Of a stretch of 64,000 nucleotides of DNA, positions 1-64,000 are shown in pieces; within the stretch, counting starts at the first letter, position 1, and every line of letters starts with the position of its first letter. The position numbers and the translations under genes are program-made. The notes under the pieces were generated by a model. That model was not told the DNA's origin. It did not search any database and was given only the letters and a program-made list of their open reading frames with translations. This DNA is from Octopus vulgaris. Its lineage: Eukaryota. The stretch spans positions 10,106,001 through 10,170,000 of the forward strand of contig OX597825.1 in assembly GCA_951406725.2 (NCBI GenBank). Direction: 5' to 3'.

Positions 1-125
1 TATCTATCTATCTATATATATATATATCTAACTATCTATCTATCTATCTATCTATCTAATTATCTATATATCTATCTAACTAACTATCTATCTATCTATC
101 TCTTTTCTATCTCTCTATCTCTCTA

Positions 126-178
<53 letters not shown>
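1..178. repeat. (TATC)n/(TC)n/(TA)n microsatellite
   Basis: Direct reading. Confidence 0.95.
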
Positions 179-181
<3 letters not shown>

Positions 182-2371
182 TACTCAGTGAATGCTTGTT
201 TAACTTTGTGCTCTAGTCCAACTGAGTGGAGCAATGTTACTAAAATAAAATCTAGACAAAATAGACTAGCAACAACAATAACACTAGTTATATACTTAGC
301 ACCATTAATTATGGTAACAACAGACCCAGCAGTACCACCACCGCCACCACCACCACCACCAGTCACCACCATCACCACTACCTCCACCACTGTCATTACC
401 AGCAGCCAAATTACTTAGTGTTATCTTTATGTAGAGAGTTAGGTAACCTGACACAAATAGGATGTAAGCATTTTTCATTAACAACGCTTATCTTAGGTTA
501 AAGCCAGTACGACAACAGCAGAGTGTGGATGTAGTTCTCTCTGTTGTAGACAATTCTTTGACACTGTATAATTGTGGTGTGTTTCATTAGTGTGTTTTGG
601 TGGGCGAGATCAAAGATAGAAATAAATAATGCACAGACAAGAAGGAAGATGTCGAAACTGAAGAAACAATGCTAAAAGTAATGACAACAGCAAAAGTCTA
701 ACCATTCATTCTTACCATTCCATGCCAGTAATTCAAAGTAGAAGTAAAATGAATAAGAAAAGAACTAACGGAATGCCAACCATTCTTTTAATCTAAAATT
801 TATGTTCTGAGATGTAGTTTGTTGGTATGTGTGACAAAGACACCATATTGTGATGAAAGGTTTATTGTTTTGTGGTGAGTGAAATCTCATGGGTGTTTGT
901 GAGTGAGGGGCTGGGGTCTAAATGGGAACCTTACTCGGCGTTGTGCTTTTGTAGCATGAAGCAAAGCAGGCCTTGCCATCCACTCAAGGAAACACAGAGT
1001 AAATGCGTGTGTCTTATTTCTTTATTACCCACAAGGGGCTAAACATAGAGGACAGTGTCTGTGTGCATGTGTGTGTGTGTGTGTGTTTGTGTGTACCCAC
1101 ACAGACACACACACAGAACAGAGTAGGATTTATGGCCTTGGTAATTTGCATAATTAGAACAAAAATCAGCTAACCAATGAGCTATGTTCTTCAGATACAT
1201 GCCATGAGTGAAGCAAAATAGCTCAAAATGGACAGTGGCATATATCTGTAGAACATAATGCAAATTACCCGTGATGGTGTGAAGGTGACACAATCCTCCC
1301 AGTGGGCAGTTCATGGGAGTTCAACAGTTACAGATTGAAGTGTGTAGTGGGGTTGTGTTGGTGTGTTGGTGTGTGTTTGCATCTGTTGTTGCATGCAATG
1401 TTTGCAGTGATATTTACCTAAACATGAATAGCTAATTTTGACATTATGGGGATTAAAAGATTTATACCTATGGGTTCTTGAGAAATACTTTCTAATTAGT
1501 GTCAGGAAACTTGAGCTCTATAAGAAAAAACTTCTAGGTCTAATGCAATAATAAACCAGTTTATTTTCTCTTTCTAATTCTCTTTGGGTTTGGTGGGTAG
1601 GGATAGGGTGAGTCCTCCAGATACACCACCTCATCAGTGAAGCCACCCTCACCCATGCCTCATTACTGCAGGGCGTGGCCTTGCTGAATATCTCCTAAGT
1701 AATGTGGAGCTGAGTCAAATTTGTTATTAGCTATACATGCATAAATACATACATATACATATATACACACACACACACTTATATACATACACACACATAT
1801 ATATGTAGACACACATATATATACAGACACACACACACATATATATATATATCTATACATATATGTGTGTGCATGTGGAGGTATGTGGCCAAGTGGTCAA
1901 GGTGTTACACCTTATGATCACAAGACTGTGGTTTCAATTCCTGGACTAACATGTGTTCTTGAGCAGAACACTTTATTTCACATTGCTCCAGTCCACTGGT
2001 GAAAATGGAAACTCCTGTGACAGACCAGTATCCCATCCAGAGAAGAATATATGCACCTCAGAATCTGGTCCTGTTTGACTGTGGCCATGCTGGATCACTG
2101 CATTTAGTTGAGCAAATCGATCCCAGGACTTATTCTTTGCAAGCCTAGTACTTATTCTATCAATCTCTTTTGCTGAAGTGAATGTAATGGTTTTTATTAC
2201 TTAAATGTCTTATAAACACCTTTCACGCTGCAATTGTTTTTGTTTCAGCACACGATCTCAGATCAGGTCACTTGCTATGCAAGTATATCTTTTTAATATA
2301 TATATATGAATAATATTATGTTATATTATATATTTATATATATTATACTCTGCTAAATAATTTTAATTCAG

Positions 2372-2451
2372 GTTGCTGAAGACATGTTAACGCTAGCCTA
2401 TGAGAGTGGAATCAACATATTTGATACTGCTGAAGTATATTCAGGTGGCAA
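2372..2451 (+). CDS. KCNAB: Kv-beta (KCNAB/Hyperkinetic-like) coding exon, first visible in window
   Basis: ttcag|GTTGCT...GGCAA|gtaagt; 80 nt; [26 protein letters not shown](K). Matches the Kv-beta2 segment ...TLAYDNGINLFDTAEVY and carries the AKR catalytic Asp and Tyr. Confidence 0.96.
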
Positions 2452-2679
2452 GTAAGTTTCTTTTAATTATTTCTAAATTATGTTTCCTTTTTCTGTGATT
2501 AGATTATATTTTCGTTGTCTTCATTCTGTATTAGGGTCACTACAAGTCTTTATATACGACTAAATTCTTCAGTCGTGTGTTTAAAACTTTCTTTCAGACT
2601 GGAAACAGAACACCACAATATTAACTGTTTGGTTTGATATAAAACAGAAAAATAGATAAAGATGGCTGGTTGAGCTGGC

Positions 2680-3220
2680 TGGATTTTTAAGATGATGGTG
2701 CTGGTGTCACGTAAAAAGCACCTGTAATGGTGACACATAAAAAGTACCCATGCTGGTGCTATGTAAGTGGCACACATCAGAAGTACCCATGCTGGGGTTA
2801 CATAAGAAGTATCCATACTAGTGCCATAATAAAAAGTATCTGTTCTGGTGCCATGATAAAGGAATCAATCCTGGTGTCATGTAAAGAGCACCCATACTGG
2901 TGCCACATAAAAAAGCAGTTGTGCTGGTGCCATGCATAAAAACACCTCTGCTGGCGCCATGTAAAAAGCACCCAGTACACTATCTAAAGTGGTTGGCATT
3001 AGAAAGGGTATCCAGCCATAGAAACCTTTTCAAAATAGACAACTGGGGCCTGGCACAGCTCTTCTGCTGGCTAGCTCCTGCCACACTGCCCAACCCATGC
3101 CAGCATGGAAAACAGATGTTACATTATGATGATGATGACAATGATGATGATGATGATGATAATAATGACGATGATGATGATGATGATGACGATGACGATG
3201 ATGATGATGATGATGATGAC
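2680..3220 (+). mobile_element. Non-autonomous retroposon, family D (tandem ~30-nt GGTGCCA(C/T)GTAAAAAGCAC units, RTE-like 3' end, (GAT)n tail)
   Basis: Shared core GGTTGGC.TTAG.AAGGG.ATCCAGC...CCAACCCATGC.AGCATGGAAA then (GAT)n. Other copies at ~5155-5432(+), 20573-21030(-), 21310-21765(+), 28555-28698(-), 29865-30500(+), 32293-32575(-), 43143-43478(-), 61095-61376(+). Confidence 0.75.
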
Positions 3221-3775
3221 AGTTTCAAATTATGTACATCATCAGTAGCGCTTCATGTTAATTATCAGCTGCCAAACATCAATCTAGGTAACACTGTTTA
3301 TTTTGATAACCTATTAAAATTCTTTGAAAGCTATTACGAATCTGTAAACATTTAGTTTAGCCATGGAAATTTTGTTTTAAAAGCGAAATTAATATGAACA
3401 GTTGATCACTAGATAGATGATTATGAGTTCTGAGATTCCTTATGCTCAAAAGTATGTTTTTACCAAGTGATGGCAACTATTTGGTAATCCTCAAAAAAAA
3501 TCAGAAAAATATTGCTTCAAGTTCCAATTTAGCTAATTAAGGGGTTGGCATTAAAAAAGAAACGGATTTTCAGCGTGATATCTATCCATTTAAGTGACCC
3601 TTTTTTTAATAGTTTAGCTGAAGAAGGAAGTGTCCATGATCTTTTTCTGGAGCTTCTAAGATAGGTAGGTAAAGGTTATTTATGAGGTAGGGGCTGCCTG
3701 AATGCTTACGGCAGCAGAGGCTCTGCTAACAGCCCCAAATAACCAGGGGACTGTATTCTTACCTTCCAGCCCCAT

Positions 3776-4178
3776 ACTCTTTTACTTGTTTCAGTCATTT
3801 GACTGTAGCCATGCTGGAGCACCGCCTTTAGTCGAGCATATCGACCCAAGGACTTATTCTTTGTAAGTCTAGTACTTATTCTATCAGTCTCTTTTGCTGA
3901 ACTGCTAAGTTACAGGGATGTAAACACACCAGCATCAGTTGTCAAGCAATATTGGGGGGACAAACACAGACACATAAACATATACACACACATATATATA
4001 AATATATATACATATATACGACGGGCTTCTTCCAGTTTCCGTCTACCAAATCCACTCACAAGGCGTTGGTTGGCCTGAGGCTATAGTAGAAGACACTTGC
4101 CCAAGGTGCCACGCAGTGGGACTGAACCCGGAACCATGTGGTTGGTAAGCAAGCTACTTACCACACAGCCACTCCTGC
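3776..4178 (-). mobile_element. tRNA-derived SINE, family A (CORE-like CCTTGGGCAAGT segment)
   Basis: Reverse complement of the copy at 4338-4742. Pol III A/B-box-like head, internal (TA/TG)n, (GAGTAAAA)n tail. Confidence 0.85.
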
Positions 4179-4183
4179 ATATA

Positions 4184-4828
4184 CAGTAAACCTTCGCCAT
4201 ATTGTGGTTCACCTATCGCAGTTTATTATTTAAGCTTAGATCAATTCCTCTGTGGTGTTGTTTTGCATATATAATAAAATAAATATATGCAAATTGTAAA
4301 AATAAGTTTTGAAAAATATACAGTACAGAAAAATATAGGCGCAGGAGTGGCTGTGTGGTAAGTAGCTAGTTTACCAGCCACATGGTTCCGGGTTCAATCC
4401 CACTGCATGGCATCTTGGGCAAGTGCCTTCTGCTATAGCCCCGGGCCGACCAATGCCTTGTGAGTAGACGGAAACTGAAAGAAGCCTGTCGTATATATAT
4501 ATATATGTATGCGTGTGTTTGTGTGTCTGTGTTTGTCCCCCATAGCATTGCTTGACAACCGATGCTGGTGTGTTTACGTCCCCGTCACTTAGCGGTTCAG
4601 CAAAAAGAGACCGAAAGAATAAGTACTGGGCTTACAAAAGAATAAGTCCCGGGGTCGATTTGCTCGACTAAAGGCGGTGCTCCAGCATGGCCGCAGTCAA
4701 ATGACTGAAACAAGTAAAAGAGTAAAAGAGTAAAAGAGAGAGTACAGTACTGTTTCTACTTTGTGGATTTTCAACTGTCATTAGTGGTGGGGGGGAATAT
4801 AGCCCCCACGATAGTTGAGGGATTTCTG
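4184..4828. mobile_element. Tigger/pogo-like MITE interrupted by the family A SINE
   Basis: TA-CAGTAAACCTTCG ... TGAGGGATTTCTG-TA imperfect terminal inverted repeats, TA flanks. Confidence 0.5.
4338..4742 (+). mobile_element. tRNA-derived SINE, family A
   Basis: GGCGCAGGAGTGGCTGTGTGGTAAG...GGTTCAATCCC...CTTGGGCAAGTG...GACTGAAACAAGTAAAAGAG. Further copies at ~11844-12290, 16562-16828, 17743-18156(-), 19313-19670, 19681-20100, 24128-24541(-), 33723-33990(-), 40240-40625, 51050-51450(-), 52058-52446, 53448-53833, 60843-61552(-), 61939-62490. Confidence 0.85.
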
Positions 4829-5489
4829 TATTTCTGGGCCAAATTTTATCTGTGATCTATTGGGGACTGCTCAACAGAAATACTGCTGAAGTAATCATTG
4901 TCTTTATTGGAAACTATAATGTTGGACAAGTGGCAGCATTCCATCACCATTGGAACCAAATTCTTCAAAGCACCAGAAAAGAAAAGGAAGAAAACAAATG
5001 ACAGGAGAGAAAGGCTTGGCAAAATCAAGCTTGTCCTTTGCCAACATTGGCTTGCAGTCAATGCCATCCATTCTTCTAAGCAAGAAATGGTCTACAGAAT
5101 CATCAGTGTTATTACCCTAAAGGAAGATTCAGTAAAGAAGAAACCAGATTCTTGAATTGCCAGCCTCGCCTGGCCCCCGTGCCGGTGGCACGTAAAAAGC
5201 ACCATCCGTCTGTGGCCGTTTGCCAGCTCCGTCTGGCACCTATGTGGGTGGCACGTAAAAAGCACCCACTACACTCACGGAGTGGTTGGCGTTAGGAAGG
5301 GCATCCAGCCGTAGAAACACTGCCAAATCAGACTGGGCCTGATGCAGCCTTCTGGCTTCACAGACCCCAGTTGAACCGTCCAACCCATGCTAGCATGGAA
5401 AGCGGATGCTAAATGATGATGATGATGATGATGCCGCCAATGATGACTAACAATGCCATTTTACTAGTGACTATGCTTATTTGCTAGTA

Positions 5490-5885
5490 AGGCAGTGAGC
5501 TGCCAGAAATGTCAGCACGCCGAGCGAAATGTGTAGCCATATTTCGTCTACCATTGGGTTCTGAGTTCAAATTCCGCCAAGGTCAACTTTCTTTCAGGGT
5601 CGATAAATTAAGTACCAGTTTCGCACTGGGGTCGATATAATCGACTTAATCTGTTTGTCTGTCCTTGTTTGTCCTTGTTTGTCCTCTCTGTGTTTAGCTC
5701 CTTGTGGGTAGTAAAGAAATAGATATTTCATCCGTCACTGCGTTCTGAGTTCAAATTCCACTAAGGTCGACTTTGCCTTTCATCCTTTTGAGGTCGATAA
5801 ATTAAGTAACAGTTGCATACTGGGGTCAATCTAATCGACTGGCCCCCTTTCCCAAAAAATTTCAGGTCTTGTGCCTAGAGTAGAA
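5490..5885 (+). mobile_element. SINE family B (Nin/Deu-domain-like GCCTTTCATCCTTTCGGGGTCGATAAATTAAGTACCAG)
   Basis: Many copies: ~9310-9890, 15640-16220, 16238-16450, 22013-22390(-), 31040-31318(-), 35419-35647(-), 36393-36795(-), 38676-39160, 45633-46070, 46890-47345, 63732-64000. Confidence 0.8.
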
Positions 5886-6022
5886 AAAAAAATACCTATT
5901 TACTAGTGCCAATTTATATTTTTCAAAATTATGAAATAATTCAAACTAAATATTAGCCAAAAAAAAAAAAAAACAAAAAAAAAATACTAATTTACATAAC
6001 AAACATCTGTTCTTTTTTTCAG

Positions 6023-6067
6023 GGCTGAAATATCTTTAGGCAAAATTCTGAAAAAGAAAAACTGGAG
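6023..6067 (+). CDS. KCNAB: Kv-beta coding exon 2 (in window)
   Basis: tttttcag|G...TGGAG|gtaagg; 45 nt, phase 2-2; (K)AEISLGKILKKKNW(R). Confidence 0.95.
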
Positions 6068-6395
6068 GTAAGGAACTTTCTTTCACTTCCTTTTTGTCCG
6101 AGAAAGTTTGGCATTATCTACATTAAATGCATATACAGCTACATAGATCTCTCTCTCTCTCTCTGTCCCTCTCTCTCTCTCTCTGTCCCTCTCTCTCTCT
6201 CTCTACCTTTCTCTATCTCTCTCTCACTTTCTCTCTCTCTCTATCTCTCTATCTCTCTCTCTCTCTCTCAGCTATCCATTACAGTATTAGCCCTTTTCAT
6301 CTGTCCTAATTATTGGGGAAGGAAACTGGGTGCAATTTCTCTGAGGAGCAGTCAGCAAGAAGCGTCCCGTCAGGAGACTCCTTTCACACACACTC

Positions 6396-6439
<44 letters not shown>

Positions 6440-6577
6440 ATATATATATGCTGATACCATAATGTAATATCACCTTGCAATACGATATTCTTTAACTCTA
6501 GTTTAGTTATTAAGTTATTCGGGTAATACTTTTTTTGCTCTAACAAATATTAATACATACTTAAAATTTTACATCCT

Positions 6578-6620
<43 letters not shown>

Positions 6621-6716
6621 ATGTATGTATATATATGTGTGCATGTATGTATGTATAAATACATGTATATATATACATACATATATATATATGCACATAC
6701 ACATTTATATATAATT

Positions 6717-6915
6717 GGCGGACGCACGCTGTTGTTGAGTGGTACCCGCGTGAGCGGAAAAGACCACCCGGAAGACCTCCACGACAGTGGAGTGACGATT
6801 TCAAGAGGACGATTGGGATCACGTGGATGATAAAGGTGTGATCCAGAGAGGAGTGGACAGCGTGCTGTGACCAGTGGTGTCAAATGGACTGGTCTGTCAA
6901 AGTGATCAAAGTGAG
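6717..6915 (+). mobile_element. RTE-clade LINE 3' fragment
   Basis: Translates to ...EWYPRERKRPPGRPPRQWSDDFKRTIGITWM..*SREEW, the typical RTE C-terminal W.PR..KR..GRP...W.DD motif; contains a stop. Confidence 0.75.
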
Positions 6916-7012
6916 TGATATAAATATGCATATATATATTTATATATGTATGCATATATATTATATATGTTCATATATATATATACATATGTACGTATAT
7001 ATAGATGTTTAA

Positions 7013-7043
<31 letters not shown>

Positions 7044-7084
7044 CATATATATATGTGTGTGTGTGTATGTGTATATATGTATAT

Positions 7085-7466
7085 GGAAGCACTCCATCGG
7101 TTACAGCGACGAGGGTTCCGGTTGATCCGATCAACGGAACAGCCTGCTCGTGAAATTAACATGTAAGTGGCTGAGCATTCCACAGACACGTGTACCCTTA
7201 ACGTAGTTCTCGGGGATATTCAGCATGACACAGAGAGTGACAAGGCCGGCCCTTTGAAATACAGGTACAACAGAAACAGGAAGTAAGAGTGAGAGAAAGT
7301 TGTGGTGAAAGAGTACAGCAGGGATCACCACCATCCCCTGCCGGAGCCTCGTGGAGCTTTACGTGTTTTCGCTCAATAAACACTCACGACGCTCGGTCTG
7401 GGAATCGAAACTGCGATCCTACGACCGCGAGTCCGCTGCCCTAACCACTGGGCCATTGCGCCTCCA
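7085..7466 (-). mobile_element. tRNA-derived SINE, family C
   Basis: Head GTGGAGGCGCAATGGCCCAGTGGTTAGGGCAGCGGACTCGCGGTCG...GTTTCGATTCC. Related heads at ~1875, 10159-10458, 39646-39720, 39837-40140, 42040-42362(-), 55876-56207(-), 59940-60181(-), joined to different bodies. Confidence 0.8.
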
Positions 7467-7565
7467 CATATGTATATATACATGTATAGTTGTGTGTGTG
7501 TGTGTGTACACTTACCCATGTAATCTGACACATTCATCTATTTATGTATATTTGTTTTTTTCTAG

Positions 7566-7610
7566 ACGTTCCAGTTATATTATATCAACCAAGATTCATT
7601 GGAGTGCCAA
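7566..7610 (+). CDS. KCNAB: Kv-beta coding exon 3
   Basis: tttctag|A...GCCAA|gtaagt; 45 nt; (R)RSSYIISTKIHWSA(N), containing the catalytic Lys (STK). Confidence 0.95.
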
Positions 7611-8240
7611 GTAAGTAATTAGCTAGGGAGAAATATATTTTATTATCTAAACGATAATTACATTGACAGCTGTTAGCATTGATGAGAATAATAAAGATGT
7701 TGATGTTGAAGATGATGATGATGATGATGATTTATAACAAGACGGTCTCAGGAGCATGGCTGTGTGTTAAAGAAGCTTGCTTGTGACCCTTGGTTTCAGG
7801 TTCAGTCTGAGTGTGCAGCCCTTGGAGCAAGGGTCATCTACTATGAGCCCCAGGCTGACCAATGCCTTGTGAGTGAAGCTGGTAGATGGAAACTGTGTGG
7901 AAGCCCATTGTGTTCGTGTGCGTGTGTGGTGTGTTTTGTGTTTGTGTTTTGTCCTCCACTGCATCTTCACAACTGTTGTTGGTTTGTTTACATCCCCGAA
8001 ACTTTGTGGTTCAGCAAAAGGGGCTGGCAGAATAAGTAAGAGACTTTCAAAATAAGTACCTGGTTTGGGCTGCAATCCAATGACTGAAACTAATCAGAAA
8101 TTGAAAGCCCTTTAACTGGTATGAAGTGTGTCCCTGGCCCTTGGATTAAATCTCAAGTTCCTGATTCCATGAGTTGTGCAGAAAACAGTGGAAAGAAATA
8201 CAAGAAAAAGGGCCTTCAATGATTTGCAACACTTTATTCA

Positions 8241-8674
8241 GCCATCCAAGAATTTGGACCAGGAGATCTCCATTTCCAGCGACTTCGAGGGCCACTTCCC
8301 AGTGGCGTCGGACGTCAACGAAGAGCCCTCGACTACAACAAAATGACCAAAGTTTTTTTTTTCCAAGGTCTGGGGTCTCCCGCCCCTAAGCCCTAGACCA
8401 TCACCTAATCACCCTTACCCGTCTTATTGCTTAACAACAACAACAACAACACACACACACACACACAGTCGTTCAAGAATTTGGACCTGGAGATCTCCAT
8501 TTCCAGCGACTTCGAGGGCCACCTCCCAGTGGTGTCGGACGTCAACGAAGAGCCCTCGACTACAACAAAATGACCAAAGTTGTTTTTTTTCCAAGGTCTG
8601 GGGTCTCCTGCCCCTAAGCCCTAGACCATCACCTAATCGCCCTTACCCGTCTTGTTGCTTAACAACAACAACAA
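8241..8674 (+). mobile_element. Head-to-tail dimer of a ~210-nt retroposon with (CAA)n tail
   Basis: Two near-identical units flanked by the direct repeat CAACACTTTATTCA (8227-8240, 8675-8688). A monomer lies inverted at ~35675-35856. Confidence 0.75.
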
Positions 8675-8848
8675 CAACACTTTATTCATCTGCTAAATAA
8701 GTTTGTACAAGGAATCAGTTGGATACGTCTTGAAGATAACATTCTGTAGAAAATATACACAGTCTACTTCTCAGCTTAGTCAAGATTTGGTTATAAGTGC
8801 TTGGCAAACAGGAACAAAATGATGTGGCATAGCTTCCTGGTAGTCTCC

Positions 8849-8892
<44 letters not shown>

Positions 8893-10625
8893 TTCCCACC
8901 GCACTGGTGAAAGCAGGAAAAATTCTTTTATTTATTGATAATCAGAAGCTCAAAATGACATTGGATTTTGTTGTGCTGGTTGGTCTACCATACAATGTGA
9001 TTAGATTCAAAACTGTATCCCGCGTGAAAGTAGACCAAACCAAGAAATGGACTTGGTCAAGTATTACACCATCACATGACCAGTTTATGTGACCAATTGT
9101 TAGGAACATGACCAGTTTATGTGACCATGCAGGACGAGCCAATTTCTGACTATTTAAGCCTAAACGATGCAACAATTTATGACAATAGTCTCACTCTACA
9201 ACAAAAACAGCACATTGAACCTATTACTAAAACAAGGCCCTGTAACAGTTCAGCATGAGATAGGGTTGAATCACCAGATTTACCATTCTAGTTACACCAT
9301 AAATCTACCAGGCAGCGAGCTGGCAGAAACGTTAGCACGCCGGGTGAAATGCTTAGCGGTATTTCATCTGTCTTTACATTCTGAGTTCAAATTCCACCGA
9401 GATCGACTTTGCCCTACATCCTTTCAGGGTTGATTAAATAAGTACCAGTTACGCACTGGGGTCGATTTAATCGACTTAAACCATTTGTCTATCCTTGTTT
9501 GTCCCCTCTGTGTTTAGCCCCTTGTGGGTAGTAAAGAAATAGGTATTTCGTCTGCTGCTACCTTCTGAGTTCAAATTCCGCCAAGGTCGACTTTGCCTTT
9601 CATCCTTTCGGGGTCGATTAAATAAGTACCAGTCGCGCACTGGGGTCGATATAATCGACTTAATCCATTTGTTGTCCTTGTTTGTCCTCTCTGTGTTTAG
9701 CCCCTTGTGTTTAGTAAAGAAATAGGTATTTCGTCTGTCTTTACATTCTAAGTTCAAATTCCACCAAGGTCGACTTTTCCTTTCATCCTTTCAGGGTCGA
9801 TAAATTAAGTACCAGTTACATACTGTGGTCGGTCTAATCGATTGGCCCCCTCCGCCAAAATTTCAGGCCTTGTGCCTAGAGTAGAAAAGACCATAAGTCT
9901 ACAACAGAACTCAAGCATACACTTTGGCATACAATAATTTTATGGGACATCTCATGGCAGCCTGGATATTTCTCCACAGCTCTGATTATTTCTCGCATGC
10001 CTTTTGTTCATGTTGCTGTGGTTTTTGATGTGTTGTTGTTGCTGTTGCTGTTGTTGTTTAACCCCAAGACAATCTTGATCAAGCCTATCTATGATCAAGG
10101 GCTTTTCAGTTGTAACTGTCACTTTTATTTTTTTTTACTCTGAACTACATTATCTTATAGTGGAGGCACATGGCCTAGTGGTTAGAGCAGCGGACTCGCA
10201 GTCAAGGGATTGCAGGTTCAAATCTCAGACCGGGCGAATTGTGTATTTATGAGTGAAACACCTGAGCTACAAGCAGCTCTGGCAGAAGATAATAGCGAAC
10301 TTCTGCTGACCCTTTCGCCACAACTTTCTCTCACTCTTTCCTCCTGCATCTTGCAGCTCACCAGACTGGCATCCCATCCATGTGGGGAACCTATACGCCA
10401 AGGAAACTGGGAAACCAGCCCTTATGAGCCAGGCATGGCTCGAGTAGGAACAAACAAACATTATCTTATGTGCTCCACCTTTTCTTTAGAGAATAAAGTA
10501 TGATTCAAGAAGAGATGTTGTTGTTAATTACAGCAGATCAAACCCCATAAAATTTCCCTCTCATACTCTTTCACACATAATGATATTAAAAGAGTAGTTG
10601 TGGACCCTCCCTTGTGCCAGATTAA

Positions 10626-11073
10626 CCCTTTAGCATTTAATCCATGGAGCCCCACTGTCCTAAAAATAGGACACTAAATGAGAACATTAAATAAGCTATA
10701 TCACATTGCCTCAATGTCCTATTTATAGGACACCAAGTATTTCTACTTCTACTTGAAGTTAAGGAGTTTTAATAATTATTTTTTTCATTTTAACCAATTT
10801 TCAATCATTTGTAAAAATTTAAAAGTAATATTCAGAAATTTAAGTACTCTGGGATTTAATGGGTTAATCTGGCCATATCCGTCCCAGACATTGTATCTGT
10901 TTTTATGTTGAAACAGGACAGATCCAGCTTCTCACTCCTACCCTACAATGCCATTCTAAAAGGGAATATTCACATCTTTGAAATCTTGAAGTTACAAGAT
11001 ATTACATAATTGATTTTTAAAAATGTGGATACATAAGCATTACATGTGATAAATTAATCTGAACGCTAAAGGA
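10626..11073. mobile_element. piggyBac-type MITE with nested TTAA-flanked element (10641-10863)
   Basis: TTAA-CCCTTTAGC...GCTAAAGGA-TTAA; inner TTAA-TCCATGG...TAATGGG-TTAA. Confidence 0.6.
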
Positions 11074-12000
11074 TTAAACTGGCCATACCCAACCTGAGCA
11101 TGTGTGTGTGTGTGCATTTGTCTTTGTGCATGTATGTGTGCATCTGTGAATATATGTGTGTATTTGTCTATGTGTGTGTGCGTGTGTGCATGCATGCGTG
11201 TACATGTGTGTGTGTCTGTGTGTGTGTGCTTGAGTGTGTCTTTGTATTGAAACTACTTGGGCAGCAATGGCCTTATTTATGTTCCCTATAACCAAATCCT
11301 CCCGCACAGACAAGGTCTAAAGTACTTTACTTGAAAAGCAAGTAAATGTTGGAATCAGGACAAGGTGACCCTAGAATTCTTCCTTGCGTCTCCTCCAACA
11401 CAAGAATGCAAAAGAAAAGCAACAAAAGAAAAGCAAACATAAAAACAATGATGACGATGATGACCCTGATGATGCTGATGATGATCATGATGATGGCAAT
11501 CTGCATACGTGTGTGCGTGTGTAATACACTGCTTTACCTTCTTTCCTTCCTTTTCTTCTTCCTCCTCTTCTTTCTTTCCTTATAATTCCCTTCACAGCAA
11601 GCTTTATAGAAACAGTAAATCCCTTGATCCACTTAATATGGTATAACAAGGACAGATCAACTTAATGGAGCCCATTCCTTTCTCCAGTTTGTTGATTGCA
11701 GCTGGAAATCACGCCAGATATGGTCATCGAAGTGGAAACTGAACCTGTATCTTCACTAATGCCATTTTACTGACCCACTTTCACTTACATAATAAAAATG
11801 TGGCTCAGAACTTTCGTCTTGGAAATCCTTTATTGATTATACAGGCGCAGGCATGGCTCTGTAGTAAGAAGTTTGCTTCCCATTCACATGGTTCCAGGTT
11901 CAATCCCACTACATGGAAACTTGGGAAAGTGTCTTCTACTGTAGCTTCAGGCCAATGAAAACGTGAGTGGATTTGGTAGATAAAAACTGAAAGAAGCCCA

Positions 12001-12057
<57 letters not shown>

Positions 12058-12572
12058 TGTTTGTCTCCCACACACTGCTTGACAACAGGTATAGGTGTGT
12101 TTATGTCCCTATAACTTAGTGGTTTGGCAAAAGAGACTAATAGATTAAGAAAGAAAAAAAAACCCAGAAGTACTAGAAAAAAAGAAAAAAACAGAAATAC
12201 TGGAGTCAGTTCTTTTGACAAAAGGTTCTTCATGGAGGTGCCCCAGCATGGCCACAGCCTAACGACTGAAACAAGTAACAGACAAAAAGACAAACAATAC
12301 AATGCTTCCATTTCTTATACTGAAACATTTACTTCTACATAGAACCAGAGAATGACAGAACCAATAAACTAAGCCATCTTTAATTAAACAACCTTACCAG
12401 GAACAGATTGGAACATTTCTGACAGAATTCAGACCATCAATCTTTATACAGTGTTCTATCAATTTGGTCAGTAGTAATTACCCAAATGCTTGTACTTTAA
12501 TATAAATACATAAAACCTGTTTGTTCACATGAAACCAATTATCAATTGTGTTCTTTCTTCTGTTTTCTCCAG

Positions 12573-12619
12573 TCGTGCCGAAACAGAAAAAGGCCTCTCT
12601 CGTAAACATATCATTGAAG
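12573..12619 (+). CDS. KCNAB: Kv-beta coding exon 4
   Basis: ttctccag|T...GAAG|gtagag; 47 nt; (N)RAETEKGLSRKHIIE(G). Confidence 0.95.
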
Positions 12620-12714
12620 GTAGAGAACTGCTTCTTTTACTTTTTTTTATAAACCAATCTCATAATTTTTATGACATAATTTTTTTTAATTAAATCACGT
12701 AGGCCTTTATGTGT

Positions 12715-12752
<38 letters not shown>

Positions 12753-13169
12753 TCATACATATACTCGCATGGTCATTTAACTGGATACACAATTAGAAAC
12801 ACACATACAGGCAAATACCCGCATATGTACACATACACATACACATACATACATATATATACATGCAGAAGCAAACATGGAAAGCTTCCTGAAAAAAAGT
12901 AGCAGGAAATTAAATCGGGATCCAAGATTACTGGTTGGAATCAAAGACGGTTGATTTAATCAAACAATACAAAATCTAATTTAGTGACGTATGAACAACA
13001 ACAACAATAAAAAATAATATAACAATAACAATACATAAAAACAACAACAAAATACAATGCAAACAAAAACAGAAAGCAAAAAAAAATAACAATTGCAACT
13101 TGCTGAAACTGTCCCCATAAAATTGATTAATTCTACTTTAATCCAAGAACACAGAATTGTGTGGAGGAG

Positions 13170-13590
13170 GGATCTTTTCTGTTTGAACGGCAGTTTTTTA
13201 AAATAATTTCCACGTAACTCAACACTTTTAAACTTTGTATACTGGTAGAATGTGTTTATGAAACATCTTTTTCTCTTGGCTTTATTGAGAAAATTCTATA
13301 GTTTGTAAGATATTTGTTGTTTTTTTCCTTCAATTTCAGCAATTTCAACCAATCAATGACGTCTATTGAGGTGAAAATATTCTGTGCCATATGAATATGT
13401 CCCTCGTTTAAGAAACAGATTGGGTTTATTTACATTTCTGAAGAAAAAAGATACCCTTCCCCCACCCCTAACCCTAACCCTAACCCTAAAACAGATTGAA
13501 ATGCAATAGATCGATACTAGGGTCATAATTATGGGTGACAATTTCATATGACACCGCTAGAAATAACTGCCATTCAAACTGAAAAGATCC
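13170..13590. mobile_element. MITE with 26-nt TIRs, 5-bp TSD and internal (CCCTAA)4
   Basis: GGATCTTTTCTGTTTGAACGGCAGTT ... AACTGCCATTCAAACTGAAAAGATCC, AGGAG on both sides. Confidence 0.8.
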
Positions 13591-14575
13591 AGGAGAAGTT
13601 CTGGTTATTGATTAAACCTTGGTATATAACTGGTATTCATTTTATAAAATCATGGAGGTATGGTAGGTAAATTTGATGGTGGGTACATACGAACTCTAAA
13701 CATAAACTGTAGAAAATTTGCCTTAGTGTGACACTCTGCTGTAGCTATGGGACACACTATTGTTTAGTATACACATAACAAAAAATGCTAAACTTTTGCA
13801 AGAGATAACAAAGAAAGAAAAGAAAATGCGATGTGAGAGGAACACCTTTACAAATATGAATGGAGAAAGGAAGGGATGTTATAGAATATATAAAATGAAG
13901 TATTAAGATTTTAAAGGTACAAACACATGGACATACATACACATGCATATATGTATACATACATACATTTGAATGGGGAAAAAATTACATACAGTAATTG
14001 AAATGAATTATAATTAAAGGCTATAAAACATGAAAGAATATTGGTTAAATTGATTTAGGGCACTCCATGAGTTCCCTGTTCACTTTATCATTCTACACGT
14101 TGTGTGTAAGTGCAACTGAATGTACCAGTAAGCATTTTTTAAGACAGTTAATGTTGAAAGACATCCACATCTTGAGGTAATCTCCTTTAAGTTTAGTAGA
14201 GTGGCTAAGTTTTTATTTAACAAATAATCTATCATTTGCATGTTGTTTATATTCTAAACCTAATTGTTAATGTGTTGTATTCTAACTTCTTCAAAAAGAC
14301 CATATCACTAGAGATGCATAATTTGCCTACTAACTGATTCTTTGATTTCTAAAGAATGGTGAATCTTTGTTCAAATGATCTCTTCATTGTTTTCATTATT
14401 TTCCCAAAATGGGATTATGTTTTTAGCTGTCTTTAGTGTTACATCTGCTTCAAACAGTACCCATAGCTTTTTTCTTTCTCTATTGAGAATACTTCTGTTA
14501 TTTCCTGAAAAGCCTGTGGTACCACAAGGAACGAGAGATTTAATCTGCTTCCATCCTTTTAGTATTAGAGATATA

Positions 14576-14801
14576 TGAAGCAGTGCTAAAAAGTTCCTGG
14601 CTTTGAGTAAAAGAAAAAGCTGCAGGATCAAGGATCGGTTAATTATGATTTTATTCAACATATCCCCCCCTCTCAGATTCACACTCTTATTTCAGCAGTC
14701 CTTCAGTATTTCTAAGTCCTGTAAAAAAATTCCAAAATTTGGGCTTCTAACCAGGCCTTTCACAACACCCTAAAAGACAAGAACTTTTTGGTACGCCCTT
14801 G
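14576..14801. mobile_element. mariner-type MITE
   Basis: Degenerate TIRs (GTGCTAAAAAGTTCCTGGCTTT / AAAGACAAGAACTTTTTGGTAC), TA flanks. Confidence 0.55.
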
Positions 14802-15277
14802 TATGACATTTTTCTCTTCTCTCTATCCTGGATTAGTTCTGGTGGCAAGGAAATTCTCTCACCTTCATTTTTTCAGGTAACTGATTGAGTTAAGAATTCC
14901 TTTCATTCGTTTTATATTAAAGGAAGCTTTGACTTATGAACAGAATGCAGTATTTGAAATCATGTAAGAGATGTTAATTGCTGTTGTTGCCACTAGCTCT
15001 TTCTTCAAAACTACTTTCATTTCTTCATTTGTTGTGGTTTAGTCTTGAGGCGTTATTACATATGATGGCCAATTTGAATGTGAAGATGTAATAGGTGCAA
15101 ATAAATTCATAAAAGTTTTATCTTTTTTTTTTGTTTGTTGGCAACCCCCTCATTATCCAAGAACAGGACGACTTTAGGCAGTTATTGAATAATATTAATA
15201 ATAATAAGAAGAATTTATTTTGCAGTGGGTATTTGATGGAGGCATTGCAAGAAGAGTTTACCATTATGTGGGGATTT

Positions 15278-15433
<156 letters not shown>

Positions 15434-15455
15434 GTCATTCTTTTCTTTCCCACAG

Positions 15456-15542
15456 GTTTGAAAGGATCACTAGATCGTCTGCAGCTATCTTATGTTGATA
15501 TAGTTTTTGCCAATAAACCCAGTGCACAAACACCAATGGAAG
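15456..15542 (+). CDS. KCNAB: Kv-beta coding exon 5
   Basis: cccacag|GT...GAAG|gtaagt; 87 nt, phase 1-1; (G)LKGSLDRLQLSYVDIVFANKPSAQTPME, with the Kv-beta-typical Asn (FAN) at the AKR His position. Confidence 0.96.
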
Positions 15543-16827
15543 GTAAGTAAAGTGATAGAGTAAGAGCTCAGTTTAAATATGCCTTAACCCTATGCTATAT
15601 ATATATATAATAGTTGATGCCGAATAAAACGCATATTAAAGCAGCAAGCTGGCAGAACTGTTAGCATGCTGGGCGAAATGCTTACCGGTATTTTGTCTGT
15701 CTTAATGTTCTGAGTTTAAGTTCCACTGAGAGCAACTTTGCTTTTCATTCTTTCAGAGTCGATTAATTAAGTACCAGTTACGCACTGGGGTCAATATAAT
15801 CAACTTAATCCGTTTGTCTGTCCTTGTTTGTTCTCTCTCTGTTTAGCCCCTTGTGGGCAATAAAGAAATAGGTATTTCGTCTGTCTTTACGTTATGAGTT
15901 CAAATTCCACTGAGGGCAACTTTGCCTTTCATTCTTTTGGGGTTAATTAAATAAGTACCAGTTATGCACTGGGGTCGATATAATCGACATAATCCCTTTG
16001 TCTGTCCTTGTTTGTCCCCTCTATGTTTAGCCCCTTGTGGGTAGTAAAGAAATAGGTATTTCGTCTGTCTTCGTGTTCTGAGTTCAAATTCCACTTAGGA
16101 CAACTTTGCCTTTCATTCTTCCAGGGTCGATTAATTAAGTACCAGTTGCATCCTGTCGTCGGTCTAATTGACTGTCCCCCTCCCCCAGAATTTCGGGCTT
16201 TGTGCCTAAAGTAGAAAAGAATATTTAATTCTAGGAAGGCGGCAAGCTGGCAGAAATGTTAGCATGCCGGGCGAAATGCTTAGCAGTATTTTGTCTGTCT
16301 TCATGTTCTGAGTTCAAATTCCATCGAGGTCGACTTTGCCTTTCATCCTTTCAGCATCAATAAATTAAGTACCAGTTGCGTACTGGGTTGATCTAATTGA
16401 CTGGTCCCCTCCCACAAACTTTCAGGCCTTGTGCCTAGAGTAGAAAAGAATATAAAGCACATATCCTTTTAAAAAATGTCTCCAAAAATCACTCCAGGTC
16501 CAGTATGCGAAGTTGGAGCACCTATAAACATTAATGGACTAAAAAGCATTTTTTCCTGAGCAGTTGCAAGTGTGGCTGTGTGGTGAGAAGTTTTCTCTGC
16601 AACCACATGGTTCCAGGTTCAATCCCACTGCCCCTTGAGCAAGTGTCCCCCCTTCATCATTTAACAACCGATGCTGGTGTGTTTACGTCCACGTAACTTA
16701 GTGGTTCAGCAAAAGGGGTTGATAGAATAAGTACTAGCTTAAAGAATCAGTTCTGGGGTCAAATTTACTCAACTAAAGGTGATGCTCCAGCATGGCCACA
16801 GTCAAATTACTGAAACAAGTAAAAGAA

Positions 16828-16863
16828 TATATATATATGTATATATATATATATGTATGTATG

Positions 16864-16946
<83 letters not shown>

Positions 16947-17011
16947 ATATATATATATGTGTGTGTGTATATATATATATGTATGTGTGTATATATATAT
17001 GTGTGTGTATA

Positions 17012-17058
<47 letters not shown>

Positions 17059-17162
17059 ATATATATATTGTGTGTGTGTGTATATATATGTGTGTATGTG
17101 TGTATGTGTGTGATATATATATGTGTGTGTGTATATATATGTGTGTATATATATATATGTGT
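16828..17162. repeat. (TA)n/(TG)n compound microsatellite
   Basis: Direct reading. Confidence 0.95.
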
Positions 17163-18217
17163 ACCGTAAATTATTAATATCTCACCTACATTGCATGTCA
17201 TTCATCTTATGTAATTATTCTTTTACTTCTTAAAAAATACAGAGAAAATAAAGGTAAAAATAGAACTGATAATAAAAATAACTCCAAGATGTAATTAGAG
17301 AAGAGTAAGAACTAAATTTTCCGAAAGAAAACAGATAAAAGAATAAATTTCATCTTGTACTTCCACCAGCTGTCATTAAATGTTTTCATATCTTCAAAGA
17401 ATAATCTCAAGAAAACATGAACATCTTTCTCTGCAACATAATGTTTCCCCAGACTTTGTCTCATTCTGAGATAAACAAATAAAGTTTATCTGACTTATTA
17501 CTAATACATTATAGCTGTTCTCGGTACACTGACTGCCAAAAATATAGCATACTCTTTGGGTTGCTGATTCATCAGTTTTATATTAACTTCTTTGAATTCT
17601 ATGGAATTTCGGAATAGAAGAGCCAACTTCCGTTGTGTGAGTGTGTGTGTTGGTGTGTGTGTGTGTTTGTGTTTGTGTGTGCAGGTATGTCTTTATACAG
17701 TGTATGTATGAGACACAGACAAAAATTATTGCATAAGGAGATACTCTTTTACTCTTTTACTCTTTTACTTGTTTCAGTCATTTGACTGCGGTCATGCTGG
17801 AGCACCGCCTTTAGTCCAGCAAATCGACCCCGGGACTTATTCTTTTTGTAAGCCCAGTACTTATTCTATTGGTCTCTTTTGCCGAACCGCTAAGTGACGG
17901 GGACGTAAACACACCAGCATCGGTTGTCAAGCAATGCTAGGGGGACAAACACAGACACACAAACACACACACACATATATATATACATATATACGACAGG
18001 CTTCTTTCAGTTTCCGTCTACCAAATCCACTCACAAGGCATTGGTCGGCCCAGGGCTATAGCAGAAGACACTTGCCCAAGATGCCACGCAGTGGGACTGA
18101 ACCCAGAACCATGTGGTTGGTAAACAAGCTACTTACCACACAGCCACTCTTGCGCCTATTTAAGTTCTCTTTACTTGAAGAATGTGTATCCAGTTACATG
18201 ACAGACATACGGATATA

Positions 18218-18545
18218 CAGGGTGGCCCAAAAGCAGGTTTACAGTTCTTCAACCATCTCTTTTGCATTCTTATATTAACAGTTTAGATCTTAATTGTAAA
18301 AACATATGAAGCAATTAATCTATGCTAATTTAATTAATTTTGTCAAGCTCCCTTTTCAGTTTATAAGATAAAAATATAAATGTAATAAAAATGTTTTAAA
18401 AGAAATTTAAAGTACCTACATGATAACTGTACACATACTTTTGGGCCACCCTGAAATCCTCGGATCTTTCAAATGTAATAAAATGTTTTAAAAGAAATTT
18501 AAAGTACCTACATGATAACTGTACACATACTTTTGGGCCACCCTG
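18218..18545. mobile_element. Tc1/mariner MITE with tandemly duplicated right end
   Basis: TA-CAGGGTGGCCCAAAAG...CTTTTGGGCCACCCTG. A ~92-nt block containing the right TIR occurs twice (TIR ends at 18453 and 18545). Confidence 0.65.
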
Positions 18546-21500
18546 AAATCCTCGGATCTTTCAAAGAATTCCTCTTCCCATCCTCGGAACTTTCTAGGAA
18601 ATCCTCGGCACTTTCCGGGAAGTCCTCAGAACTTTCTAGGAAATCCCCGGAAAATTCCAGGTGGTCCTCTATTTTTCTCCATCCTCGTAACTTTTGGATG
18701 ACGTTGGACATTCCTTGAATTCCTCAGAAATTTTCCAGAAGCCTCAGAATTTCATGGAAGAGTCCTCCCATCGGAACTTTCCCTGTAATATCATCCCCAA
18801 TCCTCACAACTTAAAGGGTACACGTGTCTGGAATACTCAGCCACTTGCACATTAATTTCATGAGCAGACTGTTCTGTTGATTAGATCATGCTCTTTGCCA
18901 TAACCAATGGAGTACCAGTTATGTGTACGTAAGTATGTATGTGTGCATGTGTTTATGTGTGCATCGGCATCTGCATGTGCATGCATGTGTGTGTGACATA
19001 GCACTTACACTTCTCTCCAGATATATATCTGCGACAGACTGTAATGGGTCATCTTTTGCCTTTATGCATTTCAAGATGTATAAAAAATCTCTTACTTAAA
19101 ATGCAGTTAAGGGTTAGCAACAGGAAGAGCATCCAGCTCTAAAACAATGCCTTGATAATTTATTCATTTAATGCATGGTAGTATAGACACAGATATGTGT
19201 GTCTGTGTGTGTGTGTGGGTGTGTGTTTGAATGCATCGATATATACATGCATACACATGTATGTATACATATACAGACACATACATACTCACACAATCAT
19301 TTACATACATACGTGTGGTAAGAAGCTTGCTTCCCAACCACATGGTTCCAAGTTCTCTCCCACTGCATTGCACCTCAGGCCAGCCTTATGAGTAGATTTG
19401 GTAGATAGGAAACTGAAAGAAGCCTATCATGTGTGTGGGGGTGGGTGTGTGCATGTGCCTTTCTGTCTGTGTCTGTCCCCCCCTCACTGTTTAACAATCA
19501 CTGTTGGTGTATCTACATCTCCATAACTTAGTAGTTCAGCAATAGAGACTGATAGAATAAGTATTTAGCTTTAAAAGAAAGTACTGGAGTTGCTCCAATA
19601 AAATAAAAATTCTTCAAGGCAGTGCTGTAGCATGGCCATAGCCTAATGACTAAAACAAGTTAAAGATAAAAAAATATATAGGTGCTGGAGTGGCTGTGTG
19701 GTAAGTAGCTTGCTTACCAACCACAGGGTTCCGGGTTCAGTCTCACTATGCGGCACCTTGGGCAAGTGTCTTCTTCTGTATCCTCAGGCTGACCAAAGCC
19801 TTGTGAGTGGATTTGGTAGATGGAAACTGAAAGAAGCTCGTCATATATATATATGTGTGTGTGCGAGTGTGTGTGTATATGTTTGTGTGCCTGTGTTTGT
19901 CCCACCACCACCACCATCACTTGACAACCAATGCTGGTGTGTTTACGTTCCCATAACTTAGCAGTTCGGCAAAAGAGAGACCAATAGAATAAGTGTACAA
20001 GGCTTCCAAAGAATAAGTCCTGGGGTCGATTTGCTCGACTAAAGGTGGTGCTCCAGCATGGCCACAGTCAAATGACTGAAACGAATAAAAGAATAAAGAG
20101 ATATACCAACACAAACACACATATCCACACAAATGTTTTGGCTAACATTCAAGAGTACAGAGCAGTAAACTGCTTGTTAATTTTCCAGTTGAAATGGTAA
20201 GACGAAAGTATATTCCTGTCCTAGGCGTCATCTCATTTAAAATTATGGCTAGGATAGTGTTGAGTTCCTTGCCCAAGGTCATAGCATATAACCATTAACA
20301 AGATTTAAAATTCCTCTCTGTTTGCCAGTAATCCGATTCCTTCACTAGTTTGCCAGGCATATGGTAAGTTTATGGTGTGCATTTAAGCACTTATTGATAT
20401 TTGGGTGTGTATATATACATTTATTACAGAATAAAGAATGGCACATTTGGTAAAAAGCCAATTATGCTATATATGTTTCAGAGGAATTTGAAATATAGTA
20501 ATTTGATGATCTGAGTTCAGTTCCTTCTGGAGTTAAAATGACTTTCAAAGTCAATGTATACTACACTATCTTGTCATCATCATCGTTTAACGTCCACTTT
20601 CCATGCTAGCATGGGTTGGACGAGTTAACTGAGGACTGGCAAACCAGATTGCTGCTCCAGGCTCCGATCTGATCTGGTAGTGTTTCTATAGCTGGATGCC
20701 CTTCCTAATGCCAACCACTCCAAGAGTGTGGTGGGTGCTTTTACGTGCCACTGGCATGAGGGCCAGTCAGGTGGTACTGGCAACGGCCACGCTCAAATGG
20801 TATTTTTACATGCTACTTGCACAGGAACCAGTCCAGTGGCACTGGCAACGACCTCACTCGAATGTTTTTTCACGTGCCACCAGCACAAGTGCCAGTGAGG
20901 CATTGCTGGTAACGATCATGCTCGAACGGTGCTTTTAATGTGTCACTAACACGGAAGCCAGTCAGCTGCTCTGGCAACGATCACACTCAGGTGGTGCTCT
21001 TAGCGCTCCACTAGCACGGATGTCAGTCATCGAATTTGATTTCAATTTCGATTTCACTTGCGGTATTTAATATACACTCATTCAAGGCAGCGTGCTGGCA
21101 GAATCGTTAGCACACTGGGTGGGGTGCTTAGCAGTGTTTTGTCTGTCTTTATGTTCTGAGTTCAAATTCTGCTAAAGTCAACTTTCATCCCTTCAGGGTT
21201 GATAAGATATGTACCTGTTGAGTACTGGGGTTGATGTAATTGACTTAATCCAATCCTTAAAATTGCTGGCCTTGTGCCACAATTTGAAATCAATGTATGC
21301 TCACCAGTATTGGATCATTGTCAGTGCCACCTGACTGGCTACCGTGCTGGTGGCATGTAAAAAACACCATTCAAGCGTGGTCGATACCTGTACTGCTTGA
21401 CTGACTCCTGTACCTGTGTCACATAAATAGCACCATTCAAGCATGGATGATGCCAGTACCACCTGACTGGCTACCGTGCCGATGGCATGTAAAAAGCACC

Positions 21501-21710
21501 ATTCAAACATGGTCAGTGCCAGTACTGTCTGACTGGCCTTCATACCAGTGGCACGTAAAAAGCACCACTACACTCTCAGAGTGGTTGGCATCAGGAAGGA
21601 CATCTAGCTGTAGAAACCTTGCCAGATCAAACTGGAGCCTGGTACAGCCTTCTGGCTTGCCAGTCGTCAGTCAAACCATCCAACCCAGGCCAGCATGGAG
21701 AGCAGAAGAA

Positions 21711-21767
<57 letters not shown>

Positions 21768-22556
21768 CTCTGCCATCCAAATGCACACCACTGGCCACCC
21801 TTTGTCAATTTACTAATTCCCCTTTCATTTATATCCATAGAGATATAAATGCAGTTTCTTTCTCAAATACTTTCTTTCTCAATGCTGCTGTATATCAAAA
21901 CACATTTGTCAATTGTACTTACACATGGTACCTATGTGCTGTTGAATGGTCTGAGCAATCTCTTACTCATAGTCTAGTCTCAGTGGCTGTGCTTGTGTTA
22001 GAATTCATATTATTCTTTTCTACTCTAGGCACAAGGCCCAAAAGTTTTGGGGAGACTGACCCCAGTATGCAACTGGTACTTAATTTATCGACCCTGAAAG
22101 GATGAAAGGCAAAGTCAACCTTGGCGGAATTTGAATTCAGAATATAACGACAGACAAAATACCTATTTCTTTATTACCCACAAGGGGCTAAACATAGAGG
22201 GGACAAACAAGGACAGACAAACGGATTAAGTCGATTATATCAACCCCAGTGCATGACTAGTACTTATTTAATCGACCCCGAAAGGATGAAAGGCAAAGTC
22301 GACCTCAGCGGAATTTGAACTTAGAACGTAGCGGCACACGAAATACCATTAAGCATTTCGCCCAGCATGCTAATGATTCTGCCAGCTCACTATCTTTATT
22401 ATTATTCTGTCACTATCTGCATGTAATCTTATAACTATGGAACAAAATCAAAGATATAATCTATCATACACAACACAGTTATATTATTCCATGAACTATG
22501 CCATTGGATTATAGGACATGTGTTTTGCCATCAGCTATGGACACCAAATCTTTTTT

Positions 22557-22955
22557 TAATCTAAAATATACTCTCCTTCATTTTCTACAATGCTCTTCCA
22601 TCGATCTGGTAGACTTTCAAAGCCCCTCTACCAAAATTCACTTGTCTGTGATGAAAAATACTCCTCCAGTACTATTCTGACCTCTTCTTCAGAACTCATA
22701 TTTTTTCTGCCCAAATAATTTTGAAGACTGTGAAATAAATGATAATCAGATGGGGCAATGTCCAGCGAATATGGTGGGTGGAGCATTATTTTCCCATTCA
22801 AACTTCTCCAACCTTTGGAATGTCATCCACGCTGTATGTGGCTGAGCATTATCCTGATGGAGGAACACCTTTCGTCTTGAAACCAAAGATGGTCGTTTTC
22901 CTTCTAGTGCTGACTTAAGCCGCTCAAACTGTTCACATTAGATCTCCTTTGTTAT
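22557..22955 (-). mobile_element. mariner transposase C-terminal relic
   Basis: Minus strand reads ...KVFLHQDNAQPH.../HPPYSLDIAPSDYHLFHSLQN.../LPDRWKSIVENEGEYILD*, with stops and a frameshift. Confidence 0.85.
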
Positions 22956-23213
22956 CATAATATAATGTCTAACAGCTGAGGAATTCTACCTCTGGATTCC
23001 CTCCATTTTCTTCTTGCCATATAAATTAAGGGCAAAACCACTTATTACCCTCACCTAATTATTATACTCAGTATTATTGTACACACGCAATAACCAACGC
23101 TTGTGTATTAAATAATTGGGTATTCTACCATCAGTATATTGGATAGATATTATCCCTTAGTTGGTTGGATTCACAACCTCTAACTCTCTTTGAATTATAA
23201 ATACATACATACA

Positions 23214-23271
<58 letters not shown>

Positions 23272-24340
23272 CTGCTCGCTTAGCCAGCGGGGTGGTGTCA
23301 TTTGAAGGCTAAAACAATGCGAAGTGCATTGTGACCAGCGATGTGTAGCAACATCTGATAGCCTGGTCGATCACGGTGATCACGGTGATATATATATATA
23401 TATATACACACATACATATATACATACACACTATGTTTACCCTCCCCCTCCACTGCATGACAACTGCTGTTGGTGTGTTTATGTCCTCATTACTTAGCAG
23501 TTCAGCAAAAGAAACCGACCCGAGTATCAGGTTTAAAAAAATAAAGTACCGGGATCAATTCATTCAACCAAAATTCCTCAAGGTGGCGCCCCATAAAAGA
23601 TAAAGGTGCAAGCATACTTACATACATGCATGTAAGCATACAACAAACATACATGATTGCATGCACACACAAGTATACAAACATTAAATAAATGATTGTA
23701 TTTACATCGCTGCGTCTTATACTTCAGCTGGTTTACACCAAATAACTCACATTCTAAATGTTTGCAAACTACATTCACAGAAACATGCAAACAATTGGCA
23801 GAATGTGGAGGTAATTAGGTTGTAAAAATATCACCGTCTTAATGTCAAGAACCTCTTAGTCTGCCATCCAGCAACTGATTTTGTAGAATTAAGCAAACTG
23901 TCTGCTGATCTAAGACAGAGAACCAATTTAGTGTGAAGAATGTCTTTGATACATGAGTTATATATACTCAGTGATGGAGAACCACAGCTAGCTGGATCAA
24001 TATAGTGTTAAGGGCTATTAAAGGAAGGGTCACAAGATCAGATTTAATTAATGTCCTCACTAAGACACTTAATTACCACTGGCGCAGTTCATTCGTTTGT
24101 AAATAGGTACTATAGGCATTCTTTCATTTACTCTTTTGCATGTTTCTGCCAGTTGACTGTGGCCATGCTGGAGCACTGCCTTTTAGTCGAGGAAATCGAC
24201 CCCAGGACTTATTCTTTGTAAGCTTAGTACTTATTCTATCGGTCTCTTTTTGCCGAACTGCTAAGATACAGGGACGTGAACACACCAGCGTCCATTGTCA
24301 AGCAATGGTGGTGGGGGGACAAAGACAGACACACAAACAT

Positions 24341-24373
<33 letters not shown>

Positions 24374-24757
24374 TATACGACAGGCTTCTTTCAGTTTCCG
24401 TCTACCAAATCCACTCACAAGGCTTTGGTCAGCATGAGGCTATAGTAAAAGATGCTTGCCCAAAGTGCCATGCAGTGGGACTGAACCTGGAGTCATGTGG
24501 TTGGTAAACAAGCTACTTACCACACAGCCACTTCTGCACCTATAAATGTACTATATAAATGTACTATAAATTCTACACAGCCTTGGTTTTCTTGTCTCGT
24601 TTTGTTTAACATATACATGCTCACACAAGACCCATATTAGACTCCTCACTCGTATTATTATCGAACCGAGAGTCTAACTATAGTCCTCCCATTGCACTTA
24701 CATAACCTTACCTGCCACCTTGGGTCTTCTAGATACCAATTACCTCTCATATCGTTG

Positions 24758-24800
<43 letters not shown>

Positions 24801-24824
24801 GTTATGTATTTCTATATAATTAGC

Positions 24825-24924
<100 letters not shown>

Positions 24925-25203
24925 CATAAATGTGTGTGTGTGTGTGTGTGAATAATAGGAAGTTGGAAATATTGCAGTTAATAAGAGTTTATTATCAGCA
25001 AAAAATCGACCATTATCCCTTACAGCTGTTTCAATTAAGCTTAGTGATTTTAAATAACTATTAAAATCATATTTCTGAGCTGATTTTTTTTGTTGATAAT
25101 ACACTCTTATTAACTGCAATATCTCCATTTTCTTATTATTCATATATATATATATATATACATATATACATATATACATTTATCAATTTGCTTTGCAAGA
25201 TCC

Positions 25204-25238
<35 letters not shown>

Positions 25239-25523
25239 TTGTATGTATATATATAAATGAATATATATATTCCTAGTCGTGTTTGCTTTTGATTATTTTG
25301 TGTGAATTGATCAAGAAAGTAAATGTGAGTGCAATAGTCAATATTTTTTTTTTACCTTAATTAAATATCACCTTTTTTTTATTATTATCTGCCAAGCACT
25401 TCTCTTCCTGTACTGCCATTTCTCTCGGCTTCTTCCAAATCTTCTCTGTTTCCTTGCCTTCCTATCCACCCCTTTAATTTTTAAAGTTGATTCTTCACTA
25501 TTCCCTCACGCTCCACAAACCAG

Positions 25524-25565
25524 ATGTAAATTCCATCAGTTTGCACGATCCTTTATTCATGAGTG
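25524..25565 (+). CDS. KCNAB: Candidate alternative cassette exon of Kv-beta (14 aa insert DVNSISLHDPLFMS)
   Basis: Pyrimidine-rich upstream region, aaccag|AT...AGTG|gtgagt consensus donor. 42 nt, phase 1-1, stop-free; fits exactly between exons 5 and 6. No transcript evidence available. Confidence 0.6.
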
Positions 25566-25820
25566 GTGAGTATTTCTTCAATATAGCTGCTGCTGCTGCC
25601 AATTTCTGTCTTAAAGCTATAATTCTTTTTCTTTTCAAACAGTTTCTTTTTTTTTTCTTTTTTTTTCTTTACTTTTTTTATATATAATCTTTCATTTTAT
25701 TCTCCTACATTTTCTGCCATGCCACGAGAAAAGGCTTTGAAACAGAAAATAGCAAACATAATAATATATATATATCCATGCCGTATAAGTAACTTGTTTT
25801 ATCGTCATTGTTGTGGATGC

Positions 25821-25821
25821 T

Positions 25822-25890
<69 letters not shown>

Positions 25891-25917
25891 GTAATAATAA
25901 TGATAATAGTAATAATA

Positions 25918-25948
<31 letters not shown>

Positions 25949-25998
25949 TAGTAATAATAATGATAATAGTAATAATAATTAGTAATAATAATATAATA

Positions 25999-26038
<40 letters not shown>

Positions 26039-26445
26039 GTAATAATAATAATAATAGTAATATAATAATAATAATAGTAATAATAATAATAATAGTAATT
26101 ATAATAATAATAATAATAATGATAATAATAATAATAGTAATAATAATAGTAATAATAATGATAATAGTAATAATAATAATAGTAATAATAATAATAATAA
26201 TAATAATAGTAATAATAATAATAATAGTAATTATAATAATAATAATGATGATAATAATAATAGTAATAATAATAGTAATAATAATGATAATAGTAATAAT
26301 AATAGTAATAATAATAATAATAGTAATAGTAATAATAATAGTAATTATAATAATAATAATGATAATAATAATAATAGTAATAATAATAGTAATAATAATA
26401 ATAATAATAGTAATAGTAATAATAATAGTAATAATAATAATAAGA
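25821..26445. repeat. ~620-nt (AAT)n array with AGT/GAT variants
   Basis: Direct reading; source of the poly-I/poly-N ORFs. Confidence 0.97.
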
Positions 26446-26464
26446 AGAAGAAGAATAACAGTAA

Positions 26465-26931
26465 TTGTTTTGTCTTGGTATAAAAGATGGGCTACAGCAA
26501 ATATTCTACTCAATACCACAGATTTGCTTGTCAGTTGTTTGACCTTAACCAGTTGAGCATGTCCCTTAGTGGCTGACGATATGTGCGTCTCTGATCACGA
26601 GCAGAAGTAGTGGGGGAGCATCATAGCCATGTGTTGAGAGGGATTCTTTAGGATTTGAATAATTCACCTTTGGAAACATGGGTGTTTCATTCAACATCTT
26701 TAAACAACCCTTATTCAGGGACCTTACTCGACCTGAAGAAAATTCTAACTGGGCCCCCACCTGCAAGGTCATGTGCTGTTTATATTGATATGAGATCACC
26801 ATGTCGCGCACATATGGTTGTGATGCATGTGCCTGGTGTACCCTTATCAGACGGGTAGTCATGAGGGGCATACTGGGCTTCGTATATTTTACCCCAGTGT
26901 CACTTTGCTGGAATGCACCACTCTCTCACTC
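26465..26931 (+). mobile_element. ~500-nt non-coding interspersed element embedded in (AAT)n
   Basis: A second copy lies inverted at ~48137-48675, also inside (TTA)n. Confidence 0.75.
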
Positions 26932-27017
26932 AATAATAATAATAATAATAAAAATAACAACAACAAAAATGATGCTATAATAATAATAACAACAATAATG
27001 ATGCTACAATGATGATG

Positions 27018-27048
<31 letters not shown>

Positions 27049-27108
27049 CAACAACAACAATACTGCTACAATGATAATAATAATAACAACAACAATACTG
27101 CTACAATG

Positions 27109-27139
<31 letters not shown>

Positions 27140-27167
27140 CAACAACAATAACGATGCTACAATGATG

Positions 27168-27198
<31 letters not shown>

Positions 27199-28695
27199 CA
27201 ACAACAACAACAATAACAATGCTACAATGATAATAATAATAATGATAATAATAATAATGATAGTAAGAAAAAGAATAATGCCTTCTTGTAGTTATTATTA
27301 TTTCTGCTGTTGCTGCTGCTGATGCTCTTGTAGTGAGCTTCTGTGCTTTCTTAAGTTGCATTCAGAGCTGTTTCAAGAAATCTTAAGACACATTCATCAT
27401 CACCATCATCATCATCATCATTACCATCATCATCATCACCATTGTCATCATCATCATCATTCAATGTTCATTTTTTTTCATGCCTGCATGGGTCAAACAG
27501 AATTTATGGAGGCAGATTACCCTTTCTGTTTCCAAAATTCATTCACCTGCTTACAGGCCAGGTAACGATCTTCCCACAGTTTGACATATTTTTCATGGAA
27601 GAGACAGGGAATGGAAAAGAAATTGCCTCTATGACAATGACACTCATTTACGACTGTGACACATGATGTCAAGGCAAAATATATGCTCAAAAATACAGAC
27701 ATACATACGCACACACTCACACATTTATTTATTTATGAGATCCCAAAATATAAAAGTTTCTCAAGCAAGCATATCAGACCTGCAACCCCCATCATCAGCT
27801 GTCAAGTGAATATCACAATGATTTCAACACCTGGGCAATAGCTTTCCTTCATACCAGTAACATATATTCCTTTTCACCCACTTTCTCACACCGATAAGTA
27901 CACAATTACATCATCATCATCGTCATCATCATCATCATCTTTTAATACAATCAATATGAATCTCATTTAAGTATGGCAGATACAATCAGCTTCTTATCAA
28001 CTTTTATGATCAAATGCATGTATCTCTGTATGATTACCTGTATTGATTTCAAAGGACGGATGAAGTAGGTAGATCTCTATATAAATAGTGTCATAGATTT
28101 AGTTTACAGAAATTACAGCACACTTTTACGGCTCTGATATTTCCCAGTCTTTACTTATCTCCAGTTATTTCAACACATTCGTCCAGTTTGATGGCTCGTT
28201 TATTTATAACTATTCATTTTCCCTAAGATTGAGTCCATAGTTCAGATATGGATAAATTTTATAGGAAAATGCAAGGAAGTTAACTGACTCAATTCAAATT
28301 TATCGCTGGTGCCATTTCATGATAAATCACCGTTTTTATAGGTTGTTTCAGTCATTCTTCGCACCATTCTACAAATATCACTTTCATCTCTTCAATGTTT
28401 CAGTTTTGTATTGTGTGTATGAATGAATGTATACATGTATTTATGCATGAATGCATGTATGTATGTGTATATCTATATGTACATATATATATATATATAT
28501 ATGTGAGTGTGTGTGTATTATTATTATTATTATTATTATCATTAATATTATCATCATCATAATCGTTTAACATCCGCTTTCAATGCTAGCATGGGTTGGA
28601 CGATTTGACTGAGAGTTGGTGAACCAGATCGCTGCACCAGGCTCCAATCTTGATCTGGCAGAGTTTCTACAGCTGGATGCTCTTCCTAATGCCAA

Positions 28696-28805
<110 letters not shown>

Positions 28806-30209
28806 GTATGTTTGTAACTATAGTTAACTTTCTGAGGAATATGAATTGCTAATGCTTGTATACTTGAAGCATCCACTCATTACTCTATATATATATATAT
28901 ATATATATATGCTTTTGGTGTGAATTGTTTTGTTATATTGCGCCATATTTTCCAATCCTGTAAATAATAATAATGGTATTTTTATATGGCGATCACCATG
29001 CAATGACTTAGGAAAATAATCTAACAACGGGGCATATAAGCCCTCGACAGAAAAAAGAAGGCTTTCCTCTCCTCATGGGACTCGAACCCACATCCCTTTG
29101 TTAATGCAACTAAGTGTGTTACCTTTAGACATATATATATATATGTGTGAAATAAGCATATCTTTCCACTACATCACAAGTATTGAGTTCTGTAATATAT
29201 ACTTGTATCTATTTTACAAGTCTTACATTATGATAGCTATAGATTTATGTATATGTATGTGTGCTTTTTTACATGTATGTGTGTGTATGTGTCTGTGTGT
29301 ATTTGTATTTCTAAAAGTATATATGTTTATATACATTTATGTATTTATGTATGTATATTCATTATATAGTTGTCTTTGCATGTCTCTCTCTGTTTTTAAC
29401 TGTTTTCTGTGTTGTTTGTTTGTGTGTTTTGTTTCATTTCTACATTTTTTAATAATTATTGACAAGATTTATTTATTCTCATTTATTTTAAAATTTCAGC
29501 CCCTTTCCTTAATCTTTTTTTTGTTTGTTTTTTGTTGTCATACAGTCAATGGCTTTTTTTACAAATCGTATTTCGTTGTTGTGTGTTGTTGAAGCAAAAC
29601 TCTTTATTACTGGTACCACGTCATGCTTGAATTGCCAAATTCTTAGTATTCTTGCTGATTGCTGTGAATAGTCAGATTTCAGAGAACACACACACACATA
29701 CGTATGCATGCTCACACACAAACACATGCATATACACACTCTCTCACACACACACACACTCACACACACGCACACACATGCACACACACACACATATATG
29801 TATAAAAGTGGATATACTTTTATGAAATACAGAATTGCTGAGATGGAGAAAAGAAATATTTTTTGCCATGTAAAAAAAGCACTCATGCTGGCAGCTTGTA
29901 AGTGAAGACAGCCATGGTGGTGCCATGTAAAAGAGCACCTGAGGCTGGTGCCACATAACAAATCACTGATGATGGTGCCACATAAGAAAACACCTGGGTT
30001 GGTGTCACATATGAAAACACTTGTGCTGATGACACGTTAAAAAGCACCCAGTACACTCTGTAAAATGGTTGGCTTGGCATTAGGAAGAGCATCCAGCTGT
30101 AGAAAACCATGCCAAAACTGACTGGAGCCTAATGCAGCCTTCCCACCTGCAAGCTCCTCTCAAACCGTCCAACCCATACCAGCATGAAAAACAGAAGTTA
30201 AATAACGAA

Positions 30210-30517
<308 letters not shown>

Positions 30518-32128
30518 TATCTGAAAAATAATTAGATATGGAAAAATTGATTTACTGTGATGTCAATTTTGACTTTTCACCAAGCAGCAGCAAAATTGGT
30601 TGATATTAAAGAGAGACTGAAACAGACAAAAAATATAAATAAAAATAGACAAAAAGAACAACAAAAAGAACAACTAATCATAACGACTCACTTCATGTTC
30701 GAGTAAATTTGAAATAAATCATTGTTTTTGTTGGAATCTATGATATTTCAAGTAACTTTGAAACATTTAGTATATAATTGCTATCTAAAAATGGGAATTT
30801 CAGAGACCAAACACACTGCAGTTCCATATGCAACTGCTGTGGGGGTGGAGAACCTGAGCCCTTCTAAAAGCAAAACCATATTCGTTGGGAAATATATATT
30901 TAAAATAAAAATAAATGCACCCTTTTAAAGCCTAGCCAAGCTCATGGGCCCAGATTCCCGGTTTCTATGGCGCATGTGTTCCCCAGCTGGACAGGACACC
31001 AGTCCATCACAGTGTTACTCAGTTTTGCCAGCTGAGTGGACTCGGCAGAATTTGAACTCAGAACGTAGCAGCAGACGAAATACCTATTTCTTTACTACCC
31101 ACAAGGGGCTAAACACAGAGGGGACAAACAAGGACAGACAAAGGGATTAAGTCGATTACATCGACCTCAGTGCGTAACTGGTATTTAATTTATCAACCCC
31201 AAAATGATGAAAGGCAAAGTCAACCTCGGCAGAATTTGAACTCTGAACGTAATGGCAGACGAAATACCGCTAAGCATTTCACCCAGCATGCTAACGATTC
31301 TGTCAGCTCACCACCTTAAAGTTCAGAAATCGTGTAGAAACCATGCCAGTTTCAGTTTCCGTCTACCAAATCTATTCACAAGGTTTTGGTCACTTCAGGG
31401 CTGTAGTTGAAAACACTTGCTGAAGGTATCATATTTTAAAAAACCTTCCCAGTTCTGATCTATGTTTCCGTCACTTCAAAATTATATGCCACGACCTCCC
31501 AAATCTGAACAGTGATATCTAGGCATTGTCCAAGCCTAATTAGGTCACCTATGAAGAAAAACAAACATTACCAATATAAATTATCCTCAAACTATGAATC
31601 AACAATGAAGGAGATCCCAGAATAACAAAACTAAGATATAAGATATTCACAATCAAGCATCACAAACGTGTATTCCCATCATCAGCTTCTAAACAGATAT
31701 CACTATGGTTTCAGCACATGGGCAGGACCACTCAATTCAGTTGTGTCAACAGCATTAAAAATATCATCACTGACATAGAACAATGTAAGAGTAAACAAAC
31801 AGTGATGACTTATAGCTACAAAATATTAATTTATGACAAAGAACTAATTCCAAAAATGACATTCAGACAATACAACAAACAAGAAGAGGACAAATATCCA
31901 TCAAATGTAAATAATGTAAATAATGTAGAAACAATGCAACATGAACTCTTTTTGCAGCAGCAACTTGTAATTCAGCTCGTTATCTGTCTGATTACATTAT
32001 CTCTCCGTAAATAAAAGAGGAGAGAAAAATGAAATCAGTCAGAAACTTTAAATTAAAAGCATTTATATTTCTTTACAGTAATTCATTCTTTTTCTTATTT
32101 TTCTTTTTTTTCTTTTATCTGTTTCCAG

Positions 32129-32214
32129 AAATCGTCCGTGCCTTCACTTTTGTCATCAATCAGGGTTGGGCTATGTACTGGGGTACCTCCCGTTGGACGC
32201 CCACAGAGATCATG
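32129..32214 (+). CDS. KCNAB: Kv-beta coding exon 6
   Basis: gtttccag|AA...ATG|gtaagc; 86 nt; (E)[28 protein letters not shown]. Confidence 0.96.
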
Positions 32215-32263
32215 GTAAGCATCATTTGAACTCAGCATTTGTTATCTCTCTCTCTATATATAT

Positions 32264-32296
<33 letters not shown>

Positions 32297-32583
32297 GTTT
32301 AACGTCCGTTTTCCGCGCTAGCACGAGTTGGACGGTTCGACCGGGGTCTGGGAAGCCAGGGGCTGCACCAGGCTCTAGTCTGATCTGGCAGAGTTTCTAC
32401 AGCTGGATGCCCTTCCTAATGCCAACCACTCCAAGAGTGTGGTGGGTGCTTTTACGTGCCACCTGCACAGGTGCCAGGGGGGTCCGGCATCGGCCACGAT
32501 CGGTTGGTGCTTTTAACGTGCCACCGGCACGGAAGCCAGCCGAGGCGGTGCTGGCATCGGAGGCGGCGCTGGCATGTGTGTGT

Positions 32584-32626
<43 letters not shown>

Positions 32627-32627
32627 C

Positions 32628-32658
<31 letters not shown>

Positions 32659-32659
<1 letters not shown>

Positions 32660-32752
32660 GCTAGAATAAGAACAGGCTGGACAAAGTTCAGAGAGCTTCT
32701 ACCTTTGTTGGTAACTTAGGGCCTCTCCCACAGAGTAAAAGGCAGATTGTAT
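32659..32752 (+). mobile_element. RTE LINE ORF fragment
   Basis: ARIRTGWTKFRELLPLLVT*GLSHRVKGRLY, typical of RTE post-RT sequence. Confidence 0.7.
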
Positions 32753-33054
32753 GTCTTCTGAGGAGGAGGAAGGAAAAGAGGATGCCACAAGTTCTTTAAT
32801 CAAAGAAATTTGTGTTAAATGGGGTGATGTGCAAAGTTTTGTGGAAAAATATCACCCTGTTAATACAGTTTCTTTCTATGCAATCCACTCATAGGGTTTG
32901 GTCAGCCTAAGGCTATAGCAGAAGACACTTGCCCAAGGTGCCACGCAGTGGGACTGAACCCGGGACCATGTGGTTTGGAAGCAAGCTTCTTACCACACAA
33001 GTACACCAACTCAAAATAACACACACTCACACACGCAATGTGATGCACAAACAA

Positions 33055-33090
33055 GGCACACACACACACAACCACACACTCACACACACA

Positions 33091-33177
<87 letters not shown>

Positions 33178-33311
33178 ACACACTCACACACACACGCACT
33201 CACACACTCACACACACACACACATTCACATACACACACACTCACACACACATGCACACACACACACGTGTACGCACGCACGAACAGACACACAGACACT
33301 CACACACACAC

Positions 33312-33344
<33 letters not shown>

Positions 33345-33376
33345 CACTCTTTCTCTCTCTCTCTCACACACACACT
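33055..33376. repeat. (CA)n microsatellite
   Basis: Direct reading. Confidence 0.95.
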
Positions 33377-34229
33377 TATACTGGAATATTAGAAATAGTC
33401 AATGCTTTCGTCCGAACGAGTCAGCAGCGTCACTACAATGCAAGGGAAATAACTCCAACTGAATTATGTTTTTCTCCCTCTAGAGTCGTTTGGGAATAAT
33501 CTTTTCTACTCTAGGCACAAGGCCTGAAATTTTTTAGGGGTTTGGGGCTGCTCGATAACATCGACCTCAGGGTTCAACTGGTATTTCTTTCATCGATGTT
33601 GAAAGGATGAAAGGCTAAGTCGACCTCGGCGAAATTTGAACTCAGAACATCCAGTCAGAAGAAGTGCTGCTGGGCATTTGGTCTGGCATCCTAACGATTC
33701 TGCCAACTCACTGTATTGCTGTTTACTCTTTTACTTGTTTCAGTCATTTGACTGTGGCCATGGTGGAGCACCGCCTTCAGTCGAGCAAATCGCCCCCAGG
33801 ACTTATTCTTTGTAAGCCTAGTACTTATTCTATTCTATCGGTTTCTTTTGCCGAACCGCTAATTTACAGGGAACGTAAACACACCAGCATCGGTTGTCAA
33901 GCGATGTTGGGGGGACAAACACAGACACACAAACATATACACACATATACATATATATACACATATATACGACGGGCTTCTTTCAGTTTCTTATTTCTTT
34001 ATTGCCTACAAGAGGCTAAACATGGAGGGGACAAACAAGGACAGACAAAGGGATTAAGTCGATTACATCGACCCCTGTGCATAACTGGTACTTAATATAT
34101 CTACCCCGAAAGGATGAAAGGCAAAGTCAACCTCGGCGGAATTTGAACACACCAGCATCAGTTGTCAAGCGATGTGGGGGGACAAACACAGACACACAAA
34201 CATATACACACACATACATACATACATAC

Positions 34230-34655
34230 ATAAAACTTAGATAAAACTTAGATATGTTTCGACCAGAGATTGGTCCAGGCCATGTCTAACTTAATAGCAC
34301 CACCTGATAGGATTATTCGAATCCTGTTTAAGTCAAGTTTTGTTCAAGTAGTGAGTTCTTGTTGGGTGAGTTGTATCCAGTTTTGTTCAAGTAGTGAGTT
34401 GTTGTTGGGTGAGTTGTATCCAATTATGGGTGGCTTATCTGGTATTCTTTGAAGGAATCTATCCAGACTCTGTTTGAAGTTGATGGGATCCTTTTCCTCT
34501 TTGATCTCCCTCGGGACAATGTTAAATAGGGCAGGGCCTGTTGAGGAAAAGAAATTATGTTGCAGTGTACATGTATGTTGTGATCTTGAATTTGGCAGGG
34601 GACGTATAGCCCGTGGTCCAAGTCTCGGAAGAACCTTGAAGCTAATGTTTGACAT
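34230..34655 (-). mobile_element. 5'-truncated CR1/L2-group LINE 3' end
   Basis: ORF 34344..34655 NFFSSTGPALFNIVPREIKEEKDPINFKQSLDRFLQRIPDKPPIIGY...NSLL resembles a CR1-group ORF2 C-terminus; short repeated tail. Confidence 0.7.
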
Positions 34656-35094
34656 ACATCTATATATATATATATATATATATCCGATGGGCTTCTTTCA
34701 GTTTCTGCCAACCAAATCCACTCACAAGGCTTTGGTCGGCCCGAGGCTATAGTAGAAGAACCCGGAACCATGTGTACCTAAAACCAAAGATCACCCACCA
34801 TTCATTCATGATCTATGTAGAATAAAATGACTAAAACTATTATTGGTTACTCCCAGGTCAGGCCTGCTGGCCATCATGACTTGAGGTAAAAGAAAATACT
34901 TTCCACCTGTTACTATGTTATCATTTTTTAATTCCTTACCTTTTTTGTTTTGAACCTTAATGTATCCCAGACTGTTATCTACCGCATCTTTTCTAAGATG
35001 TTAATGTTGTTTGATAGAGATTTTTTTGAAAAACTTTTGCTCTTTTTTTCATTGTTTCCCATTATTTTTTTTTCTTTCTTTTGACCCCGTGTAG

Positions 35095-35215
35095 GAAAGT
35101 TATGCTGTGGCACGCCAGTTCAACCTGATCCCACCAACTGCTGAACAAGCTGAATATAACATGTTTCATCGAGATAAAGTTGAGCTTCACATGCATGAGA
35201 TCTACACTAAAATTG
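35095..35215 (+). CDS. KCNAB: Kv-beta coding exon 7
   Basis: gtgtag|GAA...ATTG|gtaaag; 121 nt; [40 protein letters not shown](G). Confidence 0.96.
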
Positions 35216-37113
35216 GTAAAGTTCTCCTCCATCATCTCCATCGCCATCTTCATCACAACAATAAACTAACATTCATATACACACTACATCCTTCTGCAAC
35301 AAAATAAATTAAAGTGGTCATGTGATCTACAACGGGTGGTTGTGATTGGATAGTTTCATTAGAATCATGCTTAATCTTAGTCATGTGATCTCTTCATCAT
35401 ACGAGGACACTTCATATATATTTCTTTACTACCCACAAGGGGCTAAACACAGAGGGGACAAACAAGGACAGACAAAGGGATTAAGTCGATTACATCGACC
35501 CAGTGCGAAACTGGTACTAAATTTATCGACCCCGAAAGGATGAAAGGCAAAGTCAACCTCGGCAGAATTTGAACTCAGAACATGACAGACGAAATATGGC
35601 TACGCATTTCGCCCGGCATGCTAACGTTTCTGCCAGCTCGCCGCCTTAGGACACTTCATATAGATGATGTTATGTAGTTGTTGTTGTTGTTAAGCTACAA
35701 GACGAGTAAGGGTGATTAGGTGATGGTCTAGGGCTTAGGGGCGGGAGACCCCAGACCTTGGAAAAAAAAAAGAACTTTGGTCGTCTTGTTGTAGTCGAGG
35801 GCTCTTGAAGTCACTAGAAATGGAGATCTCCAGGTCCAAATTCTTGGACGGCTGCTGTTATGTATGAAATGTGATACTGTTTGAAAACAACAATCTGATG
35901 TTAATCGTAAATGATGTTCTTAATTTATAAGAATACCCTTCCTTTGGCATTAGGAAGGGTATCCAGCCATAGAAACCATGCCAAAACAAAGAGCTCAGGT
36001 AGCCCTTCAGCAAGCCAAGTTCCTGACAAACTATCCAACCCATGCCAACAGGGTTAAATGATGTTAGTTGATGATGGTGACAATGATGTTTACACAACGT
36101 GTGTGGGAACACCTGTAAGGTACAAGTGAAAGTAAGGAACTCATGAACACATATGGTCATTAGCTTAATTGGACGGTTTGATTGAAAACTGGTAAGCTGG
36201 GGAGCTGCACCAGGTTCCAGTCTGATTTGGCAAAGTTTTTTCAGCTGGATGCCCTTCCTAATGCCTACCACTCCACAGAGAGTACTGGGTGCATTTTACA
36301 TGCCACTGGCACAGATGTTAGTTACAAAACACTAACATCAGCCACGACTGTGACCTCACTTGGCTTCACAGGTCTTCTCAAGCACTGTATATTTTTTTCT
36401 ACTCTAGGCACAGGGCCTGAAATTTTGGGAGAGGGGGCCAGTCAATTAGATCAACCCCAATATGCAACTGGTACTTAATTTATCGACCCTGAAAGGATGA
36501 AAGGCAAAGTTGTCAACCTCAGCAGAATTTGAACTCAGAACATAAAGACAGACAAAATACCTATTTCTTTATTACCCACAAGGGGCTAAACACATAGAGG
36601 ACAAACAAGGACAGACAAACGGATTAAGTCGATTACATCGACCCCAGTGTGTAACTGGTACTTATTTAATCGACCCCAAAAGGATGAAAAGCAAAGTCGA
36701 CCTTGGTGGAATTGGAACTAGGAACGTAGCGGCAGACGAAATATCATTAAGCATTTCACCTGGCATGCTAACGTTTCTGCCAGCTCGCCACCTTACAAGC
36801 ATTGTATATTGTCAAAGGTCTCGGTTATTCATCATTATTAAATATAAATTAAGACTGTGAACTCACAGAATCTTTACAGCACCAGTAAAAATGCTTAGCA
36901 ACAATTCTTCAGACTTCACATTCTGAGTTCAAAAGCCACCAGGGTTAACTTTGTCTTCCGTTTTTTTGGGGTCTATAAAATAAGTACCAGTTCAGTTCTG
37001 GGTTCAATGTAACCAACTAATCTTCTCACCAGAAATTGCTGGCCTTGTGCCAAAATTTGAAACCAATATTATTAAATATAAATGTATAATTAATTACTTA
37101 CGATTTCTTTTAG

Positions 37114-37208
37114 GCGTTGGAACAATTTGCTGGTCCCCATTAGCATCAGGAATTCTTTCAGGGAAGTATGACGATGGAGTACCGATCTATTCTCGTGCTG
37201 CCCTAAAG
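37114..37208 (+). CDS. KCNAB: Kv-beta coding exon 8
   Basis: cttttag|GC...AAG|gtaggt; 95 nt; (G)[36 protein letters not shown]-binding WSPLA motif. Confidence 0.96.
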
Positions 37209-37412
37209 GTAGGTCTTCTCTTTGGAACACATTTTATATTTGCATTTACAACCTCACAGAAAGTCACATTGCTGCATTAAATATTGTTTCACACTTCAAT
37301 GCCACATTGTATCCATGTCCAAAGCACTTAATGCTTCCTGGCCCAGTCCAGTTAGCTGTAAATAGGTACCATGGGCCAGAGCATGTCGTCTCTGTAACCA
37401 GCCAAAGCTCAG

Positions 37413-37443
<31 letters not shown>

Positions 37444-38024
37444 TATTATCATCACCATCATCATCATCATCACCATCATCATCATCTTCGTCATCGTCAT
37501 CATTATCATCGTCATCATCATCGTCATCATCATCGTCATTGTCATCATCATCATCATCATCGTCATCGTCATCGTCATTGTCGTCATCATCATCGTCGTC
37601 ATCATCATCATCATCACCATCATTTAACATCCATGTTCTGTGCTGGAGTGTGATGGAGCTGGCATCAACAAGATTAGAACTAGAAAAGAACATCTGCTTC
37701 TGCAGTCTTGTAACTATTTTGAAGAACTATATCAAACTTACAAGAACTGTAGTAAATAAAAGTGAGAGCATTGTCTCTGAAGAGAATCTCAAGAAAGACT
37801 GAGAACCAATCGGGATAATCCTTTTTTTTCCTGTCTTCAAAAACTGTAAAGAAACATTTTTTCAATTTTCTACTGTAAAAATGGTTGAACTTTTGTACTA
37901 TTCTCATAAGGTATACTCTATTGTGCAGTTCTATTACCTTATTATCATCACAGACAGAATAGGTGATATCAACACTGGCAGGATTCCAACTCTCAGATTT
38001 ATGGGAAGAGACTAAATTCTTTAA

Positions 38025-38245
38025 CCCTTTCATTACCAACCCGGCTGAAACCGGCTCCAGCTCTGTAGTACAAATGTCTTGTTTTCATAAGTTTCGAATT
38101 AAAATCTTCCACCAAACCTTAGTCACAATTTATGTTCCTAATACTAGCTTAATGATAACTAAGTTATTTTACTAAATTCTTTGTTATATTTACAATAATT
38201 GAAAGAAACACAGAGCATTTCAAAATAGATACAGTAATGAAAGGG
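38025..38245. mobile_element. piggyBac-type MITE
   Basis: TTAA-CCCTTTCATTAC...GTAATGAAAGGG-TTAA. Second copy in opposite orientation at 49121-49343, also TTAA-flanked. Confidence 0.85.
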
Positions 38246-38361
38246 TTAAAGCGTTTAATCTGAGTCTCTCTGTCAACATTACACTAGAAATACTGGTTTT
38301 TACTTGAACATGAAACCAGTTTTTGAAAAAGAGCAAGATAGTGATTGAGCAAATATTAATC

Positions 38362-38596
38362 TTCTGTTGAGTCTGGGGAGAGTCATTTTCTTTTTGTGCC
38401 TTATAATGTAACACACTCACCGGTAATATTTCCATTTATTTCTTATTGAAAGACTATTGAAAGACTATTGAAAAGGTTGCAAGACGCAACGAAAAGTTTA
38501 TGAAAATAAAAATAAGAAATAAGTGGAAATTTTACCGGTGAGTGTGTTACATAATAAGGCACAAAAAGAAAATGACTCTCTTCAGACACAACAGAA
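38362..38596. repeat. Long inverted repeat (~85-nt arms)
   Basis: GAGAGTCATTTTCTTTTTGTGCCTTATAATGTAACACACTCACCGGTAA is mirrored by TTACCGGTGAGTGTGTTACATAATAAGGCACAAAAAGAAAATGACTCTC. Confidence 0.85.
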
Positions 38597-39413
38597 TATG
38601 CTTCAACTCACGAACTCATATAAAGAATCTTGCAAACCAAATCCAAAAACGAAATATTAATCTATTAATGGCATTAAGGCAGTAAGCAAGCAGAAATTTC
38701 ACCACGCCAGGCAAAATACTTGTGGTATTTCTTCCAGGCGAACTGGCACAATCGTTACCACTCCGGGCGAAATGATTTGTGGTATTTCGTTTGCCGCTAC
38801 GTTCTGAGTTCAAATTCTGCCAAGGTCAACTTTGCCTTTCAACCTTTCGGGGTCGATTAAATAAGTACCATTTACGCACTGGGGTCGATATAATCGACTT
38901 AATTCGTTTGTCTGTCCTTGTTTGTCCTCTCTGTGTGTAGCCCCTTGTGGGTAGTAAAGAAATAAGTATTACTTCCAACTTTACATTCTGAGTTCAAATG
39001 CTGCCAGGGGTGGACTTTATCTTTCATCCTTTCAGGATCAATAAAACAACAACCAGCTGAGCACAAGAGGGTCAATATAATCGACTTAACCCCTACACTG
39101 AAATTGCAGATGTTACTGTCTTAATTGCTGGCCTTGTGCCAAAATTTTAAGTCAATATTTGAATGACATTTTTTTTGTCATGAGATGGAGATAAAATAAA
39201 ATTAATCCGAGTTAGATTTGGAAACAGAACTTTACTAAACAAAACTTGCCAGAGTAAAGCATTTAGCTCAGTCTTTTTGCTGGTTCCATCAACCACATTG
39301 TTCTATGTTCAGTATGATATATTGATTATTGTATGTTCAATAAGATTTATTGATCTCTCAATGTCCTGTATTGATCAACACTAAAATATTTTACTTTAAA
39401 CATTTCTCTGCAG

Positions 39414-39534
39414 AATTACGGATGGCTGAAAGATAAAATTCTCAGTGAGGAGGGCCGCAAACAGCAAGCACGTCTAAGAGAAGTGGCAGTCGTTGCTGAT
39501 AGATTAGGTTGCTCATTAGCTCAACTGGCAATAG
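39414..39534 (+). CDS. KCNAB: Kv-beta coding exon 9
   Basis: ctctgcag|AAT...ATAG|gtaaga; 121 nt; [40 protein letters not shown](A). Confidence 0.96.
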
Positions 39535-40757
39535 GTAAGAGAGCTTTGATTATCCACACAAAGTTAATTACTGGGAAAAGCTCACAGGTGATGCAGGTGA
39601 TTAATTCTAAGATCGAGCTACTTAACAACTAGTATGAATTTAAATGTGGAGGTACATGGCCTAGTGGTTAGAGCAGCGGACTCGCGGTCGAGGGATCGCG
39701 GGTTTGAATCTCAGACCAGACATGTTGTATCAATATAGATATTTACACAATTTAGAAATGAAATCAATGTAAATGCTGGCTAGACAGACACACACAACAT
39801 ACATAGATTGGATAACGATAGTGTATATATAGGACAGTGGAGGCACATGGCCTAGTGGTTAGAGCAGTGGACTAACGGTTGAGGGATCGTTGGTTCGAAT
39901 TTCAGACCGGGCGATGTTTGTGTTTATGAGCGAAACACCTAAGCTCCACACAGCTCCAGCAGAAAGTAATGGCAAACTTCTGCTGACTCTTTCGCCACAA
40001 CTTTCTCTCACTCTTTCCTCCTGCATCTTGTAGCTCACCTGTGACGGACCGGCGTCCTGTCCAGGTGGTGAACCTATACGCCAAGGAAACCAGCAAACCA
40101 GCCCTAATGAGCCAGGTGTGGCTCAAGAAGAAACAAACAATTAGTATAAATTTAAATATTACTTCTGTGCAGTTGCTTACCCCAATCACTGTAGCAATCA
40201 GATGAATCCACTTTTAGAAAATTATTAATCTTAACGATAGGCGCAGGAGTGGCTGTGTGGTAAGTAGCTTGCTAACCAACCACCTTGGGCAAGTGTCTTC
40301 TACTATAGCCCCGGGCCGACCAAAGCCTTGTGAGTGGATTTGGTAGACGGAAACTGAAAGAAGCCCGTCGTATATATGTATATATGTATATATATATGTA
40401 TGTGTGTGTGTTTGTGTGTCTGTGTTTGTCCCCCTAGCATTGCTTGACAACCGATGCTGGTGTGTTTACGTCCCCGTCACTTAGCGGTTCGGCAAAAAGA
40501 GACCGATAGAATAAGTACTGGGCTTACAAAAAGAATAAGTCCTGGGGCCGAGTTGTTCGACTAAAGGCGGTGCTCCAGCATGGCCGCAGTCAAATGACTG
40601 AAACAAGTAAAAGAGTAAAAGAGCGAAAGAGATAGAGATAGAGATAGAAATTTTGAGAAGATTCTACAGAGACCTAAAAAAAATGCCTATTTGTTAATTT
40701 AGCCACCTTGACTGCAAAATTGCAGTCCAGAGATTGAACTTTCTCCTTCTATTTCAG

Positions 40758-40846
40758 CCTGGTGTCTGAGACAGGAAGCCATTCATTGTGTTTTACTTGG
40801 AGCTACATCAGTTGACCAACTTTATGAAAATCTCCAAGCTCTGCAG
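40758..40846 (+). CDS. KCNAB: Kv-beta coding exon 10
   Basis: atttcag|CC...CAG|gtattt; 89 nt; (A)WCLRQEAIHCVLLGATSVDQLYENLQALQ. Confidence 0.95.
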
Positions 40847-41318
40847 GTATTTATACTCATGTCACAATGGCATTAAGATTGTCAATTCCTGTTGCAAATT
40901 TATTGAATTTTTGGTCCTATAATAAACACCGTCATATTTAAGCATATTAGGCCAAGGTGCTTCAACATACACTTATATACAAAGAGTTTCTACACATGTC
41001 AACTAACATGCTAGAAATAGCAGCAAAAATCTTCATCAAATTAGAGGTGAGTCTGATTTGGCATCTGGTGAATGCAAATAGATCCATTATGTGTTGATGA
41101 AATGTAAGACATTACTGAACAAATAAATCACCATTCTGTGGTGGAAACTTTATAACATAATGTGAACAATATTTCTATTCATATTCTGTTTATTTATATA
41201 TATATATAAATATATATGACAGAGAGGTGCAGGAGTAGTTGTGCTCAGGCTGACTAAAGCGCCTTGTGAGTGAATTTGGTAGACAGAAACTGAAAGAAGC
41301 CTGTCATATATATATATA

Positions 41319-41601
41319 TCAAAATGAGCAACAGGGTATCAAGTAGTGATGCAGTACAACCGCTTCAAGCAGCTCCATTTAGTTAAACAAAGCAATCATT
41401 ACATAAATTTAAATGCAATACTATCATCAGCTGTACAAAAAAATATATGGAATTTCAACAGGTAGGCTACATTAATATAATTTGTGCAGCTGAAGATAGC
41501 ACTGCATTAAAATTAATGTAATGATTGCATTGTTCAATCAAATAAATTCACTTGAAACGGTCGTACTGCATCACTACTTGATATGTTGTTGCTTATTTTG
41601 A
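41319..41601. mobile_element. Fold-back element (~120-nt arms)
   Basis: TCAAAATGAGCAACA...TGTTGCTTATTTTGA; related fold-back at 56645-56880. Confidence 0.75.
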
Positions 41602-41754
41602 TTTTATTCACCTTACTTCGAGCTGTGCAGATAACACCAGACTGGCAAGATTCTTTATGTGAAATCATGCGTTGAAACAGATATTGTTACATTTGAGGAT
41701 GGTTGACAAAATAAACTAAGCGGAACAAGAGGTGAGAGATAGGATAAAGAGTCA

Positions 41755-42015
41755 TTAAAGGTGTCACAAAAAGGATCTTATTACATGGGCATACCATCTC
41801 AGCATTCTTTTGTTTCTCCATTTTGAGGTCTTCATATGGGGACCAATGTAACGATGCCGGATGTTTTTACAAACTTGCTTATATATATTAAGAGGTCACA
41901 AAATGGATCTTATTTCATGGCCATACCATCTTAGCTTTTTTTTGTTCCCTATTTTGAGGTCTGCACAGGAGGACCAATGTAATGATACTGGATGGTTGTA
42001 CAAACCTGCTCATAA
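41755..42015. repeat. Diverged tandem duplication of ~130 nt
   Basis: GTCACAAAA.GGATCTTATT.CATGG.CATACCATCT...GGACCAATGTAA.GAT occurs twice. Confidence 0.8.
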
Positions 42016-42752
42016 AATATGTAATAAGTGAATAATGAAGTAGCGAGGAGGGAGACCCCTTCGGTCATGAATGACTATGGGACTGCACCTAGAAAGTTAC
42101 CCTCTGAAGCACAAGTCCAGGCAAGATTGTTTATAGAAGACCAGCAGTTGCCAATGCATACCAGCCTCCCCTCTCCATGCCACCAATTTTATCCAAGGGA
42201 AAAGCAAAGGTCGGTACAGCTTGGCACTCATTTCTACAGCTGAGTGAACTGGAGCAATGGGAAATAAAGTGTCTTGCTCAAGAACACAACACACACCTCG
42301 GTCTGGGAATCGAACTCACAACCTCACGATTGTAAGCTCTACGCTCTAACCACTGAGCCATGCTGCTGGCGTTACATTTATTCTATAGTTTATTATAGTT
42401 TATAGTTGTTTCAACAACCAAAACATCATATAGATAGACATGAACAAGAACAACGATATAGTTATAGCCATTGTGTAATGTATATCGCATAACATCCACA
42501 GCCATCGAATCATAACCAAATAAATATAATTCAAAAACAAACTTTTTTTCACTTAAATTGGAAGAACCTGACACTCTTGGAGAAGTTCCTGGATTCAAGT
42601 AAAAGATTCCAGTTCAAGAATCTCACTTATCATCACCATCCTTTAATGTTCATATTCCACTTATATATGTGTGTATGTGTGTATTATACATACTCACAGA
42701 TTTATCACAAACTCTTTGTAGCTTTCTGTCTCTGCCTCATTAATATAAATAA

Positions 42753-43131
42753 CTAGCAGTATCGCCCGGCGTTGCTTGGGTTTGTTTCGACCCTTTAGAA
42801 TTGGAATTTTTGAAAAGTAAAAATTCTGCATTATGTAGCTTGTTATTCTCTTTAAGTGAACATTTTTCTGGTTGAAATACATCGAAAAATGGTGACACAG
42901 CAGTCAAAAGATTGTAAAAAATAGGGATTTTCATAGAAAAAAAGCACCTTTTTGATGTAAATAATTTTTGGTGTTAACATTATTTGATTTGAATTTTTTC
43001 TTCTGCGGAATGAAGAGCAAGCCTTCTTCTATCATACTCTCAATTTTGGTCAACTTGTGCCACAGGGTCTCGAAGGAGATAATGTTAGTTGAAGCCATAC
43101 ACAGACCACTTCAGCTTTATATAATGAAAGA
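42753..43131 (-). mobile_element. Non-autonomous Helitron-like element
   Basis: Minus strand starts A|TC, ends with hairpin CCCAAGCAACGCCGGG about 8 nt before CTAG|T; no TSD. Confidence 0.65.
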
Positions 43132-43579
43132 TTAATGATATATCATCATCGTTTAGCGTCCGCTTTCCATACTAGCATGGGTTGGACAGTTCAACTAGGG
43201 TCTGGGAAGCCAGAAGGTTGCACCAGGCCCAGTCTGATCTGGCAATGTTTCTACGGCTGGATGCCCTTCCTAACGCCAACCACTCTGTGAGTGTAGTGGA
43301 TGCTTTTTACGTACCACCGGCACAGGGGCCAAACGAGCCTGGCAAACGGCCACGATCGGATGGTGCTTTTTACGTGCCACTGGCACGGGGGCCAGGCTAG
43401 GATGGCAACAGCCACGAACGGATAGTACTTTTTACGTGCCACTGGCACGAGGCCAGTCGGGGCGGCGCTGGCAACGACACAAGGTTTATTAATATTCATA
43501 ATAGATGTTTAATATTACTCATTATTACATTCCTTAAGTGACCTTCTCTCACCACACTCTGTTTGTTTTTCTATTACAG

Positions 43580-43672
43580 TATGTTCCAAAACTAACACCA
43601 TCATTGATGAATGAATTGGACAAATTACTTGGCAACAAACCTCTTTCACGCAAGGAGCATCCACCCAGGTGA
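43580..43672 (+). CDS. KCNAB: Kv-beta terminal coding exon, up to first stop (TGA)
   Basis: attacag|TAT; YVPKLTPSLMNELDKLLGNKPLSRKEHPPR*. Aligns by eye with the Kv-beta2 C-terminus ([29 protein letters not shown]). The 11 exons sum to 909 nt = 302 aa + stop. Confidence 0.95.
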   Translation, partial: YVPKLTPSLMNELDKLLGNKPLSRKEHPPR

Positions 43673-43879
43673 CTAGACTTGGATAGGGCGGCTGGAGGGG
43701 GTGGTAGTGGCAGCGGAACCGCTGCCGGTGCCGCTGCCGGGAGCTCAGCTAACGCTGGCACTTCAGGACAATCCGGCAGCAGCAGTGGTGCCACCACCAC
43801 CCACCACGTCAGCCACATGCCCTCACGACATGCCCACCACCATAACGATGCAGCACCACCTCCATGTTCTATCCAGTAG
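43673..43879 (+). CDS. KCNAB: Predicted stop-codon readthrough extension (68 codons after the UGA) ending in CaaX CSIQ
   Basis: TGA-CTAG context. In-frame LDLDRAAGGGGSGSGTAAGAAAGSSANAGTSGQSGSSSGATTTHHVSHMPSRHAHHHNDAAPPPCSIQ-TAG, followed by ACT-TAG. Confidence 0.75.
   Translation, partial: LDLDRAAGGGGSGSGTAAGAAAGSSANAGTSGQSGSSSGATTTHHVSHMPSRHAHHHNDAAPPPCSIQ
43679..43876 (+). promoter_or_regulatory. Putative readthrough-stimulating long-range RNA stem
   Basis: 43679-43703 pairs with 43854-43876: 12 bp (4 G-U), 2-nt bulge, 6 bp, 1 mismatch, 4 bp. Confidence 0.65.
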
Positions 43880-43945
43880 ACTTAGATATATATATATCAT
43901 AGCATTGTCGCTCCTCCATGAACCGTCACCTCTTCCACTGCCATC

Positions 43946-44230
43946 ATCACCACCACCACCACCACCACCACCACCACTACCACTGCCAACGCCACCACCT
44001 CCACCACCACCACCGCCACCACCATGCCACCACCACCACCATGCCATCATCATCATTTCCATTGCCTCTGAGAAACAGAAAAGGAAACAAATCCAAGCCT
44101 GTACCCCAGCTCCCCCCCCCCCAGCGCATGCATTCTCATTGTTATAGACATAGCAGTCAACATTGTTGTTGTTGTTACTGCTACTACAACTGTTGTTGTT
44201 GTTGTTGATGATGACATTATTGTTGTTGTT

Positions 44231-44266
<36 letters not shown>

Positions 44267-44267
44267 A
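43946..44267. repeat. (CCA)n and (TTG)n tracts in the proximal 3' UTR
   Basis: Direct reading. Confidence 0.9.
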
Positions 44268-45169
44268 TCAAATGAGGTGCTAGGGTGAAGAATTGAGCAG
44301 AAATGGCAGAGTTCCAAACTAAATGATTTTTTGCAGAAAATATTTAGTTTTACACCTTCTGCATAATTTCTAACTCCTGATAAAAAACGAAGTCGATTTG
44401 ATCTATTATACCATGGGATTATCAAATTACATACAGTCATACGCTGAGGGCAGGGGTACTTGATTCAGATATTTGCCCTTCTCTACAAATAAGTTTTTGT
44501 AAACAAATCTAAGAAATTTATTTGGCAGAAACAAAAAATTAAATTTCTTGAAATATTTAATTAAATCTGTTTTATTTTTCTGAATTCAACTCTTAACAAA
44601 ACTGGATGTTATTCTATAATGATGATAACAGTCAAGTCTATAGAATCTAAATTTATTTACAACCTTCACTTATTTAAAGATATCTCATGATCAGGGTTTA
44701 GAGGATTAAATCGACTTCTCCCCACATATTCCAAATTAATGTCCTTGTGCTTATTTCTTAATTATTTAATTATTTAATCATGCCACCAATAAATGCATGA
44801 TATATATACATATTAGTTTAACCATTTCAGTTAAGTCTTGGTTTGTATTTGATTTAAATAGCAATTGCTATTCTGATCTCTTTGTAAGCAGATGAATAAG
44901 GGGGCACTTATCTTCTGGAAAGTGGCTAATCAGCTATAAAACATATCCAAATAATCTCCTTTATTTTTCTGTGTACAAAGAGAATAACATGATTTATGTA
45001 CATTTGTTTAATTTCTCCAGCACAGATATTTTATAAACTGTAGGCAACTACATTAAATTTATCTGAGATTTTTTCTAATACATACTGTTTGAATATAAAA
45101 TATTTATTATTTTATTTTATTTTTATCATTATTTCTTTTTGTAATCTTATTTTAGTGTGTGTTTTTTTT

Positions 45170-45540
45170 ACTGCACGACTGAGTACAACTCCATATTCCT
45201 CGGGTGTATGAAGTATTTTGCTTTAGTTTCATGTTTTCTGTTTTTTACACAGAATTCTTCACAATATGTGTGCAGTGTCTAGTTGCACTATTTTCTGTAT
45301 ATTGTTCATATTTGTAAGTTATAGGGTTTGGGGTATACATTTACCAGTATATATTTCTTTTTTTCATCATTCTCAAAACACCTATAATTACAGGGGGTCC
45401 CTTTTATAACCACAAGGGTTTCCTTCTGTTTTCAGTCCCCATGCTCCGTTATCTCAATTTCCAGATATTTATATCGACATAATTTCTGATTCATTTACAC
45501 CTTCATCGTTAGCAGTTGGAAATTGAGTCTTTAATTAAGG
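45170..45540 (-). mobile_element. RLE-type (R4/Dong-like) LINE 3' relic
   Basis: Minus strand ...KLCRYKYLEIEIT../WGLK.../IQKIVQLDTAHIL*RIL, like the K..KY..L..E...W and QK...LGTAHILR motifs of RLE LINE C-termini. Confidence 0.65.
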
Positions 45541-45592
45541 TAACATTAATATTCTGATTGTTGTTGTTGTTATTACCATTATTATTATTATG

Positions 45593-45630
<38 letters not shown>

Positions 45631-46070
45631 TAAGGCGGCAAGCTGGCAGAATCATTAGCACGCCGGGCAAAATGCTTAGCGGTATTTCACCCGTCGCTAC
45701 GTTCTGAGTTCAAATTCCGCCGAGGTCAGCTTTGCCTTTCATCCTTTCAGGGTCGATAAATTAAGTACCAGTTGCATACTGGGGTCAATCTAATTGACTG
45801 GCCCCCTCCCCCAAAATTTCAAGCCTTGTGCCTAGAGTAGAAAAGAATATATTTATTTACTAAGGCAGCAAGCTGGCAGAAATGTTAGCACACTGGGCAA
45901 AATGCTTAGTGGTTTTTCACCCATCGCTATATTCTGAGTTCAAATTCTGCCAAGGCCGACTTTGCCTTTCATTCTTTCGGGATTGATAAATTAAGGACCA
46001 GTGAAAGACTGGGGTCGATGTAATTGACTGGTCCCCTCCCGCAAAACTTCAGGCCTTGTGCCTAGAGTTG

Positions 46071-46101
<31 letters not shown>

Positions 46102-46835
46102 GCAACAGTAGCAGTATTTCATCTGATTTTACATTCTTAGTTCAAATTCTGCTGAGGTCAATTTGCGTTTCATCCTCCCAGGGTCAATAAAATGAGTACC
46201 ACTTGATCACTGGGGTTGAAGTAATCAACTTACCCCACCCCTCAAAATTGCTGGCCTTAAGCCAAAATTTGAAATCATCATCATCATCTTCATCATCATC
46301 TTCATCATCATCATCATCATCATCATCATTATTATTACTATTATTATTATCATCATCATCATTGTAGCAAGGTGGCAGAATCGTTAGCACGCCAGGCAAA
46401 ATATTCAGCAGCATTTTGTTCGCCTTTGCGTTCTGAGTTCAAATCCCATTGAGGTCAACTTTGCCTTTCATCCTTTCAGGGTTGATAATGTGAGTACCAG
46501 TCATGTACTGGGGGGTTGATGTAATTGACTTACCTCACTCCAAAATTGCTGGCCTTTTACCAAAATTTGAAGCCATTATTATTATTATTGAAAATCGGTA
46601 GAGCACCAAAGAAACAAAATGCTTTGAGGAATTTTAACTTCACTGTTTTGATTTCAAGTCCCAACAGTGTTAACTTTGCCTTTCATCCTTGTTGTATCAA
46701 GAAAAAAAAGATACCAGTTATACACTGAGGTTGATTTAATCAACTCTACTCCTCCATCGCCCTTTCTGGGTTGTTCCAACATTATTATTTTGTCTATTAT
46801 GAAAGACTCTTGAATAGTTCTTAATTACCAGTTTA

Positions 46836-46890
<55 letters not shown>

Positions 46891-47929
46891 GGTGGTGAGC
46901 TGGCAGAATCGTTAGCACGCCGGGCAAAATGCTTAACAGTATTTCACCCATCTTTACATTCTGAGTTCAAATTCTTATCTCTTTATTGCCCACAAGGGGC
47001 TAAACACAGAAGGGACAAACAAGGACAGATAAATGGATTAAGTCGATTACATCGACCCATGTGTGTAACTGGTACTTAATTTATCGACCCCGAAAGGTTG
47101 AAAGGCAAAGTTGACCTCGGCGAAATTTGAACTCAGAACATAACAGCAGACGAAATACCGCTAAGCATTTTGCCCAGCATGCTCACGTTTCTGTCAGCTT
47201 GCCTCTGAGTTCAAATTCTGCCGAGGTTGACTTTGCCTTTCATCCTTTCAGGGTCAATAAAATAAGTACCAGTTGAGTACTGGGGTCAATGCAATCGACT
47301 TACCCTGTCCCCAAAATTACTGGCCTAGTGCCAAAATTTGAAATCATTGCTATAGTTATTGTTATTATTATTATTCAACTTGACATGATAAGTGTCTGAA
47401 TGTCAATTTTTCAAAGGGAAAATAATCTTTACTTGAGTTCAATTGTTGTTGTTAATTGTTCGTAATTAGACAATGAGAAAAGAAGGGAGGTGGGAAGGTT
47501 AGTGGATGGGGAAGGTGGCAGTGGTCAGAGAGTGAAAAACCACGGAATTAAATCAAAGATAAAATCGAAATGTTTTTAACAAGTTAGAGTGTTACACTCG
47601 AAATATTTAACAATTCTTTCTAATTTTTGCACAAGGCCGGCAATTTCGAGGAGAGAGGCAAATGAAACTATGAATCTCTATACCAAAATAGAAATATGAA
47701 ATTTCCATGTTTCTCGTGCATGTTTTTCATTGGATTAGCAGAATCATTAGAACATCAACTTCTGGTTCTTCCATCCTAAGATCAAATCCTGCCACATTCA
47801 AATTTGCCTTTTATTCTTTCAGGGTCAATAAAACAAAATATCAGTCAAGTACTGGTTTTGACAATATCAGCTAATGCCCTTCTCCTCAGAATTGCTGGCC
47901 TTGGCCCTAAACTAGAAACCATTACATTA

Positions 47930-48080
47930 CATTATTTACATTATTTACATTCGACGGATATTTGTCCTCATCTTGTTTGTTGTTAACACAACGTTTCGGG
48001 TGATATACCCTCCAGCCTTCTTCAGGTGTCTTGGGGAAATTTCAAACCTGGGTTCTCATTCCTAAGGTATTTTTCAATAT
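47930..48080 (-). mobile_element. Penelope-like terminal fragment with minimal hammerhead motif
   Basis: CUGAAGA...GAAACGUU core and (TGTAAATAA)n end. Related ends at ~31870-31927 and ~48828-48885. Confidence 0.55.
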
Positions 48081-48673
48081 TATTATTATTATCATTATTA
48101 TTATTATCATTATTATTATTATTATTATTATTATTGAGGGAGAGAGCCGTGCATGCAATCAAAGTGACACTGGGGTAAAATATACGAAGCCCAATATACC
48201 CATCATGACTACCCGTCTGATAAGGGGACACCAGGCACATGCATCACAACCATATGTGTGTGACATGGTGATCTCATATCAAGATAAACAGCACATGGCC
48301 TTGCAGGTGGGGCCCAGTTAGAATTTTCTTCTGGTCGAGTAACCCATCGTGCTCAAAAGGTCCCTGAATAAGGGTTGTTTAAGGATGATGAACAAAACAC
48401 CCATGTTTCCAGAGGTGAGTTGTTCAAACTCCAAAGAACCCCTCTCAACACATGGCTATGATGCTCATGATCAGAGATGCACTTATCGCCAGCCACTAAG
48501 GGATATGCTTAACTGGATAAGGTCAAACAACTGACAAGCAAATCTGAGGTATTGAGCAGAATATTTGCTGTAGCCCATCTTTTATACCAAGACAAAACAA
48601 TGTACATGATAACACTTCCAATCAGTTAAGATCAGAAGCCATGACAGCCAACGCCTGGTACTGCATCAGGGTA

Positions 48674-48725
<52 letters not shown>

Positions 48726-50079
48726 GTTATTGGTCAGGTCACTGCTTGGAATTGAACTCAGAATCTCAGGGTCAATAGCCTGCACTTTTAACCACTATGC
48801 CAATATGCTCCTCATCAAGACACTCATCAAGATGAGAACAAATATCCATTGCATGTAAATAATGCAAATAATGTAAATAATGTACATAATTCCACATCTC
48901 TTAAATAGAGAACTGTAGAAACCATTATTTAAAAAGTGGGAACAAAAACGATAATGAGTGCGCAAGAGGGCTGGCAGAGGAAATTTCGAAGGATGTAACT
49001 AAATACTGCAATGTATCTAGTATTTCTGTCCTCCTTGGACTTCAAATGTTTCCAGAACATTTTCAATAAAGAACAGCAGTAGACTGACTCCCATTGAGTT
49101 GGTTATTCCACCTGTCTTAACCCTTTCGTTACCATATTCATTTTGAGGTGTTCTGTGTTTCTTTCAATTAATTTTAAATGATAAAGAATTTAGTAAAATA
49201 ACTTAGTTGTTATCATTAAGCTAGTGTTAGGAACATAAACTGTGACTAAGGTTTGGTGGAAGATTTTAATGAAAAATTTATGAAAACAAGACATTTATAC
49301 TACAGAGCCAGAGCTGGATTTGGCCTGGTTGGTAACGAAAGGGTTAAATATACAAGAGTGAGTCAGAAAGTAATGCCGTTTTTATTTGCATTTCTTTTTA
49401 ACTTACAGAATTGTATTTACAGAAACAGGTCAAAATTAATGCATACCAAAGCTGCATTATTTTCTGACTCACCCTCATAATTATGGTCTCACACCATACA
49501 CAGAATTATTTTTAAGGAGGTGAGGAAGATGGCTGTGATTTCTTATAAGACTCTATAATAAAAATAATAATGAAATTATTGTATACAGTGCTCAGGTGCA
49601 CCACAACTTGTCAAAAGTGCATATAAAGCATATGTTTTACAGCTATGTTTTACATCTCTTGGTTTTAGGGTAGAACCGGGGACTCTGATATATTTAATTT
49701 AACCTGATGAGTAAGAAAAATAGTTGTACCAGTAATATACTGTGTGTCATTCAATTGACTATAGTCCCGTCTATCGCATCAATTGAGAATTACAATAGAT
49801 AACATGGGACATTACTAATTATCTTCTTAAAACATATTTAGTATTTCTCAAGGGATTGTGAGAGTTATTTCATTTAATGAACTGATGCTTTTGGGAAAGG
49901 CATGAAAGTCACAAACTCTCTTTCTATATAACCTAGTGATTATAAATATGTAACCATTATCAATTTTAATAATATGATATAATATATATGTTTTAAAATG
50001 GGAGGCCCCAATAACTTTTATATTCAAAGTTCCAGAATGGGTTTAATTTCTTATATACCAATTTCGCTCCTACAGAAGT

Positions 50080-50127
<48 letters not shown>

Positions 50128-50186
50128 AAGTATGGGGGTTTAGTTCACAGGTGATCTAAACAATTAGGTACGTCCTGTTTAACAAT

Positions 50187-50261
<75 letters not shown>

Positions 50262-52443
50262 TGTTGTAAGATTCCTGGTGTGAAGCCAGGCTGTTCCGTT
50301 GATCAGATCAACTGGAACCTCAGAGGGCCAACAATATATATATATATATATATATATTAATAGTAATAGTATGACAACAAAAGAATGAATGAGACCTCGA
50401 TTATTTGGTTGCAATAATAAAACCCTGAATTTCGGATTTTGGGGCAGAAATCAGCTCCGGCATCTCGTCAGTTATGATTTCTGCCCCGACATCCAAAACT
50501 CTGAGTTTTATTATGGCAACCGAATAATTGTCATATATTACATTACAAGAGCATGATCGTTGCCAGAGTGGCTAACTGGTTCCGTGCCAGTGGCATGTAA
50601 AAAGCACCATTCGAGCGTGATCATTACCTGTGTTACCAGCGTCAATTTACTGGCACTTGTGCCAGTGGCACGTGAAAAAACATTCAAGTGAGGTCGTTGC
50701 TAGTGCCGCTGGACTGGCTCCTGTGCAGGTGGCAAGTAAAAGACACCATTTGAGTGTGGTCGTTGCCAGTACTGTTGGAAAAATTAAAAGATAAGTTTTT
50801 AAAAGAATATTTGCATAGTATTCAAATACAAGGGGCATTTTCCTTTTTTCTGTCTCTCTTGTTTACTCTTGTGGGTTCGAGATAGTTGTGAATTCTTGGT
50901 AGGGAAGAAGAACACCCTACAACTATCATACTACCTACATTCGTTCTTATTCTCCCTTCTCTTTCTCCTTCTTCTTCTTCTTCTTCTTCTTCTTCCTCTC
51001 CGCCACCTCCTTCTTAACTTTACCACTATTGCTGTTTAGAGTAACACCTCTTTTACTCTTTACTCTTTTACTTGTTCCAGTCATTTGACAGTGGCCATGC
51101 TGGAGCACTGCATTTAGTTGAGTAGATCAACCCCAGGACTTATACTTTGTAAGCCTAGTACTTATTCTATCAGTTTACGGGGATGTAAACACACCAGCAT
51201 TGGTTGTCAAGTGATGTTTGGAGGACAAATACAGACACACAAACATATACACACACATGCATATATATATATATAAACGCGTATATATACATATATATGA
51301 CGGGCTTCTTTCACTTTCTGTCTACCAAATCCACTCACAATGCTTTGGTCAGCCCGAGGCTATAGTAGAAGACACCTACCCAAGGTTCCACACAGTGGGA
51401 CTGAACCCAGAACCACGTGGTTGGTAAGCAAGCTACTTACCACACGGCCACTATGCAAATTTTATAAACAAAACATTCAAAAGAGATGTCTAAATAATTC
51501 AGTCACTACTACCATCCACAACAGTCACTTTCAGGGCACTTGTCCATTTAACATACTACTGCTGCATTCTTCTTCTTCTTCTTTTCCTTCTTCTTCTTCT
51601 TCTCCTTCTTCTTCTTCTTCCCTACCACGAATTCACAACGACCTCAAACTCACAAGAGTAAACAAGGGAAACAGAGACAGGCAGAAACAAATAAAATGCC
51701 CCTTGTATTTGAACACTATGCAAATATTCTTTTAAAAAACTTTTCTTTTAATTTTTCCAAAATTTAATTGTTTTCCATACTCACAGTTGAAAACGTCTCA
51801 ATGACTGAAACCGTTACTGAAATGTTTTTTGTAAAATTAATTTAGCATTTTCTATCTTGACTTTTTTTTTCCATACATATCAACTCGTGTATTCCTTTTC
51901 AACCTTCTACATATATATATATATATATATGGTTCTGGGTTCAGTCCCACTGCATGCCACCTTGGATAAGTGTTTTATCTCATAGCCTTGGGCTGACTAA
52001 AGATTTATCAATGGATTTGAGAGATGGAAACTGAGAGAAGCTTGTCATATATATACAGGCGCAGGAGTGGCTGTGTGGTAAGTAGCTTGTTTACCAACCA
52101 CACAGTTCTGGGTTCAGTCCCACTGCATGGAACCATGGGCAAGTGTCTTCTACTATAGCCTCGGGCCGACCAAAGCCTTGTAAGTGGATTTGGTAGACGG
52201 AAACTGAAAGAAGCCCGTCGTATATATGTATATATATATATATGCATGTGTGTGTTTGTCCCCCTAGCATTGCTTGACAACCGATACTGGTGTGTTTATG
52301 TCCCCGTTACTTAGCGGTTCGGCAAAAGAGACCGATAGAATATGTACTGGGCTTACAAAAGAATAAGTCCCGGGGTCAAGTTGCTCGATTAAAGGCGGTG
52401 CTCCAGCATGGCCGCAGTCAAATGACTGAAACAAGTAAAAGAG

Positions 52444-52484
<41 letters not shown>

Positions 52485-52605
52485 GAGCGTAGGCTCGAAA
52501 CGTTAAAGACTTGTTTTATTTATATTTCCTGAGCACCATACTAATACAATTGTTCGTTTGTTTTCCACCTGCCTTCGTCTTTTGTTTATTTTCATAAAGC
52601 TTCCC

Positions 52606-52651
<46 letters not shown>

Positions 52652-54486
52652 ATGTGTGTGTCTTTGTATCTGTGTTTGTCCCCACCCCCACTCCAACTGA
52701 CAACTACTGCTAGTGTGTTTACATCTCCATTACTTAGCGGTTGGACAAAAGAGACCAATGGGATAATTACAGGACTTAAAAAAGAAAAGATAAGTGGGGG
52801 GAGGGGGGGTTGATTCATTCAACTAAAATTTTTCAAGGCAGTGCCCCAGCAAAGTCACAGTCTAATGAGTGAAACAAGTAAAAGATGAAAAAAAAATAAA
52901 AGATTAACTCAATCATCAGACACGTATTGAGACGATGTAACACAAAGAAAATGTCATTAATCAAAAGACGCCAAAAACAAAGACAAAAAAAATCGATGTC
53001 TCTTTAAATGGTTTCTTTCTTTGCATCTATTTATCTGTTACAGCTTCTCTTTGTGGTCTGGCTTATTTTATTCAAAGGACCTGCTCTCAGATAAAATTGA
53101 GTTCGATCCTAATGTTTAGCATAAAGTCTTCAGAAACGGTGGTGGGATAATATGGAATGTAAACATAAATCAATCAATCTGATCGCTGATTCAATGTAAT
53201 CCAACATGAGAACAAAATATATGAAGACAAGATTTGTTGCTTGTGAAGAATGGTGAATGTGAAATAATATGAAATAAGAGATTAACTACAAACTGCAACA
53301 TTAAATGAATGAGATAACACTAATGTTAATGTAAATTTACACATGTGGAGACATGAACTCTTACAGAAATGATGCTGTTGTTTACAAGTGAGGAAATGTG
53401 GGCAGTTTGTGGAATTTGTAAGACGTGAATTTTGTATGTTTACAGTAGGCGTAGGTGTGGCTGTGTGGTAAGTAGCTTGCTTACGAACCACATGGTTGCG
53501 GGTTCAGTCCCACAGTGTGGCACCTTGGGCAAGTGTCTTCTACAGTAGCCTCAGGCTGACTAAAGCCTTGTGAATGGATTTGGTAGATGGAAACTGAAAG
53601 AAGCCCATCGTATATATATATATATATATATATGGGGGGGGGTGTATGTTTGTGTGTCTGTGTTTGTCCCCCCAACATCGCTTGACAACTGATGCTGGTT
53701 CGGCAAAAGAGACCAATAGAATAAGTACTAGGCTTACAAAGAATAAGTCCTGGGGTCGATTTACTCGACTAAAGGCGGTGCTCCAGCATGGCTACAGTCA
53801 CATGACTGAAACAAGGAAAAGAGTAAAAGAGTAACTGAGAAATTTTTCTGAATGGCTGTTACAAATATTTATGTATTTGAAGGATTATTTAATATGATTT
53901 TAGCATATTTAATATGATGGTAGCTCTCTATTGTTTAAAGATTATAACCGTTATTGTTCTTTTTGCGTGCTTAATATCTCGAAAGTTAAGATGACAGTGT
54001 GTTAGATTTTCCGTTAGTAAAGACCTGTGGCTTAATGGTTAACATATTTGACTCGAGATCGTAGAGTCATAAGTTGCCTTGTGTCTATGAGCAAGACACT
54101 TTATTTCATGTTACTTTTGCCGATTGAGCTGGCAAAAAGGAGTTATATTTGCAATTCAAAGGGCCAGACTTGTTACATTCTGTGTCTTGTTGAATCTCCC
54201 TAAGGATATGTTAAGGGTATGCATGTCTGTGGAATACTCAGCCACTTGAATGTTAATTTCATGAGCAGGCTGTTCTATTGACTGGGTCAACTGGAAACCT
54301 CGTCATCATAACCTTTGGAGTGCCAGTTGCCAAAGTGACCAAGTGTATGAAGCCAAATAAGTTTGTTTTTCTCATGGTTCATTAAGCAGCTTTAATTAAG
54401 GGTGATGTGGCTATGATAAGCGCAGAAGGGCAAGAAAGAATTTTCTTGCTGAGTTCAGCTTGTATACCAATTTGATTCATGCTCTA

Positions 54487-54585
<99 letters not shown>

Positions 54586-55539
54586 CTATCTAGCTATCTT
54601 TCTATCTATCTATCTTTCTATCTATCTATCTCTGTCTAGAAAGGAAATGCATAAACTATGCCTTTTCTCATCTTCTTTTCACTTGTAGATACTATGTAAC
54701 TCATCTATTCCTTTCAAGGCCTAAGAGACTGTCAAAAGAAAACCTCAATTAAAAATAGTTAAATTAGTGTTAAACATCTAATATAGTGAGTAACAAAAAT
54801 CTGATACTTATGTGGTGAAGAAATAAGAGGATTCACACTATGAATAATATTGCTCTAACCGTTTCAGCAGATATGGGAGACAACTCTGGACATGTTTTGG
54901 TCTTATTAGATCTCCTCATAAAATCACAGACTTCCCTTCAATTCTGAAGTAGAGATGAGAGAATCACTAAATAAATTAACCTTATTGTAAATGAGTAACC
55001 ATGAAAATTAAGCATTTGTAAAATACCATTGTCAATAATTCTTAACTCCATTGCTGGTCAAAATCTAAGATTTCTCTTCATCATTTTCATTGATTTTTGG
55101 AAGAAATCTAAAAATATCAAAAATGTATGTGGAAATTATAATTACCCACTGGAAATCCTGAGTGGGAGGAATCCCAGTCTTGTTATAACTCTTAGATCCA
55201 CAGTTTTTATTCTCTTTCTTTTTGTTTTGTTGTTTTTACATTTTCTATCATTGGATGAACTTGTTTACTCTTTGCTTCTGATAATGATTCCAGCAGCGGT
55301 CATTCTTTTTGAGTCATATTTCCAAAATCAGTAAAATAAGTACCATACAAGCCCTTTGGTTTATCAAAGTTATACTAATTATAAAAACCACTAATGAATT
55401 ATAAAATACATGTATAATAGACATAACGACCGAGTTTGTTGGTTGGTTTTCGCTGTTGTGACATTGTGTTACGTGTGCCAGATGAGGCAAAGCACAATGA
55501 TGGGAATTAATTGTCCAATTTATGTTGCTATGGAAAATG

Positions 55540-55584
<45 letters not shown>

Positions 55585-55788
55585 GAAAAATACAAACTGG
55601 GACAAGAATGTAAAACATTTAGAAGATGATACAAAAAACACGGACGGGACATTCGAAGCCTTTAATCTTCAGTCAAGAACCGGATCATCCTAGCAATTTC
55701 GGCTGATTAATCTTGAGATCGCTTCGATCCAGCCAGCCCCAAGGAAAAGCTAAGCTAAGAGCATTAGATTTCTTGGAAAAAGGATCGA

Positions 55789-55824
<36 letters not shown>

Positions 55825-56218
55825 ATTGATTGATTGATGCATACCTTTACATACATACATACATACATAAAGTGGACCCCCTTTGGTCTTTAATAACCAT
55901 AGGTTGACAGAAACTTCCTCTCCAAGGCACAAGTCTGGGCAAGGTTGTTTATGGAAGACTAGCGGTCACCCATGCCTATACCAGCCTCCTCTCTCCATGT
56001 CACCGATGTTGTCCAAGGTAAAAGCAAAAGCTGATACATCTTGGCACCAGTGACATTGTGACAACTTGTTTCTATAGTTGAGTGAACTGGAGCAATGTGA
56101 AGTAAAGTGTCTTGCTCAAGAACACAACTGACAGCCCAGGCCAGGAAACAAACTCACTACCTCATGATTGTGAGACTGACGTTCCAACCACTGAGCCATG
56201 CACCTTCACATACATGCA

Positions 56219-56250
<32 letters not shown>

Positions 56251-56502
56251 GACTTAATGTTTACGGTATGCAAATTAGTAGCTCGAGTTTTCTGAAGCTA
56301 TGTGAATATAAATGATGTGAATATAAATGATGTGAATATAAACAGGTTGGTTACTTATTTCTCTGAGATTGGTTAGAATGATGCAGGTGCCTTTGATGAA
56401 CCCCTTCAAAGGTGGAAAATTGATTAAGGTTTTTCACCATTGTTTCCAATCTATAGAGAAACAAGTAATTTTGACATCTTTGGTTGTTTACTGTGTAGGT
56501 TA

Positions 56503-56546
<44 letters not shown>

Positions 56547-56644
56547 TTCAGCAAAATTTATATTCAGATGAATATGGTACTTAAGTTAAGGGCACCAGAA
56601 TTTTGTATAGTATTATCCATATAAATCAAATGGAGTGATTATAA

Positions 56645-56880
56645 TCAAAATAAGCAACAAGGATATCCAAGGTAGTGTAGTACAATTGTTTCATGCTACT
56701 TCATTTTATTAAACACTATAAGTATTACATCAGTTTTAGAATGTCGAGCAATCGACATATATGTGGCTGAAGATTGCTCGACAATTTAAAACTGATGTAA
56801 AACTTACAGTGTTTAATAAAATGATACAGCATGAAACAATTGTACTACTCTACCTTGGATATCCTTGTTGCTTATTTTGA
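56645..56880. mobile_element. Fold-back element (~105-nt arms)
   Basis: TCAAAATAAGCAACAAGGATATCCAAGGTAG...CTACCTTGGATATCCTTGTTGCTTATTTTGA. Confidence 0.85.
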
Positions 56881-56919
<39 letters not shown>

Positions 56920-56923
<4 letters not shown>

Positions 56924-57492
56924 CATGCAGGAAGTAAAGAGACACGTTTAATTTTCAAAACCTTTTATTTGATATTAACTGGTTGAAGGAGAGGCTTTCT
57001 TCTAGCTGCTTGTCCATAATACCCAAGCTTTTGCAGATATGTAACACACGTTCTTGGACTAACTTCTAGCTGTTTTGCAATGTCAGAAGCCTTCAAACGG
57101 GGTTCGTTTTCCACAATTCTCTTCAACCAGCAATGCTTCCTTTCCAAGGGCCCAGGTCAGCTGAGACATGAATCTGTTGATTCTTTTCATTGGCTTTGAA
57201 TTGCACTATATTTCTATTAACAGTAGCAAGAAGCATTTGAAGATTTTTTGGCAATCTTTTGCTGGCTAAGACCAGCCTCAGATTACCCAACAATACAACC
57301 TCTTTGAAAATCTGACAGTTCTGCTGAATTTTTTTGTGCATGGCATGGTTACTCTTTGCAAATGTTTAGTATAATGGCACCCGGAAAGAAAAATAATGAT
57401 TACATTTTAAATTCTACACTGCTGAAAACATTAAGACGCTTAGATCAAAAATTTTGAAAATTAAAGGTGTCTATTTATTTCCTGCATGTTTG
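56920..57492 (-). mobile_element. Internally deleted Tc1-like transposon
   Basis: ~40-nt TIRs CAGACATGCAGGAAGTAAAGAGACAC.. / ..GTGTCTATTTATTTCCTGCATGTTTG. HTH remnant ...ASDIAKQLEVSPRTCVTYLQKLGYYGQAARRKPLL (Tc1 RKP motif). Confidence 0.85.
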
Positions 57493-58189
57493 TGTATATA
57501 CATATATATATATACAAATATATATGTATATACACACATATATATGTATATAATTTATGTATATAATTTACAAAAATTTGCATTTGTATGCAAGAAACCT
57601 AAGTTGCCTAGTTGAATGCCAGGAATTCTTCAATGTGTTATCATATAATGAGAAAAAAAGTGTTCCTATTCAAATGAATTCAGTTTGAAAATACAAAATG
57701 TGTTATCAAGTCATTTTTATTGTATAATGGTGATTTCTGTTGATAATGTTGTTTTTTTCCCTAATAAATGATCAATGTTGCAATTTACATTGAACTGGTA
57801 GACTGATTTCACATAGAAAAAAAAATGACTGAATATTTCAAAATTCTAGAAAAAAACTCAGTCAACAGGACTGAGTCTCTGACATGTTTAATACAGCAAT
57901 TTGTTTTCTGTTTGGAATATGGTTCCACAACAAAAATGCTGATCCACTGGAACCGTGGAAATTTCTGTGATAAGGTTCAGTTTTTGCATTTTTTCTCTTT
58001 TATTTTTTTTTTTTGGTTTCATTTTAATTTCTGTTATTTTAAATTTATTTTTTATTGAAATATCTGTTGATTATATCAAAATGATGAAATAAAATCAGTT
58101 ATTGTTTAATGAGAAAATATCTATTTTCTATAAGTGAAGTGTGATAGTAGTTGTAGTAATAGTGGTATATATAGATATATATATCTGTA

Positions 58190-58265
<76 letters not shown>

Positions 58266-58899
58266 GTGAGCTGTTGATGTTAAACCTGGCAAGAATTAAA
58301 TTATCAACCCAATAACAGGAACCATCCATTGTGATGGGCTTCACCATTTCTATTTACCAAATTTCTTTGACAAGGCTTTGATTAAACTGAGACTATGGTA
58401 AATGATAATATTTGCAAGGTACTTTGCAGTAGAATCGAACCTGTTACTACTAAGTTTCAAAGACAAACTTCTTAACCATACAACCAATGCTCATTAGTCA
58501 TACCAACAGCTATTGCTATTGGCTCTAATTATACCCTTGTTTAAAGGGTTCAAATCTGCTAGTATCAGAACAGGGATATATAAACAATGAGAATGATCAG
58601 AAGTTTCTGTAACATTTTACAAATTTGTTGAAGATTTGAACCTTAACTTTCCAATCCAGGATGATGCATGAACAGCAGTAAAGGCTGGCTGAGTGCCAGC
58701 TACATATGAGAAATGATAACCATCTATTATGTCTCTATAAAAGAAGAACAAGTCATTTCAGTCGTCAATTAAAAGAACCAAATTCCAGGTAGAACTCCAA
58801 ATAGATTCCTACAATTTTCTTGGAAACCTGCAAAAGAGCTTAAGTAAAGCCTCTTGAGGTACTTTTGAAAAGCTTCCTCGCAAGTGGTCAGCTCTCACA

Positions 58900-59570
58900 A
58901 AAATTGAAACAAAGCACAAAATGTCCTCTTCAGAAGGATGGAAGTAAAGCTGATACTAAGATGTACGGGTCTGTTTTACTGAATTCATGTATCAGCAAAG
59001 TTATTGAATGAATTATAAGTGGAGAAACTGATTACATTCTTAAAGAAAAGTGATATATTGTTACTCAGCATGGTAGCAGCTACTTCATATAAAAATTCTA
59101 CAGAATTATGACTGATTGTTGAAACTGCTGCTCAGCTAATCAAATGTGTGTGGTATATTTTAATCTTGTGAAGGCTTTTGAGAAAGTTGGCTACGGAATA
59201 TGCCCCAAGCTTTGTTAAGTTTACAAGAGTGGCAGCACGACTTTTTAAGACGGATATCAAGTTGTTGCAGCCAGTGCTGTTCTTTCAAAGATTCAATAAT
59301 TGTGAGTGGAGTCCCCTAGGGTACCATCCTGTGACCATCGCTGTTTGTTGTGGATTTGCCAGATAAGCCATAATTTATACAAAACAGCCACTCTCACTAG
59401 ATATGCTGACAATATGAATTTATCAAAAGATACCAAGAGCCCCAAGGACATAAAAAAATATCTTAGAAAGATATTAATTCAATATATAGGTGGATTAAAG
59501 AAAATAACATTCAATTTAATATTGAAAATTTTCAAGCATTCCATTATCATAGGAAGAATCAGTGCATGAC
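58900..59570 (+). mobile_element. Degraded CR1-group reverse transcriptase fragment
   Basis: Motif relics across frames: YLNLVKAFEKV, SGVP, YADN, IYRW..ENNIQFN. Confidence 0.6.
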
Positions 59571-61054
59571 CTGCAGGTATAAAAATGAATTATGTTGCAT
59601 CATTTTGTATTCTGATTACTAGGATGGCATCATTGTTGAATTCTAAGATCATTCAGAACAAAGGAACAGGAAACCATTTTGGTTCTGTGGCAGATTTTTA
59701 TTCTTAATCTCTATATTATTGCCCTCAGTTGTGGGTGCTTTTACCATACAACACTGAATGCAGAACTCAAAGCAAAACATACCTATACATGCACACACAC
59801 ACGCACACACACATACACACACATTCTCTCCCCTCTCTCTCTCTCGCTCTGAAGTGTTTCAACTGTGTTTAATCTTTTATTCATTAATAATTATTCCATA
59901 TTTCCTCGTTAGTCTTTTACATGTAATTTAAATAATAATAAATAAATGCGCCCTTTTTAAAGCTTAGCCGGTTTCCCAGTTTCTATAGCATATGTGTTCC
60001 CCAACTGGACGGGACGCCAGTCCATCTTAGCATTGCTCATTTTTGCCAGCTGAGTGGACTGGAGCAATGTGAAATGAAGTGTTTTGCTCAAGAACACAAT
60101 GCGTCGCCCAGTCCAGGAATCGAAACCACAATCTTACGATCATGGTGCTGATACCCTAACCACTAAGCCACGCGCCTCCACTTTACATGTAATTTAGAAC
60201 ATAAATATTGTGAAGTCCATTAACAGTTCAAGTTCTTCCCAGAGCCAGACAACTGAAGAACTGATGATATAATGACAAATTGTTGCTACCTTCTGTAACC
60301 AAGATTATTCCGTTGCTGATAGCAGAAAGAGATTACGGAAGTGATGTCGTAATTGATGAGATCATTAGAGTAAAGCTCAAAACTGCTTAATGCTCAACTC
60401 ACGGTAACTTTTAATGATATAATTCACTTGTGTGCGGGTTGATTTGGGGTTTGCATTTTATGATAAATAAAGCTTCTGTAGTTAATCTTTTAGTTCTTTG
60501 TGGACTTCTATATAGAATTGAAGCATTATCTAAATACAAAACACACACAAGATGGAAAAACACTAATTACACTAATTAAGTAATTAATGATTACAGCAAT
60601 TTTATATTGAGTTCCACAAAAGAACAAGACAAAACATGATCAACTATAGAAGTTTTATTAATTGTAATAAACAAAATTAATCAACCTGGATCAAAATACA
60701 GCCCATGGTAAATAAATTAAGACAGTATAACTGACACTCCATGAGTCATGATGACAAGCGTTTTTATAGGCGGTTGTAGTTGTAGTCAAAGAAATTGACT
60801 TGAGGACTTTCTTAAGGTTTGTGTGATTTAATCACTTCTCTCTCTTTTACTTGTTTCAGTCATTTGACTGTGGCCATACTGGAGCACTGCCTTTAGTCGA
60901 GCAAGTCAACCCCAGCACTTATTTTTTTGTAAGCCTAGTACTTATTCTATCGGTATCTTTTGCCGAACCACTAAGTTACGGGGACGTAAACACACCAGCA
61001 TCGGTTGTCAAGCGATGCTGGAGGACAAACCCAGACACAAACATATACACATGC

Positions 61055-61098
<44 letters not shown>

Positions 61099-61666
61099 CA
61101 ACATGAATGGAAATTGTAGCTGTGATACCAGTGCCGGTGGCACATAAGAGAACCATCCAACTGTGGCCGTTGCCTGCCTCGCCTGGCCTCCGCGCCGGTG
61201 GCACGTAAAAAGCATCCACTACACTCATGGAGTGGTTGGCGTTAGGAAGGGCATCCAGCCGTAGAAACATTGCCAGATCAGACTGGGCCTGGTGCAGCCT
61301 TCTGGCTTCCCAGACCCCAGTTGCACCATCCAACCCATGCCAGCATGGAAAACGGACGCTAAACGATGATGATGATACACATATATATACGACAGGCTTC
61401 TTTCAGTTTCTGTCTCCCAAATCCACTCACAAGGCTTTGGTTGGCCCGAGGCTATAACAGAAGACACTTGCCCAAGGTGCCATGCAGTGGGACTGAACTT
61501 GGAACCATGTGGTTCGTAAGCAAGCTACTTACCACATAGCCACTCCTACGCCTATTGTAATTATTTTGAACAAATAATTTTAATTTATATTTAAGCTAAA
61601 TATAAAATGTCTGCTCTGAAGGTTACTACTCAATCTTTGTCCATTGGCTTTGAAACTACAAGTATA

Positions 61667-61823
61667 CAGTGGTGCCTTGATGTGCAAGTTAATTTGTTCC
61701 TGGAGACCACTCATAAACCAAAAACTCGTAAACAGAAAATAGAACTCATAAAAGCACGTAAACCCCAGGGTTTTGTAAAGGGGGCCCTCATAAAGTGGGC
61801 CCTCGTAAAGTGAAGTATTACTG
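61667..61823. mobile_element. Tigger-like MITE
   Basis: TA-CAGTGGTGCCTTG...TGAAGTATTACTG imperfect TIRs. Confidence 0.45.
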
Positions 61824-64000
61824 TGTATATAAAATAAGGAGAGTGTGCTTGGCTTAATGATGAGTAGTATTGTACAACACTTGCTGAAACATATTGTGTA
61901 GAATATTATGAAAATATAAACTGAAATATTTTGTTATAGGCATAGGAGTGGCTGTGTGATAAGTAGCTTGCTTATGAACCACATGGTTCCGGGTTCAGTC
62001 CCACTGTGTGGCATCTTGGGCAAGTGTCTTCTACTATAGCCTCGGGCTGACCAATGCCTTGTGAGTGGATTTGGTAGAAGGAAACTGAAAGAAGCCTGTC
62101 ATATATATGTATATATATGTGTGTGTGTGTTTGTGTGTCTGTGTTTGTCCCCCTAGCATTGCTTGACAACCGATGCTGGTGTGTTTACGTCCCCGTCACT
62201 TAGCGGTTCGGCAAAAAAGACCGATAGAATAAGTACTGGGCTTACAAAGAATAAGTCCTGGGGTCGATTTGCTCGACTAAAGGTGGTGCTTCAGCATGGC
62301 CGCAGTCAAATGACGGAAACAAGTAAAAGATTAAAGAGTAAAGAGAGTAGGAGTGGCTGTGTGGTAAGTAGCTTGCTTACGAACCACATGGTTCGGGATT
62401 CAGTCCCGCTGTGTGGCACCTTGGGCAAGTGTCTTCTACTATAGCCTCGAGCTGACCAAAGCCTTGTGAGTGGATTTGGTAGAAGGAAAGTGGATGGCCC
62501 TGCCTGTGGATGGCCATGCCAGTGGAATGCCTTTGATCAAAGGTCTGCTGATTCATGGTTCACCTCTGACAAAACAAACAATAACATTCTAAAGTGAACA
62601 GCGATGGCTTGATACATCTGTTAACGTAGACATTTTTAATACATATTAATTACAAAGGATAGGACACACTCTGCTGTCTCTCGTTAATTTCTCTCCTGTC
62701 AACTTTTCCTTAAAGATGGACTGTGTCCAAAACATTGGATCTTCCAATCTTCACACCAAGTTCAGTGAACTCTTTTTGTCAGTTTATCACCACAACCACA
62801 ACCAGTCTCTCGGGAGTCTGATTATGATACATTGCAAAAATACATGTACAAATATATCATTTACATTTAATTTTTTATTATCTTAACAATTATATAGCAA
62901 GTGTAGTATATACATTTTCCATCCTTGCTAAACATACATACACTTATATTATTATTTTGTGCACAATTACACCAATGACACAGACTTCTTTTAGCCGAGT
63001 GTGTCAAAAATTTCATTTTATTAATAAACTTGTTTTGAAAATATCAATTACATGTTTTACAAATACTTGAGATTTTGATAAGTGCTTTGAGGTAAGCCTT
63101 TTATTATAAGAAGCCTCCTTTTTTAAAATTTTTTAGTCAAAGGTTTTCACATTTCACTAGAAAGAAAATAAATTTGTGGTACATCAGTACTGACACATGG
63201 GTTATTCATGAGATATATCTCAGACAGTAAAACTCTGATTTGTATTGTTTCACTGCTGAGGTAGTCAAACAACTTCAGCAGTTATTTATCCATGAACGGT
63301 TGATCGGTGAAGCATATCCAGAAACTGAAAAATATTTTACTGCGGAACATGGTTGTAAGATTTTTTTTTTACCCGGTCTGCACATGCTTTCTGATGTATA
63401 TCATTATTGAAGCTTATCTACTAAAAAGATTACAAGGATAATCCTAATCCTTCGTAACTTGTTAACCAACCTTATTATCATGGTTGTTCAGCTGTGTGTG
63501 TTGGCATCAATTCCAGATATGCTGCGACTATTGCAGAATTACATACGACTTGTATTGATCCCCATCATAGAGATATCTCTTGGATATCTCTTGTTATTTA
63601 TCCAATAGTTTTACCCTTTCTTTCTCTCTGTATCTTACTCTTTGTTTCTCTCTTTCTTCCTTTGTGCAAACATATAATAAATGTATCGGTGAGGAGGGGA
63701 GCACTTGTGTGCAAGAGTGTTGTTCAGATAAGGTGGCGAGCTGGCAGAAACGTTAGCACACCAGGCAAAATGCTTAGTGGTATCTCGTCTGCTGCTACGG
63801 TCCGAGTTCAAATTCCGCCGAGCTCAACTTTGCCTTTCATCCTTTCAGGGTCAATTAAATAAGTACCAGTTACGCACTGAGGTTGATACAATCGACTTAA
63901 TCCGTTTGTCTGTCCTTGTTTGTCCTCTCTGTGTTTAGTCCCTTGTGGGTAATAAAGAAATAGGTATTTCTTCTGCCGTTACGTTCTGAGTTGAAATTCC

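Follow-up and report, generated by a model that had tools for sequence, protein, structure and literature searches.

Candidate stop-codon readthrough adding a CaaX end to octopus Kv-beta at a UGA located within a splice donor

The Kv-beta gene and its alternative 3' ends

We analyzed a window of 64,000 nucleotides from Octopus vulgaris (assembly GCA_951406725.2, contig OX597825.1, positions 10,106,001 to 10,170,000, forward strand). The window contains 11 coding exons of a Kv-beta gene between positions 2372 and 43672, with AG/GT at every junction; the gene starts upstream of the window. The spliced window exons are identical to the Kv-beta of O. sinensis (P0011/P0008) at 302 of 302 residues, and structures of rat Kv-beta2 matched at 3e-156 over residues 6-334, which places the protein in the Kv-beta (AKR6) family. 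The coding exons and the donor at the end of the last one are as follows.

2372-2451, 6023-6067, 7566-7610, 12573-12619 and 15456-15542, + strand: first five of the ten upstream Kv-beta coding exons (AG/GT junctions, identity to O. sinensis)
32129-32214, 35095-35215, 37114-37208, 39414-39534 and 40758-40846, + strand: the other five upstream coding exons (same evidence)
43580-43669, + strand: last exon shared by every isoform (YVPK...EHPPR), preceded by ...ttacag; its end is 43668 when spliced on
43666-43674, + strand: alternative 5' splice donor CAG/GTGACT, containing TGA; acceptors at G000:C12:10170253 and 10182083
43670-43672, + strand: UGA stop of the unspliced isoform and candidate readthrough codon; O. 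bimaculoides isoform X2 and a Sepia pharaonis model end with PPR here

The exons at 6023-6067, 7566-7610 and 12573-12619 are very short (45-47 nt), and the annotated isoforms vary by one residue there. Elsewhere in the genome, on the minus strand of G000:C4:145874353-145875464, lies a fragment of a different aldo-keto reductase (44% to Kv-beta), which is not a Kv-beta retrocopy; the adjoining frames resemble a retrotransposon protease region.

The sequence-only reading of this DNA did not mention that the TGA occupies positions +2 to +4 in a splice donor that is in use. Among the 11 donors of the gene in the window, CAG/GTGACT stands alone in combining a G at +3 with a C at +5; the other ten have A at +3 in every case and G at +5 in seven. 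These two departing bases are exactly those that turn UAA-G into UGA-C. The stop alone tells little, because a phase-2 donor of the form AG/GTRA always leaves an in-frame stop.

In contigs assembled from the sequencing runs X13 and X18, the exon ending at 40846 is spliced to the one that starts at 43580, and the contigs stop at 43669. The X18 contigs have two loose ends at 43669, each of which was placed beyond the downstream edge of the window and next to a proper acceptor, where exons 20.6 and 32.4 kb away supply other Kv-beta C-termini. A 38-nt cassette exon (G000:C12:10170253-10170290) gives PPR-SQKYLN, an end not present in the proteins retrieved, and the exon at G000:C12:10182083 gives PPR-VINNP...EHE. 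The cassette carries a GTAAGT donor of its own and soon reaches a stop codon, and onward splicing from it could trigger nonsense-mediated decay.

The gene thus has three or more alternative 3' ends, of which PPR-TGA is one, and in most annotated octopus isoforms the TGA is removed by splicing. In the main annotated cluster, which spans Octopus species and Argonauta, 7 to 8 of the 8 proteins have the spliced VINNP end, as do 7 of the 13 in a decapod-like cluster; another five of these 13, Logan proteins ending with PPR, were left out as evidence for the stop, their contigs breaking at the branch point. Annotated forms ending with PPR exist in O. bimaculoides (isoform X2) and Sepia pharaonis. 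Since the TGA is spliced out elsewhere, readthrough can act on the unspliced form only. Scallops and Gigantopelta also vary their C-termini after the same Arg, and Owenia and several clams terminate at it.

Part of the stretch is contained in 20 of 24 sequencing-run rows, for which the kind of run is guessed or unknown and none is recorded as RNA. Four runs were assembled, one of them empty, and no contig bridged 43670-43687; the contig filter drops some contigs, and the runs are therefore uninformative on editing or on the unspliced share. A contig of run X20 covering 43687-43891 carried a single substitution (43836 A>T, depth 2), which would replace His by Leu.

The open extension, its octopus orthologue and the predicted RNA fold

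Beyond the stop, the frame stays open into the intron. The features of this extension, all on the + strand, are as follows.

43673-43676, + strand: CUAG readthrough context (motif defined in PMC4132726)
43673-43876, + strand: 68-codon extension, Gly/Ser/Ala-rich and then His-rich, with no folded family; in frame in O. bimaculoides P0026
43680-43711, + strand: 5' arm of the predicted stem (basal 43680-43689, inner 43690-43711), with pair probabilities mostly 0.75-0.99 in the fold of 43673-43879
43790-43814, + strand: 3' arm of the predicted inner stem, codons ATTTHHVSH, stable with 3' ends up to 43940
43865-43876, + strand: CSIQ codons TGT TCT ATC CAG, forming the CaaX box and, at 43866-43875, the 3' arm of the basal stem
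43877-43885, + strand: TAG ACT TAG, comprising the second stop (43877-43879) and an in-frame back-up stop (43883-43885)
44538, 44560 and 44705 (ATTAAA) and 44788 (AATAAA), + strand: candidate polyadenylation signals of the unspliced form; such hexamers are frequent in AT-rich DNA

The order PPR-TGA-CTAG, 68 open codons, CSIQ-TAG and a second TAG, as originally read, was confirmed in full, as was the GC-richness of the extension within AT-rich DNA (63% GC versus 37% for the window). A content of 63% was reached by one of 1276 sliding windows of 204 nt. The stretch is single-copy in the genome, which rules out a repeat or transposon origin. A phmmer search of 1.84 billion representatives gave no match to the extension, and the ESM Atlas gave none at 0.9 or more. 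Scans for DNA of relatives returned 3 of 106 candidates in metagenomes, all bacterial chance matches, 0 of 50 in viruses, and 1 of 79 in prokaryote genomes, again a chance match. The presumed 3' UTR further holds CAC and GTT/TGT microsatellites at 43940-44060 and 44165-44270.

TGA followed by CTAG occurs at 2 of the 2553 TGA triplets in the window, one of which is the Kv-beta stop, and 35 of 5140 stop-to-stop segments have a CaaX-like end. Frames of at least 68 open codons make up 237 of 7184 segments in the window. When the extension itself was dinucleotide-shuffled 20000 times, however, 4101 of the shuffles (about 20%) were open too, which makes the open frame alone weak evidence. By rough arithmetic, the TGA-CTAG context and a CaaX end could coincide by chance about once per few genomes, and the case therefore depends on comparisons. 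Taken alone, the octopus genome is suggestive, short of decisive.

The O. bimaculoides model A0A0L8G026 (P0026) carries the extension, with 58 of 63 residues identical, 39 consecutive residues unchanged, one frame-keeping insertion of two codons, and CSIQ retained. P0026 is the single informative mollusc comparison and stands at the protein level, as an automatic gene model; TGA-CTAG itself was observed only among the species grouped with that of the window. One sign of the automatic origin is residues 1-106 of P0026, which resemble a Tc1/mariner transposase piece, seemingly fused on by the gene predictor. A single-sequence AlphaFold model of P0026 had a pLDDT of 35 and was unusable. Among the non-arthropod spiralian proteins, P0026 is the only one with a CaaX end (1 of 64).

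P0026 apparently skips the stop by treating 18 nt bounded by GT and AG (43669-43686) as an intron, and a real micro-intron of this kind would remove the stop and yield PPR-AAGG, as P0026 has it. However, the 18 nt hold no pyrimidine tract and are far under the usual minimum for an animal spliceosomal intron. Gene predictors often skip a stop in a coding-like stretch by means of a tiny intron, and we consider true splicing here very unlikely. The extension could also be a relic, in which ancestral readthrough signals persist while the CaaX function, displaced by new downstream exons, decays. The many alternative exons that molluscs carry after the same Arg and the five amino-acid changes between the two octopuses fit such a decay. 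The 39 consecutive unchanged residues, the unchanged CSIQ, the kept frame and the optimal context do not, and we regard a relic as quite improbable.

The extension is predicted to fold into a stem whose basal part (43680-43689/43866-43875) begins 7-8 nt past the UGA. The fold energy of 43673-43879 was below that of 150 of 150 dinucleotide shuffles (z -3.05; z -3.8 for 43680-43830) and of 298 of 300 synonymous permutations, and three of three flanking controls were unremarkable. The stem depends on the folding window: adding upstream sequence replaces the basal stem by a hairpin that spans the donor, and when sequence from 44000 onward is included, the 5' arm pairs with the CAC repeats instead. 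An Rfam search gave only a chance snoRNA match. The six-pair hairpin (43665-43670/43677-43682) would cover the GTGACT donor and rivals the basal stem, a possible switch between splicing and readthrough. The tail, previously described as a Gly/Ser/Ala linker with a His-rich patch, is of low complexity; its stretches of Gly and of Thr/His form, in part at least, the two arms of the predicted RNA stem and do not act as a protein linker alone.

In P0026, the five substitutions and the insertion are all confined to codons with loose pairing, which make up 22 of the 63 (p=0.004, with the changes clustered and not independent). The stem is therefore supported, but the conservation, including that of CSIQ, could be explained by RNA constraint alone. 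The conserved element might accordingly be an intronic RNA structure that tunes a weak donor or recruits ADAR, the frame and CSIQ being by-products of a GC-rich stem. The TGA does lie within a used donor that the small hairpin could hide, the changes in P0026 avoid paired codons in five of five cases, the CSIQ codons pair with the 5' arm, and a fifth of the shuffled extensions are open. Such a structure leaves unexplained the CUAG, the position of the CaaX box in frame and immediately ahead of two stops, and the insertion of a multiple of three nucleotides, as well as the C-x-x-Q tails and the readthrough at the same position in arthropods (see below), and we judge it unlikely as the whole explanation.

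A-to-I editing of the UGA to UGI (Trp) would likewise make the extension, with the stem as the ADAR substrate. Recoding by A-to-I editing is abundant in coleoid cephalopods, and a long double-stranded region is predicted next to the stop. However, the A of the UGA is predicted to lie outside any base pair, and the G on its 5' side is unfavourable for this editing. Editing would have no need of CUAG, and the fly and mosquito examples are catalogued as readthrough, which makes editing quite unlikely in our view.

The fold has known counterparts. In type-II readthrough (alphavirus nsP3 and Drosophila kelch), as described in PMC3159437, UGA-CUA is followed by a basal stem of ~10 bp over a long foldable region, as predicted for octopus; the spacers of the alphavirus and kelch stems are 8-12 nt, and the stems raise readthrough up to ~tenfold. 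The 7-8 nt spacer of the predicted octopus stem can be likened to these. Unlike the type-II cases set out in that source, the predicted octopus 3' arm encodes the putative functional motif.

Hyperkinetic tails in arthropods and the CaaX box

The Kv-beta orthologues of flies and mosquitoes are already known as readthrough candidates. Jungreis 2016 (PMC5100048 Data S1) lists two of them as 'ancient', namely Drosophila Hk-RD, with TGA-C and 49 codons, and Anopheles AGAP010067-RA, with TGA-C, 45 codons and RNA structure. A preprint places Hk in tier 1, with reads spanning the stop at the junction LALR-TGA-CAA-TCA (PMC13278127, Table T3). The gene family, the UGA-C directly after the terminal Arg and an extension, of 45-49 codons in the two insects, are shared with octopus. 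The contexts differ (UGA-CAA-UCA in fly Hk versus UGA-CUAG in octopus), and the tails have no sequence likeness. In octopus, unlike in Hk, the UGA doubles as part of a splice donor that is in use, and the species falls outside Pancrustacea. The main texts of PMC5100048 and PMC13278127 give no CaaX role for Hk.

In Lepidoptera, 49 of 59 Hyperkinetic matches run on after TLAMR without a stop and end with C-x-[IVL]-Q; the query itself contained such a tail, and many isoforms are counted. With cluster members included, 69 of 81 lepidopteran proteins end in this way, mostly with tails of 40-53 residues, and most of the remaining ones have another long C-terminus or are partial models. At the fly stop position, the 59 orthologues have Asn in 58 cases and Ser in one. 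Within the box, a2 is always I, V or L and X is always Q, while a1 is any of six residues, and C-x-[IVL]-Q is kept even where the tail ceases to align. Such a pattern would be expected if the CaaX box were under selection, as judged from these proteins. The lepidopteran and octopus proteins share a low-complexity tail after the terminal Arg and a Q-type CaaX end; unlike in octopus, the lepidopteran tail is constitutive for its splice form, as Asn or Ser replaces the stop. We found no description of prenylation of lepidopteran Hyperkinetic in the literature searched. A second, longer basic lepidopteran C-terminus with a PAD[LVNP] end replaces the CaaX end in P0107, P0120, P0122-P0124 and P0133. 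CaaX use in Lepidoptera also seems to be switched by splicing.

The stop position in Lepidoptera bears on a further alternative, decoding of the UGA as selenocysteine. A UGA with a 3' stem is found in some selenoprotein genes (PMC3159437). However, no SECIS family matched in 43500-46500 at E<=1, and Cys stands at the stop position in 0 of the 59 lepidopteran orthologues, so that selenocysteine appears extremely unlikely.

CSIQ-TAG has the Cys at -4, an aliphatic a2, Q as X and a free C-terminus. The sequence-only reading compared it with the boxes of Rap2A (CNIQ), PRL-1 (CCIQ) and prelamin A (CSIM). CSIQ belongs to the experimental prenylation-positive training set for the yeast enzyme, and CSIQ, CEIQ and CDIQ are positive in four of four predictors, the control CRPQ being positive in three of four (PMC9231725). 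Yeast FTase takes many CXXX sequences (10.1101/2023.02.06.527295), and the CSIQ motif is therefore necessary but unspecific. No second membrane signal of the kind found in CaaX proteins with stable plasma-membrane targeting, a polybasic run or a palmitoylated Cys, accompanies it, with one basic residue in the last 20 and one Cys in the extension. The CaaX end claimed earlier is supported by CSIQ in P0026 and by the lepidopteran C-x-x-Q tails, while the farnesylation itself is predicted.

Lipid on a Kv-beta has a precedent in mammalian Kv-beta2.1, in which S-acylation directs the location in membrane domains (PMC9409123). The proposed octopus form would resemble it in carrying a membrane-directing lipid. 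Kv-beta2.1 differs in that, as described there, core cysteines are reversibly palmitoylated without recoding.

Proposed mechanism and significance

On the comparisons above, readthrough of the unspliced Kv-beta form, adding a 68-residue tail ending with CSIQ, is probably real (probability roughly 0.65). The readthrough first put forward for this gene is supported by P0026, by the listing of fly and mosquito Hk and by the predicted stem, but it would concern only one of at least three gene ends.

The C-terminus of Kv-beta would be chosen in two steps, by splicing and then by translation. When the donor is used, the transcript continues into the distant VINNP...EHE exon or the 38-nt SQKYLN cassette, as the observed splicing shows. 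When it is left unused, the exon would run into the intron and UGA would serve as the stop, for which an intronic poly(A) site would be required. UGA-CUAG and the stem 7-8 nt downstream would then help near-cognate decoding of the UGA, so that a few per cent of ribosomes would insert an amino acid and add the 68 residues. UGA-CUA alone gives 1.5% readthrough, and OPRL1 reaches ~31% in human cells (PMC4132726). The mammalian OPRK1, OPRL1, MAPK10 and AQP4 share UGA-CUAG with octopus, and those four needed no 3' structure in the experiments described in that paper.

Farnesyltransferase would modify the cysteine of CSIQ, as the motif data suggest. Given a single Cys, one basic residue among the last 20 of the tail and no second signal, the lipid would tether weakly, chiefly where Kv1/Shaker already keeps the Kv-beta tetramer near a membrane; alternatively, tethering may occur at the ER/Golgi during assembly. 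As Kv-beta is tetrameric, a readthrough of 5% would by simple arithmetic lipidate ~19% of tetramers. The scheme resembles the peroxisomal readthrough of LDHB and MDH1 (PMC4359377, PMC5100048) in that a hidden signal works only at the very C-terminus; the octopus signal is a prenylation box as opposed to the PTS1 of LDHB and MDH1.

The sequence-only reading knew of no description of such a protein. This claim has to be narrowed, since readthrough of the gene in flies and mosquitoes (Jungreis 2016) and the unmasking of a terminal signal by UGA-CUAG are already known. The part that stands is the CaaX: our literature search found no paper on a readthrough-made CaaX, on prenylated Kv-beta or Hyperkinetic, or on cephalopod readthrough, although subscription papers and supplements may hold some. 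CaaX and prenylation are unmentioned in the text of the readthrough papers PMC13170385, PMC5100048, PMC13278127 and 10.64898/2026.07.13.738141, whose supplements may differ. A mollusc case, the overlap of donor and stop and the stop-free lepidopteran tail were likewise not described in the literature searched.

Readthrough of Kv-beta is possibly as old as the protostomes. We tentatively propose, with slightly less than even confidence, that a readthrough-controlled farnesyl switch on Kv-beta goes back to the ancestor shared by arthropods, annelids and molluscs. While the tail sequence and stop context turned over, the UGA-C, the 3' stem and a C-x-[IVL]-Q end would have persisted. In lepidopterans, replacement of the stop would have made the tail permanent; in coleoid cephalopods, the same eight bases would have come under the control of splicing and would act as donor, stop and readthrough signal, with stem and CaaX sharing codons.

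If readthrough of the octopus gene holds true, prenylation would join the signals unmasked by readthrough, which so far are mainly peroxisomal. A single readthrough event would extend past Pancrustacea, thought to be the limit of abundant readthrough (PMC5100048), contrary to the view of most neuronal extensions as lineage-restricted. Kv-beta would furthermore possess an unrecognised lipid anchor, which would bear on the assembly and placement of Shaker/Kv1 channels in invertebrate neurons.
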